Shown here one piece after another: positions 1 through 64,000 of a DNA stretch of 64,000 bases. The stretch is from an uncultured Candidatus Saccharibacteria bacterium (GTDB lineage Bacteria; Patescibacteriota; UBA1384; DTJR01): contig CAYYMZ010000002.1 of the NCBI GenBank assembly GCA_964473025.1, positions 3,241 to 67,240 on the forward strand. The letters run 5' to 3'. The translations under genes were made by a program, and so were the position numbers. The notes under the pieces are model-generated. The model searched no databases and had not been told where the DNA came from. It worked only from the letters and a program-made list of their open reading frames with translations. Numbering within the stretch: position 1 is the first letter of the stretch; every line of letters begins with the position of its first letter.

Positions 1-222
1 AGACCAATTTTTTAAATTAACGACTTGGTCTGAATTATTATAAAGTTCCAACCATTCGTCCGCGGTAGATACCGATGATCCTCGCCACATAATTTCGTTA
101 ATAAAAATTCCTTGGTTATTGCTTTCGGCATGTGATTTATCAGGAGCCAAAAACAATATACCCAATAAAACAATAATAAATATTTGGAGATATACCCAAA
201 CTTTCACTTCCCCCTCCCAAAG

Positions 223-1234
223 TTATTTCCGCCCGTCTTCCCCGCCTGCATCAGCTGGGCTGGAAGGTTCTTTCTCTTCCTCGATCGGAGTCAACCCCTC
301 ATCTGCCTCCTGTTCTTTTTCGGCAATCTGGTTTAAATCAGGCACGACATTGGACCCAGATTTGTCATCTATTTTTTCCGTTACTTCTTGATCGTTAATA
401 TGCGGACCGTAATCATTAGTTCCCCTGACCTCTCCCTCCGAATCGCGAACGCGTGGCCCAAAGGTCGCCACCATTTGATCATTATGTCTCCACCACCAAC
501 GATCCAATTTTTCACGAAAAGTTTTAGCCACGTTAATAACCTGTTTGTAATTTTGTGTTTTTTGGCGAAGATTTTTTTCAACATTCATTATCGGTAAACA
601 GCGGCCGGCCCTCGCGATGTAATGCCCATTGATTGAACCGATTGTTTCCAAATCGGGAAATCTGTTTTGACAAGAAACGCCGTCTTTTGCCTGACGGGTC
701 AAGCTGTTAATAATTTCGACTGCAAGTTGAGGACGCCAAACTCTTTCGATACCGAAATATGCCACCTTTCCAGCGGTTTGGATTTGGATATCCCCCCACG
801 TTAAAAAAAGTATCTAAAAAGCCAGTTGTCATTGATGAAATATCTTCGATCTGACTAAAATCAAGTTCATTAAATTCTCTGTTGAACAATCCTTTTTGTT
901 GGATTTCTATAACCCGTTCATTGGTCACGACAAAAAGATAAAAATAAAAACTGACCCAACTACTGATAAAGACACCTGCCAAAATTAGATAATAAGCAAT
1001 AAATATCAGAATAATGATATCCCTAGTTAATACTGTGCCTGTTTGAAGAAGCCTTACTGCAGGTTCTACTCCAATTAGAGCTGTCCCAATAGGTATAATG
1101 ATTAATGCACCTAAAATCAGAGCGAAGGGGAGGTAGTCAATAAAATGCTTACGACAAAGGACAAAAATTACCTCGTCGTTTCGCTGGTTAGGAATGACGG
1201 GCTGGGGTACTTCGGTAAATCTTAGTGATGGCAT
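223..1234 (-). pseudogene. bPH_2 (YdbT-like, bacterial PH domain) membrane protein; reading frame split into two ORFs (707..1234 and 223..765) by a 1-nt indel in a C6 homopolymer at ~792-797
   Basis: ORF 707..1234 has two TM helices plus the bPH_2 pattern '...VVTNERVIEIQQKG...FFNVGG' then junk. The -1 frame continues 'GGDIQIQTAGKVAYFGIERVWRPQL...', which is the expected continuation of the bPH_2 motif (GDIQIQTAG). The frames meet at 'tccccccacg'. Confidence 0.55.
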
Positions 1235-1240
1235 AATATT

Positions 1241-1438
1241 TTATAAAATATGATTAAGGATAAGCAATATAAGTGACAAGGCAATTACAGCTAGAGTTAT
1301 CATTGAATAGATTAGAAAAACACGCTTCGAGGCATCGCCGACAAAAGCATATCTCCGAATGTGATAATAAAATAAAGCCGATAGGCCAGCGCAGATTAAA
1401 ACCAGAATAACAAAGATGATAAAAATTAATGCTGTCAT
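1241..1438 (-). CDS. small hydrophobic membrane protein (two predicted TM helices), unknown function
   Basis: 65-aa ORF, almost entirely hydrophobic. Its stop overlaps the ruvB end. Confidence 0.35.
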   Translation of the reverse strand: MTALIFIIFVILVLICAGLSALFYYHIRRYAFVGDASKRVFLIYSMITLAVIALSLILLILNHIL

Positions 1439-2451
1439 GTTATGCCTAGTTTGACATTACTAGTTTTTTTGCCAAAATATTCCCATGCTAAATCCGTTGC
1501 AACTCGACCTTTTGGGGTTCTTTTAATAAAACCCGATTGCATTAGATAAGGTTCCACTATATCTTCGATGGTCTTTTTGTCAATAGAGGTAGCGGCACAA
1601 AGTGTCTCGATTCCAACCGGGCCCCCATTGAATTTATTAACTATTGCTTTTAACACTTTCCGGTCCGCATCATCCATGCCAAGCGAGTCAACTCCGATTT
1701 TATCAAGCGAGCTTATAGCCAACGCCTCATCAATTACATCCTTGTTATAAACCGTTGCAAAATCCCGCACCCGGCGCAATAAACGGTTTGCAATTCTTGG
1801 AGTTTTGCGTGAGCGCGAAGCAATAACCTTTAGACCTTTTTGGTCGGCTTTGATGTTCATGAGTCGGGATGATCTTGTGACAATACGGCCTATTTCCTCA
1901 TCTTCGTAAAAATCAAGCGAGTGGACAATACCAAACCTGTCGCGCATCGGTGATGAAATTAAACTCGCCTGTGTTGTTGCGCCAATTAGTGTGAAACGCG
2001 GCAAGTCAACGCGCAAGATTTTGGCTGAGGGACCTTTGCCGATCACAAGATCAACTGCAAAATCCTCCATGGCCGGATATAGAACTTCTTCGACAACTTT
2101 ATTTAAACGGTGAATTTCATCAATAAAAATAATATCTGAATCTTCGAGGTTAGTTAAAATCGCGATTAAATCACCGGGACGCTCAATCGCCGGTCCGGAA
2201 GTTATTTTAATATTCGCTTCAATTTCGTGTGCCAAAACGAACGCCAGCGTTGTTTTGCCTAACCCCGGCGGACCGTAAATCAAAATGTGCTCTAACGGCT
2301 CTTTGCGTATTTTTGCCGCTTCAATACAAACCCCCAAACTATCCTTTACTTTTTCTTGACCAATATAATCCCGTAGCGTTTTAGGCCTTAAGGTCCTATC
2401 TAAAAATTCCTCATCTTCGTTTTGTGAGGAGATAATGTTTTCTTCGTTCAC
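1435..2451 (-). CDS. ruvB: Holliday junction branch-migration ATPase RuvB
   Basis: Walker A 'GPPGLGKTTLA', 'IFIDEIHRL', and a RuvB-type C-terminal winged helix. 338 aa. Confidence 0.95.
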   Translation of the reverse strand: MNEENIISSQNEDEEFLDRTLRPKTLRDYIGQEKVKDSLGVCIEAAKIRKEPLEHILIYGPPGLGKTTLAFVLAHEIEANIKITSGPAIERPGDLIAILTNLEDSDIIFIDEIHRLNKVVEEVLYPAMEDFAVDLVIGKGPSAKILRVDLPRFTLIGATTQASLISSPMRDRFGIVHSLDFYEDEEIGRIVTRSSRLMNIKADQKGLKVIASRSRKTPRIANRLLRRVRDFATVYNKDVIDEALAISSLDKIGVDSLGMDDADRKVLKAIVNKFNGGPVGIETLCAATSIDKKTIEDIVEPYLMQSGFIKRTPKGRVATDLAWEYFGKKTSNVKLGIT

Positions 2452-2526
2452 GAGCTTATTATAGGCAATCGCAAAAGTGATTGCAATTTTAAAACACAGG
2501 TTATTAGTTTCAAAAGAACCGCTGGT

Positions 2527-3696
2527 TTAATAGATGTAGCTATAGCTACCGTAATCTCCCGGGCTCACGTTGCGCCGATAGGAATATGCATATCTTATCC
2601 AGTTATATTCTGAAATATCAATCGTCCCGTCGCCATTTATAGCTTCGACAGCAGCGACGTGTCCCCAGCCAGAGGTTAGGGGCCCTGCCCCCCAAGAAAT
2701 AACCGCTCCGACACGCGGGGAGCCCGAAACCGTTAACCCTTGATCTCTTGCCAGGTTAGCCCAATTATAGGCACTGCCAGAGCCGGGACGCGTATTCACA
2801 AAGCGGGTGCCTCTAACTACGTTTAAATACCAAGCGGCATAGGAGGTACATTCACGGGTTAAAAAGCCCCATGCGTCGGGTTCGTCAATTGATGAATACG
2901 GATACCCAGATCCTCCCCCGCCCAAGGTCTCTCTGCCGCCGCTGAGGCGAGCCTGTCTTTCGGCATATATTTGCGCCGAAATCTGAGTAATCTCAGATTT
3001 TAACTTCGTTGCCTGTACATCATAAGCAGCTTTCTGCTCAACAGTCATACCCAATAATTTATTTTTCTGGGTCATCTGATATTGGGAGCTACTCTGATAA
3101 TCCTCTTGTTGTTTTTTGAGCTGATCAAGCTCTGCTTTTTGGGCTTCTTGGTCAGATTTCTGTTTTTCAAGATCGGTCTTGGCAGAATCCACTTGAGAAA
3201 AAATATGTGTTACTTGCATCTGAACAGCCGCAACGTAATCCTGCTCGTTGGCTGTTTCGGACAGCTTGTCGCTTAATAGCAAACTTTCCAGCTGCGACCT
3301 TGAGGAAAATCGATAAAGCTCGACTATCAGGCCATTTAGTTTCTTCTTTAATTCGGCAAGATCTTTCTTCTTAACGTCTATATCGGAAGATAGTTTATCA
3401 ATGCTAGATTGGACTTCTTGAATTTTTGTACCTGTTTGCTGAATTTTACTTTCGGTTGACTTGATATCGGAGTCCAAATTGCTAACCTGAGTAGTAATAT
3501 TTTTTGCCTCAGCCGCTTTATTTTGAGAGGCATTTTGAGCACTATTTAACTGCTCCTGCTTGTTTTGAAGGTCGCTTTCCAGCGAGGCAAGAGTAAGCAT
3601 AGGAAAAGCAACAATTAAAACACCCGACAACGCGCGACCAAGAAATAAAACCTGTTTCGTCCTCCTTGGTTTCATAGTAGTGACATTATAGCACAT
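2527..3696 (-). CDS. secreted coiled-coil + C-terminal CHAP-domain peptidoglycan hydrolase (PcsB-like)
   Basis: N-terminal signal/TM, then a long Q/K/E-rich coiled coil. The C-terminus has CHAP-like 'ECTSYAAWY...GWGHVAAVE...'. It lies immediately downstream of ftsE-ftsX. Confidence 0.75.
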   Translation of the reverse strand: MCYNVTTMKPRRTKQVLFLGRALSGVLIVAFPMLTLASLESDLQNKQEQLNSAQNASQNKAAEAKNITTQVSNLDSDIKSTESKIQQTGTKIQEVQSSIDKLSSDIDVKKKDLAELKKKLNGLIVELYRFSSRSQLESLLLSDKLSETANEQDYVAAVQMQVTHIFSQVDSAKTDLEKQKSDQEAQKAELDQLKKQQEDYQSSSQYQMTQKNKLLGMTVEQKAAYDVQATKLKSEITQISAQIYAERQARLSGGRETLGGGGSGYPYSSIDEPDAWGFLTRECTSYAAWYLNVVRGTRFVNTRPGSGSAYNWANLARDQGLTVSGSPRVGAVISWGAGPLTSGWGHVAAVEAINGDGTIDISEYNWIRYAYSYRRNVSPGDYGSYSYIY

Positions 3697-3776
3697 TTCA
3701 GTGAAAGGGGGAAGGTTACCCGTCTCGGCCGAGACACGACCCGAGGTCGGAAAAGTGAAAAATCAATATTTAAACA

Positions 3777-4688
3777 TCAAAGCTTGACGTTTTTTCTGAT
3801 CGAAATATATGTCGAACCGACGCCGATTACAGTACCAACAATAAATCCAATCAAAACAATAAACCAAAACTCGCTGTAATATATCGGAATCACCTTTTGA
3901 ACAAATTGCCCGAAAACAGTACCAGACGAGATCGAACTTATTACATTGACCCCAGCGTATATAAGAATCGTTTCAATGATTAAGGCAAAAAAGCCGTAGA
4001 GAAATCCCTCAATTAAAAACGGCATTTTGACAAATGAGTCAGATGCTCCTACAAGGCGCATTACTTCAATTTCTTTGGCACGAAACATAACGGCAAGCCG
4101 CGCTGTATTGAAGACAACTAAAATAGAAACGAGGATGAAAAACGCTGATAATATCAGGCCAAACCTTTCGACGAATTTGGTGGCATTGTTAACCGTCTCG
4201 ATCAAGCCCTTGTTATCGTCATAGCTTGAGGAATCAATATAAGGAGCGTAGGCGGGTTTTTTAATCACTTCCGATACGTAATCGTATTCGGAAACATTAA
4301 CTGATTGAATTTGGAGCCCCCGAGGCAGGGGATTATCTTCGGGTGTAACTATTTCTCTTATCTCTTCTTTAATGGATGTTCTCTGCTTAAATTCGTTTAA
4401 GGCGTCTGCTTTTGAAATATATCTGACAGTTTTAATATCGGGTCGGATCATCAAATCGCCCTTGAGCTGTTGAATCAAAGCATCGCTGGCAGAATCCTTG
4501 AAGTTGACTACAATATCAATTTTGTCCTTGAGATCGCTGGCAATTTTGTTGGTTGAGAGTGCTACAACCAGAAAAACACCGACTGTTAGAAGGGCCAGGG
4601 TCATAATCAGGGTAGCGGTTAAAGACAGCCAACCGTTACGGTAAAAATTTGAAAACGCCTGCTTAATAATTCTTTTAACTTGTGTCAT
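3777..4688 (-). CDS. ftsX: cell-division ABC transporter permease FtsX
   Basis: 303 aa with 4 TM helices and a large extracytoplasmic loop. FtsX-like C-terminal TM bundle. Translationally coupled to ftsE. Confidence 0.88.
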   Translation of the reverse strand: MTQVKRIIKQAFSNFYRNGWLSLTATLIMTLALLTVGVFLVVALSTNKIASDLKDKIDIVVNFKDSASDALIQQLKGDLMIRPDIKTVRYISKADALNEFKQRTSIKEEIREIVTPEDNPLPRGLQIQSVNVSEYDYVSEVIKKPAYAPYIDSSSYDDNKGLIETVNNATKFVERFGLILSAFFILVSILVVFNTARLAVMFRAKEIEVMRLVGASDSFVKMPFLIEGFLYGFFALIIETILIYAGVNVISSISSGTVFGQFVQKVIPIYYSEFWFIVLIGFIVGTVIGVGSTYISIRKNVKL

Positions 4689-5389
4689 TAGAATAAATAC
4701 CTTCCTTGTTTTTGATCGGAAACAATTTTACCTTCCTTGATAACTACAACCCTTTTTCTCATTCTATCAACAAGATCTTTGTTGTGCGTAGCCAAAATAA
4801 TTGTTGTTCCTTGACAGTTAATTTTCTCTAAAATGTCGGCAATCTCACGGCTTGCCTCGGGATCTAGATTACCAGTCGGTTCATCTGCAATTAAAATTTT
4901 CGGATTATGAATGAGTGCCCTAGCTATTGAAACGCGTTGTGCCTCACCGCCGGAAAGCTGGGTTGGATAGGCATCTCCCTTGGAACGGAGGTTGACGGCC
5001 TGAAGTACTTTCGGTACTTTGCGCGCAATATCTTCATCACTTGCACCCGATACCTCAAGCGCATAGGCAACGTTTTCCCAGACAGTTTTATTAAGTAAAA
5101 GTTTATAATCCTGAAAAACAATCCCGAGATTGCGCCTGTAATAAGGCAAATCGCGGTAGCTAAATCTTCTGATGTTTCGGCCCGCAACGGTAATTTTTCC
5201 TTTGTCGGCTTTTTCCTCTCTTATTAAAAGGCGGATGAGGGTGGATTTACCCGCACCGGATGGACCTACTAAGATCACAAACTCTCCCGGGAAAATTCTG
5301 AGGTTCGTTCCGTTTAAGGCGTTCACGTCCCCGTAGTATTTGTGAACATCCTTAATTTCGATAATAGGGTTGGGGGTTTTTCCTTCCAA
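4688..5389 (-). CDS. ftsE: cell-division ABC transporter ATPase FtsE
   Basis: Walker A 'GPSGAGKST', ABC signature 'LSGGEAQRVSIARAL', Walker B 'ILIADEPTGNLD'. 233 aa. Confidence 0.92.
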   Translation of the reverse strand: MEGKTPNPIIEIKDVHKYYGDVNALNGTNLRIFPGEFVILVGPSGAGKSTLIRLLIREEKADKGKITVAGRNIRRFSYRDLPYYRRNLGIVFQDYKLLLNKTVWENVAYALEVSGASDEDIARKVPKVLQAVNLRSKGDAYPTQLSGGEAQRVSIARALIHNPKILIADEPTGNLDPEASREIADILEKINCQGTTIILATHNKDLVDRMRKRVVVIKEGKIVSDQKQGRYLF

Positions 5390-5467
5390 TATCCTCCTTT
5401 AACACAATATATCTTAGCAAACGAGAACAAAAAATTCAAAACCACGCAAGGCAAATGTGATTGATTT

Positions 5468-6505
5468 TTACCGTGTTAATTTAATCGTGTTGCTTCCTAC
5501 GAAACTGTATTGATTCTTATCACCTAAAAGTTTATCAATAATCGCTTGTCTTTCCTCACCTCGCATTAACTGCGGTTGGGTATTGACTAATTTGATAGGG
5601 GAAAAGGAAAGCTCCAACGAACTTTTGGTAATTTTTCCGCCGACTAACAACCCCTGCTGGGTTTTTTTGGAGAAAAGTTGGTCAAAAACAAAGTTTCCCA
5701 TCGAATAGACGATTGGTTTACCTTGATAAATTTCCATGTCCTGCACAACGTGAGGGTGACTGCCAAAAACAGCGTCGGCACCGGCATTTATAAATTGATG
5801 GCCGGCGTTTTCTTGCGATTTGGAGTGCTCTACGTTATATTCGTTGCCCCAATGGGGATATACAATTACAAAATTCCCCTTTTCTTTCTCGGAACGGATT
5901 TCTTCGGTGATTGGATTCAAACTCGGATTGGGCAGCAAATTAACACAAACAACGCTGATGGGAATCTCGGATTTAAAGCTCATGATATTTGAATTGCTAT
6001 TATTGTTTTCGCTGCCAGCATAAGAGATTCCCGCCTTATCAAGCGCCTCTTTGGTCGACGAAAACCCGTCTGCTCCAGCATTAAAAGTGTGATTATTTGC
6101 AAGGGATACCCCGTTTACACCGAGGTATTGCAAAACACTGATGGTTTCCGGCGGGAAATTAAAGATAAGACTATCGGTTGAGAAATCATCATCAATCGGA
6201 ACAGGACTTATCGGCCCTTCGAGATTAAATACCGAAACATCTTTGCCCGAGAATATTCCTCGGTCAAAATTATCAAAAATATGTTCTAGCCCTTCGGTTT
6301 TAAAATTATGGTAGACCAGCCGGTCAAGCATTAAATCACCGGTAAATAAAAAAGTTGAGGAACTAATTTGTTCGGGCGTCGCAGTTGGGAACTTTATATT
6401 AGGCAAAATTGAATTACTGTGTTTGACCGGAAAAACAAAAAGCAGATACAAGCTGAGAGCGAGCACCATAAAAATTGCTCCCAGCAGATAAAATATTTTT
6501 TTCAT
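5468..6505 (-). CDS. CapA/PgsA-family metallophosphoesterase (poly-gamma-glutamate capsule synthesis-like)
   Basis: N-terminal TM, then 'FTGDLMLDR', 'HWGNEY', 'GADAVFGSHPHVVQ', which are CapA motifs. Confidence 0.75.
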   Translation of the reverse strand: MKKIFYLLGAIFMVLALSLYLLFVFPVKHSNSILPNIKFPTATPEQISSSTFLFTGDLMLDRLVYHNFKTEGLEHIFDNFDRGIFSGKDVSVFNLEGPISPVPIDDDFSTDSLIFNFPPETISVLQYLGVNGVSLANNHTFNAGADGFSSTKEALDKAGISYAGSENNNSNSNIMSFKSEIPISVVCVNLLPNPSLNPITEEIRSEKEKGNFVIVYPHWGNEYNVEHSKSQENAGHQFINAGADAVFGSHPHVVQDMEIYQGKPIVYSMGNFVFDQLFSKKTQQGLLVGGKITKSSLELSFSPIKLVNTQPQLMRGEERQAIIDKLLGDKNQYSFVGSNTIKLTR

Positions 6506-6523
6506 CCCCTATATTATGACAGT

Positions 6524-8308
6524 TCAATTCGTCTTTAGCCACGAGGAGAGTTCAGTATAGCTTTTACAATTTAGAATATCTTTTTTCTCGCACCATCCAC
6601 GGCGAGCCACAGAAACACCATAAACCATGTTGTCTAGATGACCGATATTATGGGCATCGGTTGAAACCGCGAACTTGATCCCAAATTTCTTTGCTTGTAA
6701 AACTAAGGAATCGGTTAAATCAAGACGTTCTGGAAAAGAGTTAATTTCAAGGGCAACATCTTCCTTGGCACAAACCTCAAAGATTTTTTTCCAGTCCGCC
6801 TCGTATCCTTCGCGTTCATTTATAAGGCGCCCTGTGGGATGACCGATGATGTCAACAAAGGGATTATTTATGGCATTTATTATCCGCTCAGTCATAAGTT
6901 CTTTTGATTGAGAGAAGCTCGAATGTACGGAAGCGGTTACAACGTCAAAGGTTTCCATAATATCATCGTCAAGATCGAGTGTTCCGTCTGGTCTAATATT
7001 AACCTCGCATGAATTTAAAATTTTAATGTTGGGGAATTTTTTCCGGACAGATTCTATTTCTTTCTGCCGCAATCTGAACCTTTCCGAGTTTAAACCTCTG
7101 GCGATACCAAGCGAGATGGTGTGGTCGGAGATTGCGACAAATTCGTAGCCAAGGTCATCTGCTTTTCTTACTAATTGTGCAATAGTATTTGTTCCGTCAG
7201 ACCACGTTGAATGTGTGTGGAGATCGCCATTTATTTCTTTAAGATTTACCAAAGAGGGCAATTCGTGGCGCAAAGCCGCTTCGATTTCGCCCTTGTCCTC
7301 GCGCAGTTCCGGTTCGATAAAGTCCATCTTTAAGGTTTGATAAACCTGCTCTTCCGAAGAACATTTGATTATCGAACCCTTCTTTGCGCCAGAAGTCACC
7401 TTAATTCCGTGTTCCGAAACGGAAAGTCCAATCGTCTGAGCGTAGGAACGCAATGCAACATTGTGCTCTTTGGATCCGGTGAAATGCTGAAGCAGTGATC
7501 CAAATTCCGAGTCGTCCATGATTTCTAAATCAACCTGAAAACCGCCTTTATGAACAGCCGAGCTTTTGGCAGAACCGCGATTTATAATTTGAGAAAAACC
7601 CGGGAAGTCGACAAAATGGGATATGACTTCGTCAGGATCGGACGAGGTGGCAACAATATCAACATCGCCTACGGTATCCTGCCATCGGCGGTAACTGCCA
7701 ACCGGAGTGATATTTTTTGCTTTGTTTGATTTTTCAAGATATTGTACCAATTCCTCGACATAGGGCCTGACTTCTGATAAAAGTTTTCTCGACCCTAGAC
7801 GCTTCGATATTTCGATGCCCCTTAAAATTTTATTGAGCGATTTTTCTTTAAAATATTTAGGACCTTTCTCTTTTAACTTCTTCTTTAAATCCTCGACACC
7901 GGTTGCCTTAAGTTCTTTAAATAATTTAGTTGCCGTTTTCGGGCCAACACCGGGTATGTGTATAAACTCTACTTCGGCCGCAGGCGCTTCTCCCCTTAAA
8001 ACTTCTAATTCGCGGACTTTTCCCGTCTTGATGTATTCGGCAATTTTAGCGGCAATACTCTCGCCGATCCCTGTTATTTTCTGGAGATCTTTTTCTCCGC
8101 CTCGCTCAAAAACTGCATTCAGAGGTTCGCCGTACGACCTGATTGCCTGCGCCGCTCTTTGGTATGCAACGGTCCTAAAACGGTCGGCGTTTTTTAACTC
8201 CAAAAGCTCGGATATTTCTTCGAAAATTCCCGCAATATCTTGATTTGAAACCATCTCAACCTTCCTAGAGAGAGTTATGCCTCTTTCCAACGCACTATAC
8301 CAAGACAA
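6524..8308 (-). CDS. polX: DNA polymerase X family protein with C-terminal PHP phosphoesterase domain (PolX)
   Basis: N-terminal HhH/pol-beta-like region ('GIGESIAAKI', 'GVGPKTATKL'), nucleotidyltransferase 'GSYRRWQDTVGDVDIV'. C-terminal PHP 'DLHTHSTWSDG...DHT'. Confidence 0.85.
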   Translation of the reverse strand: MSWYSALERGITLSRKVEMVSNQDIAGIFEEISELLELKNADRFRTVAYQRAAQAIRSYGEPLNAVFERGGEKDLQKITGIGESIAAKIAEYIKTGKVRELEVLRGEAPAAEVEFIHIPGVGPKTATKLFKELKATGVEDLKKKLKEKGPKYFKEKSLNKILRGIEISKRLGSRKLLSEVRPYVEELVQYLEKSNKAKNITPVGSYRRWQDTVGDVDIVATSSDPDEVISHFVDFPGFSQIINRGSAKSSAVHKGGFQVDLEIMDDSEFGSLLQHFTGSKEHNVALRSYAQTIGLSVSEHGIKVTSGAKKGSIIKCSSEEQVYQTLKMDFIEPELREDKGEIEAALRHELPSLVNLKEINGDLHTHSTWSDGTNTIAQLVRKADDLGYEFVAISDHTISLGIARGLNSERFRLRQKEIESVRKKFPNIKILNSCEVNIRPDGTLDLDDDIMETFDVVTASVHSSFSQSKELMTERIINAINNPFVDIIGHPTGRLINEREGYEADWKKIFEVCAKEDVALEINSFPERLDLTDSLVLQAKKFGIKFAVSTDAHNIGHLDNMVYGVSVARRGWCEKKDILNCKSYTELSSWLKTN

Positions 8309-8628
8309 CTATCTTCTAGCGCTTCCGCTTTATGCTCTTGTCCAGTATAAATAACGTAATCCCCAATCTCAGATAAAACAATGTCTTTGGATTCGTCTGG
8401 AAAGGTTTGTTTCCATCGACCCGATACCAGAATGACAAGAGTACTTACGTCTGGTTTTAGATCTGCCCCCGAAACTTTCTTTAGACCCTTCTTGTGTCTA
8501 GCCCACTTAACCTGCACAACATTGGATTTTCTAAGTGTGCCACCTTCAATATAATCACCTACCACCCACCCCCTTCTGTCAGGGTTCATACTATTTAGCA
8601 CATCAAAATTACCGTTTTCGATACTCAT
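8275..8628 (-). CDS. hypothetical small protein (possibly cupin-like) wedged between secA and polX
   Basis: 136-aa ORF (8275..8685); the internal Met at ~8628 avoids the overlap with the secA 3' end. It fills what would otherwise be a ~320-bp gap. Confidence 0.4.
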   Translation of the reverse strand: MSIENGNFDVLNSMNPDRRGWVVGDYIEGGTLRKSNVVQVKWARHKKGLKKVSGADLKPDVSTLVILVSGRWKQTFPDESKDIVLSEIGDYVIYTGQEHKAEALEDSCLGIVRWKEA

Positions 8629-8629
8629 A

Positions 8630-11341
8630 TCACTTTCCACAGCATTTTTTATATTTTTTGCCAGAGCCGCAGGGGCAGGGATCATTGCGACCTGCTTTTT
8701 TTACCTCTGATGATGTAGCTTGTGTCTCCACCACCCGGCTCATCTTGTCACTTACCGATCTAACTGTGGTCACAATGTCGTTGGTGGGTTTGGTGTTTTC
8801 CTCTTTTTGTTCAACTGGCAAATCTTGGGGTGCTGGCACAATGTCGGTTGTTTCGTCCTCCACAGTCGCTTCGATGTCTTTTGAACTATCAATAGGAGAT
8901 GCCCCCTTCTCAATCAGTTGAGCGTTTGGCCCGCCAGCCGCTTCGATTGCTTCGGCACCCACCTTCTGGTCTGCCCCATGATATTCCAGCACATTGGTCG
9001 GTTGGGGTGAGGGCGGCGGTGCCACCTGCGCTCCAACAGATTCAAAGTCAACTTTCAAAAGCAGATTTATGGCTTCATCATCAATGGCGTGCAATAGCCG
9101 TTGAAAAAGCGAGAACGACTCTTCCTTATAGGCAATCAGTGGATCTACCTGCGCATAGCCGCGAAGTCCAATTGAATCGCGCAGCTGATCCATAGTATTT
9201 AAGTGTTCCACCCAGAGCTGATCGATTATTGAAAGAAAGACCCGTTTTTCAATATTAAAAAGTGAAGGCAGGGGCACTTTGGAAGTTCTTTTTGTATATT
9301 CTTCCGATTCTTCTTTTGTCAATTTAGACATAACCTCTTCGTGAAAACTTGAGTCGGTGGATACATCAAGATCAAGAATTCTTCTGCGCCTGGAATATAA
9401 AACTTCGCGCTGCTTGTTCATGACATCGTCATACTCAACCAAATGTTTTCTAATATCAAAGTTATGTCCCTCCACGCGGCGCTGCGCTGATTCGATTGAG
9501 CGTGAAATTAATTTATGTTCGATTGGTTGATCTTCAGGCAAGCCAAGCCGTCCCATCATGTTTTTGAGACGCTCTCCCCCGAATATGCGCATTAAATCGT
9601 CTTCCATTGAAATATAAAACTGGCTTTCTCCCGGATCGCCCTGACGCCCTGACCGGCCACGAAGCTGATTGTCGATCCGCCTTGATTCATGTCTTTCGGT
9701 GCCTAAGACAAACAGTCCGCCTGAACCGATAACTTTTTCGCGGTTTACCTCAACCGCCGGATTACCTCCGAGCAAGATATCAACACCGCGACCTGCCATA
9801 TTGGTGGCAACCGTCACGGCCCCTGGCTGTCCGGCTTGGGCAATAATTTTTGCCTCACGTTCGTGCTGTTTTGCATTTAAAACTTCGTACTTGATACCGG
9901 ACCTTTTTAAAAGGCGTGAAACTATTTCTGATTTTGTAACCGAAACCGTTCCAACCAAAACCGGTTGCCCTTTACTATTTAATTCTTTAATTTTTTCAAC
10001 AATTGCCGCATATTTCCCGTCAGCCGTTTTATAGATTTGGTCTTGGTGATCGGAGCGGACCATCGGTTTATTGGTGGGAATTTCAACAACGTCTAATTTA
10101 TAAATCTTGCTAAACTCCTCCGCTTCTGTGGCGGCAGTGCCGGTCATACCTGAAAGTTTTTTATATAAGCGAAAAAGATTTTGAAACGAAATAGTCGCTA
10201 AGGTTTCCGATTCTCTTTTTATTTCCACACCCTCTTTGGCCTCAATCGCCTGATGCAAACCTTCGGAAAACCGGCGGCCGGGCATCATTCTTCCCGTAAA
10301 TTCATCAACAATAATTATCTCGCCGTCTTTTATGATGTAGTCACGGTCCTTTTTAAATAAAACTTCGGCCTTAAGTGCTTCTTCGAGATGGTGAACCAAG
10401 GTGATTGAGGCAGTTTCGTAAATATTTTTTAAGTTCAAAATTTTCTCAACTTCGGACATTCCCTCGTCCGTTAAAGAAACGGCGCGGGCTTTCTCATCTA
10501 CTTCAAAATGAACTTTTTCTTTCAATTCCGGAACGATCCTCGCAAATCTGGCATAAAGTTCGCCCGATTCTTCAGCAGGTGCTGAAATAATAAGCGGAGT
10601 TCTAGCCTCGTCAATTAAGATCGAGTCAACTTCGTCGACAATCGCATAGTGCAAACCCCTTTGGACCAGCTGTGTCTTATCTTGCGCCATGTTATCGCGC
10701 AAATAATCAAATCCGAATTCATTATTTGTGCCATAGGTAATATCTGCCGCATAAGCTTCTGCGCGGCTACACGGCTTTAGATTTTCTTCCTGTACCTCGG
10801 CAGCTAATTGTCCGTCGCTTTCTTCTTTTTTGCCATGCCCTCGCTCAAAAATGTAGCTTACCCCCTGGTTTTGAATGACTCCCACGGTCAAACCGAGACG
10901 GTCATAGATTCTTCCCATCCATTCGCCCTGAAACTTCGCCAAATAGTCGTTTACCGTAATAAGGTGAGCGCCCTTTTTCTCCAGAGCGTTTAAATAAAGA
11001 GGTAGGGTTGCCACTAAGGTCTTACCTTCACCTGTTTTCATTTCAGCAATTTGTCCACGGTGTAAAACCATGCCCCCGACCAGTTGAACATCGAAATGTC
11101 TTTGCCCGATTTCACGTTTGGCTGCTTCGCGTACTGTCGCAAACGCTTGTGTTAAAATGTCGTTAACGCTCTGCCCTTCTTGAAGCGTTTTAATAAACTC
11201 TTGCGTTTTAGTTTTAAGATCTGCGTCCGGCAAACCCTCAAACTTTTTCTCCAGTTCGTTAATTACTAAAACGTCCGGGCGCAAACGAGAAACCTCTCTC
11301 TCGTTTGAAACGCCGAAAATATTTCTAAAGGGATTTTTCAT
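8630..11341 (-). CDS. secA: preprotein translocase ATPase SecA
   Basis: 903 aa with DEAD motor motifs and preprotein cross-linking domain. C-terminal Zn-finger 'CPCGSGKKYKKCCG'. Confidence 0.97.
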   Translation of the reverse strand: MKNPFRNIFGVSNEREVSRLRPDVLVINELEKKFEGLPDADLKTKTQEFIKTLQEGQSVNDILTQAFATVREAAKREIGQRHFDVQLVGGMVLHRGQIAEMKTGEGKTLVATLPLYLNALEKKGAHLITVNDYLAKFQGEWMGRIYDRLGLTVGVIQNQGVSYIFERGHGKKEESDGQLAAEVQEENLKPCSRAEAYAADITYGTNNEFGFDYLRDNMAQDKTQLVQRGLHYAIVDEVDSILIDEARTPLIISAPAEESGELYARFARIVPELKEKVHFEVDEKARAVSLTDEGMSEVEKILNLKNIYETASITLVHHLEEALKAEVLFKKDRDYIIKDGEIIIVDEFTGRMMPGRRFSEGLHQAIEAKEGVEIKRESETLATISFQNLFRLYKKLSGMTGTAATEAEEFSKIYKLDVVEIPTNKPMVRSDHQDQIYKTADGKYAAIVEKIKELNSKGQPVLVGTVSVTKSEIVSRLLKRSGIKYEVLNAKQHEREAKIIAQAGQPGAVTVATNMAGRGVDILLGGNPAVEVNREKVIGSGGLFVLGTERHESRRIDNQLRGRSGRQGDPGESQFYISMEDDLMRIFGGERLKNMMGRLGLPEDQPIEHKLISRSIESAQRRVEGHNFDIRKHLVEYDDVMNKQREVLYSRRRRILDLDVSTDSSFHEEVMSKLTKEESEEYTKRTSKVPLPSLFNIEKRVFLSIIDQLWVEHLNTMDQLRDSIGLRGYAQVDPLIAYKEESFSLFQRLLHAIDDEAINLLLKVDFESVGAQVAPPPSPQPTNVLEYHGADQKVGAEAIEAAGGPNAQLIEKGASPIDSSKDIEATVEDETTDIVPAPQDLPVEQKEENTKPTNDIVTTVRSVSDKMSRVVETQATSSEVKKAGRNDPCPCGSGKKYKKCCGK

Positions 11342-11690
11342 TTTTCCTGTTTGAGAATTTGAAAGACGGTAATTTGATTTTAAACTTGAAACCTTTTTTC
11401 TCCTTAAGGCGCAGGACTATCCTCTCGATTTTATCTCTCGCAGAATCTGAGGCTTCAGTAAAACTGTTTCCAAATGTTTTGGCATAATACGGGCGCTTTG
11501 TTTTGGGACTATCCAGATGGATGAAAATTTCATAGGCCTGGTTGCTTCTCTTGGTGATATGTTCTCTAACCCCAACGGTCAAGACGGCGCTGTTTGGCAG
11601 GCGTTCCTCAAGCCAAAGAAATTTTTTGCGAATATATCTTTTTTGCTCTTCCTGTAGAGTGCCTGAAAGTGATTTAATTTGTAGGATCAT
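11325..11690 (-). CDS. hpf: ribosome hibernation-promoting factor / RaiA (YfiA) family
   Basis: 121 aa with RaiA-like motifs 'ITKRSNQAYEIFIHL...' and an RaiA-like fold pattern. Confidence 0.75.
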   Translation of the reverse strand: MILQIKSLSGTLQEEQKRYIRKKFLWLEERLPNSAVLTVGVREHITKRSNQAYEIFIHLDSPKTKRPYYAKTFGNSFTEASDSARDKIERIVLRLKEKKGFKFKIKLPSFKFSNRKNEKSL

Positions 11691-11693
11691 AAA

Positions 11694-13001
11694 TTATTTC
11701 TTCTTTGGTTTAATTGTGCTAAAACCGCAGAATGGAACTAGAACTTCAGGAATCGTAATTGATCCGTCCTCGTTTTGATTGTTTTCTATGATTGCAATTA
11801 AGATACGCGGACTGGCAATGACCGTGTTGTTGAGAGCATAAACATATTTTTTTTCACCATCTTTGGTTTTATATTTAATATTCAGCCTTCGAGGTTGCCA
11901 ATCGGTTAAATCAGAATCGGAATGTGTTTCGCCATATGCCCCGCGTGCCGCCATCCATGATTCGATGTCATACATTTTTCTTTTTCCCGCGCCCATATCA
12001 CCGGTACAAATTTGCATAACGCGGTGCGGAATCTTTAAGTCCTTTAAAATTTCCTGAGAGAAGCCCCTCATTTTTTCAAGCCATTGGTCTGACTCTTTTT
12101 CATCCGCTTTGCACAAGATGACTTGCTCTACTTTCATAAATTCGTGAATACGATATAAACCCTTGGTATCCTTCCCGTAAGAGCCAACTTCGTTGCGATA
12201 GCATTGTGAGAAGCCGCACACTTTAACCGGCAACTCATCTTCATCTAGTGTTTTGTCTGCATAATAAGCAAGCAACGATGGCTCTGATGTACCCGCCAAA
12301 TAAAGTTTATCCGAAACCTCCTGTCCGCTTTCATTTTTACCGGTATTTGCAAGCTCGTAAATATCATCTCGGCCAAAGGGAAAATGTCCACTGCCAGTCA
12401 AGGTAAATTCGCGCAATATAGTCGGCGTAATCATCGGGGCAAAACCCAAATCGGTCATTTTTTTAAGGGCGTAAAAGAGAATGGAAAGCTGCAAGATAGC
12501 CGCTTCGTTTTTGAGATAATATCCCCTAAAGCCAGATGTCTTGGTGCCTCTTTCTAAATCAAGTAAATCGAGATTGGTACCTAATGCGACATGATCCTTG
12601 ATTTCAAAATCAAATTTTGGTATTTCCCCCCACTTCTCAACCTCTACATTATCAGCTTCAGACGAACCAACCGGACTGTCAAAGGATGGAATATTTGGTA
12701 CCAAAAGATTCAAGGCAAACCACTTTTCCTCGATTTCGCGCAACTTTTTTTGCGCCGCATCCAGGTCGCTTGACAAAACTTTCATTCCAACGAGGGCTTT
12801 TTCCTTATCTTCTGCGTTTAACGATGTAATTTCTTTATTAAAATTGTTTTGTTGCTCACGAAGAGAGTCAACCTCGGCGATTGAGCCGCGACGCTCGTCA
12901 TCGGTTTTTATGAGTTCGTCCAAATCAAGCCCTAACCCTTTTTGATTTATAGCGGTTTTAATCTTGTCTTGATTCTCTCTGATAAAATTTATATCCAGCA
13001 T
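11694..13001 (-). CDS. serS: seryl-tRNA synthetase
   Basis: N-terminal coiled-coil tRNA-binding arm; class II core motifs ('FRGYYL', 'GFSQCYRNE', 'YDIESWM'). Confidence 0.95.
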   Translation of the reverse strand: MLDINFIRENQDKIKTAINQKGLGLDLDELIKTDDERRGSIAEVDSLREQQNNFNKEITSLNAEDKEKALVGMKVLSSDLDAAQKKLREIEEKWFALNLLVPNIPSFDSPVGSSEADNVEVEKWGEIPKFDFEIKDHVALGTNLDLLDLERGTKTSGFRGYYLKNEAAILQLSILFYALKKMTDLGFAPMITPTILREFTLTGSGHFPFGRDDIYELANTGKNESGQEVSDKLYLAGTSEPSLLAYYADKTLDEDELPVKVCGFSQCYRNEVGSYGKDTKGLYRIHEFMKVEQVILCKADEKESDQWLEKMRGFSQEILKDLKIPHRVMQICTGDMGAGKRKMYDIESWMAARGAYGETHSDSDLTDWQPRRLNIKYKTKDGEKKYVYALNNTVIASPRILIAIIENNQNEDGSITIPEVLVPFCGFSTIKPKKK

Positions 13002-13112
13002 AATGTTTCCCCTTATATTTTAAGCCAATTATAACCCGAGAGAAGGAAAAAGTAAACGATAAAAAACTTAAAATCAGAAAAGCGCCTCTACGGCGCCTTT
13101 CTGATTTATTGC

Positions 13113-13577
13113 TTAGTTTATCTTCTCGATTTTTATTTTAAGTTCTCCACCAGGAGTTTTGGCAACCACAGTTTCGCCTGTCTTAGCACCTAAAAGAGCA
13201 ATGCCAATAGGGGATTCGGAAGAAATTTTTCCGCTTGATGGATCTGATTCGGCCGAACCAACGATTTCGTAATTTGCCCTTTCACCTTCAATTGAAACTG
13301 TTACTTCGGAACCCAAACTCACTTCGTTACCGCGATGCCCGTTTGTAACCGTTTCGGCATATTTTAAGATATATTCGATTTCCTGAATTCTACCTTCTAT
13401 AAAGGACTGCTCGTTTCGAGCATCTTCATATTCAGCGTTTTCGCTTAGGTCGCCATAATCTTTTGACCGTCGAATTCGCTCTATTACTTGGGGACGTCTG
13501 TTCTTCTTCATGTCCTCAAGTTCCGCAACCAATTTTTCTCTTCCCGGCTTAGTTAGAGTGATTTTTTTGTCTGCCAT
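13113..13577 (-). CDS. greA: transcription elongation factor GreA
   Basis: 154 aa with N-terminal coiled coil bearing acidic 'DLSENAEYE' and a C-terminal FKBP-like domain. Confidence 0.93.
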   Translation of the reverse strand: MADKKITLTKPGREKLVAELEDMKKNRRPQVIERIRRSKDYGDLSENAEYEDARNEQSFIEGRIQEIEYILKYAETVTNGHRGNEVSLGSEVTVSIEGERANYEIVGSAESDPSSGKISSESPIGIALLGAKTGETVVAKTPGGELKIKIEKIN

Positions 13578-13651
13578 ATTTAAACAAATTTAAATTTTAT
13601 ACAACGAGTAGTATAGCAAACTTTAAATAATAAAATCAAGAGTTAGGCATT

Positions 13652-13697
13652 GCAAGGGTAAGGGGGCCTAGTTTCGAAGCAGCCCCCTTACCCTTGC
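13652..13697 (-). terminator. strong 15-bp-stem hairpin between the mrdA-associated RNA element and greA
   Basis: 'gcaagggtaaggggg...(16-nt loop)...cccccttacccttgc', followed on the minus strand by a U-rich tract. Confidence 0.5.
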
Positions 13698-13774
13698 ACG
13701 AACCCAACCCCCTCACGATTTTCTAGGAGCGTAAAAAGGGTTAAATTCGAAAAATCGCTGCTAGATTATGAGTG

Positions 13775-13925
13775 AGGATGTTTTGCTTTGAGGCCGTCCG
13801 CAAGCGAGCAAGCCTGGTCCCAGCGCCCTTGGTTAAAGGTGTTGGGTTGCGAGCCGAGGTTTGAGCACGTTTTGTCGCTGGACAAAACGATGCGTGCCGA
13901 AAAGCAAAGATATCCGAGCGAACTT
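13775..13925 (-). ncRNA. candidate structured RNA, paralog A (unknown family), directly after the mrdA stop
   Basis: ~150 nt. Its conserved ends match the element at 51490..51630: minus-sense 5' 'UCGGCACGC', 3' 'CGGACGGCCUCAAAGCAAAACA'. The internal hairpin covaries between the copies: 'CGUUUUGUC-CAGC-GACAAAACG' here versus 'CGAUUUUC-CCAGCGU-GAAAAUCG' in B. Confidence 0.35.
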
Positions 13926-15837
13926 ACTTATTCCGATTCTCGGCCCACCAGGAATAAATATCGCGTGCTATAGGGGCGGCATATTCAAAGCCATCGCCTG
14001 CTCCCTCGACGATTACCGTTACGGCAATCTGGGGATTGTCATAAGGGGCAAAAGAGGTAAACCACGCGTGGGTTTTTCCTTCGTTGCCAAATTGCGCCGT
14101 GCCCGTTTTGGCAGCAACGTCAATTGGAAACGACTTTCCAAAAACAGAATAGGCGGAGCCCGACTCTACCGTCTGACGCATTCCTTCACGGACTACCTGC
14201 ATCGTCTCGGACGAATAGATATTATTTTTTATTAAACTGTCAGATTCGGTGAATTCTTTGATTTTATTACCATCCTGATCGAGAATCTGTGTAACCAGAT
14301 GGGGCTTAAAAAGCTTCCCACCGTTTGCAATCGATGAAGTAGCATTGCAAATTTGAAGGGGCGTGACCAGCAAATCTCCCTGCCCGATTGACATATTATA
14401 GGTGTTACCAATGTACCAATTTTCTCCGGTCTTTGACTTTTTCCATTCTTCGGTTGGAATAAAACCTGATTCTTCGGCGCTTAAATCGATTCCCGTCTCA
14501 TTGCCAAAACCGAACTTTTCCAGACCATTTTTAATCCTTTCCGGACCAAGGCCCGTTTGAATCGGCCCCCAACCTCCGCCGATTGCAAAGAAGAAAATAT
14601 TGTTGGATTCGGCAATCGCCCTCCTGACGCCTGTTACCCCATCGTGTTTTTTCCAGTCCGGAAAAGTCCATTGTCCAACCTTAATTGACGCCGGCGTTTC
14701 AAACGCAACCGAAGGGGAAACTACACCGTCTTCAAGTGCGGCCGAGGCAATAAAAGGTTTTATAGTAGATCCAGGTGGATAAGTGCCGGAAGTGGCCCGA
14801 TTAAACATTGGTAGGGATTTATCTTCAGTAATCTGCTTGTACTCATCCTGGCCTAAGCCCGCCGAAAATTTTGTGTTGTCGAAATCAGGCAAACTAACCA
14901 TCGCACGGATCATTCCGTCTCTTGGATCTTCTATAATCACCGTTCCTTGTGTTTTTAAATCGTTTAACTGTGCCTGAAGTATTTCGGTTACCTTAAGCTG
15001 TAAATCTTTATCAATTGAGGTCTTGACCGTATTACCAAGAGCTGGATCTGTTTGCGAGAGCAGCCGCACCAAATGACCATTTGCATCAACTTCCGCCCTT
15101 CTCTGCCCAGGTATTCCTTGCAAATAGTCATCGTACGTTTTTTCCAATCCACTTTTACCATTATATCCCGAAGCTAATAACGACGGTCTGGTACTTGCTT
15201 CTTCTTTTGAAACTTTGCCGACAAAGCCCAAAATATGGCTAAAAGACAGATCCAAATATTGACGACGATAGCTTGGGATAATTTCAAAACCACCATAGGA
15301 AACCAATCTTGACTTCAGGAGAAGCGCCTCGTCTCTATTGATATCGTCCTTGAGAACGGAGTAATCCGTTGCGTCAGTATTCGACTTAATTTTATCCCTC
15401 ACTTCGTCTTTAGACATTTGGACAATTTTAAATATTTTAGGATTTACCTGATCCAAACTTTTGAGTTTGTCCGTCTGGACGACGAGCTGATAGACCGTTG
15501 AATTGACGACCAGTGGGTTACCGTCCACGTCGGTGATTATCCCTCTTGGAGCGGCTATCGGGGTCGAGCGCAAACGGTTTCCTTCGGCGAGACGCAGGTT
15601 TACAAAACCCTCCTGAACCTGCAGTGTAAACAGCCTAATCGCCAAAAATAGGCAAAGCAAGACCGAGATAATAATTGGATAGTTTACTCCAACGGGTTTT
15701 TCCTTCGAAAAGATTTCGTCGCCGTGCGCTTCACGATCAAAATATGAGTGTTCACCCAACTTGTCAGATATTTTGCCTCGTACATCGTGGGATAAAAAAA
15801 CACCCTCACGCTTAGAATCCTTTTGATCTCTCTTCAT
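13924..15837 (-). CDS. mrdA: penicillin-binding protein 2 (elongasome transpeptidase)
   Basis: N-terminal TM and dimerisation domain; transpeptidase motifs 'STIKPF', 'SNN', 'KTGTAQ'. Adjacent to mreD/mreC/mreB. Confidence 0.88.
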   Translation of the reverse strand: MKRDQKDSKREGVFLSHDVRGKISDKLGEHSYFDREAHGDEIFSKEKPVGVNYPIIISVLLCLFLAIRLFTLQVQEGFVNLRLAEGNRLRSTPIAAPRGIITDVDGNPLVVNSTVYQLVVQTDKLKSLDQVNPKIFKIVQMSKDEVRDKIKSNTDATDYSVLKDDINRDEALLLKSRLVSYGGFEIIPSYRRQYLDLSFSHILGFVGKVSKEEASTRPSLLASGYNGKSGLEKTYDDYLQGIPGQRRAEVDANGHLVRLLSQTDPALGNTVKTSIDKDLQLKVTEILQAQLNDLKTQGTVIIEDPRDGMIRAMVSLPDFDNTKFSAGLGQDEYKQITEDKSLPMFNRATSGTYPPGSTIKPFIASAALEDGVVSPSVAFETPASIKVGQWTFPDWKKHDGVTGVRRAIAESNNIFFFAIGGGWGPIQTGLGPERIKNGLEKFGFGNETGIDLSAEESGFIPTEEWKKSKTGENWYIGNTYNMSIGQGDLLVTPLQICNATSSIANGGKLFKPHLVTQILDQDGNKIKEFTESDSLIKNNIYSSETMQVVREGMRQTVESGSAYSVFGKSFPIDVAAKTGTAQFGNEGKTHAWFTSFAPYDNPQIAVTVIVEGAGDGFEYAAPIARDIYSWWAENRNK

Positions 15838-16306
15838 ATTGAGTAATCTTCCATTTATTTTTAATCAAAATCCAGAGCCCAAAAACAATCAAACAGAGCA
15901 GTGCGTTTGATAAAAAATTATACAAACCGCTTAAGCTGAAAAAACTTTCACCAAAGACTGAAAACTGGATTGCAACTCTCAGAAGGCAGATTACGATCAA
16001 CCCGAGAAGGGCAGACAGGCCGTGGCTAAAATCAATAAATTTCCTCTGGATTAAAGTGACCGTGACAACGGTTAGTGCTAAAAAAAGCGTCCAGAATGGA
16101 AATCTTTCAAGAGTTGATATATCGAGAATGAAACCGGAAGCCAGGGCCAAGACCAAGCTTTCCTCAAAGCGAAAATTTAAGGTGATAATAAAAATTAAAG
16201 CCAATACAAGCGATAGATTCATATCTTGAAAGAATCTACTAAAAACACCGATTTCAAATAGAATGGCGAAAATTAAAACTAAAATAACGAAATAAATTTT
16301 ACTCAT
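15812..16306 (-). CDS. mreD: rod shape-determining protein MreD
   Basis: 164-aa polytopic membrane protein between mrdA and mreC. Confidence 0.6.
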   Translation of the reverse strand: MSKIYFVILVLIFAILFEIGVFSRFFQDMNLSLVLALIFIITLNFRFEESLVLALASGFILDISTLERFPFWTLFLALTVVTVTLIQRKFIDFSHGLSALLGLIVICLLRVAIQFSVFGESFFSLSGLYNFLSNALLCLIVFGLWILIKNKWKITQYEERSKGF

Positions 16307-17076
16307 CTTATAATACTGACTACCTCAAGGGTTGAGATCTCGATCGGAGAATTAATCTTGACTGATTGGAATAAATTATTTTTTTCTTTTAGAACTTCTT
16401 GGGTCTCACCGATCAGGATGCCGGGTGGCAAATCACCTCCAAGAGCACTAGTCAAAACCCTGTCTTTTGTTTTAACTTGGGTAGTAGCGGGAATCTCAGT
16501 TAAAGACAAACCCCGTAAACCACCCTGGACTAAGCCGGTTTCTCTGCTTTTTTCCAAAACCGCCGGAATCAAACTGCTGTGGGAAAAAATCAAATGAATC
16601 TCGCTTTGGGCCTGGTCCACTTTCTTAACTTGCCCAATTAAATAACCAGAAGAGAGAACCGCCGCACCTTCTTTGATGCCGTCTTTCAAACCAAGGTTAA
16701 CTACAATATCTTGATTAAAAGAACCGGGTGTACGCCCGACAATCTTGCCTTGAATTAAATTAAAATTATTCAAACGGGAAAGATTGACTTCTGAATTTAT
16801 GGCAGAGCAAAGGTGTACATTCTCTGTTAAACGGGCGGCTTCTGCATTAAGAGATTTATTATCGTTTTCCAAGCGTCTATTTTCCCGGTCAAGGTTTGCC
16901 ATTTTGTATAAAAAGCGAAAAGGAGAAGCTACTATATTAAACCCGTCGGAAACCTTTTCGGACGCGGGTAATATTACCCTCTTTGCCACAAACCAAAAAG
17001 GCAGAGGCCATATTTCGTACATGATGACCAGCAGGATAACTGCTAAAAATGCTCTGAAAGTGATTTTTTTACCCAT
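16303..17076 (-). CDS. mreC: rod shape-determining protein MreC
   Basis: N-terminal TM, coiled coil, and C-terminal beta domains with 'LVQGG' motifs. Follows mreB. Confidence 0.8.
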   Translation of the reverse strand: MGKKITFRAFLAVILLVIMYEIWPLPFWFVAKRVILPASEKVSDGFNIVASPFRFLYKMANLDRENRRLENDNKSLNAEAARLTENVHLCSAINSEVNLSRLNNFNLIQGKIVGRTPGSFNQDIVVNLGLKDGIKEGAAVLSSGYLIGQVKKVDQAQSEIHLIFSHSSLIPAVLEKSRETGLVQGGLRGLSLTEIPATTQVKTKDRVLTSALGGDLPPGILIGETQEVLKEKNNLFQSVKINSPIEISTLEVVSIIR

Positions 17077-17081
17077 ATAAT

Positions 17082-18125
17082 TTATGAGCCAAGAGTGCTT
17101 GGAACTAATACCTCCTTCAAATTATCAAGATCTTCGATGACAACGCCGGTACCCCTCACAACACAGGTCAATGGATCGTCAGCAATATGAACTTTTGTTT
17201 GCGTCTCTTGCGCAATGATCTTATTTAAACCGGCCAAAAGGGCTCCGCCTCCAGCTAAACATATTCCTCTATCTATAATGTCTGCGACCAGCTCCGGCGG
17301 GGCTTCCTCGATTGTGTCTTTAACGGAATTGACAATAGCCCTAACCGACTTAGAAATTGCATTTCTAACCGCCTCGTCGTCAATAATAATTTCCCGAGGT
17401 AAACCGGTAACCAAATCACGTCCGCGCATCGGGTAGGTCTTCTTCTCGCCAACAGCAACAGCGGAACCAATAGCAATTTTTATTTCTTCGGCTGTTTTCA
17501 GGCCCAGCGAAAGATTAAATTGATCCCGCGCAAAATTAACAATGTCTTCATTCATTTCGTCGCCGGCAATTCTAAGAGAGCGCGATGCAACAACACCGCC
17601 CAGCGAGATTACCGCTACTTCAGTTGTGCCACCACCTATATCAACAATTAAGTTGCCCGATGCATCTTGAATCGGAATTCTGGCGCCAATTGCTGCCGCT
17701 AATGGTTCTTCGATAAGATACACTTCCCGCGCACCGGCGGAAATTGCCGCTTCCTCAACTGCCCTTCTTTCAACCTCCGTTACGCCATAAGGAACCCCGA
17801 TTACAACTCTTGGCCTCGGCGATAAGGTAAGGCGCTGTTTCTGGGTCTTTTGAATAAAATATCTCAGCATTTGTTCTGTGACTTCGAAATCGGAGATTAC
17901 CCCATCCGATAATGGTCTGATTGCAACAATGTAAGAGGGTGTGCGCCCAACCATCATCTTTGCTTCTTCGCCAATCGAGAGCACTTCCTTGGTTTTTTGG
18001 TTTATGGCAACGACTGATGGCTCGTTTAAGACCACTCCCTTGCCTTTAACGTAAACCAAAGTATTGGCCGTGCCGAGATCGATGCCAATATCCTGAGAAA
18101 AAACGCCTAAAATTCTTTCAAACAT
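17082..18125 (-). CDS. mreB: actin-like rod shape protein MreB
   Basis: 'GIDLGTANTLVY', 'VIGVPYGVTEVERRA', 'DIGGGTTEVAV'. 347 aa. Confidence 0.95.
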   Translation of the reverse strand: MFERILGVFSQDIGIDLGTANTLVYVKGKGVVLNEPSVVAINQKTKEVLSIGEEAKMMVGRTPSYIVAIRPLSDGVISDFEVTEQMLRYFIQKTQKQRLTLSPRPRVVIGVPYGVTEVERRAVEEAAISAGAREVYLIEEPLAAAIGARIPIQDASGNLIVDIGGGTTEVAVISLGGVVASRSLRIAGDEMNEDIVNFARDQFNLSLGLKTAEEIKIAIGSAVAVGEKKTYPMRGRDLVTGLPREIIIDDEAVRNAISKSVRAIVNSVKDTIEEAPPELVADIIDRGICLAGGGALLAGLNKIIAQETQTKVHIADDPLTCVVRGTGVVIEDLDNLKEVLVPSTLGS

Positions 18126-18193
18126 AATTTAAAGTAAGTTACAGCAGATTGTATTCTAACGAGAGCCCAATAAGAAGTCAAATCGGGGAGGTC

Positions 18194-19261
18194 TTACATG
18201 CCCGAAACGCCAAATTCAGAAATTGCCCGCATTTGCTCATCATATGTTTTTGAGAAGTGAATTGCCTGATTACGATCGTGAAAGAAATATAAATTATCAA
18301 AATTTGGTTCAGGCGATACGGCCGCTTGAATACTTTTTAATCCGGGGTTACAAATTGGCGCTGGAGGATAACCCTTGTTTTTATAACTGTTAAAGGGGGA
18401 GTCCAAATCGAGATAATCCTGCCTTGTAATTGCAGCCCAAAAAGTAAAATCAACACTTTTTTTCTTGAGATATGTCTGGGTATCCTTCGCGTACTGAACG
18501 GTCGGATCCGCCTGAAGCAACATATTATTATCGGCCCTGTTTTTAAAAACAGCAGCAATTTTTGCCCGTTCAGAGTCGTCTTTCGCCTCTCTTTCGACAA
18601 TGGACGCTAGAATCAACTGATCTAGGTCAAGATTAAGTTTTTCCGTTCTACTCTCAAGGTTGTCCTTAAATACTTTGATGATTTTAGATGGTTCAAGGTC
18701 GTAAGGAAAAACGTACGTGTCCGGAAAGAGCGTTCCTTCTGTTCCGGAAGCGGCTGCAACAAATTTCGTCGCATCCACCTGACCCTTTTCCTCTAAGAGC
18801 TTGGCGATTTGCAAGACCCTGTATCCCTCCGGAATTGTCACGGAGAAGGCATCAACCTTTCCTTTTCTCATTTTCTCAACAATTTCCCTTGTTCCCATCG
18901 ATGGCGAAAGTTTGTAGCTGCCCGCCTGCAGGGCACCGCGTTCCTCGATCTTAGAAGTGAGAAAAAAAGAAAGAGCAGACCTGATAAAACGCTCCTTTTC
19001 AAGCTGCTTGCCGATCGAATACGTTGACTGTCCACTCTTAGCCTCAAAATAGCGGTAATCTTCTATATTTGAGGAAACAGGGCGTTTCATAAAATTTGCC
19101 CAAGCGGTGAAAAAAAGAAAAGTGATGACAATCGCGATGCCGATACCGACAAAAACTTTATTTTGGAAAAGCGCAAAACCGGGCTTATTTTTTTGGTCGC
19201 TAATTTTAAGGTCCTTGCCTTTTTCCCGATTTTTTTCTTTATAGAAATTAACTATTTTCAT
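18194..19261 (-). CDS. mltG: endolytic murein transglycosylase MltG (YceG family)
   Basis: N-terminal TM followed by a YceG-like domain ('LASIVEREA', 'VFKNR', 'LQADPTVQY'). Confidence 0.82.
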   Translation of the reverse strand: MKIVNFYKEKNREKGKDLKISDQKNKPGFALFQNKVFVGIGIAIVITFLFFTAWANFMKRPVSSNIEDYRYFEAKSGQSTYSIGKQLEKERFIRSALSFFLTSKIEERGALQAGSYKLSPSMGTREIVEKMRKGKVDAFSVTIPEGYRVLQIAKLLEEKGQVDATKFVAAASGTEGTLFPDTYVFPYDLEPSKIIKVFKDNLESRTEKLNLDLDQLILASIVEREAKDDSERAKIAAVFKNRADNNMLLQADPTVQYAKDTQTYLKKKSVDFTFWAAITRQDYLDLDSPFNSYKNKGYPPAPICNPGLKSIQAAVSPEPNFDNLYFFHDRNQAIHFSKTYDEQMRAISEFGVSGM

Positions 19262-19634
19262 TAAGATATTGCTCTAAGATTATTTTCGCTGCCTGGGAGT
19301 CAACGTTTTCCTTTTTCGCCCCGAGATCGTGAGCATAACTCGTTGAAAAAGATTCCTCAACCATCTCGAAAGGCAGATCAATATATTCTTTTAATTTTCG
19401 AGCAAACTCTTCGCTAAAACATGTCTGGTCCGTCTTAGTTCCTTCTCCACCCAATGGCAAACCGACGATAATTTTTTTAATTTTTTGTTCGTCAATGATT
19501 TTCCTAAGATTGGCAACGAAAGATTCTGAATCGTTAATATCAAACTCGAGAACCGCAAACGCCTCGGCCATAATCCCGTGGGAGATCGCAACCCCCACCC
19601 TCTTTCTCCCCGGGTCTAGGGCAATTAGATTCAC
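19248..19634 (-). CDS. ruvX: YqgF/RuvX putative pre-16S rRNA nuclease / Holliday-junction resolvase-like
   Basis: 128 aa with 'LIALDPGRKRVGVAISHG' and 'IIVGLPLG'. Confidence 0.85.
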   Translation of the reverse strand: MNLIALDPGRKRVGVAISHGIMAEAFAVLEFDINDSESFVANLRKIIDEQKIKKIIVGLPLGGEGTKTDQTCFSEEFARKLKEYIDLPFEMVEESFSTSYAHDLGAKKENVDSQAAKIILEQYLNENS

Positions 19635-21373
19635 TTTGCGTTATACTCCAAATTTACGTTTATATTTCTAGTTAATGCCGGGGCTAACGGCAAGGAATAG
19701 TTTGGCCAAAGACTGATGCTTTGAACCGTGACACCGGGTATCCCGGTTAGGGAGTTCCTAATAGTTTTAATCGGCTTGAACCGCCATGATTTCTCCAGCT
19801 GAGTTAAATCCATCTTCGGACCAATGTGGCTTTTCAGATTTCCCGCAACTTGCAGTTTGCCTGTATTAATCTGGTTATCTTTAAGGGTAGGTGTAAATAT
19901 ATCCGTACCGGTTAGTAATAATCCCTTGCCTTGCGGTAGCGTTTTCTCGATTGAAGCAACGATGACGTCTTCCAAATCTTGGAGCTTAAAAGCGATGGTG
20001 GTATATTTTGCCTTTGCCTTGGCTGTAAAATCATCTGCTTCGTCTCCTGAATTTTTCGAAGTTGAAAAATTGCTAAGCTCGGTAACTCCGGATCCTTCAA
20101 GAATCATTAAGCCCATGGCGCGATCTGCATCGCTTAGGGCATCGCTCATTTTTTGTTGCTGCAGGTCATCTCTCGCCTTGTCGATATCGCCTTCTGTTAC
20201 AATTTTAATCTTTTTCGTCACCCCGCCAGACGTGGAACCCTCTGCCGTTAAGCCGACTTTGCCTGTAACCGAATAAGTTGTGGATTGCGACATGTTGCCG
20301 TTTGAACCTGGGTTTTTTGCACTAACTGAACCATCCGCCTTACCCAGAGTGATATTGCCCATATTAACCGTTGCTGCCGGAACAACAATTGTGCTATCTA
20401 GCACAAAATCGACACCTGAAGATGACCGGACAACCGTTCCGGCATTAATTGTTTGAGCACTGCCATCATTGTTTTTAAACGACAATGTTCCCTTCGCCTT
20501 CTCCCCTGCGTCCTTTGTGCCCGTTGCTGCATAGGACGAGCTTATTTCCTTTTCTTTTTGAACCTGTACGCCCGGAATGATGCTTTGGTCAAAGTCAATA
20601 ACTGTGCGATCTTTCTCGACCTGAGAGGAGACCTCTTTATCAATTGGCTCAGCGTCTACTAAAAGTTTGATTTCCAGCCGACTAAAGAATAAATCTACCG
20701 CCAAGACAAGCAAGATCACGCCGGTAACAATTGATGAGGTAACGATGATTTTCTTCTTTTTTGACCAACCAGATTTAAGCTGTGGCTTGTGATCGCCAAA
20801 TTTTATCGGGCGTGCGGCCTCAATTTCTTCCCGGTCCGGCGCTGACCCCTTTTGCGTAACCGGTCTTTTAATAAAGTGCTCTGGTTCCTTTTTCTCGACA
20901 CTTTCAGATGGAGCTTCGATCTCTTCGGGCTTCGGGACCTCTTTTTCTTCCGGCTCTCCAATTTCCCCTTCCTTATCTCTCACATCATCATAGCGGTGTA
21001 CTGCAAAGCCGGTGGGCACTTCTTCGGTACCCTCGGGCACTTTTTTGCTCATGTCAATTTCCAGAGGCTCTTTTAGTTCCTCTATTTCTTTATTTCCCGA
21101 AGAAGCAATTGGGGTTTGACTTTTTACGTCAGCGTAAGTTAGCAAGCCAACCTGGGTAGCAAGGTTTCTGCCCACCTCATCTGAAGTGATAAGGGCAATT
21201 TCTTTCTTAAGTTTTTCGGCTTCCTTTTTAAGCAGTTTTAAACTAACTACCGATTGAACGATAGTTGACCCTTTGGGTGCAACCAAGCCAATCGAGGCCG
21301 CCTCAAGCCCCTTAAGTTTATCAACAACCGAAGTTATCTCTTCGTCTGCCTCTAAATACAAAACCTCGTCCAT
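19631..21373 (-). CDS. hypothetical bitopic membrane protein (~200-aa charged cytoplasmic N-domain, one TM, ~345-aa extracytoplasmic domain) in the ftsA neighbourhood
   Basis: 580-aa ORF. TM helix 'IIVTSSIVTGVILLVLAVDLFF'. No recognisable catalytic motifs. It occupies the position where ftsZ usually follows ftsA. Confidence 0.6.
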   Translation of the reverse strand: MDEVLYLEADEEITSVVDKLKGLEAASIGLVAPKGSTIVQSVVSLKLLKKEAEKLKKEIALITSDEVGRNLATQVGLLTYADVKSQTPIASSGNKEIEELKEPLEIDMSKKVPEGTEEVPTGFAVHRYDDVRDKEGEIGEPEEKEVPKPEEIEAPSESVEKKEPEHFIKRPVTQKGSAPDREEIEAARPIKFGDHKPQLKSGWSKKKKIIVTSSIVTGVILLVLAVDLFFSRLEIKLLVDAEPIDKEVSSQVEKDRTVIDFDQSIIPGVQVQKEKEISSSYAATGTKDAGEKAKGTLSFKNNDGSAQTINAGTVVRSSSGVDFVLDSTIVVPAATVNMGNITLGKADGSVSAKNPGSNGNMSQSTTYSVTGKVGLTAEGSTSGGVTKKIKIVTEGDIDKARDDLQQQKMSDALSDADRAMGLMILEGSGVTELSNFSTSKNSGDEADDFTAKAKAKYTTIAFKLQDLEDVIVASIEKTLPQGKGLLLTGTDIFTPTLKDNQINTGKLQVAGNLKSHIGPKMDLTQLEKSWRFKPIKTIRNSLTGIPGVTVQSISLWPNYSLPLAPALTRNINVNLEYNAK

Positions 21374-22630
21374 CTAGCTCCTCAATGTTGAAATTGCTTT
21401 TGATAAAACCCCGTCCATAACCTTTTCCTTGCCAACCATATCTATTGCCAAGTTTGCCAGCGCCATCGGGGTAACGTCTTCGGTCTTTTTTAATTCCCCT
21501 GATTCATCCACCACCGATGTAACATCCTTGGGGCGCAAAAATCCGATAGCGGGTTTTTTAGCAAAAGGAACGGTCTTGGCCCATTTAGCTTCGTTTAATA
21601 CTTTTTCAATTTCCGGGAGGTTACTGCCGCCACCGCAAAGCAAAATTCTCGACGGTAGCAAATCAAGATCCGTAAACTCTTCGAGTGTCAGTTGAACACC
21701 CGCCAGCCACACTTCGCTGTCTTGTGATAAAGCATCCTCGATTTTTTTTCTTTTCTCTTCGGTTAATTTCCCCGATGAATAGTCAATTTTGTCCTGCTCC
21801 GCTTCCAAAAACGACTCACCCAAAACACCTGCAATCCTCTTGGTAAAAGCACGGCCACCTAAGGCAAACATCTTGGTTCCGGCGAGACCACCTTGATTAA
21901 CCACGGCAATATCTGTTGTGCCACCGCCGATGTCGATAAATACGGCGGAGAAATCATTTCCCTGATCTGGTCCCATGCAACGCGCCACAGCGAACGGCTC
22001 GGCCGCAATTGATAATAAATCTAAATCCAAGCTTTCGGCAATCGTCTGGAGTGCCCCTAAATGAACATTTGGAGCAAAGCAGTTAAAAACCGCCACTTCA
22101 ATTTCTTTTCCCTGAAAACCAAGGGGGTTTGTAACGTGATATCCGTCAATTTTGACGTCAACCACCGCAGCATTAACTAGTTTAACATTAATTTCCTTGT
22201 GCCCGGTTTCGTAAGCCAAAATTTTCCGAGCACGTTCAAATGTTTCTTTCTGGATTTTAGCGACAATTTCTTCAAGTTCGCGCAAAGTGATTTTTGCATC
22301 TTGTTCGGGACGGATATATCTGACATGAGAGGTAATGCCTTTTACCAACTCTCCCGCAATTCCGATTATCACTTGTTCAGGCATAATCTTGGCTTGGGTC
22401 GCGGCTTGTTCGAGAGCGACCTCGCAATTGCGGATTACGCCGTAAATATCAGTTACGACACCACCTTGAATGTCGGCTAGCCGCTGCCTCTGTCGTCCTA
22501 CACCTAAAACTTTGGCCTTGTCGTCTTCAACTTTAAAAATCAGCGTTTTTACAAACTCTGTTCCGATATCTAAAGATATGGCGTAGTTATCGAAATTTAC
22601 CTTGCCGCGAAATACATCCAAAAATCCCAA
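21374..22630 (-). CDS. ftsA: actin-like ATPase, FtsA-like (PilM-like not excluded)
   Basis: 418 aa with actin-fold phosphate motifs 'SLDIGTEFVK', 'DIGGGTTDIAVV', 'LCGGGSNLP'. Confidence 0.65.
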   Translation of the reverse strand: MGFLDVFRGKVNFDNYAISLDIGTEFVKTLIFKVEDDKAKVLGVGRQRQRLADIQGGVVTDIYGVIRNCEVALEQAATQAKIMPEQVIIGIAGELVKGITSHVRYIRPEQDAKITLRELEEIVAKIQKETFERARKILAYETGHKEINVKLVNAAVVDVKIDGYHVTNPLGFQGKEIEVAVFNCFAPNVHLGALQTIAESLDLDLLSIAAEPFAVARCMGPDQGNDFSAVFIDIGGGTTDIAVVNQGGLAGTKMFALGGRAFTKRIAGVLGESFLEAEQDKIDYSSGKLTEEKRKKIEDALSQDSEVWLAGVQLTLEEFTDLDLLPSRILLCGGGSNLPEIEKVLNEAKWAKTVPFAKKPAIGFLRPKDVTSVVDESGELKKTEDVTPMALANLAIDMVGKEKVMDGVLSKAISTLRS

Positions 22631-22687
22631 GGAATGCCTCCTTCTTACATATTAGCAAATTTAAGAAATAAAATCTCCCTGATAATT

Positions 22688-24562
22688 TTATTCTAAAACA
22701 GCCTTGATCCGTCTGACACCGGAGCTGGATGATTCTTCTTTAATGATTTTAAAACGGCCAAGCTCGGAAGTGTTGTTAGTGTGAGGACCACCGCAAATTT
22801 CCCGACTAAAAGGAGGTTCTGAGCTTGTCGAAGAATTTGGCCCGATTGAATAAACTTTGACATTTTCGGCATACTTTTCATCGAACACACCTATCGCTCC
22901 CGATTTTTTGGCCTCAAATACCGGCATTTTTTCCATCTTCACCGGTATAGTTTCTTTGATTTTTTCGTTTACTATATCTTCAACTTTTTGAATTTGTTCG
23001 TCAGTCAACTTGTCTGGATGAGAAAAATCAAAACGTAGCCGTTCAGAAGTAATGTTCGAACCCTTTTGGAAAACATGATCACCTAAAACCTGGCGCAATG
23101 CCGCAAGAAGCAGGTGGGTGGCAGTATGATATTTTGCCGCTTGTTCGCTGCCGCTTTCAAGACCTCCTTTAAACATTCCGGTCGGCGCGGTTCGAGATTT
23201 TTCTTGGTGGACTTTAAGTTCTTCGCGAAAATTGTGATTATCAACAATCAAATGTTCTTTTTGGGCAATTTCTAAAATCATTTCTTTCGGGAAGCCGAAC
23301 GACTGATACAGGTCAAAAATCTCTTTACCACTTAGGGTCGCTGCTAAAATATCGCCTTTTTTCAAACCAATTGCATCAAGCTCAGGATAACTTTCGTCGG
23401 GATTTTTTAAAAATGCGCTCAAGATTTCCCGCTTGGCATCAAGTTGCATTAACTGATCGTATTTATCTTCGGAAATTGGTTTTTTCTTTTCGATAATTTC
23501 ATCGGCTTTTTTGGAACCGCTTTCAATGGTGTTAAAAAACCTCTCCTCCTCATTTTGAATCAGAGCAATTACATCTTCACGGTCAAAACTTTCATTTGGA
23601 TAGGTAGCAACCGTAGCTTCAACAACCGGTGTTAGTGAAGATTTTATTCCGAGAAGCCAACTATATCTCACAGCGCGCCTTATCAGCCGGCGCAAAATAT
23701 AACCTTGGCCTTTATTCGACGGTTCAATTCCTTCATTTGTAATAAAAGCAGCCGCTTTTATATGATCCAAGACGATCCGCTCGGCAACCGAACCCTCGAT
23801 TTTTAACAACTCGTGCAATTTCTTGTGAGGTTTTTCAAACAGGTCTGTGTGATAAACGTTTTCTACCTTATTCAAAACTGCCACTAATCTGTCGAGCCCC
23901 ATCCCCGTATCAACTCCTTTGAGTTCGGATGCAACGTACTCACCATTTTCAAATTTGTATTCGTTGAAAACAAGGTTCCAAATCTCAACACCATCGATAT
24001 AAAATTCAACGGTTGGACCGCCGGGACTACCCTGTGTCCCCAAAGACCAAAAGGTCTCATCAAAACCGGTTCCTAATATTTTCGAATCCTCCAAGCCCGT
24101 TACTTTCTTTAAAATTTCGTGTGACTCGTGGTCCTCTGAAATTCCCTTGTCACCGGCAAAATAGGTACATGAAATCCGATCTTTCTCGACACCAAGCTCA
24201 GCCGTCAAAAACTCCCACGACATTTCAATCGCTTCTTTTTTAAAATAAGAACCGTCTTTTTCGGGATAGCCGAATGAAAAATTACCGAGCATCTCAAAAA
24301 AGGTTAAGTGGGTTTCGTCGCCAACTTCTTCGATATCACCAGTACGAATACATTTTTGACAAGTTGCAATCGAAGCGGCAGGAGCTTCATCAGGACGATC
24401 ATAAAAGCGCTTGAACTGCTGCATTCCGGCGGTGGTAAACAAAACAGACGGATCGTTTTCGGGTAATAACGAAGAAGAAGGCAGTATTTTGTGCCCCTTC
24501 TTTTCGAAAAATTCTAAAAACTTTTCTCTCAAATTAATTGTTGAGAAATCTGGCGAAGGCAT
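22688..24562 (-). CDS. alaS: alanyl-tRNA synthetase, short form (catalytic + tRNA-recognition + editing domains; no C-Ala domain)
   Basis: N-terminus 'LREKFLEFFEKKGHKILPSSSL...FTTAGMQQF'. Editing-domain 'HTATHLL' and 'CGGPH'. Only 624 aa, whereas AlaS is typically ~870. Confidence 0.85.
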   Translation of the reverse strand: MPSPDFSTINLREKFLEFFEKKGHKILPSSSLLPENDPSVLFTTAGMQQFKRFYDRPDEAPAASIATCQKCIRTGDIEEVGDETHLTFFEMLGNFSFGYPEKDGSYFKKEAIEMSWEFLTAELGVEKDRISCTYFAGDKGISEDHESHEILKKVTGLEDSKILGTGFDETFWSLGTQGSPGGPTVEFYIDGVEIWNLVFNEYKFENGEYVASELKGVDTGMGLDRLVAVLNKVENVYHTDLFEKPHKKLHELLKIEGSVAERIVLDHIKAAAFITNEGIEPSNKGQGYILRRLIRRAVRYSWLLGIKSSLTPVVEATVATYPNESFDREDVIALIQNEEERFFNTIESGSKKADEIIEKKKPISEDKYDQLMQLDAKREILSAFLKNPDESYPELDAIGLKKGDILAATLSGKEIFDLYQSFGFPKEMILEIAQKEHLIVDNHNFREELKVHQEKSRTAPTGMFKGGLESGSEQAAKYHTATHLLLAALRQVLGDHVFQKGSNITSERLRFDFSHPDKLTDEQIQKVEDIVNEKIKETIPVKMEKMPVFEAKKSGAIGVFDEKYAENVKVYSIGPNSSTSSEPPFSREICGGPHTNNTSELGRFKIIKEESSSSGVRRIKAVLE

Positions 24563-25217
24563 CCTTTATAAATCCCTTCCAAAATGCTTTGGCTTTTTCC
24601 GATGGTTTTTGTATTTCCATTTTTTGCATTACCGGTTGATTCGACCCCGGAATCAACTGAATGGGTCCTGTAAATTTATCTGCATACATTGAAGCGTAAA
24701 CATCGCGTGCAGCCAGAATTTTCGGAGCATAAAGACGTGTTTCGGTTACTAGAACGGAAGAGTCACGAGCAGCTAAATAACGCCTTGCCGCTCCATCGCC
24801 GCCGTTATAGGAGATTAAGGCCGCCGTCCAATCACCGTCATAGTTAGCCATTGCACCCGCCAAATAGGCCGCGCCAACACAAATGCTGGTGTGGGGATCA
24901 AATGGATCGTCTTTTAAGCCCGCGAGCTCTGGTGCGCGCGCCATAAGCCCTCTGTAGGTAGCCGGCATAACCTGAGCCAATCCCATTGCACCGGCACGAG
25001 AAACCGCTCTGGGATTATAATTTGATTCCTTGAGTATTAGGGCCGCTAAAAGTGGTTTATCCAGTCCAAAACGATCGGCACATTCGTTTATTTCATTAAC
25101 ATAATCCAAAGGATAAATATCGTCGGCAAAAATGGCTGGAAAATATCTATAGAACCCGATACCGAAAATCCCGACCACGGCAACCACTAAAACAGTTTGC
25201 ACCATTTTTCTTTTCAT
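24534..25217 (-). CDS. lytic transglycosylase (SLT domain), membrane-anchored
   Basis: N-terminal TM, then 'ALILKESNYNP...AMGLAQVMPATY...AYLAG', which is SLT family 1. Confidence 0.8.
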   Translation of the reverse strand: MKRKMVQTVLVVAVVGIFGIGFYRYFPAIFADDIYPLDYVNEINECADRFGLDKPLLAALILKESNYNPRAVSRAGAMGLAQVMPATYRGLMARAPELAGLKDDPFDPHTSICVGAAYLAGAMANYDGDWTAALISYNGGDGAARRYLAARDSSVLVTETRLYAPKILAARDVYASMYADKFTGPIQLIPGSNQPVMQKMEIQKPSEKAKAFWKGFIKDAFARFLNN

Positions 25218-25362
25218 ACACTTATTTTAGACAATTCAAAACAGATATGCAACAGGGGATGAGCTAAAGGTTTAAAGTTAAAGCTAAAAAGTAAAAACCA
25301 TAATTAAAAACTCTTTACAGTAATACTGTTTTATCGACATTTATTGATAAATCACTTTATTT

Positions 25363-25929
25363 TTGATTAAATTAACTCTTATGAAAATTCGTTCAGTAAA
25401 AGAAAATACGAAACGCAAAGGGGGCGCTCGTCATCTCAAATCGGCTCCGAGGCACGATATCTATTTGATTTTGGATAACATTAGATCGATGTACAACGTC
25501 GGAGCAATATTTAGAACTTGCGATGCTGTCAGGGTTAAAAAAATCTATCTTTGTGGGATGACCGCCACTCCACCCAGAGAGAAAATATTTAAGACCTCGC
25601 TCGGGGCTGTTGATTGGGTCCCCTGGGTTTACAAAAAATCGTCAATTGAAGCAATAAAAGAATTAAAATCTCTCAAAGTACAGATAGTTGCCTTAGAGCA
25701 AACAGATAAAAGTGTCGAATATCGGAATGCCAAATACAAAAAACCGGTTGCAGTTGTAATCGGTCACGAGTTGAGAGGCGTGTCTAAAGAAATCTTAAAA
25801 CAAGCCGACTTACACGTTGAAATACCAATGCACGGTCGTGCAAATAGTTTAAATGTCGCCACGGCGACAGGGATTATTATTTTTGAGGTGCTTTCACGAA
25901 TCATTAAGCAACCCACCAACCGCGGGTAA
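25363..25929 (+). CDS. SpoU/TrmH-family RNA 2'-O-methyltransferase
   Basis: 'LILDNIRSMYNVGAIFRTCDA', 'VIGHELRGV', 'IPMHGRANSLNVATATGIIIFE'. Confidence 0.85.
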   Translation: MIKLTLMKIRSVKENTKRKGGARHLKSAPRHDIYLILDNIRSMYNVGAIFRTCDAVRVKKIYLCGMTATPPREKIFKTSLGAVDWVPWVYKKSSIEAIKELKSLKVQIVALEQTDKSVEYRNAKYKKPVAVVIGHELRGVSKEILKQADLHVEIPMHGRANSLNVATATGIIIFEVLSRIIKQPTNRG

Positions 25930-27040
25930 ACATTATCGTAAACAGCCCCAACATTGTTAAGAACACGATTGTGATCAGGTCATCGACCCACTTTGTCTTC
26001 CCCCACTTGGCTAAAATTATGTAGAATGGGAAGGCAACAAGAGCCATGCGACTATAAGAAAGCATCGTGCCGCTAAAAAGAGGAGCGAGCAGTACTAAGA
26101 GGGCGTAAAGGATGTAAGAAATCCGAATCTTTTTAAAAGACATAGCGATCGCCAAGATAAAAAGCATGAAGAAGCCCCCGCCCATTAAAGCAGTAATGAA
26201 AGCACCCTCCGGCAAGAATAGATGGAAGGAAAAAATTGTCTTGATTTGATTAAAAAGTTCCTGAAAACCCTGCAAATTAATTCCGCGATGCCAACCAGTT
26301 TGCGCACCAAGAAAAGCAAATCGGTTATTAAGCAATCCACCAAGATAAAGAGAGTAGACAATGATTCCAAGTGGCGCCAAAAATGCTATCATTATCCCCT
26401 GGATTTTTAATTTTGTATTTTTGAGGTTTAATCCTTCGACAAAAAGGGGCACAATAAGGATGATTCCTATCAATCTCGTTGCTGAGGCAGCAATAGCAGA
26501 AAAGGAGGCCCAAAGTGGCTTTTGCAATCTGAAAAAATAAAAACTGAGCAATACAACGAATAAAAACAACGGCTCGCTGTAACCGGTCGCTAGAAAGAAG
26601 CTCATCGGGAAAAATAAAAGGTATTTAACCGATCTAAAAGAGCTTTTGTCGTCTAAGTCAAATCTGGCCAGCTTATACAGAAGGATGCAATCGGATAAAG
26701 TCAGCAAATTTGCCAGAATAAATCCGAGTACTCTTGTATCGCAAAATGAGAAGATTCTCTTAAAACCCTCAATCACTATTGGCCAAAACGGGAAAAAAGC
26801 AGGGGCTTGTGAATTTAATTTATATCCGAAGTCAGCGATTGCTGTATACCAACCGGAATCAAATGGTAGCCACATTGAGAGAATCGGGTGCAGGTCATTA
26901 TAAAAAACCGTTCTTGGGTATGAAGGCAGATTGAAAAAAGCAAAGTAAGCAACTAAGAAAAGTGCTAATCGCCAAGCGATAAATAGGAATATTATTCCGA
27001 GAATTTCGTTATTAAAAAATCTTTTTAGTTTTAAAAACAT
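25904..27040 (-). CDS. polytopic membrane protein, GT-C-like glycosyltransferase fold (PMT_2/DUF2029-like) suspected
   Basis: ~11 TM helices. ORF track 25904..27205 runs through tRNA-Leu; the start is reassigned to Met at 27040 ('MFLKLKRFF'). Confidence 0.5.
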   Translation of the reverse strand: MFLKLKRFFNNEILGIIFLFIAWRLALFLVAYFAFFNLPSYPRTVFYNDLHPILSMWLPFDSGWYTAIADFGYKLNSQAPAFFPFWPIVIEGFKRIFSFCDTRVLGFILANLLTLSDCILLYKLARFDLDDKSSFRSVKYLLFFPMSFFLATGYSEPLFLFVVLLSFYFFRLQKPLWASFSAIAASATRLIGIILIVPLFVEGLNLKNTKLKIQGIMIAFLAPLGIIVYSLYLGGLLNNRFAFLGAQTGWHRGINLQGFQELFNQIKTIFSFHLFLPEGAFITALMGGGFFMLFILAIAMSFKKIRISYILYALLVLLAPLFSGTMLSYSRMALVAFPFYIILAKWGKTKWVDDLITIVFLTMLGLFTIMFTRGWWVA

Positions 27041-27124
27041 CTTCTTTGATGCCGCAAATTGCCATGACCTAATTTTGATGATTGTAATTTTTATAACCCT
27101 CCCCCAATGCAACAAAAAGAACGT

Positions 27125-27211
27125 TGGTGCCCGAGGTCGGACTCGAACCGACAAGGCCTTTCGGCCACATGATTTTAAGTCATGCGCGTATACCAGTTCC
27201 GCCACTCGGGC
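27125..27211 (-). tRNA. tRNA-Leu (anticodon UAA), CCA encoded
   Basis: 'GCCCGAGUGGCGGAACUGGUAUACGCGC-AUGA-CUUAAAA-UCAU...' with a long variable arm and T-arm 'GGUUCGAGUCC'. Cloverleaf folded by eye. Confidence 0.85.
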
Positions 27212-27260
27212 TTAGACCCTACCTTAAACATCCTTTCTAAAACGTCCTGAATCTTTTGTA

Positions 27261-27283
27261 TGGGCCAATTCCGCCACTTGGGC
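27261..27283 (-). repeat. partial duplicate of the tRNA-Leu(UAA) 5' acceptor/D-arm ('GCCCAAGUGGCGGAAUUGGCCCA') ~50 nt upstream of the intact gene
   Basis: Matches 20 of 23 positions of the tRNA 5' end; seen directly. Confidence 0.6.
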
Positions 27284-28216
27284 TCAAAGATCAACAACGA
27301 AACCTGCTGCTTTGCGATGACCACCCCCCTCAAACAATCGCGCAAGCCGCGAAACATCTATCTTGTCTGATTCTGTGCGTAAGCTGGCTTTTATTTTACC
27401 AGTTTCGGTTTCAACGAGCAAGATAGCGATCTTTGTTTGGGGGATAGTATTAATTAAATTAACAATTCCAGAAGCATCATCTTCGGTTGCGCCGCACAAC
27501 TTAAGGTCAGATCTTGAAAGATAGGTTAATACTATTCCACCCTCCTTAACACGCATCTTTTTTAATGCAATGCCCCATAATTTCAATGTGGATGATTTGC
27601 GAGAAAAACTAAGGTTTTGCGAAACAAGGCCTATCCTACCACCTAGACGGAGACACTCGGAAGCAATTTTAAGCGTTTCGACGGTAACGTTGGGATGCTG
27701 AAATCCTCCGGTATCATAGTAAATTCCCGCTAAAATATAAGTGGCCATTCTCGCGTCTATATTTGCGTTCATGTATTTCAAAAGCTTAAAAACAATCTCT
27801 GCCGCAGCAGAAGCACGATCGTCTACCAAGTTAACTTTAGAGATTTTATGTAGATTATTTCTTAGATGGTGGTCAATATTGATTAATGGCTTGGTTTTAC
27901 AAACCTGCTCCAACCGAACGGGGAAGCCGGTTCGGTTAGCATCACCGCAATCAATTGCAAAAATCAGATCATAGTCCCCAAGCAGAAAATCATTTTTAAT
28001 TTCAGAAATACCGGGTAAAAAATTAAAAACGGGAGGGATTCCCTCCTTGACCGCGCAATCAACTTTTTTTCCGATTCCCTTCAGGTAATCGCAGAGAGCT
28101 AAGGACGATGAAATGGTGTCGCCATCGGGAAAGCTATGAAGGAGAATCAAAATGTTCTGCGAGCTTGTAATGAGTACTTTAATCTCTTCAAACTTCTGCA
28201 TTGGCAATTTCAACAA
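27284..28216 (-). CDS. nrnA: DHH/DHHA1 phosphoesterase, NrnA-like (nanoRNase/pAp phosphatase)
   Basis: 'HSFPDGDTISS' (DHH), 'GGGHRKAAG' (DHHA1). 310 aa. Confidence 0.8.
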   Translation of the reverse strand: MLKLPMQKFEEIKVLITSSQNILILLHSFPDGDTISSSLALCDYLKGIGKKVDCAVKEGIPPVFNFLPGISEIKNDFLLGDYDLIFAIDCGDANRTGFPVRLEQVCKTKPLINIDHHLRNNLHKISKVNLVDDRASAAAEIVFKLLKYMNANIDARMATYILAGIYYDTGGFQHPNVTVETLKIASECLRLGGRIGLVSQNLSFSRKSSTLKLWGIALKKMRVKEGGIVLTYLSRSDLKLCGATEDDASGIVNLINTIPQTKIAILLVETETGKIKASLRTESDKIDVSRLARLFEGGGHRKAAGFVVDL

Positions 28217-28724
28217 AGTACGCCTCTTCTTCCGATTCTGCCTCCGCCTTTGTTATTTTAATTTGCTCTTCCTCCTTAAACGAAACACCATTTTTCTTCA
28301 AATCTTCTTTTGAACTTAAAGCGCCAGCATAAACAACAATTTTTGGTTCAATTTGTCCCACCTGTTCAACTGCTTCGCGGATATTACCATCAAGGCGAAC
28401 AACTAAAACTTCTGCGTTCGATAGCCTCTCGATGTCTTCTTTGGCAATTTTACCCTTAAAGCTGACAAACCCGAGGGTTAAATCCTCAAACTGAAAAATA
28501 TAGGTATTATCGTCAATTCCCTGAATGGACACGCCACCGGCTTCGTATTCTCCAGATCCCTCCAGCTCAAGATCGTTGACCATTATTTTATTGTCGAAGA
28601 CGATTAGGGCCGTTTTGGTTTTAATCTCTAGCTCGGATGACTTATTTTTTTGAATAATCATTATTGTTCTCCTTAGATATTTGACTTGGTTTATCATCAT
28701 ATCAGAAAAAGGGTAATTTATCAA
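28188..28724 (-). CDS. hypothetical protein
   Basis: 178-aa ORF with an acidic C-terminus and no recognisable motifs. Confidence 0.4.
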   Translation of the reverse strand: MINYPFSDMMINQVKYLRRTIMIIQKNKSSELEIKTKTALIVFDNKIMVNDLELEGSGEYEAGGVSIQGIDDNTYIFQFEDLTLGFVSFKGKIAKEDIERLSNAEVLVVRLDGNIREAVEQVGQIEPKIVVYAGALSSKEDLKKNGVSFKEEEQIKITKAEAESEEEAYFVEIANAEV

Positions 28725-28760
28725 TAAAAAAATAAGGGGGGAGGCCGGCTGGCCTCCCCC
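28722..28760 (-). terminator. rho-independent terminator of the GC-rich PHP gene
   Basis: 'gggggaggcc-ggct-ggcctccccc', followed on the minus strand by a U tract ('uuauuuuuuuauu'). Confidence 0.7.
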
Positions 28761-28793
28761 ATGTACACCTATCGGTGTTGGATCAACGTCGAG

Positions 28794-30281
28794 TCAATTC
28801 GTTGGGATGTAAAACGGTTCCTGGGGTCCAGCAGCCGTCCCTCCGCCACCATTGCCTTGGTTTGGTGCAGCTACTGGACCTTGCAGCTGTGGTCCTCCTC
28901 CCGGACCAAACAAACCGCCTCGGGCGAAAAGCTGGAAGGCCAGGAAATTCACCAGGGCATCCATCCAGTTATCCTGTCCGGTCTGTTGCGGAGCCGCTTG
29001 AGGTTGCACCTGTTGCGGAAGCTGGTTTGGTTGAGGTGTCGGGACGTAGCCGGGGAAAACCGGCTTCGTCATAGGCGGGGTGAAGTCGAGACGCTGGTCA
29101 TGCGTGTCGGTAAAGCGTTGGACCAGCAACCCATTGAAGGCCAGGCCAGGCGCCAGAATCCCAACCCTGGTCCCGCCGTTGCCCTCCCAGGGCCGAATGA
29201 GCTCGCGTAGATTGTACGCTACGTTCACCTGCGAAGCTTCAACCTCTGCGGCTGCGAACTCTTTGCGCGTTGAGCCCAGTTCATAAAAGTACGCCATGAC
29301 CTTAGAGCCAAACTTGGTGTCGAGTCCCCTCAAACCAGAAACGATCCGCGGTGTCTGATTGGGATTGACTGCCTCGCCCGGCATCGGGCCATGTGAAATC
29401 CTGGCGTCACTAAACGCCGCGTAACAGCGGCCAGCACGAAGGGCGTTAAGAACTCCTTGGGTTGTTAGTTGCTGGACCCCAACCATCGTGTAACGGCGAA
29501 GCTGTGGGAAATAATCGAGCGGGCCACCTTTATGTGCCACCCAGTACGCTTTCTCTACGGCATCGCCATGGTAATCGGCGCCTGAAACGATGGACTTTCC
29601 AGCCGCAACAGCACGGGCCATTGCCACAGATGGGTTATCCGTTAAGCTATCACCCACGTGGTTGAAGATCTCAACCGCATCCACCATCCACAAGTGCTCG
29701 GTCGGGAACCAATATAACCCGCTGGTTGGATGGTTGGCGACAATGAAGCAGTTGGTACCGCCGTGGAGGCGAAGCTCTGACAGGACTCGCGGGATGTTCT
29801 CCTCGCGGTCAACTCCCACCTCTTGAGAGATAGCGATCGCCGACCGGATGACGGTGGGTTCTGTCGAGTAGAAGCCGATGTGACAGTGTCTGTCCTTGCC
29901 ACAGCCGACCTCGACGCCGTAGAGAATGATAACGTCGGGATTCAGTTTCTCCGTCAGACCAATCTCCTGAAACATGTTGTTGATACCGGTTTGCTTTTGG
30001 AATGCTGGCAAGTAGCTAATGCCGAGCAATCCCAGCTGGGATTTGAGATCGAGTTTGAATTCCCTTGACTCAATCATCTCAGCATGATCTGACAAGCCAA
30101 TAGCTCTAGCTCCAAGGGTCCTTGCCTTCTTGACGTTTATGTCGAGATAGAACTCGCCGTCTGAGAAGTTGGAGTGGCCCATGTGCAGAACGACCGGAAT
30201 CCAGGTGTACTGTTGTGCCCCAATCGGACAAACCAGCAGCACGAGAAGCAGAACAGCGAGACAGACAAGCCAACGTTTCAT
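28794..30281 (-). CDS. secreted PHP-domain metallophosphoesterase-like protein with P/Q/G-rich C-terminal tail; GC-rich, probably horizontally acquired
   Basis: Signal peptide 'MKRWLVCLAVLLLVLLV'. PHP motif 'HMGHSNFSDGEF...LSDHAE'. The strong SD 'AAGGAGG', GC-rich codons and many overlapping shadow ORFs are typical of high-GC DNA. Confidence 0.6.
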   Translation of the reverse strand: MKRWLVCLAVLLLVLLVCPIGAQQYTWIPVVLHMGHSNFSDGEFYLDINVKKARTLGARAIGLSDHAEMIESREFKLDLKSQLGLLGISYLPAFQKQTGINNMFQEIGLTEKLNPDVIILYGVEVGCGKDRHCHIGFYSTEPTVIRSAIAISQEVGVDREENIPRVLSELRLHGGTNCFIVANHPTSGLYWFPTEHLWMVDAVEIFNHVGDSLTDNPSVAMARAVAAGKSIVSGADYHGDAVEKAYWVAHKGGPLDYFPQLRRYTMVGVQQLTTQGVLNALRAGRCYAAFSDARISHGPMPGEAVNPNQTPRIVSGLRGLDTKFGSKVMAYFYELGSTRKEFAAAEVEASQVNVAYNLRELIRPWEGNGGTRVGILAPGLAFNGLLVQRFTDTHDQRLDFTPPMTKPVFPGYVPTPQPNQLPQQVQPQAAPQQTGQDNWMDALVNFLAFQLFARGGLFGPGGGPQLQGPVAAPNQGNGGGGTAAGPQEPFYIPTN

Positions 30282-30428
30282 CCGAACCGCCTCCTTATGA
30301 TTAGCCGAATGGCTTAACTCCTAATTGTCAAGCTCTGTTTACAAAAACAGCGCCCTACCCTAAGACAGATGCGCTATTTTTGTAAGTTTTTTTCAATATC
30401 CCAAGCTGACGGGATAGATAATTCATTA

Positions 30429-31505
30429 TTAATCTAAAAGACGCAGACCGATTCTTCTCGACTCTGGCTGAAGTTCGATAATCTCAAATTTTTTCTTGTC
30501 ACCGGATTGCAGAGCTTTGATTTTTGCCACGTCGCCCGAGGATGAAGATGCGTGCACCAAACCATCCAAACCATCTTGAATTCTGACAAATGCACCGTAG
30601 GCGGTAACCTTGCTAACCTCACCATCTATTTTTTGGCCAACGCGCAATTTCTTCATTTCATCAACCCACGGATCAGGCATAAGCCGTTTGATTGAGAGCG
30701 AGATTTTACCGTTTTCGATTTTGACAATCTTGGCTTTTACTTTTTGCCCAATCTTGAAAAGCTTGTTTAAATCATCGACATGATCCCAAGAAACCTCTGA
30801 AATGTGGATAAGACCTTCGAATGATTGAACGTTGACGAAAATACCAAAGTGGGCAATTCCCGTAATCGTACCTTCAACCTCCTGGCCGATTTCAAATGCA
30901 CTTTCGGCTCCACCCAAAGCTTCATTAGCCGCCATTTTTTCCGAAAAAATCAGCTTTTCTTCTTTTTTGTCTGTAGCAATAATTTTGACGGTGAGAGTTT
31001 CACCAATCAGTCGTTTTAACTTACCTAAAATTTGTGACGGATCGCCGCCATCAACTCGCGGATAATGCTCGGAAGATAACTGGGAAACAGGTAAGAAACC
31101 GGAAATGCCGCCGACCTCGATCATTAAACCGCCGCGGTTGGCATTAACAGCCTTTGCTTCAACCAACGTTCCTTTATCTTTTTTATCATCCAAAGTTTCC
31201 CAAAGGCGATCACGATCGGCACGACGAAAACTCAAAACAACATAACCATCCTTATTCTCCATGGAAACAACATTTGCCCTGGCTTCATCTCCAGGAACTA
31301 ATTCGTTTGTATCAAAAGAAAATTCTTTCTCCGGAACAAAACCATAAGCTAACCCGCCAATATCACACAAGATTTTATGGCTACCTGTTGAGACGATTTT
31401 ACAGGTTACGGTTGCGCCAATATCAAACGGAACCAAAGCTGTGCCCACGCTCTCAACGAGGGAATCCATGTCTGCTGGTTTTGTTTTAGCGGTTTTTGAT
31501 GCCAT
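30429..31505 (-). CDS. rpsA: 30S ribosomal protein S1-like (four S1 domains, short form)
   Basis: Repeated S1 OB-fold units ('GxV..i..fGaFV'). 358 aa. Confidence 0.75.
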   Translation of the reverse strand: MASKTAKTKPADMDSLVESVGTALVPFDIGATVTCKIVSTGSHKILCDIGGLAYGFVPEKEFSFDTNELVPGDEARANVVSMENKDGYVVLSFRRADRDRLWETLDDKKDKGTLVEAKAVNANRGGLMIEVGGISGFLPVSQLSSEHYPRVDGGDPSQILGKLKRLIGETLTVKIIATDKKEEKLIFSEKMAANEALGGAESAFEIGQEVEGTITGIAHFGIFVNVQSFEGLIHISEVSWDHVDDLNKLFKIGQKVKAKIVKIENGKISLSIKRLMPDPWVDEMKKLRVGQKIDGEVSKVTAYGAFVRIQDGLDGLVHASSSSGDVAKIKALQSGDKKKFEIIELQPESRRIGLRLLD

Positions 31506-31893
31506 TTTTTTGATACTTTTCCCTTCTCTTGAACTCTCGATATTTATACCATAATGCTGAAACTCTAGCTATACGGTAGTATAACAAAAATAAAAACCAA
31601 ATCAACCATATAATCAGAATTATTAGGAAAAACAACTTTTTAACTTGAAAGCCCGTAAGATATATGGCTAGCAAAAAAACTAAAGTTAATGGTATGTACA
31701 GGAGGAAATCACCGATCCATTTGACAAACCGCCTATAAAAACGCGGGGTTTTCCTCTTTTCAATAAATAACTGCAGGACAATACCGCAAATTGCAATCAA
31801 AGCTAACGCAATTAAGGCAATAATTGCGTTTCGACTGGTTAGATTAATGCTTTCGTTAAGATAAGCAACGCTGAAAATAGTTGAAATCTGCAT
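31486..31893 (-). CDS. hypothetical membrane protein (3-4 TM helices)
   Basis: 135-aa hydrophobic ORF. Confidence 0.4.
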   Translation of the reverse strand: MQISTIFSVAYLNESINLTSRNAIIALIALALIAICGIVLQLFIEKRKTPRFYRRFVKWIGDFLLYIPLTLVFLLAIYLTGFQVKKLFFLIILIIWLIWFLFLLYYRIARVSALWYKYREFKRREKYQKNGIKNR

Positions 31894-31940
31894 TTTAAAA
31901 AATGTGGCTCGCCATTCCGAAGCCCCAAAGGGGCGAAGGA

Positions 31941-32116
31941 TGGTGCCGGGGGACAGAGTCGATCACAAGTCCAAATCTGCTGATTTGGCTCGCGATCCCC
32001 GCTCGGCCCCGTCGGGCCTGCGCGCTCCGCCTCTTGTCGACTGGCTCTCAAGTTATCGGCCAGTCGTCCCCGTCAGTTACAATCCTGTTTTGCTAATGCA
32101 AAACCAGGATTTGAAT
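31941..32116 (-). repeat. GC-rich ORF-less element el1, immediately 3' of tRNA-Phe; ends with a 22-nt copy of the tRNA-Phe 3' terminus (T-loop C56 to CCA)
   Basis: Minus-sense 3' end '...ACUUGUGA|UCGACUCUGUCCCCCGGCACCA' equals the last 22 nt of tRNA-Phe. Internal motifs 'GCGAUCCCCGCUCGG' and 'AAAUCAGCAGAUUU' are shared with el2, el4 and el5. Confidence 0.65.
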
Positions 32117-32192
32117 TGGTGCCGGGGGACAGAGTCGGACTGTCCACACCTGGTTTTTCAGACCAGTGCTCTAACCGCTGAGCTACCCCGGC
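32117..32192 (-). tRNA. tRNA-Phe (anticodon GAA), CCA encoded
   Basis: 'GCCGGGGUAGCUCAGCGGUUAGAGCA-CUGGU-CUGAAAA-ACCAG...CCCCGGCACCA'. Cloverleaf by eye; T-loop atypical 'UCCGACU'. Confidence 0.85.
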
Positions 32193-32310
32193 ATATTAAA
32201 CTTAAAACTAAAAACGAAAAAGTAAAAAGAAAATCAGATATTCAAAATGCAAAATTTATACAGGGAAATAATAGCAAATTAACCTTGAAAATTCAATTTC
32301 CAGTGTATTT

Positions 32311-32340
32311 TGGTGGCCGCTACAGGATTCCGAACCTGTG
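32311..32340 (-). repeat. orphan tRNA 3'-fragment (T-arm-like + acceptor 3' strand + CCA: 'CACAGGUUCGGAAUCCUGUAGCGGCCACCA')
   Basis: Seen directly. No matching 5' half in the window. Sits 6 nt downstream of el2's CCA. Confidence 0.5.
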
Positions 32341-32349
32341 AATATTGTT

Positions 32350-32496
32350 TGGTGCGTCCAAGAGGACTCGGTCACAAGTTCGCGCCTGCTGGTGCGCCTC
32401 GCGACCCCGCCTCGCGCCCGTCGGCGCTGCGGCCTTCTCGTCCTCGGCTCCCAAATATTTGTTTGTCCTGGCCCTTCAGGCCCGGCCAAACAAATC
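32350..32496 (-). repeat. GC-rich ORF-less element el2, immediately 3' of tRNA-Val; ends with a 21-nt copy of the tRNA-Val 3' terminus
   Basis: Minus-sense 3' end '...AACUUGUGAC|CGAGUCCUCUUGGACGCACCA' is identical to tRNA-Val from T-loop C56. Motifs 'GAGAAGGCCGCAGCGCCGACGGGCGCGAGGCGGGGUCGCGAG'. Confidence 0.65.
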
Positions 32497-32571
32497 TGGT
32501 GCGTCCAAGAGGACTCGAACCTCTAACCCCTTGGATGTAAACCAAGTGCTCTACCGTTGAGCTATGGACGC
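32497..32571 (-). tRNA. tRNA-Val (anticodon UAC), CCA encoded
   Basis: 'GCGUCCAUAGCUCAACGGUAGAGCA-CUUGG-UUUACAU-CCAAG-...AGAGGUUCGAGUCCUCU-UGGACGCACCA'. Canonical cloverleaf. Confidence 0.88.
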
Positions 32572-32616
32572 CCATATCTAAAAATCCCTTAAGTCATACC
32601 GACTGGGAAGCCAAAA

Positions 32617-32868
32617 CTAACTTGCTTTAAAAACTTCGTCGCCTTCGCGGGCTTTGCCGGTCACTTTAATACCGACTTCGTCACCCTTATCCGCTTCCTC
32701 AATTTCGGCGTGCTCAACCTGCATTGAATCAACAGTTTCTTCGATTTCGGTAGTATTCCCCTTAATCTTGACTTTGTCGCCAATTTTAAGCGGCTTTTCC
32801 AATTTAACGATCGCCACCTGTATTTTGTCGAAAAAATGGGTGACTTCGCCTAATTTTTCTTCAGCCAT
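32617..32868 (-). CDS. small stand-alone beta-barrel protein, EF-Tu domain-2-like
   Basis: 83 aa: 'GEVTHFFDKIQVAIVKLEKPLKIGDKVKIKG...VDSMQVEHAEIEEADKGDEVGIKV', which resembles a translation-factor domain II barrel. Confidence 0.4.
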   Translation of the reverse strand: MAEEKLGEVTHFFDKIQVAIVKLEKPLKIGDKVKIKGNTTEIEETVDSMQVEHAEIEEADKGDEVGIKVTGKAREGDEVFKAS

Positions 32869-32935
32869 TGCAATTTGCCAAATTTATTTTTTACGTTCGA
32901 CCGTCTTGGATTATACCTGATCGAGAAGCTTTTTC

Positions 32936-32963
32936 AAGTAAAAATGGCCACGTTAATGGCCAT
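32936..32963 (-). terminator. rho-independent terminator right after el3
   Basis: Minus sense 'AUGGCCAUUAACGUGGCCAU' followed by 'UUUUUAC'. Confidence 0.6.
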
Positions 32964-32968
32964 CTTTC

Positions 32969-33120
32969 TGGTGCCGAGGACAGGACTTGGTCACAAGTCG
33001 GCGCGATTCTAATTTTAAGGAATGCCCCGCTCGCGACCCCGCCTCCTTCACTCGCAAGCTCATTCAGTCCGGCTTTCAAGTCCGTCCATCCCAAATACAT
33101 AAAATCCGCCCCTTGCGGGA
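32969..33120 (-). repeat. GC-rich ORF-less element el3; ends with a 21-nt copy of the tRNA-Leu(GAG) 3' terminus although that tRNA lies 1.2 kb away across dedA
   Basis: Minus-sense 3' end '...GACUUGUGAC|CAAGUCCUGUCCUCGGCACCA' equals the tRNA-Leu(GAG) T-loop to CCA. Motif 'CGAGGCGGGGUCGCGAGCGGGGC'. Confidence 0.6.
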
Positions 33121-33384
33121 CGAATTTTATGTCTGGTGCAGGATAATTAGAATAGTTCGAACGCATTTCGGCCTCGAAGCGGCTGTAAAAGTCCGAAATT
33201 TCCAAGAGGGACTATGAACTTTGACAGTCGCAGACAAGAGCCATTTCGTGCTCATTTTCCGGTGGCGATCAATATCCAGCCACAAGAGGTGTGAAAAAGA
33301 CAAGTATCAAAATTACGATGGTGATAAAAAACAACTCTCAATTTTTTTCTAATTATTTATCGGTTACCGCGAACTATAAAAAAA

Positions 33385-34095
33385 TCAAACATCATCGTTA
33401 AGATGTTCTTTTTTGAGTGTTTTCTCTATGTCTTTATAAGTCGCATGTTCAAGTTGCTGTTTTGATATTTTGGGTCCGCGTTTGTATTTTACATATTCAA
33501 TAAACATAGGCATTAGCGAAAGAGCGATGATTCCAAAGACAGCGTATTCGAAATTTGCCTTGATCACCGGTAGACCGCCGAAGAAGTATCCGGCAAATGT
33601 AAGAGAGGTCACCCATAAAAATGCTCCCGCAACATTGTAGAGAAGAAAAGTATTGTAATGCATTTTGCCGATACCGGCAACAAAGGGCGCAAAGGTGCGA
33701 ATAATTGGCAAAAATCGGGCGAGGATTATCGTCTTTCCTCCGTATTTGTCATAAAACTCACGCGTCTTTTCCAAGTAGGCCTTGTTGAAAAATCGCGAGT
33801 TTTGTTTAGAAAAAACCCGAGGCCCGACATAATGTCCAATCCAGTAGTTTGCGGTATCACCAAGCACAGCAGCGACCAGCATAATAGTATATATGGTCCA
33901 TATATCTAAGAATCCGCCGCCGGCAAGGGCCCCTACAGCAAATAGCAATGAATCTCCGGGCAAAAACGGTGTTACGACAAGGCCTGTTTCGGCGAAGATG
34001 ATGGCAAATATTATTACATAAGTCCAGCTACCAAAAACCGTGATGATATTACCCAGGTGTTTGTCAATGTGAAATATAAAATCAAAAATTTCCAT
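33385..34095 (-). CDS. DedA-family membrane protein
   Basis: 'VTPFLPGDSLLFAVGALAG' and a DedA (SNARE-associated) TM pattern. Confidence 0.85.
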   Translation of the reverse strand: MEIFDFIFHIDKHLGNIITVFGSWTYVIIFAIIFAETGLVVTPFLPGDSLLFAVGALAGGGFLDIWTIYTIMLVAAVLGDTANYWIGHYVGPRVFSKQNSRFFNKAYLEKTREFYDKYGGKTIILARFLPIIRTFAPFVAGIGKMHYNTFLLYNVAGAFLWVTSLTFAGYFFGGLPVIKANFEYAVFGIIALSLMPMFIEYVKYKRGPKISKQQLEHATYKDIEKTLKKEHLNDDV

Positions 34096-34192
34096 AATAA
34101 ATTCTCATTTAACCTTGTTTTTAAAATAAAATTAGCTGCCAACCAAAACTAGATTTCGCCGTCCTACGTCGCCACATGGTGGCTATGCGATC

Positions 34193-34280
34193 TGGTGCCG
34201 AGGACAGGACTTGAACCTGCACGGGATTGCTCCCACTACCACCTCAAGGTAGCGTGTATACCAAATTTCACCACCTCGGC
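34193..34280 (-). tRNA. tRNA-Leu (anticodon GAG), CCA encoded
   Basis: 'GCCGAGGUGGUGAAAUUUGGUAUACACGCU-ACCUU-GAGGU-GGUAG' + long variable arm + 'GCAGGUUCAAGUCCUGU-CCUCGGCACCA'. Confidence 0.82.
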
Positions 34281-34321
34281 ACAAAAATGAATTATAAATT
34301 AAAAAAGTGCAAAACTCAATG

Positions 34322-34470
34322 GGTTTATCTCGTTGGTGCCGAAGGCGAGACTCGGTCACGCATAAAATTCTGCTGAATTTTTGCGCGACCCCGGCTCGGC
34401 ACCGTCGTGCCTGCGCCTTTCGAGTTTTCTCGGGCGCACCAACGAAATCCAAACCCTATCGGGTTTATCT
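34322..34470 (-). repeat. GC-rich ORF-less element el4; ends with a 34-nt copy of the 3' end (plus 13 nt of downstream flank) of the tRNA-like fragment at 34474..34532
   Basis: 'gggtttatctcgttggtgccgaaggcgagactcg' occurs at 34322..34355 and again at 34461..34494. Internal 'GCGCGACCCCGGCUCGGCACCGUCGUGCCUGCGCC' and 'AAAUUCUGCUGAAUUU' motifs. Confidence 0.6.
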
Positions 34471-34473
34471 CGT

Positions 34474-34532
34474 TGGTGCCGAAGGCGAGACTCGAACTCG
34501 CACGCCCTTGCGGGCACTGGCTCCCTTGCCCC
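34474..34532 (-). repeat. tRNA 3'-portion fragment (variable arm + T-arm 'GCGAGUUCGAGUCUCGC' + acceptor 3' 'CUUCGGC' + ACCA) separated from its putative 5' partner by an intact tRNA-Leu(CAG)
   Basis: Acceptor 3' strand 'CUUCGGC' is complementary to the 5' acceptor 'GCCGAAG' of the 5' fragment at 34686..34715. Confidence 0.5.
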
Positions 34533-34538
34533 GTTAAA

Positions 34539-34625
34539 TGGTGGGCGCGAGAGGAGTCGAACCTCCACGCCGTTGCCGACACATGATCCTGAATCATGCC
34601 TGTATACCAATTTCAGCACGCGCCC
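34539..34625 (-). tRNA. tRNA-Leu (anticodon CAG), CCA encoded
   Basis: 'GGGCGCGUGCUGAAAUUGGUAUACAGG-CAUGA-UUCAGGA-UCAUG' + long variable arm + 'GGAGGUUCGACUCCUCU-CGCGCCCACCA'. Confidence 0.8.
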
Positions 34626-34685
34626 AATTTATACGGGGTGAACAAGCGTGTATACCCGCCTGCAGAAGCTATCGCTTCAGCGACT

Positions 34686-34715
34686 GCGTGTATACCAATT
34701 TCACCACTTCGGCAC
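34686..34715 (-). repeat. tRNA-Leu-like 5' fragment (acceptor 5' strand + D-arm 'GCCGAAGUGGUGAAAUUGGUAUACACGC') not followed by an anticodon arm
   Basis: Near-identical to the first 30 nt of tRNA-Leu(GAG); downstream sequence does not fold as a tRNA. Confidence 0.5.
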
Positions 34716-34740
34716 TGATTTTCAAGGAATATTCGCGAGC

Positions 34741-34822
34741 TCCATCTCGCAAAGCCATGGCCTTGCGGCCACTGGCTCCTGAAGCCAGCGCGTCTACCAA
34801 TTTCGCCACCTGCCCTTTTTCT
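34741..34822 (-). pseudogene. tRNA-Leu(CAG)-like pseudogene: acceptor 5', D-arm, anticodon arm (loop UUCAGGA), variable arm and a degenerate T-hairpin, but no matching acceptor 3' strand/CCA
   Basis: 'GGGCAGGUGGCGAAAUUGGUAGACGCG-CUGGC-UUCAGGA-GCCAG-UGGCCGCAAGGCCAU-...GCGAGAUGGAGCUCGC'. Confidence 0.45.
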
Positions 34823-42411: not shown

Positions 42412-43150
42412 TTTTGAATATAACCGTTAAAAATCTGATTTTATCATCTTTGGGGGTTCTTCTGGCGCTAAAGAATCTGCCATCTTCAAAAGTGTCGATA
42501 CCGCAATCAACTATATTTTCCGCTTTTATACCTATTTCTTCAAGCTCGGCGCATGTGGCGGCCGTTTGATCAAAATGGATTCTACCTTCGATTTCAGGCA
42601 TAAACCTTGCCCACTTTGTATCTTTTAAACCACTGGTCGTTTCGGGTAACAGATTATAACTTGCAACACGAATATGCGGGCCTAAAAAAACACGTAGGTT
42701 ATTCGGGTCAGAAGCACATTTATTAAGAATATTTAATAAGCTCTCTGACAAAATTCCTCCGACAATACTCTTTCGTCCCGCATGAATGGCTCCGATTAAC
42801 TTTGTTTCGGGATCGTAAATCATTACCGGAACACAGTCAGCGGTTTTCACTGCAAGCGTTAGATTTTCACGCGTTACGATGCCGTCAACGTTTTCGTACA
42901 AGCCCCCATGATCAATAAGAATAATCCTGTTTTCATGAATCTGCGTCATATGACAAAGCGCCGGTTTGGCACCCGTTTTATTTAAAAACTTCTTGGCATT
43001 TTGACGGCCTTCCTCGGTTCCCATAGCCATAATCCCATCAGAAATTTCGCTTGAGAAAATGGATACTCTGGCAAAATCTTGAGGGAGGTTATATTTCATC
43101 GTTTTTATCCTTAACCCTGTATTGTAGTGCCTCGGCAATATGCGCCTCAC
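42401..43150 (-). CDS. pgeF: PgeF/YfiH family (Cu-oxidase_4/DUF152) purine nucleoside phosphorylase-like
   Basis: 'AVKTADCVPVMIYD', 'IHAGRKSIVGGIL'. The true start is probably the internal Met (MKYNLPQ), which avoids the overlap with yifB. Confidence 0.8.
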   Translation of the reverse strand: MRRILPRHYNTGLRIKTMKYNLPQDFARVSIFSSEISDGIMAMGTEEGRQNAKKFLNKTGAKPALCHMTQIHENRIILIDHGGLYENVDGIVTRENLTLAVKTADCVPVMIYDPETKLIGAIHAGRKSIVGGILSESLLNILNKCASDPNNLRVFLGPHIRVASYNLLPETTSGLKDTKWARFMPEIEGRIHFDQTAATCAELEEIGIKAENIVDCGIDTFEDGRFFSARRTPKDDKIRFLTVIFKNEN

Positions 43151-44666
43151 TTATATCTTTGCATTTTTCTAAATCGGCAATAGTGCGGGCAACACGAAGG
43201 GTTTTGACATATGCGCGCATCGAAAGTCCGAGTTGGTCAATTGCACCCTCTAAAAGTTCAGTTGATTTTTGCGAGAGCGGAGCAATTTTTTCCAAATCCT
43301 TTTTACTTAGAAGCGCATTGATCCGTTTAACTTTAAGTGAGGATCGCGAGCGTTTAATTTGAAAATCGCGAGCGGATACAACCCTCTTCCGAACCGTTGC
43401 CGAATCTTCTTCCGGATTTCCTTTTTTGTTTATGCGTCGCAGTGGTAAGCGGGGAATATTAAGATGGATATCGATTCTATCTAGTAACGGTCCGGAAATT
43501 TTGCGGTTATAAGACAAAATTTGGGCCATCGTGCAGGTACATTCGTGTTTTTCATCGTTTAGATAACCACAGTGGCATGGGTTCTTGGCAGCGACTAAAA
43601 TGAAATCGGCGGGGAAGCTGATGGTTGATTGAGCCCGGCTAACCGTCACAAATTTATCTTCAAGTGGCTGGCGCAAGGCCTCTAAAACAGAGCGGGGGAA
43701 TTCGGGAAACTCATCTAAAAACAAAACTCCTTTATGAGCAAGAGACACTTCGCCCGGCTTTGGATACGACCCTCCACCGATCATCGCCACCGCTGAGGTG
43801 GTGTGGTGGGGGCAGCGGAAGGGGCGTTCGTAAACAATCGGGTCTTTTTCAGACAGTAATCCGGCAACAGAATAAATTTTGGTAACATCTAAAATCTCCT
43901 CCTCGTCTAGAGGCGGAAGAATCGAAACAATGCTGCGCGACAGAAGGGTTTTGCCTCCTCCGGGTGGACCCTCAAGCAAAATATTATGTCCACCGGCAGC
44001 GGCTATCTCCAGTGCCCGCTTGGCTTGAGCCATCCCCGTTATATTGGCAAAATCAAAATCACCGAAATCCTGATCGGCTTTTGGCTTGGCACCGGAGGTT
44101 ATTATAAAAGGCCCCACTTCGCCAGGGCTTCGCGGGGCAGGGGATTCGTTATTTTTTTCGATAATCGCCCCAACCAGATCTTTCAAGTTTTTTGCCGGAA
44201 ATATTTTAATTTTTGAAATTAAATTTGCCTCTTCCCTATTCGATTCGGGAATAACGAGAGGGGAGTCGGATTTTTTGGAAAATATTGCTGCTTGAATTAC
44301 ACCCTTCACTCTCCTCACCTCTCCCGACAGCGACAATTCGCCTAAAAATATTGTTTTTTTTATTTTTTCATCATTGATCAGTCCGCCGGCGCAGAGGACA
44401 CCTACCGCGATCGGCAAATCATAAATCGGCCCCTCTTTTTTGACATCGGCCGGTGCTAAATTAACCACAATTTTTTTAGGCGGAAAGTGAAAACCGGAGT
44501 TTTTCAGGGCCAATTTAACCCGCTCTTTTGATTCTTCGACTGCTTTATCGGGCAAACCGACAATCGTCAAAGACGGAATCCCCGCCCCAACATCAACTTC
44601 AACTTCTACTAATTGAGCATCAAGCCCAACCGTAACAATTGAGCGAATTTTAGATAATCGTTCCAT
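43089..44666 (-). CDS. yifB: YifB/ComM-family Mg-chelatase-like AAA+ ATPase
   Basis: N-terminal Lon-like domain, Walker A 'GPPGGGKT', Walker B 'VLFLDEFPEF'. C-terminus 'HIAEALQYR'. Confidence 0.9.
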   Translation of the reverse strand: MERLSKIRSIVTVGLDAQLVEVEVDVGAGIPSLTIVGLPDKAVEESKERVKLALKNSGFHFPPKKIVVNLAPADVKKEGPIYDLPIAVGVLCAGGLINDEKIKKTIFLGELSLSGEVRRVKGVIQAAIFSKKSDSPLVIPESNREEANLISKIKIFPAKNLKDLVGAIIEKNNESPAPRSPGEVGPFIITSGAKPKADQDFGDFDFANITGMAQAKRALEIAAAGGHNILLEGPPGGGKTLLSRSIVSILPPLDEEEILDVTKIYSVAGLLSEKDPIVYERPFRCPHHTTSAVAMIGGGSYPKPGEVSLAHKGVLFLDEFPEFPRSVLEALRQPLEDKFVTVSRAQSTISFPADFILVAAKNPCHCGYLNDEKHECTCTMAQILSYNRKISGPLLDRIDIHLNIPRLPLRRINKKGNPEEDSATVRKRVVSARDFQIKRSRSSLKVKRINALLSKKDLEKIAPLSQKSTELLEGAIDQLGLSMRAYVKTLRVARTIADLEKCKDISEAHIAEALQYRVKDKNDEI

Positions 44667-44739
44667 GAGTTTATTATAGCGGAAAAATCATTACTTAAAC
44701 CATTGAATTTATCAAGCCGTAAAGATATAATGTGGGCAG

Positions 44740-45249
44740 TTGCACCTATCATTCACAGAAGGAAGTGGTAGTATGAGCGGTCGAATTGCCAGGCAGTTAC
44801 TCGTGTCGCACCGCGACGTCAAGGTGATTTTCCGTGAGATCACAGGGAAGAACCCCAGAACAGCCACTGAGCGCATTGTGGTGGATAACGCCACCTTGCT
44901 TCTCGCCAGCGGTCTGGCGAGAACCTTCATCGAGAACTGGGCAGAGCGTAAGCCCAAGGGATACGAAGTCCCGCGAACTTTCTCCGCCGAACTGGATGAG
45001 GCAGCAGTGCAAAATGCCCGTCGGTTCTACCGCAAGACTCTTGGCCGCGATCCCGAAACCTGGGATTGTGGCGTTGTCGAGAATATCTACTACATCCGCA
45101 ACCTTCTCGGCAACGAAGAGGCAAAAGCATACACGCATCGCTGGGATCGCGTGGATGGAGGTAAACCTTGTGGACCGGCACATCAAGAGGAACTGCTCGA
45201 GATCCTCGAAGATCGGGCCAAGGCGCGCCGAATACCCACAGCGCATTAG
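44740..45249 (+). CDS. hypothetical protein in a GC-rich cassette (frame choice uncertain)
   Basis: A -10-like 'tataat' at ~44729 and an SD 'ggaagtgg' lie upstream; the terminator at 45276..45309 lies downstream. Overlapping ORFs exist in other frames and strands, which is typical of GC-rich DNA. Confidence 0.35.
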   Translation: MHLSFTEGSGSMSGRIARQLLVSHRDVKVIFREITGKNPRTATERIVVDNATLLLASGLARTFIENWAERKPKGYEVPRTFSAELDEAAVQNARRFYRKTLGRDPETWDCGVVENIYYIRNLLGNEEAKAYTHRWDRVDGGKPCGPAHQEELLEILEDRAKARRIPTAH

Positions 45250-45275
45250 CGGCACAAGATCCACAGCAGGATCCA

Positions 45276-45309
45276 GGGCGGGAGCAGCTGCTCCCGCCCT
45301 TTCTCTTTA
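45276..45309 (+). terminator. rho-independent terminator of the GC-rich cassette
   Basis: 'gggcgggagcagctgctcccgccc' followed by 'tttctcttt'. Confidence 0.65.
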
Positions 45310-45342
45310 TAAATTATTTATTTTGCGCTATGATTTTCTCTT

Positions 45343-46242
45343 ATGAAAGATAAAAAGATTATTGTAATTGTCGGACCGACTGCTTCGGGCAAAACCGCCC
45401 TGGGAGTTGAAATTGCTAAAAAATTCAACGGTGAAATTATTTCGGCTGACTCGAGACAAGTTTACAAGGGGCTAGATATCGGCACCGGCAAAGATCTCAA
45501 AAAATACGGCGACGTTAAATATTATTTAATTGATACTTGTAATCCGGGCGATAAATTTACGCTTTTTGATTGGTTGGAACTGGCCAGAAAAGAAATTGAT
45601 GAAATTTTGTCTCGGGGAAAAATTCCAGTCATAGTCGGTGGGACGGGTTTGTATGTTAAAGCGCTGGTGGAAGGATATCAGATTGGTGAAAGGTTAAAAG
45701 TGAAAAGTGAAAAGTCAAAGAAACAGTACTCAAGGGAATTTTTGGATAAGCAGAGTGTTGAAAAATTGATCAAGATCTTGAAAAAAATAGATCCTGTTTC
45801 GCTTAAAAAAATTGATCAAAAAAATCCGCGGAGATTGGTGCGGGCAATCGAGATTGCACAGGAAGATACACGGCCGGTCAAAATAAAACCCGATTTTGAG
45901 GTATTGCAAATTGGCATCGATCTCACACGAGCGAAACTTTACGAACAGATTGATATGCGTGTCGATCAACGCTTTAAAGAAGGGATGCTTGAGGAAGTGG
46001 CAGGTCTGATTAAAAACGGCATTGATAAAAAATGGCTCTTATCACTTGGTTTAGAATATAAAATTATCGGACAATACATTATTCAAAAATCAAATAGTTT
46101 TGAGCAGATGGCACAGGAACTAAAATTCAAAAGTCACGCCTATGCCAGACGCCAGCTCACCTGGCTTCGAAAACAACCCGACATTAAATGGGTTAAAAAT
46201 TCAAAGGAAGCACAAAAGGTTGTCAAAGGATTTTTAAAATAG
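45343..46242 (+). CDS. miaA: tRNA dimethylallyltransferase MiaA
   Basis: 'IIVIVGPTASGKTAL', 'ISADSRQVYKGLDIGTGK'. Confidence 0.92.
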   Translation: MKDKKIIVIVGPTASGKTALGVEIAKKFNGEIISADSRQVYKGLDIGTGKDLKKYGDVKYYLIDTCNPGDKFTLFDWLELARKEIDEILSRGKIPVIVGGTGLYVKALVEGYQIGERLKVKSEKSKKQYSREFLDKQSVEKLIKILKKIDPVSLKKIDQKNPRRLVRAIEIAQEDTRPVKIKPDFEVLQIGIDLTRAKLYEQIDMRVDQRFKEGMLEEVAGLIKNGIDKKWLLSLGLEYKIIGQYIIQKSNSFEQMAQELKFKSHAYARRQLTWLRKQPDIKWVKNSKEAQKVVKGFLK

Positions 46243-46278
46243 TATTTTGAGAAAGTAAAATTATTCAGGAGGTGCATT

Positions 46279-48057
46279 TTGTGTGGAATAACAGCTTATA
46301 TTGGGGACAAAAATGGGGCCGAGGTAGTTGTTGACGGATTAAAACGGCTTGAATATCGCGGATATGATTCGTGGGGGCTGGCGGCAAAAGAAGATGGAAA
46401 AATCATTTCTCATAAGCAAGTTGGAAAAATTGGAGGGTTTGAACTTAAAAGAGATTTGCCCAAATTTTCTGGCCCGGTCTGCATCGGACACACGCGCTGG
46501 GCAACTCATGGTGGAGTAACTGAAAAAAATTCTCATCCGCACTTCTCCTGTGATAAAAAAATTGCCGTTGTCCACAATGGCATTATTGAAAACTACCAAG
46601 AACTGCGAGAGGAACTTGAGAAAAAAGGGCACAAGTTTATTTCTCAAACCGATACCGAAGTCATCGCTCATTTAATTGAACAAACTGCAAAAAAAGAGAA
46701 GGGCTTTGTCCAGGCGGTAAGGAAATCGCTCAAACTTCTCGAAGGCAGCTTTGCTCTCGCGATTATTAATCAGGAAAATAATATTTTAATCGGCGCGAGA
46801 TATGGCAGCCCGTTAGTATTTGGGATCGGCAAAAATGAATATTTTTTAGGTTCAGATGTTCCCGCTTTCTTAAAATATACGGATAAAGTAGTTTTTCTGG
46901 ATGAAATGCAACTGGTTGTGGTTGACGATAAGGCAAAATACCAGATATTGGATATTACCTCCGGCAAAAAAATAAATTCCAAAATAACTAAAATCGAGTG
47001 GTCTCTCAATGAAGCGGAAAAGGGCGGTTATCCGCACTTTATGATTAAAGAAATGCTGGAGCAACCGCAGGTAATTGAAAAAACGATGGCCGAGAACGAA
47101 GGTGAGCTTAAGCGCGCTGCGGCATTGATTAAAAAGTCAAAAAGAATTTTCGTGGTTGCCTGCGGCACGGCATTACACGCCGGAATGTACGGAAGTTATC
47201 TCTTGGCCAAGGAAAATAATCTCTTTTTGCAACCAATTTCAGCAGGAGAATTTCCCCACTTCGCCCATCTTTTAAAAAAAGATGATTTGGTGATTACCGT
47301 TTCACAGTCGGGGGAAACAGCCGACGTTTTGGAAGCAGTAAAAAGTGCGCACAACGCAGGAGCAAAAGTACTCTCGCTTGTGAATGTAATGGGATCATCG
47401 TTAATGCGAATGTCTGATTCCTCCATCCTGACCAAAGCAGGGCCGGAGATTTGTGTTCTTTCCACCAAGGCCTACATTTCCCAACAAGCAATGTTTGTTA
47501 TGCTCTCTGCCGCAATGAAAGGAAATTTAAAAGAGGGGAAAAAAGCGCTGGAAATCACCAAGCGCGATATCGAAAAAATTCTCTCCAAAAGCTCACTTCA
47601 AAAAATCAAGAAAATGGCTAAAAAACTGGCCAGGGTTGACAATATTTATGCCTTGGGACGCGGGACTAATTATCCAAATGCGCTTGAGGCCTGCCTTAAA
47701 ATCAAAGAGGTTTCCTACATTCACGCCGAGGGCTTTGCGGGTGGAGATCTGAAACACGGCCCCATCGCCCTGATTGAAAAGGGCGTTCCGGTTTTGGTTT
47801 TTGCCGCCAATGATGAGTCGGAAAGGGAAATTATCTCTAACGCAATGGAAGTTAAGGCGCGCGGGGCAGAAGTAATTGGGATTGCAACGCAAAAAAATCA
47901 GGTCTTCGACGAGTATTTGCCCGTTCAGCCGAATGGATTTTATACCCCGCTTGCTTCGATTGTTTACCCTCAATTGCTTTCTTATTACATTGCTCTCGAG
48001 AAAAAACTTGATCCCGACAAACCGCGAAACCTCGCAAAATCGGTGACCGTAAAATAG
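46279..48057 (+). CDS. glmS: glutamine--fructose-6-phosphate aminotransferase GlmS
   Basis: 'MCGITAYIG' (Ntn Cys), two SIS domains, C-terminus '...KSVTVK'. 592 aa. Confidence 0.95.
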   Translation: MCGITAYIGDKNGAEVVVDGLKRLEYRGYDSWGLAAKEDGKIISHKQVGKIGGFELKRDLPKFSGPVCIGHTRWATHGGVTEKNSHPHFSCDKKIAVVHNGIIENYQELREELEKKGHKFISQTDTEVIAHLIEQTAKKEKGFVQAVRKSLKLLEGSFALAIINQENNILIGARYGSPLVFGIGKNEYFLGSDVPAFLKYTDKVVFLDEMQLVVVDDKAKYQILDITSGKKINSKITKIEWSLNEAEKGGYPHFMIKEMLEQPQVIEKTMAENEGELKRAAALIKKSKRIFVVACGTALHAGMYGSYLLAKENNLFLQPISAGEFPHFAHLLKKDDLVITVSQSGETADVLEAVKSAHNAGAKVLSLVNVMGSSLMRMSDSSILTKAGPEICVLSTKAYISQQAMFVMLSAAMKGNLKEGKKALEITKRDIEKILSKSSLQKIKKMAKKLARVDNIYALGRGTNYPNALEACLKIKEVSYIHAEGFAGGDLKHGPIALIEKGVPVLVFAANDESEREIISNAMEVKARGAEVIGIATQKNQVFDEYLPVQPNGFYTPLASIVYPQLLSYYIALEKKLDPDKPRNLAKSVTVK

Positions 48058-48098
48058 CTTGCGACCTTTTACCTGTGGTATAATAAACTCGGAGGGAA

Positions 48099-48308
48099 AT
48101 GGATAAAGATAAAAATGGCTCAGCTAATACAACTGGTGTTTTTATTTTGGTAGTCGTTGTAGTAGGTATAATCTTGGGCATCGCTGGTTTCTTGTTGGGA
48201 TTTTGGATGAAAGGCGTGTCTTGCGATTCCTCGAAGTGCATTTTACCGATCTCGAATGACGGATCCTTACCACCCGTTCCACCAGAACCAACCAGGCCAA
48301 ATAAGTAG
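48099..48308 (+). CDS. small single-TM protein
   Basis: 69 aa with TM 'VFILVVVVVGIILGIAGFLLGFW'. Immediately upstream of the secreted 389-aa protein. Confidence 0.3.
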   Translation: MDKDKNGSANTTGVFILVVVVVGIILGIAGFLLGFWMKGVSCDSSKCILPISNDGSLPPVPPEPTRPNK

Positions 48309-48314
48309 TTAAAA

Positions 48315-49484
48315 ATGAAAAAATTTTCCAAAATATTCTATTTTGTTTTAATAGCCGCGTCTTTAGTTTTAATCCCATTGGGAGTTGCGCACGCCCAGTA
48401 TTCATTTACTCCAGAGTTAGGGAAGTGGTATTACGTCGGTGGTCCCGATACCTTAAATAAAAACAATCTAATCAGACTTGCCCCCGATACAGGATGGGAA
48501 GGTCCGTGCAGCCTTGGAACAAACAGCGATCATTACCACAATGGCCAAGCCAGCGACCCGAGCAAACCAAACCTCCGCGACAGCAAAATCAGCACTAAGA
48601 ACTCAACTTTTGAATACGCGGTTGTATTTACAAAAAAAATTGATAGTCAGTCCGATATTGACCATTGGGTAAATTTAACAGACCCTATAAGCGAACCGGA
48701 TTATGGACTTTTGAGATGTACTGAAAAAAACGGCGATTTCAGCTGCCAGATTCCTGCGACTGTCAAAGGATTAGTTAAAGAAATGCAATACCTAGACAAC
48801 TGGACAGATTCCAGTACGGGCACAGTTTATGTTGGAACTCACTCCGTTTTAAAAAACATAAAAGACAAACCCGAGTGCGAGTTTTATTACCGTAAAGTCG
48901 CCGATTACTCCTCTTCTCAAGTTGCGCCAGCTGCGCAATCAAATGATTCGGATGCAACACTTGCCCAGACTAATAACCCCAATTCGGTAACCAATTACCC
49001 CGTAGGGAGTTGTGTCGAAAATCCTAAAGGCAGTGGTATCCAATGGCAACAATTGGCTGATGGTAGCTGGGCTCCGTCAGGTGATCCGCTTAATTTCTGC
49101 GAAACAGGTGGGCTGCCTTCAAATTGGCAGGACTCAACCCAATATAACCCGTGGTTGAGGTCAGGGCTTGACTATCAGTTCCCATACACTCAAAACATCG
49201 GTTATTCTCCTTGGGGCACAAACTACCCCGGCGGTTACGGCAACTATCAAGATTATTTTATAAACTGTGTTATAGCTCAAAGCATTGTCTCGCGCCCTGA
49301 ATGCCAGATGTTTCCCCGTATTTCCAATTTTTATCTTAATCCTTATAATTCTAATAACGCCCTAACTGTTGGCGGGGTTCTCAACGGGCAAGTAGTAGCC
49401 GCGCAGATTCCGCTAAGCAAAAAAGTTAGCGAAATCGTTAAAACCGTCGCAATGGGTTGGACTCTAAGCCAACTGTTTAAATAA
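48315..49484 (+). CDS. hypothetical secreted Cys-containing protein
   Basis: Signal peptide 'MKKFSKIFYFVLIAASLVLIPLGVAHA'. No known motifs. Confidence 0.5.
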   Translation: MKKFSKIFYFVLIAASLVLIPLGVAHAQYSFTPELGKWYYVGGPDTLNKNNLIRLAPDTGWEGPCSLGTNSDHYHNGQASDPSKPNLRDSKISTKNSTFEYAVVFTKKIDSQSDIDHWVNLTDPISEPDYGLLRCTEKNGDFSCQIPATVKGLVKEMQYLDNWTDSSTGTVYVGTHSVLKNIKDKPECEFYYRKVADYSSSQVAPAAQSNDSDATLAQTNNPNSVTNYPVGSCVENPKGSGIQWQQLADGSWAPSGDPLNFCETGGLPSNWQDSTQYNPWLRSGLDYQFPYTQNIGYSPWGTNYPGGYGNYQDYFINCVIAQSIVSRPECQMFPRISNFYLNPYNSNNALTVGGVLNGQVVAAQIPLSKKVSEIVKTVAMGWTLSQLFK

Positions 49485-49603
49485 AAAATTCGGCTTATAT
49501 GATTTTGCCGAAGCACCTCGGAAGCGTCGGATGCGCTAAAATATCTTAAAGCGCGTCCGACGACCCGTACGTGCCGAGGTAAATAAGTATAAGCCGAAAA
49601 CAA

Positions 49604-50467
49604 TTAAAGGTCTGCCGTATTTTGGATCAAGGCCATCCACTGGTCGCGGGTTAGCTCTTCCGGCCTCATGTCCAGGTTGATCCCTGATTTTTGGGCCAAA
49701 TCTGCCGCTTTTTCAGGGGGAATTTTGAGCGATGAGAAGAGAGAGTTTTTTATCATTTTCCGTTTTCCGGAAAATGAAAGTTTTATTATTTTTAAAGCAT
49801 ATTTAGCTGAAAAAGGGAGGGGTTTAATATCTTTGAGCTCTATTACCGCGGAATCAACTTCGGGAGCAGGATAGAAAAAATTCTTCGGGACTTTCTCGAT
49901 AATTTTAACCGAGCCGAACAGTTCGAGAAAGGCAGTCAATATCCCCCTGTTAGAATCATGCGGGGCAGCAATAAAACGGTCGGCAACTTCACGCTGCACC
50001 ATCACAACCATCTTGTCAGGAAGTGTTGGACAAACTGTTAATAGCGAAATTATTACTGGTGAAGAAATATTGTAAGGGAGATTGGATATAACCTTAAAAG
50101 GCCCGCCTGCACCAGCTATGCCGGAGGCATTGCGGGCAGGGGATTTAACTTGTAAATTCGGAATCAATAAAAGTGCGTCATCGCAAATTATCTTGAATTT
50201 CTTATTTTTAAACTCCCCTTTTAAATATTCACAAAACTTACGATCTTTTTCGCATAAAATAATTTCACGGGCAGAAGAGGAGGCAAGTCCTTCGGTCAGG
50301 ACGCCCAGCCCCGGCCCAATTTCTAAAATTGTGTCATCTTCACAAATTTCGGCCGTGCGCACCATCGTTTCAACAACCGAAAGGGAGACCAAAAAATGCT
50401 GACCGAGTGATTTTTTGGCTTCGGTCCCATATAAACTCAAGATTTTCTTTATTCGGTCTCGATCCAT
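49604..50467 (-). CDS. rsmA: 16S rRNA (adenine1518/1519-N6)-dimethyltransferase RsmA/KsgA
   Basis: 'LGQHFL', 'ILEIGPGLGVLT', 'VISNLPYNISSP'. Confidence 0.9.
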   Translation of the reverse strand: MDRDRIKKILSLYGTEAKKSLGQHFLVSLSVVETMVRTAEICEDDTILEIGPGLGVLTEGLASSSAREIILCEKDRKFCEYLKGEFKNKKFKIICDDALLLIPNLQVKSPARNASGIAGAGGPFKVISNLPYNISSPVIISLLTVCPTLPDKMVVMVQREVADRFIAAPHDSNRGILTAFLELFGSVKIIEKVPKNFFYPAPEVDSAVIELKDIKPLPFSAKYALKIIKLSFSGKRKMIKNSLFSSLKIPPEKAADLAQKSGINLDMRPEELTRDQWMALIQNTADL

Positions 50468-51438
50468 TATTGTTTCAGTTCCTCAACCAGAACCGATGGC
50501 CCAGCTCCATTGCCGTTAAATCGTAATTCGTCCAAAATACTCCAAGATAAATCAAGTACGACTCCCGAGGGAGCGGAGGCCGTGCCCCAAGTGTAACTTA
50601 CGGTTTTAATAATTGATACCCCGCTCGAGACATTGGTAATGCGAATTAGAGTACCCCTTCTATAATTTGCGCTGACGACTGCATTTGAAAGATTGGTGGC
50701 GGTAGCTACACCTCTAACCGAGCTTAAAACAACGACCCTTGTCCCGTTTTTAATAATTTTTGTCTGTGGTTCTTCTTCGACCGTCCGATTAACCAAGGTC
50801 CTCGAAACCTCCAGACCATTTTCGCGGCGAACCTCATAAGTAATCTTCTTTTTCCCATTTTTGCCCGCCTGCTGGATTACTTGTTTGCCACGCTCCAGCG
50901 TCGGATCGTCTATGGTCTTCGTCTGGTAGGGGAGTGTCTGGAATTCATCAATTTGCGCAACCGACACTCTGGTGATTTTAATTGAATTTGCAAGCGGGGA
51001 CTGACCAACCGGCGGGTCCACCTGATCTTCATTTGCTAAAACAACTCCATTTTCAGCGAGGATGTCCCCTACCGTTTTTTTAAAACTGGAGAAGGTGAGT
51101 GCCTGCTCCCCGTCTTGAACCTTGTAGACCGGTGCAGTAAATATTGCCTGAATACCGCCCAAGCCAAACCTTGGATCGAAGATGTTGACGATTCTTTGCG
51201 AATGATTAAATTGCATTTCACTTGCCCCCTCTTCCCCTGGCATGAGGTACCTGATTTCAGGTATAGGTGAGATTTCATCGGGGGTAAAATCAGCCAGCAC
51301 GATCGCTCGGGAAACCAAAAAATCATTATCGAAGTTTATTTGGCTTGCGGCCTTGGCTACGGTTGACGCGGCGACACATAGAATAAAGCCAACCGTCAAA
51401 ACTAAACCTACCAGAGATATTAAACCCCTCTTGTTCAT
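50467..51438 (-). CDS. DUF348/G5/3D-domain cell-wall protein (YabE/RpfB-like architecture)
   Basis: N-terminal TM. The C-terminal 3D domain ('TASAPSGVVLDLSWSILDEL') has Asp-rich motifs. G5-like middle region. Confidence 0.7.
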   Translation of the reverse strand: MNKRGLISLVGLVLTVGFILCVAASTVAKAASQINFDNDFLVSRAIVLADFTPDEISPIPEIRYLMPGEEGASEMQFNHSQRIVNIFDPRFGLGGIQAIFTAPVYKVQDGEQALTFSSFKKTVGDILAENGVVLANEDQVDPPVGQSPLANSIKITRVSVAQIDEFQTLPYQTKTIDDPTLERGKQVIQQAGKNGKKKITYEVRRENGLEVSRTLVNRTVEEEPQTKIIKNGTRVVVLSSVRGVATATNLSNAVVSANYRRGTLIRITNVSSGVSIIKTVSYTWGTASAPSGVVLDLSWSILDELRFNGNGAGPSVLVEELKQ

Positions 51439-51489
51439 GTATGTTATAAGATATTATATTTGGCTGCTTGATGCAAGTAGTTAAACAGT

Positions 51490-51630
51490 GCGAAGGTGTT
51501 TTGCTTTGAGGCCGTCCGGAGCCCGAATGGGCATGGTTTCTGCCTTAGCAGAAGAATGAGGGCGAGGTTGAGCGCGATTTTCACGCTGGGAAAATCGACG
51601 CGTGCCGAGAAGTAAGGATACCTGAGCAAT
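51490..51630 (-). ncRNA. candidate structured RNA, paralog B (unknown family), directly after the pcrA stop and upstream of the 3D-domain gene
   Basis: Shares 22-nt 'tgttttgctttgaggccgtccg' and '..gcgtgccga.aag.aa.gata.c.gagc.a' blocks with 13775..13925. It carries the compensatory hairpin described for paralog A. Confidence 0.35.
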
Positions 51631-51633
51631 TTT

Positions 51634-53499
51634 TCATAACTCGATTACCTCAATTTCATCTTGCGGAAGTTCGGTCAAAAATCTTGAGGGGGTTGACTGC
51701 TGAAAACTGCCATAAACAAACCGGCTAAGCGAATACCCCAAATAAAGACGTTCCATGGCACGCGTCATACCAACATAAAACAGACGGCGCTCTTCCTCGA
51801 GCTGGAATTGATCGCCAAGGGAGTTTGCGTGCGGGAAAAGACCCTCCTCCATGCCGGTAATAAAAACGACCGGAAATTCAAGCCCTTTGGCTAAATGCAC
51901 TGTCATGAGCGTCAGGACATCATCCGATTCTTTGTAATCATCAAGGTCGGAAACCAAGGCGACTCTTTCTAAAAATTCTTCAAGATTATTAAAATTAGAG
52001 GCCGCCGCTTTTAATTCCTCAATATTTTCAAGTCGGGTTTGTGATTCAAAAGTTCCATCACTTAAATAATCTTTATAAGACGAAATTCGGATTATTTCAC
52101 CGATTAAGGCGTCGGGTGAAGATGTGGCTGCTCTTGCGCGGAGTTCATCCATCATTTTTATAAAACTTGCGTATTTTGGGATAGCGTCTATGGCAGATTT
52201 GGGGTCGTCAAGAATTTTATTCAATGTTTTGTCCCCGATGCCTCTGGGCGGACAGTTGATAACACGGGAGAGAGAAATAACATCATCCGGATTTTGAATC
52301 AAACGAAGATATGCAATAATATCTTTTATTTCGCGTCTTTCATAAAATCGCACTCCCCCGAAAATACGGTAGGGGATCCCGTAGTTTAGAAGCTGTTCTT
52401 CAAAAAGTCGTGATTGCGCATTGGTGCGATATAACACGGCGAAGTCACTATATGACCGTCCCTCCCCTGCCCTAAGGGATGAAACTTCCTCTAGAAAAAA
52501 TTCTATCTCCCCTCTTTTTTCGTGCGCCCCCACCACCACAACCGGCGCACCGCTATCTTTTTTCGAGAATAGTTTTTTATCGGAGCGCATTGCGTTGTTT
52601 TTAATTACCCTCTGTGCGGCACTTAAAATTGGTATGGTTGAGCGGTAGTTTTCTTCCAAGAAAATAATTTTTGCGTCGGGATAATCTTTATTAAAATCTA
52701 AAATATTTTGAAACTTGGCCCCGCGAAAGGAGTAAATTGACTGCCAGTCGTCCCCTATTGCAAAGATGTTACGATTTTTATTCGCCAACAATTTTAAAAA
52801 TATATATTGGGCGTGGTTCGTATCTTGATATTCGTCGATTAAAATATATCGGAAACGGTTTTGATATTTGGCTAAAACGTCCAGCCGCGTCTGAAGAAGC
52901 TCAACTGTTTTAAAAATAAGGTCGTCAAAATCAAATGCGCCGGCCCCTTTCAAAATTTTTTCGTAGCGTGAAAAAACCTTTAGAACAATTTCCTGAAAAT
53001 GCTCCACGGCATATGCAGCGTATTGTTTGGCGCCGATCAATTCTCCCTTAGCTTGAGAAATATATGTTCTTATCGCCTTGGGGTTATACTTTTTGGGATC
53101 GATGTTTAATTCCGACATCGCTTTTTTGACAGCGCGGATGGCATCGTCTTCATCAAAAATGGTGAAGCTTTTTGGATAGTCCAAATTTTGGGCTTCGCGG
53201 CGTAAAATTTTAACGCAAATAGAGTGGAATGTTCCGAGCCAAAAAAGGTTTGATTTAATTTTTGAATCTGCCGACAGGAGCTTGTCGATTCTCTCGCGCA
53301 TATTATTGGCTGCTTTATTCGTAAAGGTAACCGCCAAAATATTATCGGGTAAAGCTTGTTTTTCTTTTATTAAATAAGCTAAGCGATGAGTAAGTGTTCT
53401 TGTTTTTCCCGATCCCGCTCCGGCAAGGATTAATACTGGCCCATCCGTCGCGAGGACCGCTTCCCTTTGTTGCTCATTTAAGCCGTCAAATATGTTCAT
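51634..53499 (-). CDS. pcrA: ATP-dependent DNA helicase PcrA/UvrD (superfamily 1)
   Basis: 'ILAGAGSGKTRTLTHR', 'DEYQDTN', 'TVHLAKGLEFPVVFI'. 621 aa. Confidence 0.9.
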   Translation of the reverse strand: MNIFDGLNEQQREAVLATDGPVLILAGAGSGKTRTLTHRLAYLIKEKQALPDNILAVTFTNKAANNMRERIDKLLSADSKIKSNLFWLGTFHSICVKILRREAQNLDYPKSFTIFDEDDAIRAVKKAMSELNIDPKKYNPKAIRTYISQAKGELIGAKQYAAYAVEHFQEIVLKVFSRYEKILKGAGAFDFDDLIFKTVELLQTRLDVLAKYQNRFRYILIDEYQDTNHAQYIFLKLLANKNRNIFAIGDDWQSIYSFRGAKFQNILDFNKDYPDAKIIFLEENYRSTIPILSAAQRVIKNNAMRSDKKLFSKKDSGAPVVVVGAHEKRGEIEFFLEEVSSLRAGEGRSYSDFAVLYRTNAQSRLFEEQLLNYGIPYRIFGGVRFYERREIKDIIAYLRLIQNPDDVISLSRVINCPPRGIGDKTLNKILDDPKSAIDAIPKYASFIKMMDELRARAATSSPDALIGEIIRISSYKDYLSDGTFESQTRLENIEELKAAASNFNNLEEFLERVALVSDLDDYKESDDVLTLMTVHLAKGLEFPVVFITGMEEGLFPHANSLGDQFQLEEERRLFYVGMTRAMERLYLGYSLSRFVYGSFQQSTPSRFLTELPQDEIEVIEL

Positions 53500-53588
53500 G
53501 AACTTAAAACTATCAAATTTGTTGCATTTTTGGAAATAAGTGGTGTATAATTTACATGTATCAACAGTTGATCTTAAGGTAGGGGTTA

Positions 53589-55238
53589 ATGAAGAAAACA
53601 GAGGAAACGCCGAAAGTAATGCATATTGGCGGATGGACTGCAGCAGTCATCGGTGCAGCCGTTTTTGCGGCTGTAGTCGGGGTATTTATGTATCAAAAGG
53701 CAAACGCTCCGATTGAAGCGGCGATAGAAGCACCTGCAGCGGCCGCTCCAGCATCTACCGCTGCTGAAACTTGCTCAAATGTCGCTCTTAATAATTATCC
53801 AGGAATGGATGTAGTCAATGCTGGTGCCGCTGAGTATAAGCATGAAATTTTCGAAAGTCAGATGGGCGGAACCTGGCGATGCAATGAATATTGCATTCCG
53901 GGGGTTGAGGAAGGTAGCTATACCAGTGCCAAAAGCCAGCAGGCTATTAAAACCTATCTTTCAGGCAAAACAATGGGCGGTCAGCAGGTTAATGTGGTCC
54001 AAAGCGGCCAGAATTTTCAGAAGTTATTATTACCAACCCCCAATGGCACAACAATGGCACGCACCGTAATCTTAGATGCATCAAAAAAAGAGTGCTTAGG
54101 TTACAATAAGGGTAAGGGGTGGAGCACGAATTATGAAAAAATGGTTGATGCTAACGGGACAGTAACTGCTCCGGCCGTTGAAAACTTAACTGCAGCTGAC
54201 GCCGAAAAATATCAAGAGGATATGACAAAACAAGAGGCCGCAAAGCAAGTAACGGCTAAGCCCGCTGAAACTTCAATAGGATCAGTACCCGTGTCTGGAG
54301 TTGATTCTGACACAAGGAGTATAAAGGGAAATCAAGACGGGCAGTCGGCAACGGTTACCGGTCCAGACGGCACTGAAACAACCGTGCTGACTCCAGAAAC
54401 GAGCAAAAGCGAATTTGTCAGATGCATGAAAACCGTAAATGATCACCTAACGAACAGGTCTTGGCTAAGCAAATTATTAGGCAAAGAAAAAGAATATGTA
54501 AAGGAATATGGCGGTATCAAAACGCTAACCGGCTATCCTGATGAAGATTTAATGACCAGTAAAATGCCAGCTGCCAGTGATGTGGAAAAGGCAAGAGAGA
54601 ACTGCTTTGCGCTTTCTGATAAAATAAACACTCAATATAAGGTTGCTGTAGAAGCAGCAACAGCAGCTAGTTCAAGAGACATCACTAACGATCCCGAATC
54701 AGTGGAGGGAAAAATACTGCTTGCGAAGTCAACAAGATTGGTTGTTAGAGGGGATATGTTTTTTGCCGATCAAGCCCCGTATATTGACAACGAGACAATA
54801 GTTTATGCCCGTGTCGGTGAACTTAATCTAAGTACAAAGATCAGGCGCGACAACGGTTACTTTGATGCTAGCCATCCGACTCGGTATCAAATGGTTCTCA
54901 ATGTAGATCAAAGCTGGCTTGCAAATACAATAAAAAATAAAAATAATGTCACCGTCTGGCTCTTCGGTTGGAACAGTGGAGGGGCAAAATATTACACGAG
55001 GGATATAATCGACTCCTACACTTTTGGTAAGCAGAGTTTTTCTCTCGCGACCACGGGAGACACGGTGACTGTTTTTCTCGACTTGGGTAAAAAGACACTT
55101 AAATCCAATTACGTATCAGGATTGTGGATTACTGGGGGCAAGAATCTGCCACCTCTTTACGAAAGAGGTCAAAGCAAGTGGCAAACGGTTACAAAATTCA
55201 AACAAATATTTGGTATCAGCGGAGATTTTAGAGACTAG
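53589..55238 (+). CDS. hypothetical large membrane-anchored/secreted protein, lineage-specific
   Basis: 549 aa with N-terminal TM 'WTAAVIGAAVFAAVVGVFMY'. No conserved motifs recognised. Confidence 0.5.
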   Translation: MKKTEETPKVMHIGGWTAAVIGAAVFAAVVGVFMYQKANAPIEAAIEAPAAAAPASTAAETCSNVALNNYPGMDVVNAGAAEYKHEIFESQMGGTWRCNEYCIPGVEEGSYTSAKSQQAIKTYLSGKTMGGQQVNVVQSGQNFQKLLLPTPNGTTMARTVILDASKKECLGYNKGKGWSTNYEKMVDANGTVTAPAVENLTAADAEKYQEDMTKQEAAKQVTAKPAETSIGSVPVSGVDSDTRSIKGNQDGQSATVTGPDGTETTVLTPETSKSEFVRCMKTVNDHLTNRSWLSKLLGKEKEYVKEYGGIKTLTGYPDEDLMTSKMPAASDVEKARENCFALSDKINTQYKVAVEAATAASSRDITNDPESVEGKILLAKSTRLVVRGDMFFADQAPYIDNETIVYARVGELNLSTKIRRDNGYFDASHPTRYQMVLNVDQSWLANTIKNKNNVTVWLFGWNSGGAKYYTRDIIDSYTFGKQSFSLATTGDTVTVFLDLGKKTLKSNYVSGLWITGGKNLPPLYERGQSKWQTVTKFKQIFGISGDFRD

Positions 55239-55242
55239 ATAT

Positions 55243-57027
55243 TCAAATAATTTGCGCGAGTTCTTCTCTCTCGATAGTTTCTTTTTTAAGGAGTGTCTCA
55301 GCTAATTTTTTGAGTTTGGTTTTGTTTTTAGTTAGGACTTCTTTGGCCTTAGCTTCGCCTTCGCGGACAAATTTCTCTACTTCCATATCAACCTGTGAGG
55401 CAACTTTTTCGGAAACATTTTTGTGCTCGCCCAATTCGCGGCCAAGAAAGACCATCTCGTCACGCTCTTTGGTGACAATCGGGCCTAAGAGATCGCTCAT
55501 ACCATAAACCTGCACCATATCACGGGCAATTTTAGTAGCACGCTCCAAGTCATTTGATGCCCCGGTGGTAAATTCGTTAAAGATCATTTTCTCAGAAACG
55601 CGGCCGGCTAGAAGTTGGGCGATATCATTCAAGAACCCGTTTTTTGACTGCATATATTTATCTTCCCTCGGTGTGCTCCAAGTATAACCCAACGCCATGC
55701 CGCGTGAGACAATTGAGATTTTATGCAGCTCTTCTTCGGGTTTTAAGATTTTGCCGACAATCGCATGTCCCGCTTCGTGATAAGCAGAGATCTTTTTTTC
55801 TTCTTCCGACATGATTTTGCTTTTGCGCTCAGGACCCAACGTTACCTTCTCTACTGCGCGTAAAATATCAAATTCAGTCACCGTTTTTTGGTTTTGGCGC
55901 GCAGCTAAAATAGCAGCTTCGTTCATTACATTTCTTAAATCCGCGCCACTCATTCCAACCGTATGCGTGGCAACGCGGGATAAATCAACACCTTTTTCAA
56001 CCGGCTTGTTCTTGGAGTGAATTTTTAAAATCGCTACGCGCTCTTTTTTATCAGGCAGCGATAAAGCAACACGGCGGTCAAATCTGCCGGGACGCAAAAG
56101 CGCCGGATCTAGCACGTCGGGACGGTTTGTGGCCGCCAAGATGATGACACGCGTGTCTGTATCAAATCCGTCCATTTCAACCAGTATCTGATTTAAGGTC
56201 TGTTCTCGCTCATCGTGGCTGCCACCAAGGCCAGCTCCGCGCTGGCGGCCAATGGCATCTAATTCATCAATAAAAATAACACAAGGGGCATTTCTTTTTG
56301 CTTTCATAAACATATCGCGCACGCGCGAGGCACCGACACCGACAAACATCTCAACAAACTCCGAGGCGGAAATTGCAAAAAATGGGACGGCGGCTTCTCC
56401 CGCAACAGCTTTAGCTAATAGCGTTTTTCCAACTCCGGGCAAGCCCACCAGCAAAACCCCTTTTGGTATTTCTGCGCCCAAGGCCTTAAACTTAGTCGGA
56501 TTTTTCAAAAACTGAACAACCTCAACCAACTCTTCTTTTGCTTCATCTAACCCGGCTACATCGGCAAAAGTAACCTTATTGTTGGCGTTGGAAAGGCGCG
56601 CGGTTGATTTACCGAAACTCATTGCTTTCATATTGGCACCTTGGGCCTGGCGCAGCATAAAGTAAATAAATCCCCCCAAGAGCAAAAACGGTAAAACAAT
56701 ACCCAGGATCGTTGGCCAGGCACTGCCGGAATCTGGATTTTTGACATCGAGCGTAACTTTATCTGGTGTAATACCGTAATCAACCAGCGAGATCCCCTGC
56801 TCTTTGTATGACTGAAGCTGTTTGCCGTCTTTTAGATCGGCGGTTATTTTATCGTTTTGCCCGGTAATTTTTGTTATGTTGCCCAATCTAACTTCCTCCT
56901 GGATACGGCTTAAAGTAACGTTTTCGGGAGCTGTCTTGTAAAGAGGGCTGAATAAATTATAAAGAGTAGCCGCTACAAGCAGCAATACAACAACAGTTGC
57001 TATCGTTCTAATTTGATTTGGTTTCAT
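55243..57027 (-). CDS. ftsH: ATP-dependent zinc metalloprotease FtsH
   Basis: Two TM helices, AAA '[13 protein letters not shown]', SRH, and a Zn site 'HEAGHA'. Confidence 0.95.
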
Positions 57028-57064
57028 GATATAAGTTAAAAGTTAAAAAAATTAGTTGTGGGGC

Positions 57065-57171
57065 GACGTGGGATGGTGGTAGTGACCGGATTCGAACCTG
57101 TGACCTAGGGGTTATGATTCCCTCGCTCCCAGCCTCATCGGCTGGTCCGCCGTAGAGGCGGATAACTTCAC
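57065..57171 (-). repeat. tRNA-Met-like 3' fragment (anticodon arm with CAU, T-arm, acceptor 3', CCA) lacking a matching 5' acceptor; joined to tRNA-Met by a 'UUUAACGGGG' linker
   Basis: '...GAGCGAGGGAAUCAUAACCCCUAGGUCACAGGUUCGAAUCCGGUCACUACCACCA'. The same 'CCA-UUUAACGGGG' junction follows tRNA-Leu(CAG) at 34532..34538. Confidence 0.5.
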
Positions 57172-57246
57172 CCCGTTAAATGGTGGTAGCAGGAGGGTTC
57201 GAACCTCCGACCTAAGGGTTATGATTCCTTCGCTCTACCACTGAGC
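57172..57246 (-). tRNA. tRNA-Met/Ile2 (anticodon CAU), CCA encoded
   Basis: 'GGUAGCAUAGCUCAGUGGUAGAGCG-AAGGA-AUCAUAA-CCCUU-AGGUC-GGAGGUUCGAACCCUCC-UGCUACCACCA' with full acceptor pairing. Confidence 0.8.
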
Positions 57247-57351
57247 TATGCTACCTTCGTTATCTAATAAAATTAACGGGGCATGCTGAGCTACACTACC
57301 GTAGCTACAGTGATATTTTACGCGCTCAACCTTAAAATGTAAAGTGTCTTT

Positions 57352-57379
57352 AACATAAAAACTTGCCGCCTTAGCAAGT
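57352..57379 (-). terminator. rho-independent terminator directly after el5
   Basis: Minus sense 'ACUUGCUAAGGCGGCAAGU' + 'UUUUAUGUU'. Confidence 0.6.
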
Positions 57380-57405
57380 TTTAGCTTAATTTTGGTGGGG
57401 TGTAT

Positions 57406-57581
57406 GCCTACCAGCAGGGATTCGGTCACCCGCCGAAATCTGCTGATTTCGCGGTCGACCCCGTTTATTAATTCCCTGTCGGATTATTCGCGAGTTCCAC
57501 CCTCGCGAAGCGCGCCGTCGCGCTCCGGCCTTCTCATCCCACCCGCCAAAATGGCTCGCCCCCTTCGGGTGCAATCCATTT
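57406..57581 (-). repeat. GC-rich ORF-less element el5, immediately 3' of tRNA-Met(CAU); ends with a degenerate copy of the tRNA 3' region ('GUGAC|CGAAUCCCUGCUGGUAGGCA')
   Basis: Shares 'GAGAAGGCCGGAGCGCGACGGCGCGC', 'GGGGUCGACCGCG' and 'AAAUCAGCAGAUUU' blocks with el1, el2 and el4. The first 40 nt after the tRNA CCA form a long hairpin. Confidence 0.6.
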
Positions 57582-57658
57582 TGGTAGCAGGGGTGGGATT
57601 CGAACCCACGACCTCAAGGTTATGAGCCTTGCGAGCTACCAGACTGCTCCACCCTGCG
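57582..57658 (-). tRNA. tRNA-Met (anticodon CAU) with unpaired C1·U72, possibly initiator-type; CCA encoded
   Basis: 'CGCAGGGUGGAGCAGUCUGGUAGCUCG-CAAGG-CUCAUAA-CCUUG-AGGUC-GUGGGUUCGAAUCCCAC-CCCUGCUACCA'. Confidence 0.78.
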
Positions 57659-57771
57659 CCAATTTAACAACTTCAAATAACTCTCTCACCACTAGGCCTA
57701 AAAATAGCACAAATGCCACAAAAAGTAAACCCCAACATCCATTAAATCAGGTTGGCGGGGCCAATCTTAAA

Positions 57772-58176
57772 TTAGGATCCGTCAAGTGCCTGATTCACAA
57801 GTTTGTCCGCCTCTTTATTTTGCTCGCGCCTGACGTGGCGGAAAACGACTGCGCCGCCAAGCTCCAAAACAAGCTCCCTTACCTCATAGTAGAGTTCTTT
57901 TAGGTTTGCATCCTTAACTTTATACTCCCCATTCAACTGCCGTGAAACTAGCTCTGAGTCCAAGTTTATTTCTATTGATTGGGGTTTGAATTTTTCTTTC
58001 GCTATTTTCAGGGCGCAAATCACGGCTCTATATTCAGCCACATTATTTGTCGCCTCGCCTATTCGTTCTTTGTGAGAGTGGATTTTTTTGTCATCGCTAA
58101 AAAAAACGACCCCGACTGCCGCCTCTCCCGGGTTACCGCGCGCACCCCCGTCTGTAAAAATTTTTAAATCATTCAT
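57772..58176 (-). CDS. rnhA: ribonuclease HI
   Basis: 'IFTDGGARGNPG', 'TNNVAEYRA', 'VVFRHVRREQNKEAD'. Start taken at the internal Met of ORF 57772..58287. Confidence 0.85.
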   Translation of the reverse strand: MNDLKIFTDGGARGNPGEAAVGVVFFSDDKKIHSHKERIGEATNNVAEYRAVICALKIAKEKFKPQSIEINLDSELVSRQLNGEYKVKDANLKELYYEVRELVLELGGAVVFRHVRREQNKEADKLVNQALDGS

Positions 58177-58177
58177 T

Positions 58178-59164
58178 TTAGAGCCCACTACATTCACTAC
58201 CACAATATATACCGTAATCAAAGAGGCCGAGATAATTTCCGTTGTTTGAGGAATCAAGTTTTGCTTCAACTTTTCGCCGCGCTCCACCCGCCGATCCGAC
58301 CGATGAAATAATCAGGGTACCGGGTGCGTTTTGGGTTGGGATAAGCTTCTTATTTGTGGTTGCCTCAATGGCATAAAATATTGACCTTGATTGATCACTT
58401 GCGGGAGCACCTGTTATCCTGCCTGCCTTCTGTGCATTTGCGAGCAGATCCCTACTTCCGATCTGGGGCCTGATGCGAAGATGGCATGTGACATTTGTCA
58501 TTTGGCATTTAACGAAATCACCTATCTCAATCATATTTTTGCTCGGGTCGATATTAGTATCTTCCCAAATAAGCTGATTTTCACCCGAAAGTGTTGAAGA
58601 TGTGTCCACTAAGCGAACATTAATGGCTGTGAAATAATTGCTCGCAAGAGAGGTTGGCAATGGCGTGGTATTCGCATAAGGCGGGGTGAAATAAATTTTT
58701 ATATCAGTCAGAAGTTCGCCCGGACCCTGCGCTTTTGATGTAAAATAGGTCAGATCAATATCAACCGTGTCATCAATATTGATGCTCCTTGCTTTTGCGG
58801 GATCTAACAACAACTGGATAGATGCCCCAGATGCGATGCTCGATATATCGCCAACGCTTAATGAGTCGGTCTTAAAGCCAAGCCGGTATGATATTTCGGT
58901 GCCGCCTGCGTTTGGTATCGTCGTCTTGCCTAAATCGCCAAAGAGTTCCTGCGTCACGTTATCGGCCTTGGCGTATTTATACCTTAAAAGCCCGTCTTCG
59001 ATGCCGGAGAGGGCCGCCCTGTAGGCGAGTTTTCCGTCCCTAGATTGCGCGGACATTTGAGAAAATTGGCTCATCGCAACCGACGCACCGATAACCAGAC
59101 CTGACACAACTACTCCAAGCGCCAGAGCAACTAACAGAGCTGATGATTTATATTTTTTCATCAA
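58178..59164 (-). CDS. pilus-associated protein with N-terminal hydrophobic pilin-like segment (non-canonical prepilin motif)
   Basis: 328 aa with 'SSALLVALALGVVVSGLVIG'. Last gene of the pilin gene run. Confidence 0.4.
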   Translation of the reverse strand: MMKKYKSSALLVALALGVVVSGLVIGASVAMSQFSQMSAQSRDGKLAYRAALSGIEDGLLRYKYAKADNVTQELFGDLGKTTIPNAGGTEISYRLGFKTDSLSVGDISSIASGASIQLLLDPAKARSINIDDTVDIDLTYFTSKAQGPGELLTDIKIYFTPPYANTTPLPTSLASNYFTAINVRLVDTSSTLSGENQLIWEDTNIDPSKNMIEIGDFVKCQMTNVTCHLRIRPQIGSRDLLANAQKAGRITGAPASDQSRSIFYAIEATTNKKLIPTQNAPGTLIISSVGSAGGARRKVEAKLDSSNNGNYLGLFDYGIYCGSECSGL

Positions 59165-59850
59165 AAATTACCCTCCCCATTTGACACTCTCAAAGAAAGA
59201 TAGGAAAAATTTTGGTCTTGGCTCGTCGGATTTTGAATATTGTACAGATTATCCTCCAGTACAACCGTAAATAGGTGCGAACTTTGATTGTTATTATTTT
59301 TGACGCCCCAAATTTTAAACGGCGTGGCCAAGCCCAAAGATGTTGGCGAGCCATAACAAGTTTGATTCCCCGTTTTTAAAAATTCGTTGGCAACCGGAAC
59401 GCTATCACCTTCAACGGGCAACGTGGCATCAGACCCATCTTTTCCAAATTCCCTAAAAAGATACTGCTGGCTTTTGTCTTTGTAGATGACTGAATATGAG
59501 CCGTCGGACAAAAACATAGCCAGGCCGGCAAACTGGATATCTTCCGTCGGAAGTTGCTCCAGCGACAAACTATCATTTGCGACATCAATGTCTTTAAATA
59601 AATAACCATCGCCTTGCCCTATAATTCCCATGATCCGAGGTTCTCTGTTGCTGTTGTTCACGCCACTTTCGACAAAATTCTGTAATATTTCCCGACACTC
59701 ACCGGTATTTTTCAAATCCCTTGCCCGATCATTTGCTTTTCGGATCATTCCAAACGAAGCCGCTGCCATCATTGCTACAAACATAAAAATAGACGATGCG
59801 ATCAGAATTTCGATCAAGCTAAATGATAGGATTTTTTTCATTTTTCCCAA
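59161..59850 (-). CDS. type IV minor pilin / pseudopilin-like protein
   Basis: N-terminal class-III signal-like 'KKILSFSLIEILIASSIFMF'. Confidence 0.6.
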   Translation of the reverse strand: MGKMKKILSFSLIEILIASSIFMFVAMMAAASFGMIRKANDRARDLKNTGECREILQNFVESGVNNSNREPRIMGIIGQGDGYLFKDIDVANDSLSLEQLPTEDIQFAGLAMFLSDGSYSVIYKDKSQQYLFREFGKDGSDATLPVEGDSVPVANEFLKTGNQTCYGSPTSLGLATPFKIWGVKNNNNQSSHLFTVVLEDNLYNIQNPTSQDQNFSYLSLRVSNGEGNF

Positions 59851-60428
59851 GCGGTAAAATATTGCGTTATGACATAATGCTTTTCGTTTGAGCTTTCCGA
59901 TATATTAAATGCCGGTGACTCATCCCAGACAACATCAACCCTTACGAAACGACATACTTCAGGGGGAATATCATTATTTTCTGAACCTGAACATGAATTT
60001 TGCGGCTTTGAAACACTGACCTTGTATCGAAAGAAATCAGCAGAGTAAGGATTTGCCTTGCCCTTGAAGTCAAAATAAGCAAAACCCGTCTGGGAATATT
60101 TGGTGTTTGATTGATATGGCAAAATCGCGCCACCAGAAACACAATCCAATCCAAGCGCCTTGTATCCCTCGGTGTCGAAGCATTCAATCGGAAAAGAAGT
60201 TGCCGATGATGATAAATCAAAAGTAACCTGACCTAGTTCTTTGGCGGATGAAACCCGTTCCAAAATATCGTTTGAAATTTGACTGGCGATGGAATATGTA
60301 TCATTTTTCGTTGCAACTTTAATAGAACTCGAAGATAAGGCAACGGCCGCAGATAAAATCAAAACAATTACGACCGAGGCAATCAGCGCCTCTGTCAAGC
60401 CGAATGCTTTTAGTTTAATTTTCTTCAT
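59838..60428 (-). CDS. type IV minor pilin-like protein
   Basis: 'KAFGLTEALIASVVIVLIL' prepilin-type N-terminus. Confidence 0.6.
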   Translation of the reverse strand: MKKIKLKAFGLTEALIASVVIVLILSAAVALSSSSIKVATKNDTYSIASQISNDILERVSSAKELGQVTFDLSSSATSFPIECFDTEGYKALGLDCVSGGAILPYQSNTKYSQTGFAYFDFKGKANPYSADFFRYKVSVSKPQNSCSGSENNDIPPEVCRFVRVDVVWDESPAFNISESSNEKHYVITQYFTAWEK

Positions 60429-60943
60429 GGCAATTGAGTTGCGGTTGCGCTAACCGACGATCCGTCTTCAATTACAGCAATTTCACCGGAAATTCCGATA
60501 CTTAAAGTCGCCTTAGTCGATGAGGAAAACGGGCGTTTCTGGGGCGTAAAGATAATATTTTTTTTTGCCCCGACATATTTACCAGACGGACTTTCGAAGT
60601 AAAGTGTTTCGAAGTTTCTCATCGTAGAGCCAGTTAAGGAAATTCTGTCTCCGCCACCAAGAAGTACGGGGCTGTCACTCGTAGGTATAAATTTATAAAT
60701 TTCAGCGTTTTTATCATTCTGCCAGATAACACCGTAACCTTTGGCATTTTCATCTTCGGGGTTTGCAGCATAATTTCTGGCCTTGGTGATCAAGGTACTC
60801 AAAAGTTCTGCATCCGCCTTGGCGGGTGAGGCGCCCGATGTTCTTGAAAAGATTACGATGGACGCACCGATCAGTAACAGCGCGATTGTGGTTGCAATCA
60901 AAAATTCAATTAAGGTGAAAGATTTTATCTTATCTCGCCACAT
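60425..60943 (-). CDS. type IV minor pilin (GspH/FimT-like)
   Basis: 'KSFTLIEFLIATTIALLLIG'. Confidence 0.7.
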   Translation of the reverse strand: MWRDKIKSFTLIEFLIATTIALLLIGASIVIFSRTSGASPAKADAELLSTLITKARNYAANPEDENAKGYGVIWQNDKNAEIYKFIPTSDSPVLLGGGDRISLTGSTMRNFETLYFESPSGKYVGAKKNIIFTPQKRPFSSSTKATLSIGISGEIAVIEDGSSVSATATQLP

Positions 60944-61448
60944 AATAAAGACAATCTTGGGTAGTTATACGTTTACCGCTAACGTATTTTTTCATTACAT
61001 CGGGGAGATCGGCATCCGTCGGTGACGTAACATTACAGAGGGACTTTTCCGCTTCAATTTTTTTGACGATAACCGCCGATCTTTGACCATCGCTCCCCAC
61101 CACATAATCATATCCGTAGCCGGTGCCACCTAGCGGATCCTGAGGAAACGGGCTTAAGTAATTCGCCAAGTCCGAGGCGATGTTTTTAATATCAGTAATA
61201 CAAAATTGTTCCACCCCAACTTGCTGAGGATAAGCACACCCTGGATCAGGATACTTTCTTTGGTGATCTAGTGCATACTGATCCAAGGCAACGGCAATAT
61301 TGTTGGCGTCGATTACTCTCTTCTCATCTCTCGCTTTCTTTTTCGAGTTAACTAAGCTTAAAGACACGAACGTGGTCAAAATCAAAATAACCGTCACAAC
61401 AACCATAAGTTCAACTAAGGTGAAAGATCTAAATTTACGATTTATCAT
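60930..61448 (-). CDS. type IV pilin (second pilin paralog)
   Basis: 'RSFTLVELMVVVTVILIL' + 'ARDEKRVIDANNIAVALDQY'. Confidence 0.75.
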   Translation of the reverse strand: MINRKFRSFTLVELMVVVTVILILTTFVSLSLVNSKKKARDEKRVIDANNIAVALDQYALDHQRKYPDPGCAYPQQVGVEQFCITDIKNIASDLANYLSPFPQDPLGGTGYGYDYVVGSDGQRSAVIVKKIEAEKSLCNVTSPTDADLPDVMKKYVSGKRITTQDCLYYVAR

Positions 61449-61636
61449 TATTCTCCCGGGTAGTGAAAATTTGACTATTTTTCACTACATTTTTTAATTT
61501 ATTTTATCCTTGAATTTTACAAAAAACTTAATCAGATGCTAAGCAATCTTGAAAAATAAATATTTTTCGTCAAATTCCTACTACCCGGCCTCCTTTGCTT
61601 TATTTACGCCTCATCCACAAACCGCCTAAACACAAT

Positions 61637-62392
61637 TTATAAACCCAAAACCTTAAGATAAATTTCCAACAAATTTCCCCCAAAGAATAACCCCGTAACG
61701 GTTCCTAACGCTAAAAACGGACCAAAGGGAATTTTATTTTCCTTTTTTCTGCCATGGGCCATCAGATAGATTATACCAAACAGAGCGCCTGCAAAAAATG
61801 CGATAAAGATTGCCAGAAGCGACTGCGGAAAAGAAATGATAATCCCCATCCAAACAGCAAAAAAAATATCGCCAAAGCCCATCCATTTTTCGCGGCTTAA
61901 GACAGCAAAACAAAGTGGTAAGGCGGCGCAAACAAGAACGGATAAAAGAAGATTTTCCACTCCGGCAATATTCAAGTTACCCCAAAGACGAAAAATTAAT
62001 GCGAGAATGATACCACAAACAAAAACCGGAAGGGCAACTTCTTGCGATTCGAAGTCGTTTAATGCCGCGACAATTAGAAGCGAAAGTGACAAAAACAAAA
62101 TTATTGAAGGGGCATTCAACCCAAGTGTTAAATAAACACCTAGCGCAATCATCGCGGATACTAACTCTGTCGCGGGATATTCAATCCCGATTGGTTTGCG
62201 ACAATACCGGCAGTGCCCGGCCAACACGAGATAGCTTAAAACAGGCATCAAATCCAAACCACCAAGCAAATGTCCGCATTTGGGGCATTTGCTCCGGCTT
62301 AAAATCAGAGAGTTTATGTCATCTAAGCGATAGCTGAAAGCAGTTAAAAAAGACCCCCAAACCAAACCCAAAACAATAATTAGCGCGATCAA
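61637..62392 (-). CDS. pilD: prepilin peptidase PilD (A24 family)
   Basis: Zn-finger 'CPKCGHLL...CRYCRKPI' and a polytopic peptidase A24 domain. Confidence 0.9.
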   Translation of the reverse strand: MIALIIVLGLVWGSFLTAFSYRLDDINSLILSRSKCPKCGHLLGGLDLMPVLSYLVLAGHCRYCRKPIGIEYPATELVSAMIALGVYLTLGLNAPSIILFLSLSLLIVAALNDFESQEVALPVFVCGIILALIFRLWGNLNIAGVENLLLSVLVCAALPLCFAVLSREKWMGFGDIFFAVWMGIIISFPQSLLAIFIAFFAGALFGIIYLMAHGRKKENKIPFGPFLALGTVTGLFFGGNLLEIYLKVLGL

Positions 62393-62405
62393 GTGCCATC
62401 CTCGT

Positions 62406-62903
62406 TTAATTCCAGAAGCAACTTCCTACCGCGGCGTTCGGGTCCCCAAGGTTGCTCTTAGCATTGTTGCCAGTTACCCAGCATGCCTTGCTTCCCGCTT
62501 CGGAATTATATGATTCCGCTTGAATCTCATAATCGCCGGAGTCAAGGATTCGAACTAAAATCGGTTCGTTTTTTGCATCCTTCGGGACATTTACCAGAAG
62601 TTTTTTACCACCAGGACCATCGACTAAGTTGCTAAGTAAGGTAAAGGTCATTGGTACTCCAATCGATGGGGGAGTCCTTCCGTGGAAGGCGGCACCCGGC
62701 CCAGGACAGTCTTCGCATTTAATATAGTTATTAAGATAGATCTCGATTGCTTTCTGGGTTTCGGAAACCGAGTTTTTGGCGTTTGCATTAGACGCTTTTG
62801 CTCTCGCACCAGAAACAGCCACGAAAACTGCAACTGCCAAAATTCCAATGATAACAACAACGATCAAGAGTTCGATTAACGTAAAAGCTTTTTTTCCAAC
62901 CAT
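62406..62903 (-). CDS. pilA: type IV major pilin PilA-like
   Basis: 'KKAFTLIELLIVVVIIGILAAVAV' N-terminus; C-terminal Cys pair. Confidence 0.85.
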   Translation of the reverse strand: MVGKKAFTLIELLIVVVIIGILAVAVFVAVSGARAKASNANAKNSVSETQKAIEIYLNNYIKCEDCPGPGAAFHGRTPPSIGVPMTFTLLSNLVDGPGGKKLLVNVPKDAKNEPILVRILDSGDYEIQAESYNSEAGSKACWVTGNNAKSNLGDPNAAVGSCFWN

Positions 62904-63092
62904 GCGCCCTCCCAGGTAGTGAAAATTTGATTATTTTAATTCGCTACCGATTAATTTTTTATAAGTTTTATTGCGCCAGATATTCTTGCCTACGTCTTAT
63001 TGATAAGATATTCATATTTATCAAATTTCTACTTTCTGGCCTCCTTTTGGACATTTGTTAATTTAAATTATACTCCTTTTACAAAACTTGCG

Positions 63093-64000
63093 CTATTGAA
63101 TCGAGCTTGAAATTTGATAAATCGGAACAATGATGGCAAAAACGACCGTTCCGACTCCAAGACCGACAATTACCAGAAGAATCGGCTCCAGTAAACTGGT
63201 TATCAAAGTAATTTTTTTATTCGTCTCGTCTTCGTAGAGCTCTTCGAGCGATGCCATTACCTCGTCGAGTTTTCCCGTCTGCTCTCCGATTGCAACCATT
63301 TGCGATACAACGGCCGGAAACTCGGGTGCTTTAGACAAAGGCACGGACATCGGCACGCCTCTTTCCAGTTGGCTTGAAACGTTTTTGAGAATCGCCTCAT
63401 AAACCGGATTTCCTATAACATCCCCCACCGTTTCGATTGCCCCAATAATTGAAACACCCGCCTTAACCAACATAGATAACGTGCCGGAAAACCTGACCAT
63501 ATATAGACCGGTAAATAAATCCCTGATTACGGGAATGCTGATTAAGACACGGCCGTAAAACATTTTTCCAGCGGTACTTTGGGTGAAAAAATATCTCGCC
63601 CAAATAACGGCAAAGATGAGGACAACCAAAACAATCCAGCCGTAATTTAAGAAAAAACCCGCCGTACCAATAAGCGCCCTCGTCGCCCAAGGTAAAACCA
63701 TATTTGCATCCGAGAAAATTATCACCAATTTTGGGACAACCACAATCATCAAGACGATGGCGGCTATGATTATTACGATGATAATAAAGACGGGGTAAGC
63801 AATCGCGGCTTTAACGGAGGAAGAAAATTTGTATTCTTTTGACTCCTGCTCGGCCAAATTTTTAATTATTTCCTCAAATTTACCTGACGATTCCGCCGCT
63901 TTAATTGAAGAAATATAGACCTTGTTGAAAACCTTGGGATGCTTTGACAGGGCCAGGGAAAAAGTTTCGCCTTGTTCCAAGGCGGCAATGATATCTTTAA
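63093..64000 (-). CDS. pilC: type IV pilus assembly platform protein PilC (GspF family), N-terminus beyond window edge
   Basis: T2SSF-domain pattern with conserved TM segments. The ORF is still open at the window end. Confidence 0.85.
   Translation of the reverse strand, partial: KDIIAALEQGETFSLALSKHPKVFNKVYISSIKAAESSGKFEEIIKNLAEQESKEYKFSSSVKAAIAYPVFIIIVIIIAAIVLMIVVVPKLVIIFSDANMVLPWATRALIGTAGFFLNYGWIVLVVLIFAVIWARYFFTQSTAGKMFYGRVLISIPVIRDLFTGLYMVRFSGTLSMLVKAGVSIIGAIETVGDVIGNPVYEAILKNVSSQLERGVPMSVPLSKAPEFPAVVSQMVAIGEQTGKLDEVMASLEELYEDETNKKITLITSLLEPILLVIVGLGVGTVVFAIIVPIYQISSSIQ

Follow-up and report, generated by a model that had tools for sequence, protein, structure and literature searches.

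A candidate family of small structured repeats in operon-end spacers of Candidatus Berkelbacteria

Two intergenic segments of the window (the whole 64,000-nucleotide stretch of DNA analysed here), copy A after mrdA and copy B after pcrA, are paralogous copies of an undescribed family. They probably belong to a small, lineage-restricted group of non-autonomous structured repeats, of the same kind as MITEs, REP and bcr1, found in a narrow clade of Candidatus Berkelbacteria. Units of this family would insert in either orientation into very short spacers at operon ends and later be deleted from them, and deletion would leave terminal stumps.

Results

Four copies of one repeat

The preliminary description had placed two paralogous elements right after the stop codons of mrdA and pcrA. 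Both their relatedness (cmsearch E-values of 1e-41 and 1e-30) and their positions were borne out: the mrdA stop codon (13924-13926) is 5 nt away from the outermost predicted pair of copy A, and the pcrA stop codon (51634-51636) is 7 nt away from that of copy B. The features discussed below are as follows.

13610..13639, minus strand: promoter-like site of greA (TTGATT, 18-nt spacer, TG-TATACT), conserved in relatives
13640..13710, minus strand: strong hairpin (18 + 9 bp) followed by UUGAUUUUAUUAUUU; dG -48.5, z -7.7
13770..13922, plus strand (better-folding sense, antisense to mrdA and greA): copy A, aligned core; cmsearch 173 bits, E 1.6e-41
13774..13800, plus strand: 5' strand of stem P1 in copy A, the left terminal inverted repeat GAGGATGTTTTGCTTTGAGGCCGTCCG; 22-nt core invariant
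13865..13893, plus strand: hairpin P4 of copy A, GCACGTTTTGTC...GACAAAACGATGC; the covarying hairpin of the preliminary description
13893..13919, plus strand: 3' strand of stem P1 in copy A, the right inverted repeat GCGTGCCGAAAAGCAAAGATATCCGAGC
51488..51630, plus strand: copy B, aligned core; cmsearch 130 bits, E 1.2e-30
51492..51518, plus strand: invariant block (5' strand of stem P1) of copy B, same as in copy A
51572..51601, plus strand: hairpin P4 of copy B, GCGCGATTTTC...GAAAATCGACGC
Termini of the repeat unit: GGATGTTTTGCTTTGAGGCC

Pfam identified the flanks of copy A as a PBP2-type transpeptidase (mrdA) and GreA, and those of copy B as a UvrD/PcrA helicase and a DUF348+G5 protein, whose ATG begins about 50 nt past the end of the copy. 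This last neighbour had been called a G5/3D-domain gene; its G5 domain was recovered together with DUF348, but no 3D domain was detected.

Two further copies were identified in related contigs, copy C after yidC (L012/L028) and copy D (L016), bringing the distinct copies to four, with lengths of 139-172 bp and a unit of about 140-175 bp. Copies A, C and D are mutually 89-90.5% identical despite their different loci or orientations, and copy B represents a divergent subfamily (68-72% identity to the other three). Neither nhmmer nor the covariance model, run with and without filters, revealed additional copies in the window or in about 245 kb of related contigs. The density is about one copy per 30-40 kb sampled (two in the 64-kb window, one each in two related contigs and none in about 200 kb of other related contigs), and the term multi-copy has to be taken with caution, since only four copies are known.

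Conserved ends and a variable branched core

Copies A and B have an invariant block of 22-27 nt in common, the 22-nt core of which is identical in all four copies. In the minus sense this 22-mer, CGGACGGCCTCAAAGCAAAACA, occurs exactly twice in the window, and did not occur in 100 shuffled sequences even when three mismatches were allowed. The motif at the other end, CTCGGCACGCRTCGWTTT, is likewise confined to the A and B sites, in agreement with the near-identical ends noted at the outset. At the DNA level the ends form imperfect terminal inverted repeats of about 24-26 bp, reading GCGAGGATGTTTTGCTTTGAGGCC and, from the opposite end, GGCTTTTCGTTTCTATAGGCTCG, which correspond to the closing stem P1 of about 20 bp (20 pairs, 98.8% of cells paired over the four copies). 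The core inside this stem is branched and variable, consisting of a P2/P3 arm and the P4 hairpin: copy B has two short hairpins in place of the arm, and copy D carries a 22-nt structured insertion within the P4 loop. Two tandem G.A loops are invariant.

The central hairpins of A and B had been reported to differ in sequence with pairing preserved, and this is the case: CGTTTTGTC/GACAAAACG in copy A corresponds to CGATTTTC/GAAAATCG in copy B, and the base of the hairpin shows an additional swap from A-U to G-C (GCA..TGC versus GCG..CGC). In an alignment of the four sequences, three of which are about 90% identical, pairing is retained in 95.4% of cells over 49 pairs, with double changes at nine pairs; none of 500 shuffles did as well, and slid controls gave 36-50% pairing.

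The plus strand is the better-folding sense

The elements had been presented in the minus sense, which proved to be the poorer one. On the plus strand copy A folds at -67.2 kcal/mol (z -5.5) versus -47.2 (z -2.4) in the minus sense, and copy B at -57.8 kcal/mol (z -3.9) versus -41.0 (z -2.2), a difference of about 17-20 kcal/mol accompanied by better z-scores. Plus-sense values for copies C and D are -58.8 and -71.3 kcal/mol (z from -5.5 to -3.25 over the four copies), and the RNAalifold consensus reaches -48.6 in the plus sense versus -33.8 in the minus sense. The G.U pairs and the tandem G.A loops likewise belong to the plus sense. Cells with G.U number 15 versus five with A.C, and one G.U pair is invariant in all four copies, a count that is biased because the structure used was itself predicted on the plus sense. 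The 3' strand of P1 differs in copies B and D solely by A>G and C>T changes, which yield G.U pairs in the plus sense. In the minus sense the closing stem of copy B is broken by three C.A mismatches; the P4 hairpin forms in that sense as well.

Taken together, the invariant G/U-rich strand, the wobble-preserving transitions on its partner and the two invariant tandem G.A loops form a strand-asymmetric pattern that a DNA transposon recognised by a protein would not need. The pattern suggests that a further or a different constraint acts on the single strand.

Gain, loss and inversion among close relatives

Three loci were compared across relatives, and orthologous sites are polymorphic both for presence or absence of the repeat and for its orientation. 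In Berkelbacteria whose flanking proteins are 92-94% identical to those of the window, the homologous spacers measure 67-106 nt and contain terminal stumps alone. The mrdA-greA spacer, 346 nt long in the window, measures 106 nt in L014/L015, whose GreA is 93% identical; in L017/L018 it measures 109 nt, and in L019 71 nt. In L016, whose GreA is 94% identical, the same spacer harbours a full copy (D) oriented as greA, that is, opposite to the copy of the window. The stump in L014 consists of the last 22-30 nt or so of the unit, placed as in L016. For the pcrA-G5 spacer the corresponding lengths are 195 nt (window), 67 nt in L020/L021, where the G5 protein is 92% identical, and 49 nt in L022; the stump in L020 reads GCGAGGAT|ACCCGAGAGACC, the two termini being joined and the interior missing. 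Downstream of yidC, the spacers of relatives whose YidC is 80-81% identical contain no copy. The element thus behaves as a small mobile or unstable repeat, being missing from relatives, flipped, or reduced to stumps.

Two accounts of the opposite orientations of A and D were rejected: recombination in place between the inverted repeats, since the outermost distinguishing bases are inverted too, and inversion of a larger segment, since the outer flanks of the two copies are unrelated. As a separate matter, the two 'empty' sites that bear stumps could in principle be preferred targets instead of deletion scars.

No relationship is seen between the flanking sequences of the four copies, and the three kinds of gene that flank the repeat likewise have no relation; the genes downstream of A, B and C (greA, the G5 protein gene and a tRNA-Ser) are mutually unrelated. 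In these same three copies the 3' end of the plus sense directly adjoins the stop codon of an essential gene that is convergent with it. The compensatory changes had been taken as the signature of a functional RNA as opposed to a decaying repeat. Stems are indeed maintained by such changes, but the polymorphism among relatives argues against a conserved RNA tied to neighbouring genes: in the closest relatives the element is absent, reduced to a stump, inverted or located elsewhere.

Transcription signals around the copies

The very strong hairpin noted beside copy A is real, although larger than the 15-bp stem first given for 13652-13697: a perfect 18-bp stem (13651-13698) is enclosed by an outer stem of 9 bp (13640-13648 with 13702-13710). 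It is not part of the family, being absent from B, C and D, lacking a homologue in relatives and unique to this species, and probably acts as an intrinsic terminator for the mreBCD-mrdA operon. Copy A sits between the mrdA stop codon and this terminator-like hairpin and so very probably belongs to the mrdA 3' UTR. Homology with the 'empty' spacers resumes at the promoter-like site of greA (13610..13639).

A scan with the sigma-70 consensus found no promoter-like site upstream of A or B on the plus strand, nor does a terminator-like site flank either of them on that strand, and no conserved upstream motif or terminator was found among the four copies. An sRNA gene with its own conserved promoter and terminator is accordingly not seen on the plus strand at A or B, and the repeat is without conserved promoter, terminator or association with downstream genes.

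No match to known families and no coding content

Neither copy matched any of the 4227 Rfam models at gathering thresholds, and no credible match appeared at E<=10. Copy B gave nothing at this cut-off, and the best matches of copy A were spurious hits of miRNA models to the neighbouring hairpin (28.7 bits versus a threshold of 90). The initial failure to recognise RNase P, SRP, tmRNA or 6S was thereby upheld. A suggested resemblance to genes regulated by ydaO (c-di-AMP) finds no Rfam match either, and the pcrA-G5 spacers of the sampled relatives are without the element.

An exact 20-mer scan of 185,579 species genomes returned a single match, in a Rubricoccaceae MAG, which was rejected as a homologue: it covers 22 nt beside an unrelated terminator, is about the level expected by chance in a database of this size and extends to no further similarity. 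A metagenome scan recovered the Rubricoccaceae sequence again together with the genuine copy C, and nothing was found among the viral contigs, plasmids and phages searched. Full-text literature searches on CPR/Patescibacteria yielded nothing specific on repeats, structured RNAs or small non-autonomous repeats.

The four copies share an ATG/GTG frame (MFCFEAVR...), which we regard as an artefact of nucleotide conservation: it runs for 28, 39, more than 49 and 19 codons with differing ends, is interrupted by indels whose lengths are not multiples of three, and has no usable ribosome-binding spacing. No transposase or reverse transcriptase was detected in the 24 window ORFs scanned with Pfam (several of which have no Pfam match) or in the annotated syntenic loci of relatives. 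An autonomous element with the same inverted repeats was not found, the end motifs occurring solely at the repeat copies. No direct repeats that could be target-site duplications were found at consistent offsets around the four copies, and the 'empty' sites are too rearranged for exact junctions.

Discussion

The repeat falls under about 400 bp, has no transposase ORF, is bounded by terminal inverted repeats (stem P1), and is present or absent at orthologous sites in both orientations, all features of MITEs; a cognate insertion sequence with the same inverted repeats was not found in the sequences searched. We favour a non-autonomous structured repeat, which might spread through transposition in trans or some other copy-and-paste mechanism. 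Landing 5-7 nt past a stop codon is proposed to occur because no other DNA there is dispensable. Of the two strands, the plus strand of the window would be the one selected for folding, as RNA or as single-stranded DNA. When included in the transcript of the upstream operon, the unit could act as a 3'-end stem-loop module that influences mRNA decay, read-through or translation termination.

An alternative that we judge unlikely is a functional structured RNA family of about 145 nt made from the plus strand, whose patchiness would reflect rapid turnover. In such an RNA a long closing helix bearing two tandem G.A motifs would be combined with a three-way junction, and the molecule, antisense to the 3' ends of mrdA, pcrA and yidC, could serve as an antisense or trans-acting RNA or as a protein-binding scaffold. 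It would account for the better folding and consensus energies of the plus sense, the excess of G.U over A.C cells with one invariant G.U, the restriction of P1 changes to wobble-preserving transitions opposite an invariant G/U-rich strand, the structured insertion tolerated by the P4 loop of copy D, and the 3' ends that abut stop codons of convergent essential genes in A, B and C. Nevertheless, the plus strand has no promoter-like site upstream of A or B and no motif or terminator common to the four copies, copy D is oppositely oriented relative to its neighbours, close relatives lack the element at the same loci, the G.U count carries the bias noted above, and the comparison comprises four sequences of which three are about 90% identical. 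A bolder extension, which we regard as improbable, would be a new class of mobile structured CPR RNA in which a protein-binding closing helix, with its two invariant tandem G.A loops, and a three-way junction are combined; its plus-strand transcript would extend into the 3' end of the essential gene convergent with it (mrdA, pcrA or yidC), each copy thus serving its own locus as an antisense regulator or guide.

Strand-specific folding would also be explained, with no need for transcription, if the element were mobilised or recombined as folded single-stranded DNA in the manner of IS200/IS605 derivatives (PATEs) or integron attC sites. Conserved ends around a variable centre, the failure to find target-site duplications and the placement directly after stop codons would fit. 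However, no Y1/HUH transposase, integrase or cassette array was detected in the scanned window ORFs or annotated loci, and the ends of IS200/IS605 elements are subterminal hairpins and not a 20-bp end-to-end stem. Integron attC sites have R''/L''...L'/R' boxes (RYYYAAC / GTTRRRY) and lie in cassette arrays with an integrase, whereas the ends here read GCGAGGATGTTTTGC and GCAAAGATATCCGAGC, without either consensus, beside core housekeeping genes. We consider this route quite improbable.

Least of all do we expect the minus-strand cis-acting RNA first proposed (a 3'-UTR element of mrdA/pcrA, or a leader or riboswitch of greA/G5): read-through from the upstream gene would yield the minus sense in A, B and C, copy A lies between the mrdA stop and a terminator-like hairpin, and P4 forms in that sense too, but the fold is poorer, with three C.A mismatches in the closing stem of B, copy D has the other orientation, the greA and G5 spacers of the sampled relatives are without the element except in L016 (where it is reversed), the downstream partners are unrelated, and no Rfam riboswitch matches.

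CPR (Patescibacteria) genomes are tiny and tightly packed. The non-autonomous repeat favoured here offers a clean case of a structured unit gained, flipped and eroded in operon-end spacers of 50-100 nt beside essential genes, and indicates that even reduced CPR genomes carry such repeats. It should be a useful strain marker, and may cause contigs to break when metagenomes are assembled. A further caution is that a regulatory RNA should not be deduced solely from covariation in a pair of paralogous intergenic hairpins. Should the strand-specific constraints reflect an expressed RNA, the repeat would be an antisense module facing cell-wall and replication genes.

Comparison with known systems

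Rfam RNAs and riboswitches (ydaO / c-di-AMP, 6S, SRP, RNase P, tmRNA) resemble the repeat in size range, multi-stem fold and covariation; unlike them, it has no model match, conserved genomic association, promoter or terminator. REP/BIME sequences of enterobacteria are palindromic units found in transcripts at operon 3' ends, often a few nt past the stop codon, and in E. coli a location of this kind can cause terminating ribosomes to stall and change the fate of the mRNA (PMC12306157). REP units are, however, simple GC-rich hairpins of about 35 nt, clustered, present in hundreds of copies and associated with RAYT transposases, whereas the Berkelbacteria unit is four times longer (about 150 nt), branched and single, with no RAYT in the ORFs scanned.

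MITEs in general form long stem-loops as RNA (PMC3184786). Correia/NEMIS elements of Neisseria, RUP and ERIC are alike in size (100-160 bp), in terminal inverted repeats of about 25 bp that form a long RNA stem, in insertion near genes in either orientation and in strain-variable occupancy. Correia elements differ in duplicating a TA target, in having known subtypes and in numbering hundreds of copies; for the Berkelbacteria repeat, in turn, neither a duplication nor a parent insertion sequence was found, and its folding differs markedly between the strands.

According to PMC3184786, the bcr1 element of the Bacillus cereus group (Okstad 2004, Klevan 2007) is a strain-variable, transcribed repeat of about 155 bp whose structure is kept by compensatory changes. 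It has no sequence similarity to the Berkelbacteria repeat, is flanked by 5-bp direct repeats of a kind not found around the latter, and occurs in tens to more than a hundred copies per genome, versus two documented per 64 kb here; moreover, transcription of bcr1 has been shown. The two are alike in being intergenic and non-coding, of similar size and variable in distribution between close strains, with a predicted branched or cruciform-like RNA structure that is accompanied by compensatory base changes.

Copies of the repeat

Reading and aligning both regions confirmed that A and B, the two elements proposed in the preliminary description, are homologous and non-coding, and that, in the minus sense, each starts a few bases past a stop codon, ahead of the next gene. 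According to ORF and Pfam analysis, the 5' neighbour in that sense is a 637-aa PBP2-type transpeptidase (mrdA) for A and a 621-aa UvrD/PcrA helicase for B, and the 3' neighbours are GreA and a DUF348+G5 protein, respectively. The shared end, the 22-mer CGGACGGCCTCAAAGCAAAACA, is the same in both copies, with no match elsewhere in the window at up to 3 mismatches and none in 100 shuffles, and a second end motif is also restricted to these two sites. As anticipated, neither copy matched a known Rfam family: at gathering thresholds the window yielded tRNAs only, and at E<=10 spurious miRNA-model matches fell on the hairpin beside A only, with none for B.

GreA homologues place the lineage in Candidatus Berkelbacteria, within the CPR group. 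Among contigs of relatives and metagenomes (L006-L028), a metagenome scan recovered a genuine third copy, C, located 7 nt past the yidC stop in an rnpA-yidD-yidC operon adjoining dnaA, with a tRNA-Ser downstream; a fourth, D, lay on one of the contigs retrieved for encoding proteins closely homologous to those flanking the repeat. Identity among A, C and D is 89-90.5%, and B shares 68-72% identity with them. Searching ~245 kb of related contigs, and the window with all filters off, with a covariance model of these four copies gave no further copy, and plasmid, phage and viral collections held no match. When one genome per species was scanned for exact 20-mers, the sole result, 22 nt in a Rubricoccaceae MAG with no similarity beyond, was rejected as chance-level. 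Several metagenome contigs end within or beside the repeat or its spacer (L006 1-23, whose first bases lie inside the repeat's invariant block; L016 1; the end of L015), which fits repeated or polymorphic sequence breaking assemblies.

Copies of the repeat and their predicted folding (senses refer to the window)
A; window 13770-13922; + sense -67.2 kcal/mol, z -5.5; minus sense -47.2 kcal/mol, z -2.4
B; window 51488-51630; + sense -57.8 kcal/mol, z -3.9; minus sense -41.0 kcal/mol, z -2.2
C; L012 649-800, also in L028; + sense -58.8 kcal/mol, z -3.3
D; L016 96-269; + sense -71.3 kcal/mol, z -3.25
RNAalifold consensus; + sense -48.6; minus sense -33.8

Common fold and strand asymmetry

Folded on the window + strand, all four copies have a common architecture. 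A ~20-bp closing helix, P1 (5'-GC GA GGAUGUUUUGCUUU GA GGCC paired with GCC GA AAAGCAAAGAUAUCC GA GC-3'), carries two symmetric GA/GA internal loops unchanged in 4/4 copies and encloses a junction from which a long P2/P3 arm and the P4 hairpin extend. B has two short hairpins in place of the P2/P3 arm, and the P4 loop of D holds a structured insertion of 22 nt. Two perfect mini-hairpins make up this insertion (L016 123-230 versus window 13865-13893): GCACC-TTA-GGTGC and GCCCC-GAA-GGGGC, of which the latter reads CCCC-UUCG-GGGG on the opposite strand. The insertion may be a nested micro-insertion.

The central hairpins of A and B do differ in sequence while keeping their pairing, as had been described. 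On the structure predicted on the + sense, and with n=4 sequences of which three are closely related, standard pairs account for 95.4% of cells, and both sides have changed in 9 pairs; 0/500 shuffles reached the observed level, and slid controls gave 36-50%. At the P1 base, for instance, A and C have GGAU/AUCC, D has GGGU/ACCC and B has AGGU/ACCU.

The preliminary description read the elements in the minus sense, and here the evidence favours the opposite strand. In addition to the better + folds, G.U cells outnumber A.C cells 15 to 5 on the structure predicted on the + sense, one G.U being common to 4/4 copies; the 5' strand of P1, rich in G/U, does not vary, and changes in its partner strand are all A>G or C>U transitions that keep a wobble. 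Templated correction within quasi-palindromes can imitate compensatory change; it would not produce this wobble pattern. The + strand is thus probably the one under single-strand constraint, and this asymmetry leaves room for an antisense or structured RNA from the + strand, or for mobilisation as folded single-stranded DNA.

Transcriptional context

An independent sRNA gene is not supported, since A and B have no sigma-70-like promoter upstream on the + strand and no flanking terminator-like site, and the sequences outside the units are unrelated between copies. On the minus strand, the mrdA stop lies on one side of A and, on the other, the strong hairpin noted previously, which is real and has a perfect stem of 18 bp (13651-13698), not 15 bp. 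This hairpin, with its 9-bp outer stem (13640-13710, minus strand; dG -48.5 kcal/mol, z -7.7), has a U-rich tract, UUGAUUUUAUUAUUU, after it and borders the greA promoter (TTGATT-18-TATACT) at the -35 box. It probably serves as an intrinsic terminator, which a simple terminator scan missed on account of the 12-nt loop. Its position between stop and hairpin makes A very probably part of the mrdA 3' UTR, where it would be present in the sense that folds less well. Between pcrA and the G5 gene, where B is located, there is no terminator.

The 130 nt from A to the greA promoter, hairpin included, were found in this species only, and the hairpin was accordingly rejected as a member of the repeat family. 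Two metagenome contigs (L008, L009) both break inside it.

Copies A, B and C each have their outermost base pair 5-7 nt away from the stop codon upstream. REP hairpins of E. coli with a similar placement are reported to stall ribosomes at termination (PMC12306157). Such nearness is also simply the remainder of a 50-100-nt spacer after excluding the downstream promoter.

Occupancy at orthologous loci

The repeat is not conserved in place: full, inverted, stump and empty states occur among very close relatives at three loci.

Spacer lengths at two of the loci
mrdA-greA, window; 346 nt
mrdA-greA, L014/L015; 106 nt; GreA 93% identical
mrdA-greA, L017/L018; 109 nt; GreA 80% identical
mrdA-greA, L019; 71 nt; GreA 79% identical
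pcrA-G5, window; 195 nt
pcrA-G5, L020/L021; 67 nt; G5 protein 92% identical
pcrA-G5, L022; 49 nt
pcrA-G5, L023; 206 nt; element absent

In L016 (GreA 94%), the full copy D lies directly upstream of the greA -35 box, oriented as greA and so inverted relative to A. Recombination between the terminal repeats is excluded as the source of this inversion because the outermost distinguishing bases are inverted as well. A and D have unrelated sequence on their outer sides, which likewise excludes inversion of a longer segment. What L014 retains of the unit is just its final ~22-30 nt, at the exact position held in L016. The L020 pcrA-G5 spacer reads GCGAGGAT|ACCCGAGAGACC, both unit termini joined and the ~135-nt interior gone. 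Downstream of yidC, relatives with YidC 80-81% identical have no copy.

The strongly folding strand is in gene sense in the L014 and L020 stumps and in the L016 copy. For genes co-oriented with replication, this strand is the lagging-strand template, on which hairpin-driven slippage could account for these copies being the eroded ones, a speculative account drawn from six sites only.

Other repeats and unassigned ORFs

A second family of 44-nt units (window 31956-31999, 32365-32408, 34349-34392 and 57419-57462), all between tRNA genes, has kept ends, GAsTCGGTCAC ... CGCGACCCC, and an invariant CTGCTG centre within a covarying stem. On the minus strand at 34330-34400, the unit lies inside a tRNA-like module (GGTGCCGAG ... 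GAGTCTCGCCTTCGGCACCA) called by neither ARAGORN nor Rfam. Unusual tRNA-like genes, or repeats linked to tRNAs, are possible identities for these units.

A ~55-nt motif, GCGCTGGTTTCGTyGCAG.CCCCG.AAGGGGGATCTATAGGCGAAGCCGCCAAACC, occurs 3' of yidC in two Berkelbacteria relatives (L012 480-600, minus strand; L024 2850-2930), in L012 after a partial duplicate of the tRNA-Ser 5' half. It had no Rfam match at E<0.1; an interrupted tRNA is one candidate identity, a small RNA not yet recognised another.

Pfam gave no match at E<1e-4 for six window ORFs, 135-487 aa long; the first overlaps a tRNA-Leu gene (27125-27211) and may be over-called.

ORFs without a Pfam match
25904-27205
28188-28724
31486-31893
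36686-37381
38814-40277
48315-49484

Comparison with known repeats

The repeat most likely matches a known class, the bacterial MITE/REP-like structured repeats, as it is small, with imperfect terminal inverted repeats and a variable core, occurs at several loci in both orientations with occupancy varying between near-identical relatives, erodes to terminal stumps, has no promoter of its own and adjoins unrelated genes. We file it only as working like this class, with incomplete membership, since no target-site duplication was found around the copies, and neither a parent insertion sequence nor a transposase was found (the latter in Pfam-scanned window ORFs or annotated relatives). The family is undescribed: Rfam, the plasmid and phage collections and the literature held no match. 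Elements of this kind are already known. The observation holds up and is tidy, but it is narrow, comprising four copies in one Berkelbacteria clade. Among described repeats, the nearest analogue is bcr1 of the Bacillus cereus group, a transcribed repeat of ~155 bp with a strain-variable distribution and a cruciform-like RNA structure kept by compensatory changes (PMC3184786).

Follow-up and report, generated by a model that had tools for sequence, protein, structure and literature searches.

The window, that is, the whole 64,000-nt stretch of DNA analysed here, contains a spacer between rnhA and ftsH all of whose features lie on the minus strand. In that direction of reading they are as follows; where no program, search or comparison is named, the feature was read directly from the letters.

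57772-58287, minus strand: rnhA (RNase H; Pfam)
57658..57582, minus strand: initiator-type tRNA(CAU) with an encoded CCA (ARAGORN; Rfam tRNA, 63.5 bits)
57581..57546, minus strand: hairpin L, directly 3' of the initiator tRNA (CCAAAAUGG...CCAUUUUGG; also from a fold of the segment from C56 to the arm)
57548..57536, minus strand: A', the 5' arm of el5 (UGGCGGGUGGGAU), antisense to the tRNA 3' end but diverged from it
57543..57422, minus strand: core of el5, one of a family of tRNA-associated elements described below (CM R1, CM R2; fold z = -3.4)
57424..57393, minus strand: tail of el5, a degenerate repeat of the tRNA 3' end, with CGAAUCCC, UGCUGGUAGGCAUA and CACCCCACCA in that order (comparison with the tRNA)
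about 57383..57355, minus strand: symmetric terminator-like hairpin with a U run, closing the tRNA-fMet/el5 unit
57343..57315, minus strand: promoter-like TTTACA-17-TAAAAT (scan, 10/12 matches), upstream of the split and nested tRNA-Met
57300..57286, minus strand: 5' fragment (nt 1-15, GGUAGUGUAGCUCAG) of a putative ancestral elongator tRNA-Met (matches relatives)
57281..57273, minus strand: left inverted-repeat arm, CCCCGUUAA (pattern search)
57255..57181, minus strand: inner, intact elongator-type tRNA-Met(CAU), the putative replacement copy (ARAGORN; Rfam, 68.3 bits)
57179..57171, minus strand: right inverted-repeat arm, UUAACGGGG (pattern search)
57170..57132, minus strand: filler with two small hairpins (CCGCC-UCUAC-GGCGG and AGCC-GAUG-AGGCU; no CM match)
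57131..57074, minus strand: 3' fragment of the putative ancestral elongator tRNA-Met, from the D-loop UGG to CCA
55243-57027, minus strand: ftsH (Pfam)

The locus may be read as rnhA, initiator tRNA, el5, terminator, promoter, an interrupted ancestral elongator tRNA-Met, and ftsH. Elsewhere the window holds housekeeping genes (by Pfam, MreB, SecA, AlaRS, RuvB, MiaA and KsgA, for example). Its FtsH is 73-77% identical to proteins from Candidatus Berkelbacteria and related Patescibacteria MAGs, and these relatives also have two tRNA(CAU) genes upstream of ftsH. An independent ENA contig has a 750-bp rnhA-ftsH spacer identical to that of the window. No strain-level empty site was available for comparison, the sole contig with an identical FtsH having the identical arrangement.

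An earlier note on this DNA, made without database searches, had called two tRNA(CAU) genes here, and had suggested from an unpaired C.U at 1:72 that the one at 57582..57658 might be an initiator. ARAGORN and Rfam agree on both genes (57658..57582, 63.5 bits; 57255..57181, 68.3 bits), with ARAGORN assigning a CAU anticodon to the initiator candidate, and the Rfam alignment flags C1.U72 as non-canonical. The same alignment gives the candidate a GGAGC...GCUC D-stem and hence A11:U24, where elongator tRNAs have Y11:R24. Its position is that of a tRNA upstream of ftsH in the relatives L001-L005, in which 1:72 is C.U (L001, L005) or C.A (L002, L004). The proposed initiator identity is therefore supported, as far as can be judged from C1.U72, A11:U24 and the position shared with the relatives' C1.A72 or C1.U72 tRNA. 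What is absent from the candidate is the run of three consecutive G:C pairs closing the anticodon stem: this stem is CAAGG/CCUUG, with only G30:C40 and G31:C39. The relatives' tRNAs at this position likewise have two G:C pairs, so that such a stem appears to be typical of the lineage.

The inner tRNA-Met, with a paired 1:72 and C11:G24, is elongator-like. Downstream of it lies the tRNA-Met-like 3' fragment that had been noticed before, and which is real: it begins at the 3' strand of the D-stem, ends at CCA, and gives a sub-threshold Rfam tRNA match (57142..57077, 19.8 bits), the previously proposed start at 57063 taking in 11 nt of trailer. Its derivation from tRNA-Met stands, but to call it a fragment was incomplete: it belongs to a split gene, whose other half, the 5' one, lies at 57300..57286. 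L002 and L004 have an intact tRNA upstream of ftsH that starts with exactly the sequence of this 5' half; the two halves joined in silico are called by ARAGORN as a tRNA-Met(cat) of 73 nt; and within the T-stem of the 3' half is a mismatch (A51.G63) not shared by the orthologs in L001 and L002. On these three grounds, an ancestral elongator tRNA-Met is inferred to have received, after G15, an insertion of about 155 bp with a complete replacement tRNA-Met. Since the relatives carry that tRNA intact, the ancestral gene would have been cut in its D-loop. For the inner and the outer tRNA(CAU), a lysidine-type tRNA-Ile2 identity is made less likely by the tRNA-Ile(UAU) that relatives (L002, L006-L008, L010, L014) carry a few kb from the locus, which argues for elongator Met; the argument is an indirect one from relatives, the window itself having no tRNA-Ile(UAU).

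The inner tRNA-Met is bracketed by the inverted repeat CCCCGUUAA/UUAACGGGG, with the filler between it and the 3' fragment. A shared junction motif had been reported here; it is indeed present, as TTTAACGGGG, in exactly two copies on this strand of the window (57180..57171 and 34538..34529), each immediately 3' of a tRNA CCA, against a chance expectation of about 0.1 exact copies in 128 kb. What had been overlooked is that the motif contains the right arm, UUAACGGGG, of an inverted repeat with CCCCGUUAA. The same bracket encloses a tRNA-Leu(CAG) (34625..34539) that is seated in the anticodon loop of another split tRNA-Leu, and in L001 (2795-2835) the same palindrome occurs without a tRNA inside. 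TTAACGGGG was considered as a general family motif and discarded, being not enriched across 2.2 Mb of loci (14 found, 16 expected).

Archaeal split tRNAs, and the group I intron in the T-loop of clostridial tmRNA, are likewise interrupted in loops (D, anticodon or T), with halves that lie close together. The split genes here differ in belonging to a bacterium and in being accompanied, each of them, by an intact copy of the same tRNA, either inside the gene or next to it; the split copy also has a stem mismatch. From the intact copies and the mismatch, the split halves are taken to be remnants. No target duplication was seen around the nested tRNA cassettes, and their mode of insertion cannot be stated. 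The nested tRNA-Met insertion, lacking such a duplication, does not fit the scheme considered below for el.

The element el5 itself follows the initiator tRNA, the last 21 nt of which (C56..A76, 57602..57582) are the segment designated A. Hairpin L is the counterpart of the symmetric hairpin or terminator that separates tRNA and arm in other copies. In the MFE fold, arm A' pairs with the CACCCCACC tail. The core consists of a GAGAAGG junction, P2 with its hairpin P2a (loop GACG), and P3 (57462..57424, loop CAGCAG) ending in ...GUGAC. There is also an extra module, GCGAGGGUGGAACUCGCGAAUAAUCC (57506..57481), common to a tRNA-Leu pseudogene at 34749..34724, and a second inner arm, CAGGGAAU. With its extra module, second arm and degenerate tail, el5 is rearranged, and it is read as an old copy of the family. 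Its relatives in the window are:

32116..31941, minus strand: el1, downstream of tRNA-Phe, with a 21-nt repeat of the tRNA 3' end (CM 97.9 for R1, 76.6 bits for R2)
32496..32350, minus strand: el2, downstream of tRNA-Val, with a 21-nt repeat (CM 84.6 for R1, 77.0 bits for R2)
33100..32967, minus strand: el3, with a 23-nt repeat matching a tRNA-Leu(GAG) 1.1 kb upstream (CM 34.5 for R1, 53.4 bits for R2)
34460..34321, minus strand: el4, which follows a 3' tRNA-Leu fragment from a split gene (CM 98.4 for R1, 86.8 bits for R2)

Two models were used. R1 was built from el1, el2, el4 and one copy from L001, and also finds el3 and el5; R2 was built only from 79 metagenome copies, with no sequence from the window, and finds el1-el4 at 53-87 bits as well as el5. 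The score of el5, which was not used in building either, is 40.5 bits (E = 7e-7) with R1 and 35.8 bits (E = 3.7e-6) with R2, the weakest of the five window copies. The kinship of el5 with el1, el2 and el4 asserted in the earlier note is thus upheld and, since el5 is statistically supported as a member alongside el1-el4, so is its claim that the family is not confined to one locus and recurs 23 kb away, here between rnhA and ftsH. The terminator that it placed at the end of el5 can be identified with the hairpin and U run at about 57383..57355; the scan tool listed this hairpin for the plus strand alone, and that it serves the minus strand is inferred from the letters. The description of a tRNA-associated family was correct as far as it went but incomplete: the family occurs across the CPR and is tied to the T-loops of tRNA and tmRNA genes, and what had been missed is that each el copy closes with a direct repeat of the last 21 nt of its tRNA. 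A search of the window with filters off gave no sixth significant copy.

Outside the window, a pattern scan of metagenomes (the pattern fixing 20 bases) gave at least 120 loci, and 79 el copies were confirmed in the 82 metagenome loci searched. The family is common in groundwater and sediment metagenomes and occurs in Berkelbacteria, Vogelbacteria and Parcubacteria. With R2, the window has five copies in 64 kb, compared with five in 1.34 Mb of other CPR loci; about half of its tRNAs have an el. Against Rfam 15, only tRNA reaches threshold at either locus, with nothing else relevant up to E = 5-10 and thus no match for el. Blastn of el2 against phage and plasmid collections returned nothing, or chance GC-rich matches, and no published description of the family was found in full-text literature searches. 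The el family is therefore apparently an undescribed structured element attaching to tRNA and tmRNA genes in the CPR.

At least 52 of 86 el copies lie no more than 200 nt downstream of a tRNA or tmRNA gene on the same strand, and many of the remainder are cut by contig ends; the hosts comprise 14 tRNA isotypes and tmRNA. In an integrated copy the parts follow one another as tRNA[1-55], A (nt 56-76), L, A', a junction (AAAG/GAAGG), P2, P3 ending in GUGAC, a second A, and a terminator. L is usually a symmetric hairpin, and many of these hairpins are canonical terminators, with A and U tracts that match; in some copies a stretch of cargo genes stands there instead. A' is an imperfect antisense copy of A that can pair with either copy of it. 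Over tRNA nt 56-76, the best antisense complementarity to the downstream arm has a median score of 18.5 for el-bearing tRNAs and 12 for 107 control tRNAs, and scores of at least 20 are reached by 18 of 44 and 2 of 107, respectively. This comparison replaced a count of hairpins (28/44), which is unusable as a test, a liberal control giving 59/108. The repeat of el4 is 34 nt long (tRNA nt 56-76 and 13 nt of flank), with an arm antisense to all 34 nt.

The core proper is a three-way junction of some 70-80 nt. P2 is GCC/GGC, divided from the variable hairpin P2a by an internal loop (GGA opposite GA). The lower stem of P3 (GGUCGCG/UGUGACC) is conserved; it contains a bulged A and two G.U pairs that hardly vary. 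The hairpin at the tip of P3, P3a, is variable, with CAGCAG as a frequent loop. In an alignment of 78 distinct sequences, 96.2% of cells are paired, compared with 71% after shuffling and 30-47% with slid partners, and there are 422 double-change cells against 119. Two caveats apply: the 20 bases fixed by the search pattern inflate the conservation figures, and the alignment used (A3) was fitted to the model. When A' pairs with the downstream A, the three-way junction is closed into something resembling a mini-tRNA, which has an acceptor-like stem, an optional side hairpin at 65|66 and a T-like stem, while the core substitutes for nt 54-55. The arm of at least eight loci is interrupted by an extra hairpin exactly at the boundary of acceptor and T-stem, and there element and tail together are mini-tRNA-like.

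Such a structure raises the possibility that el is a functional noncoding RNA, a mimic of the 3' half of each tRNA acting as decoy, regulator or primer for a tRNA-recognising enzyme. It would be transcribed by read-through from the tRNA or independently, and the direct repeat would be kept because tRNA identity is its function. This seems unlikely to us, though not to be dismissed: the strong covariation, the conservation of G.U pairs on the tRNA sense strand only and the mini-tRNA-like fold with its precisely placed side hairpin all speak for it, as do a second terminator 3' of the repeat, the persistence of perfect repeats while arms diverge, and the span of the family over Berkelbacteria, Vogelbacteria and Parcubacteria. 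It is hard to reconcile with the canonical intrinsic terminator that usually stands between tRNA and el, with the lack of room for a separate promoter, with the presence of el at only about half of the window's tRNAs, with the kilobases of unrelated cargo that are possible, or with copies that are patchy in relatives, arranged in tandem, or degenerate, truncated or nested.

Two side observations belong here. The G.U pairs of P3 and the tRNA-mimicking fold are what one would expect in a functional RNA more than in a DNA site, and so count against mobility; and the combination of often perfect repeats with diverged arms fits selection for tRNA identity as well as it fits recent insertion. Group I introns were ruled out, as there is no Intron_gpI match, el ends in ...GUGAC (C, not G), and upstream of it is a complete tRNA rather than nt 1-55. 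Hammerhead and other ribozymes were also ruled out, there being no model match, and junction sequences that by eye are unlike the hammerhead core.

The repeats are sharply defined at one end and not at the other. Thirty copies have an exact repeat of 10 nt or more, and in every one of them it starts at C56 of the T-loop, preceded by GGTT (in one case GGTG). The far end varies from the end of the tRNA to about 30 nt past it, with a 51-nt repeat in L118 and an additional 13 nt in el4; some of the long repeats are tandem whole units. A fixed 3' junction with a repeat end 0 to about 30 nt beyond the tRNA (51 nt in L118, +13 nt in el4) is what a SINE-like retroelement might leave if it moved by target-primed reverse transcription, with a precise nick at 55|56 priming on its tRNA-like 3' tail and a variable second cut giving a target duplication of variable length. 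The RNA-type structure with a tRNA-like 3' end would suit this, as would one copy whose arm comes from a different tRNA than its repeat. We nevertheless consider it improbable: there is no reverse transcriptase motif in the 15,066 ORFs of the fetched loci, the upstream terminator argues against efficient transcription, the antisense arm of el4, which covers locus-specific flank, is left unexplained, and the tandem units account in part for the long repeats.

Direct repeats of a tRNA 3' end beginning in the T-loop are also the classic signature of tRNA-integrating islands. The el cores might then be the leftover att-proximal ends of decayed integrase-driven islands or prophages whose attB sites were tRNA and tmRNA genes, an idea to which the targeting of tmRNA, and the copies that lie 0.8-1.7 kb from their tRNA with unrelated genes between, lend some support. 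It remains a very improbable one, given that most insertions are of only about 100-220 bp, with nothing but the element in them, that crude regexes and the best 25 Pfam matches listed showed no integrase nearby, that a single conserved, covarying structure serves 14 isotypes, and that what lies to the left of C56 is the P3 hairpin and not a T-stem half-site. Integrase-driven islands at tRNA and tmRNA genes do resemble el in that the element-borne 3' end restores the gene while the displaced end becomes a direct repeat starting in the T-loop, and in that tmRNA is also a target. Of what such islands would lead one to expect, the direct repeat of the tRNA 3' end is present (30/30 scorable copies at C56); an integrase within the insertions is not, the cargo ORFs of the longer insertions showing no recombinase in the same searches. 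The elements also differ from these islands in their size (100-200 bp, not kilobases), their antisense arm, and a structured core common to all isotypes.

Cargo genes replace the hairpin in some copies, GIY-YIG and DedA genes between A and A' being examples; in the window a DedA/VTT gene (33385-34095, Pfam) separates el3 from its tRNA-Leu(GAG). Small GIY-YIG ORFs adjoin tRNA genes in the window (38044-38295) and in L005, L006, L040, L108 and L136. GIY-YIG was rejected as the driver, as most el copies have none, and is treated as a separate tRNA-associated passenger.

The remaining possibility, and the one preferred here, is that el is a non-autonomous mobile element of Patescibacteria (CPR) that targets T-loops. 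This can be put forward only tentatively, as a reading somewhat short of an even chance; the enzyme is unknown, as is whether el would act as DNA or as RNA. Among related Berkelbacteria the elements are patchy, with el at both Met tRNAs in L001 and none in L002-L004. L085 and L086 have tandem whole units. Four to five copies lie within 1.4 kb in L146; three have near-identical cores, and one arm there matches a different tRNA than its own repeat. In L139 and L159 the core lies in the D-loop of a truncated tRNA-Ser beside an intact copy. The cargo between A and A', and the high density of copies in the window relative to other CPR loci, are counted on the same side. The insertions in this genome would not be recent, as the cores of el1-el4 differ a great deal.

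No gene for a mobilising enzyme could be pointed to. There is no recombinase, transposase or reverse transcriptase next to the copies or in the 64-kb window by crude regexes and among the best 25 Pfam matches listed, nor any match to tyrosine recombinases, IS200 or TnpB next to el (again by crude regexes), and Pfam identifies housekeeping genes among 150 ORFs of the neighbourhoods and 54 ORFs of the window. Neither an excised form nor a precise empty site at the level of strains was seen. As a separate observation, the terminator commonly present between tRNA and arm is a hint of action at the DNA level.

If el is mobile, it might move as a folded single strand, in which the A':A helix stacked on P3 would mimic the duplex T-arm/acceptor region of the target gene. 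Insertion would then take a single strand exchange, in which a small folded circle, [A-L-A'-core], joins the gene at 55|56; CTXphi attP(+) (with XerCD), integron attC x attI and IS200/IS605 offer parallels. The enzyme, as yet unidentified, would be encoded elsewhere and act in trans. This scheme would account for cargo at the hairpin tip, for tandem units, and for a tRNA left intact and terminated before the antisense arm. As a tRNA 3' end and a terminator come with the element, the tRNA would stay intact and the arm be mostly untranscribed. The specific exchange mechanism is an inference, and is held with less confidence than mobility itself.

Several known systems have properties in common with el. 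With CTXphi attP(+)/XerCD and integron attC x attI, el shares a one-strand imperfect palindrome that can fold to a duplex mimicking the target; a single strand exchange inserts a small circle (for el, by inference); terminal loops are variable with a conserved bulged base (in el an A, alignment column 160); and short repeats flank the insertions. The strand-specific imperfect palindrome, reconstituting the target duplex, that a folded single-strand att site requires is seen in el in its arm antisense to tRNA nt 56-76 and its G.U pairs on one strand only. The el target is, however, a tRNA or tmRNA T-loop and not dif or attI, the arm of its palindrome is tRNA-specific, and it has in addition a conserved three-way-junction core; action at the DNA level is only inferred, and IntI or XerCD enter by analogy alone.

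IS200/IS605 and the non-autonomous elements related to them (PATEs, REP/RAYT) are likewise small, strand-specific hairpin elements mobilised in trans (again inferred for el), and further resemble it in their short specific insertion sequence and covarying hairpins. They differ in that no Y1/HUH transposase or TnpB was found near el (crude regex), and in that el holds a copy of the 3' part of its target and leaves a long direct repeat, which IS200/IS605 do not. There is no Rfam match of el to IS605-orfB or HEARO RNAs. The omega RNAs of TnpB and IscB, like el, have a structured scaffold followed by about 20 nt of 3' flanking target sequence, but el has no adjacent nuclease gene, its "guide" is sequestered by the arm, and it would target an intact tRNA gene of its own cell.

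A stronger version of the mobility reading is that el represents a new class of mobile element, in which a folded strand (RNA or DNA) imitating the acceptor/T-arm half of a tRNA recruits a host enzyme that recognises tRNAs or T-loops, and inserts at 55|56 with its own tRNA 3' end and terminator, thereby sparing the host gene; it would be CPR-specific and possibly RNA-mediated. As a whole this is somewhat doubtful, though possible.

Whatever its nature, the tRNA fragments, pseudo-tRNAs and repeats made by el confuse tRNA annotation and the assembly of CPR genomes, and a tiny CPR genome here tolerates at least five copies in 64 kb together with two split tRNA genes with nested replacement tRNAs. 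Should el prove to be a functional RNA, it would be an isotype-by-isotype mimic of tRNA whose partner enzyme is unknown. Should it be mobile, it would be a compact, programmable-looking means of inserting DNA at tRNA genes without harming them and, if the new-class reading is true, a tRNA-mimicking, self-insulating parasite of tRNA and tmRNA genes.

Beside its tRNA-Cys gene the window has a locus that looks like an el-type junction (el being the family of structured elements found 3′ of tRNA and tmRNA genes) limited to a P3-like hairpin:

Window 37965-38353, (+): tRNA-Cys, GIY-YIG ORF, hairpin and repeat

The ORF, 3′ of the tRNA (38044-38295 (+), 83 aa; Pfam E 1e-8 for GIY-YIG), is followed by a hairpin that is a perfect 14-bp palindrome ending in GUGAC, and beyond this the tRNA-Cys 3′ end is repeated over 20 nt (38334-38353 (+)). 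Against the covariance model of the el family, the locus scores 11.6 bits, which is not significant.

Sequence types other than el were also seen, both in the window and in the numbered comparison loci (L):

Window 31940-31895 and 38354-38410, L004 5941-6060, L005 1495-1600: CCUUCG-CCCC motif
L004 5487-5760: distinct tRNA-fMet-associated element, differing from el

The motif, in full CCUUCG-CCCC-loop-GGGG-CUUCGG(G/A)UGGC, recurs directly 3′ of tRNA ends or el repeats, and in L004 continues into a tandem array of three units, each about 33 nt long (GGCUACGGGUGGCAGGCCACCUUGCACCAAG). The tRNA-fMet-associated element consists of two units in tandem, each about 135 nt long and opening with an antisense T-arm copy (AGGAUUUGAACCCACGAG); at the close of the first unit the tRNA 3′ end is repeated over 23 nt, starting at U54.

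Remnants of tRNA genes, one of them sharing a module with el5, are found at several places in the window:

Window 34817-34465, (-): tRNA-Leu “graveyard,” upstream of el4
Window 57506..57481 and 34749..34724, (-): module GCGAG-RUGGAR-CUCGCGAAUAWUCC
Window about 27283-27230, (-): tRNA-Leu-like 5′ fragment, GCCCAAGUGGCGGAAUUGG...UUCAGGA
Window 32341-32312, (-): orphan tRNA 3′ fragment, CACAGGUUCGGAAUCCUGUAGCGGCCACCA

The graveyard begins with the 5′ portion of a tRNA-Leu(CAG) (34817..34756 (-)) whose T-arm is disrupted; at this broken arm is one copy of the module (34749..34724 (-)), and the other (57506..57481 (-)) lies within el5. The module is a hairpin with a T-loop-like CGAAU after it. A second tRNA-Leu (-) is split in its anticodon loop, at 35|36, by a cassette containing an intact tRNA-Leu(CAG) (34625..34539 (-)), and its D-arm holds a 29-nt insert, AGUCGCUGAAGCGAUAGCUUCUGCAGGCG, with an 11-nt direct repeat, GGUAUACACGC, on both sides (34696-34647 (-)); el4 is the next feature (-). 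The tRNA-Leu-like 5′ fragment, which overlaps an ORF (27284-28216) where that ORF ends, is close upstream of an intact tRNA-Leu(UAA). The orphan fragment, directly 3′ of the el2 repeat, comprises a T-arm, acceptor 3′ strand and CCA; no 5′ half matching it was found.

One el copy (L081/L156) is on a 34.7-kb contig, IMG/VR UViG 3300033463_005745, which is viral by classification and may be a CPR phage or prophage, or be misclassified. One el subfamily has an additional small hairpin, AAGCGUACUCGCGG, in the tail after CGA (nt 56-58), regardless of host tRNA (L108, L097, L104, L136, L083, L126). Other variants were:

L134, L130 (two copies), L133 1845-1906, L100 1259-1332: truncated el copies (model positions 15-78)
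L139 9385..9310 and L159 263..186, (-): el core in truncated tRNA-Ser(GCU)

In the truncated copies the arm is reduced to GUGCG or GGUGCC, the tail starts with CAC(A)AA, and the junction is at the extreme 3′ end of the tRNA, not the T-loop. In the truncated tRNA-Ser(GCU) copies, the core sits in the D-loop (junction GGU|CUAA), with an intact tRNA-Ser about 30 nt downstream.
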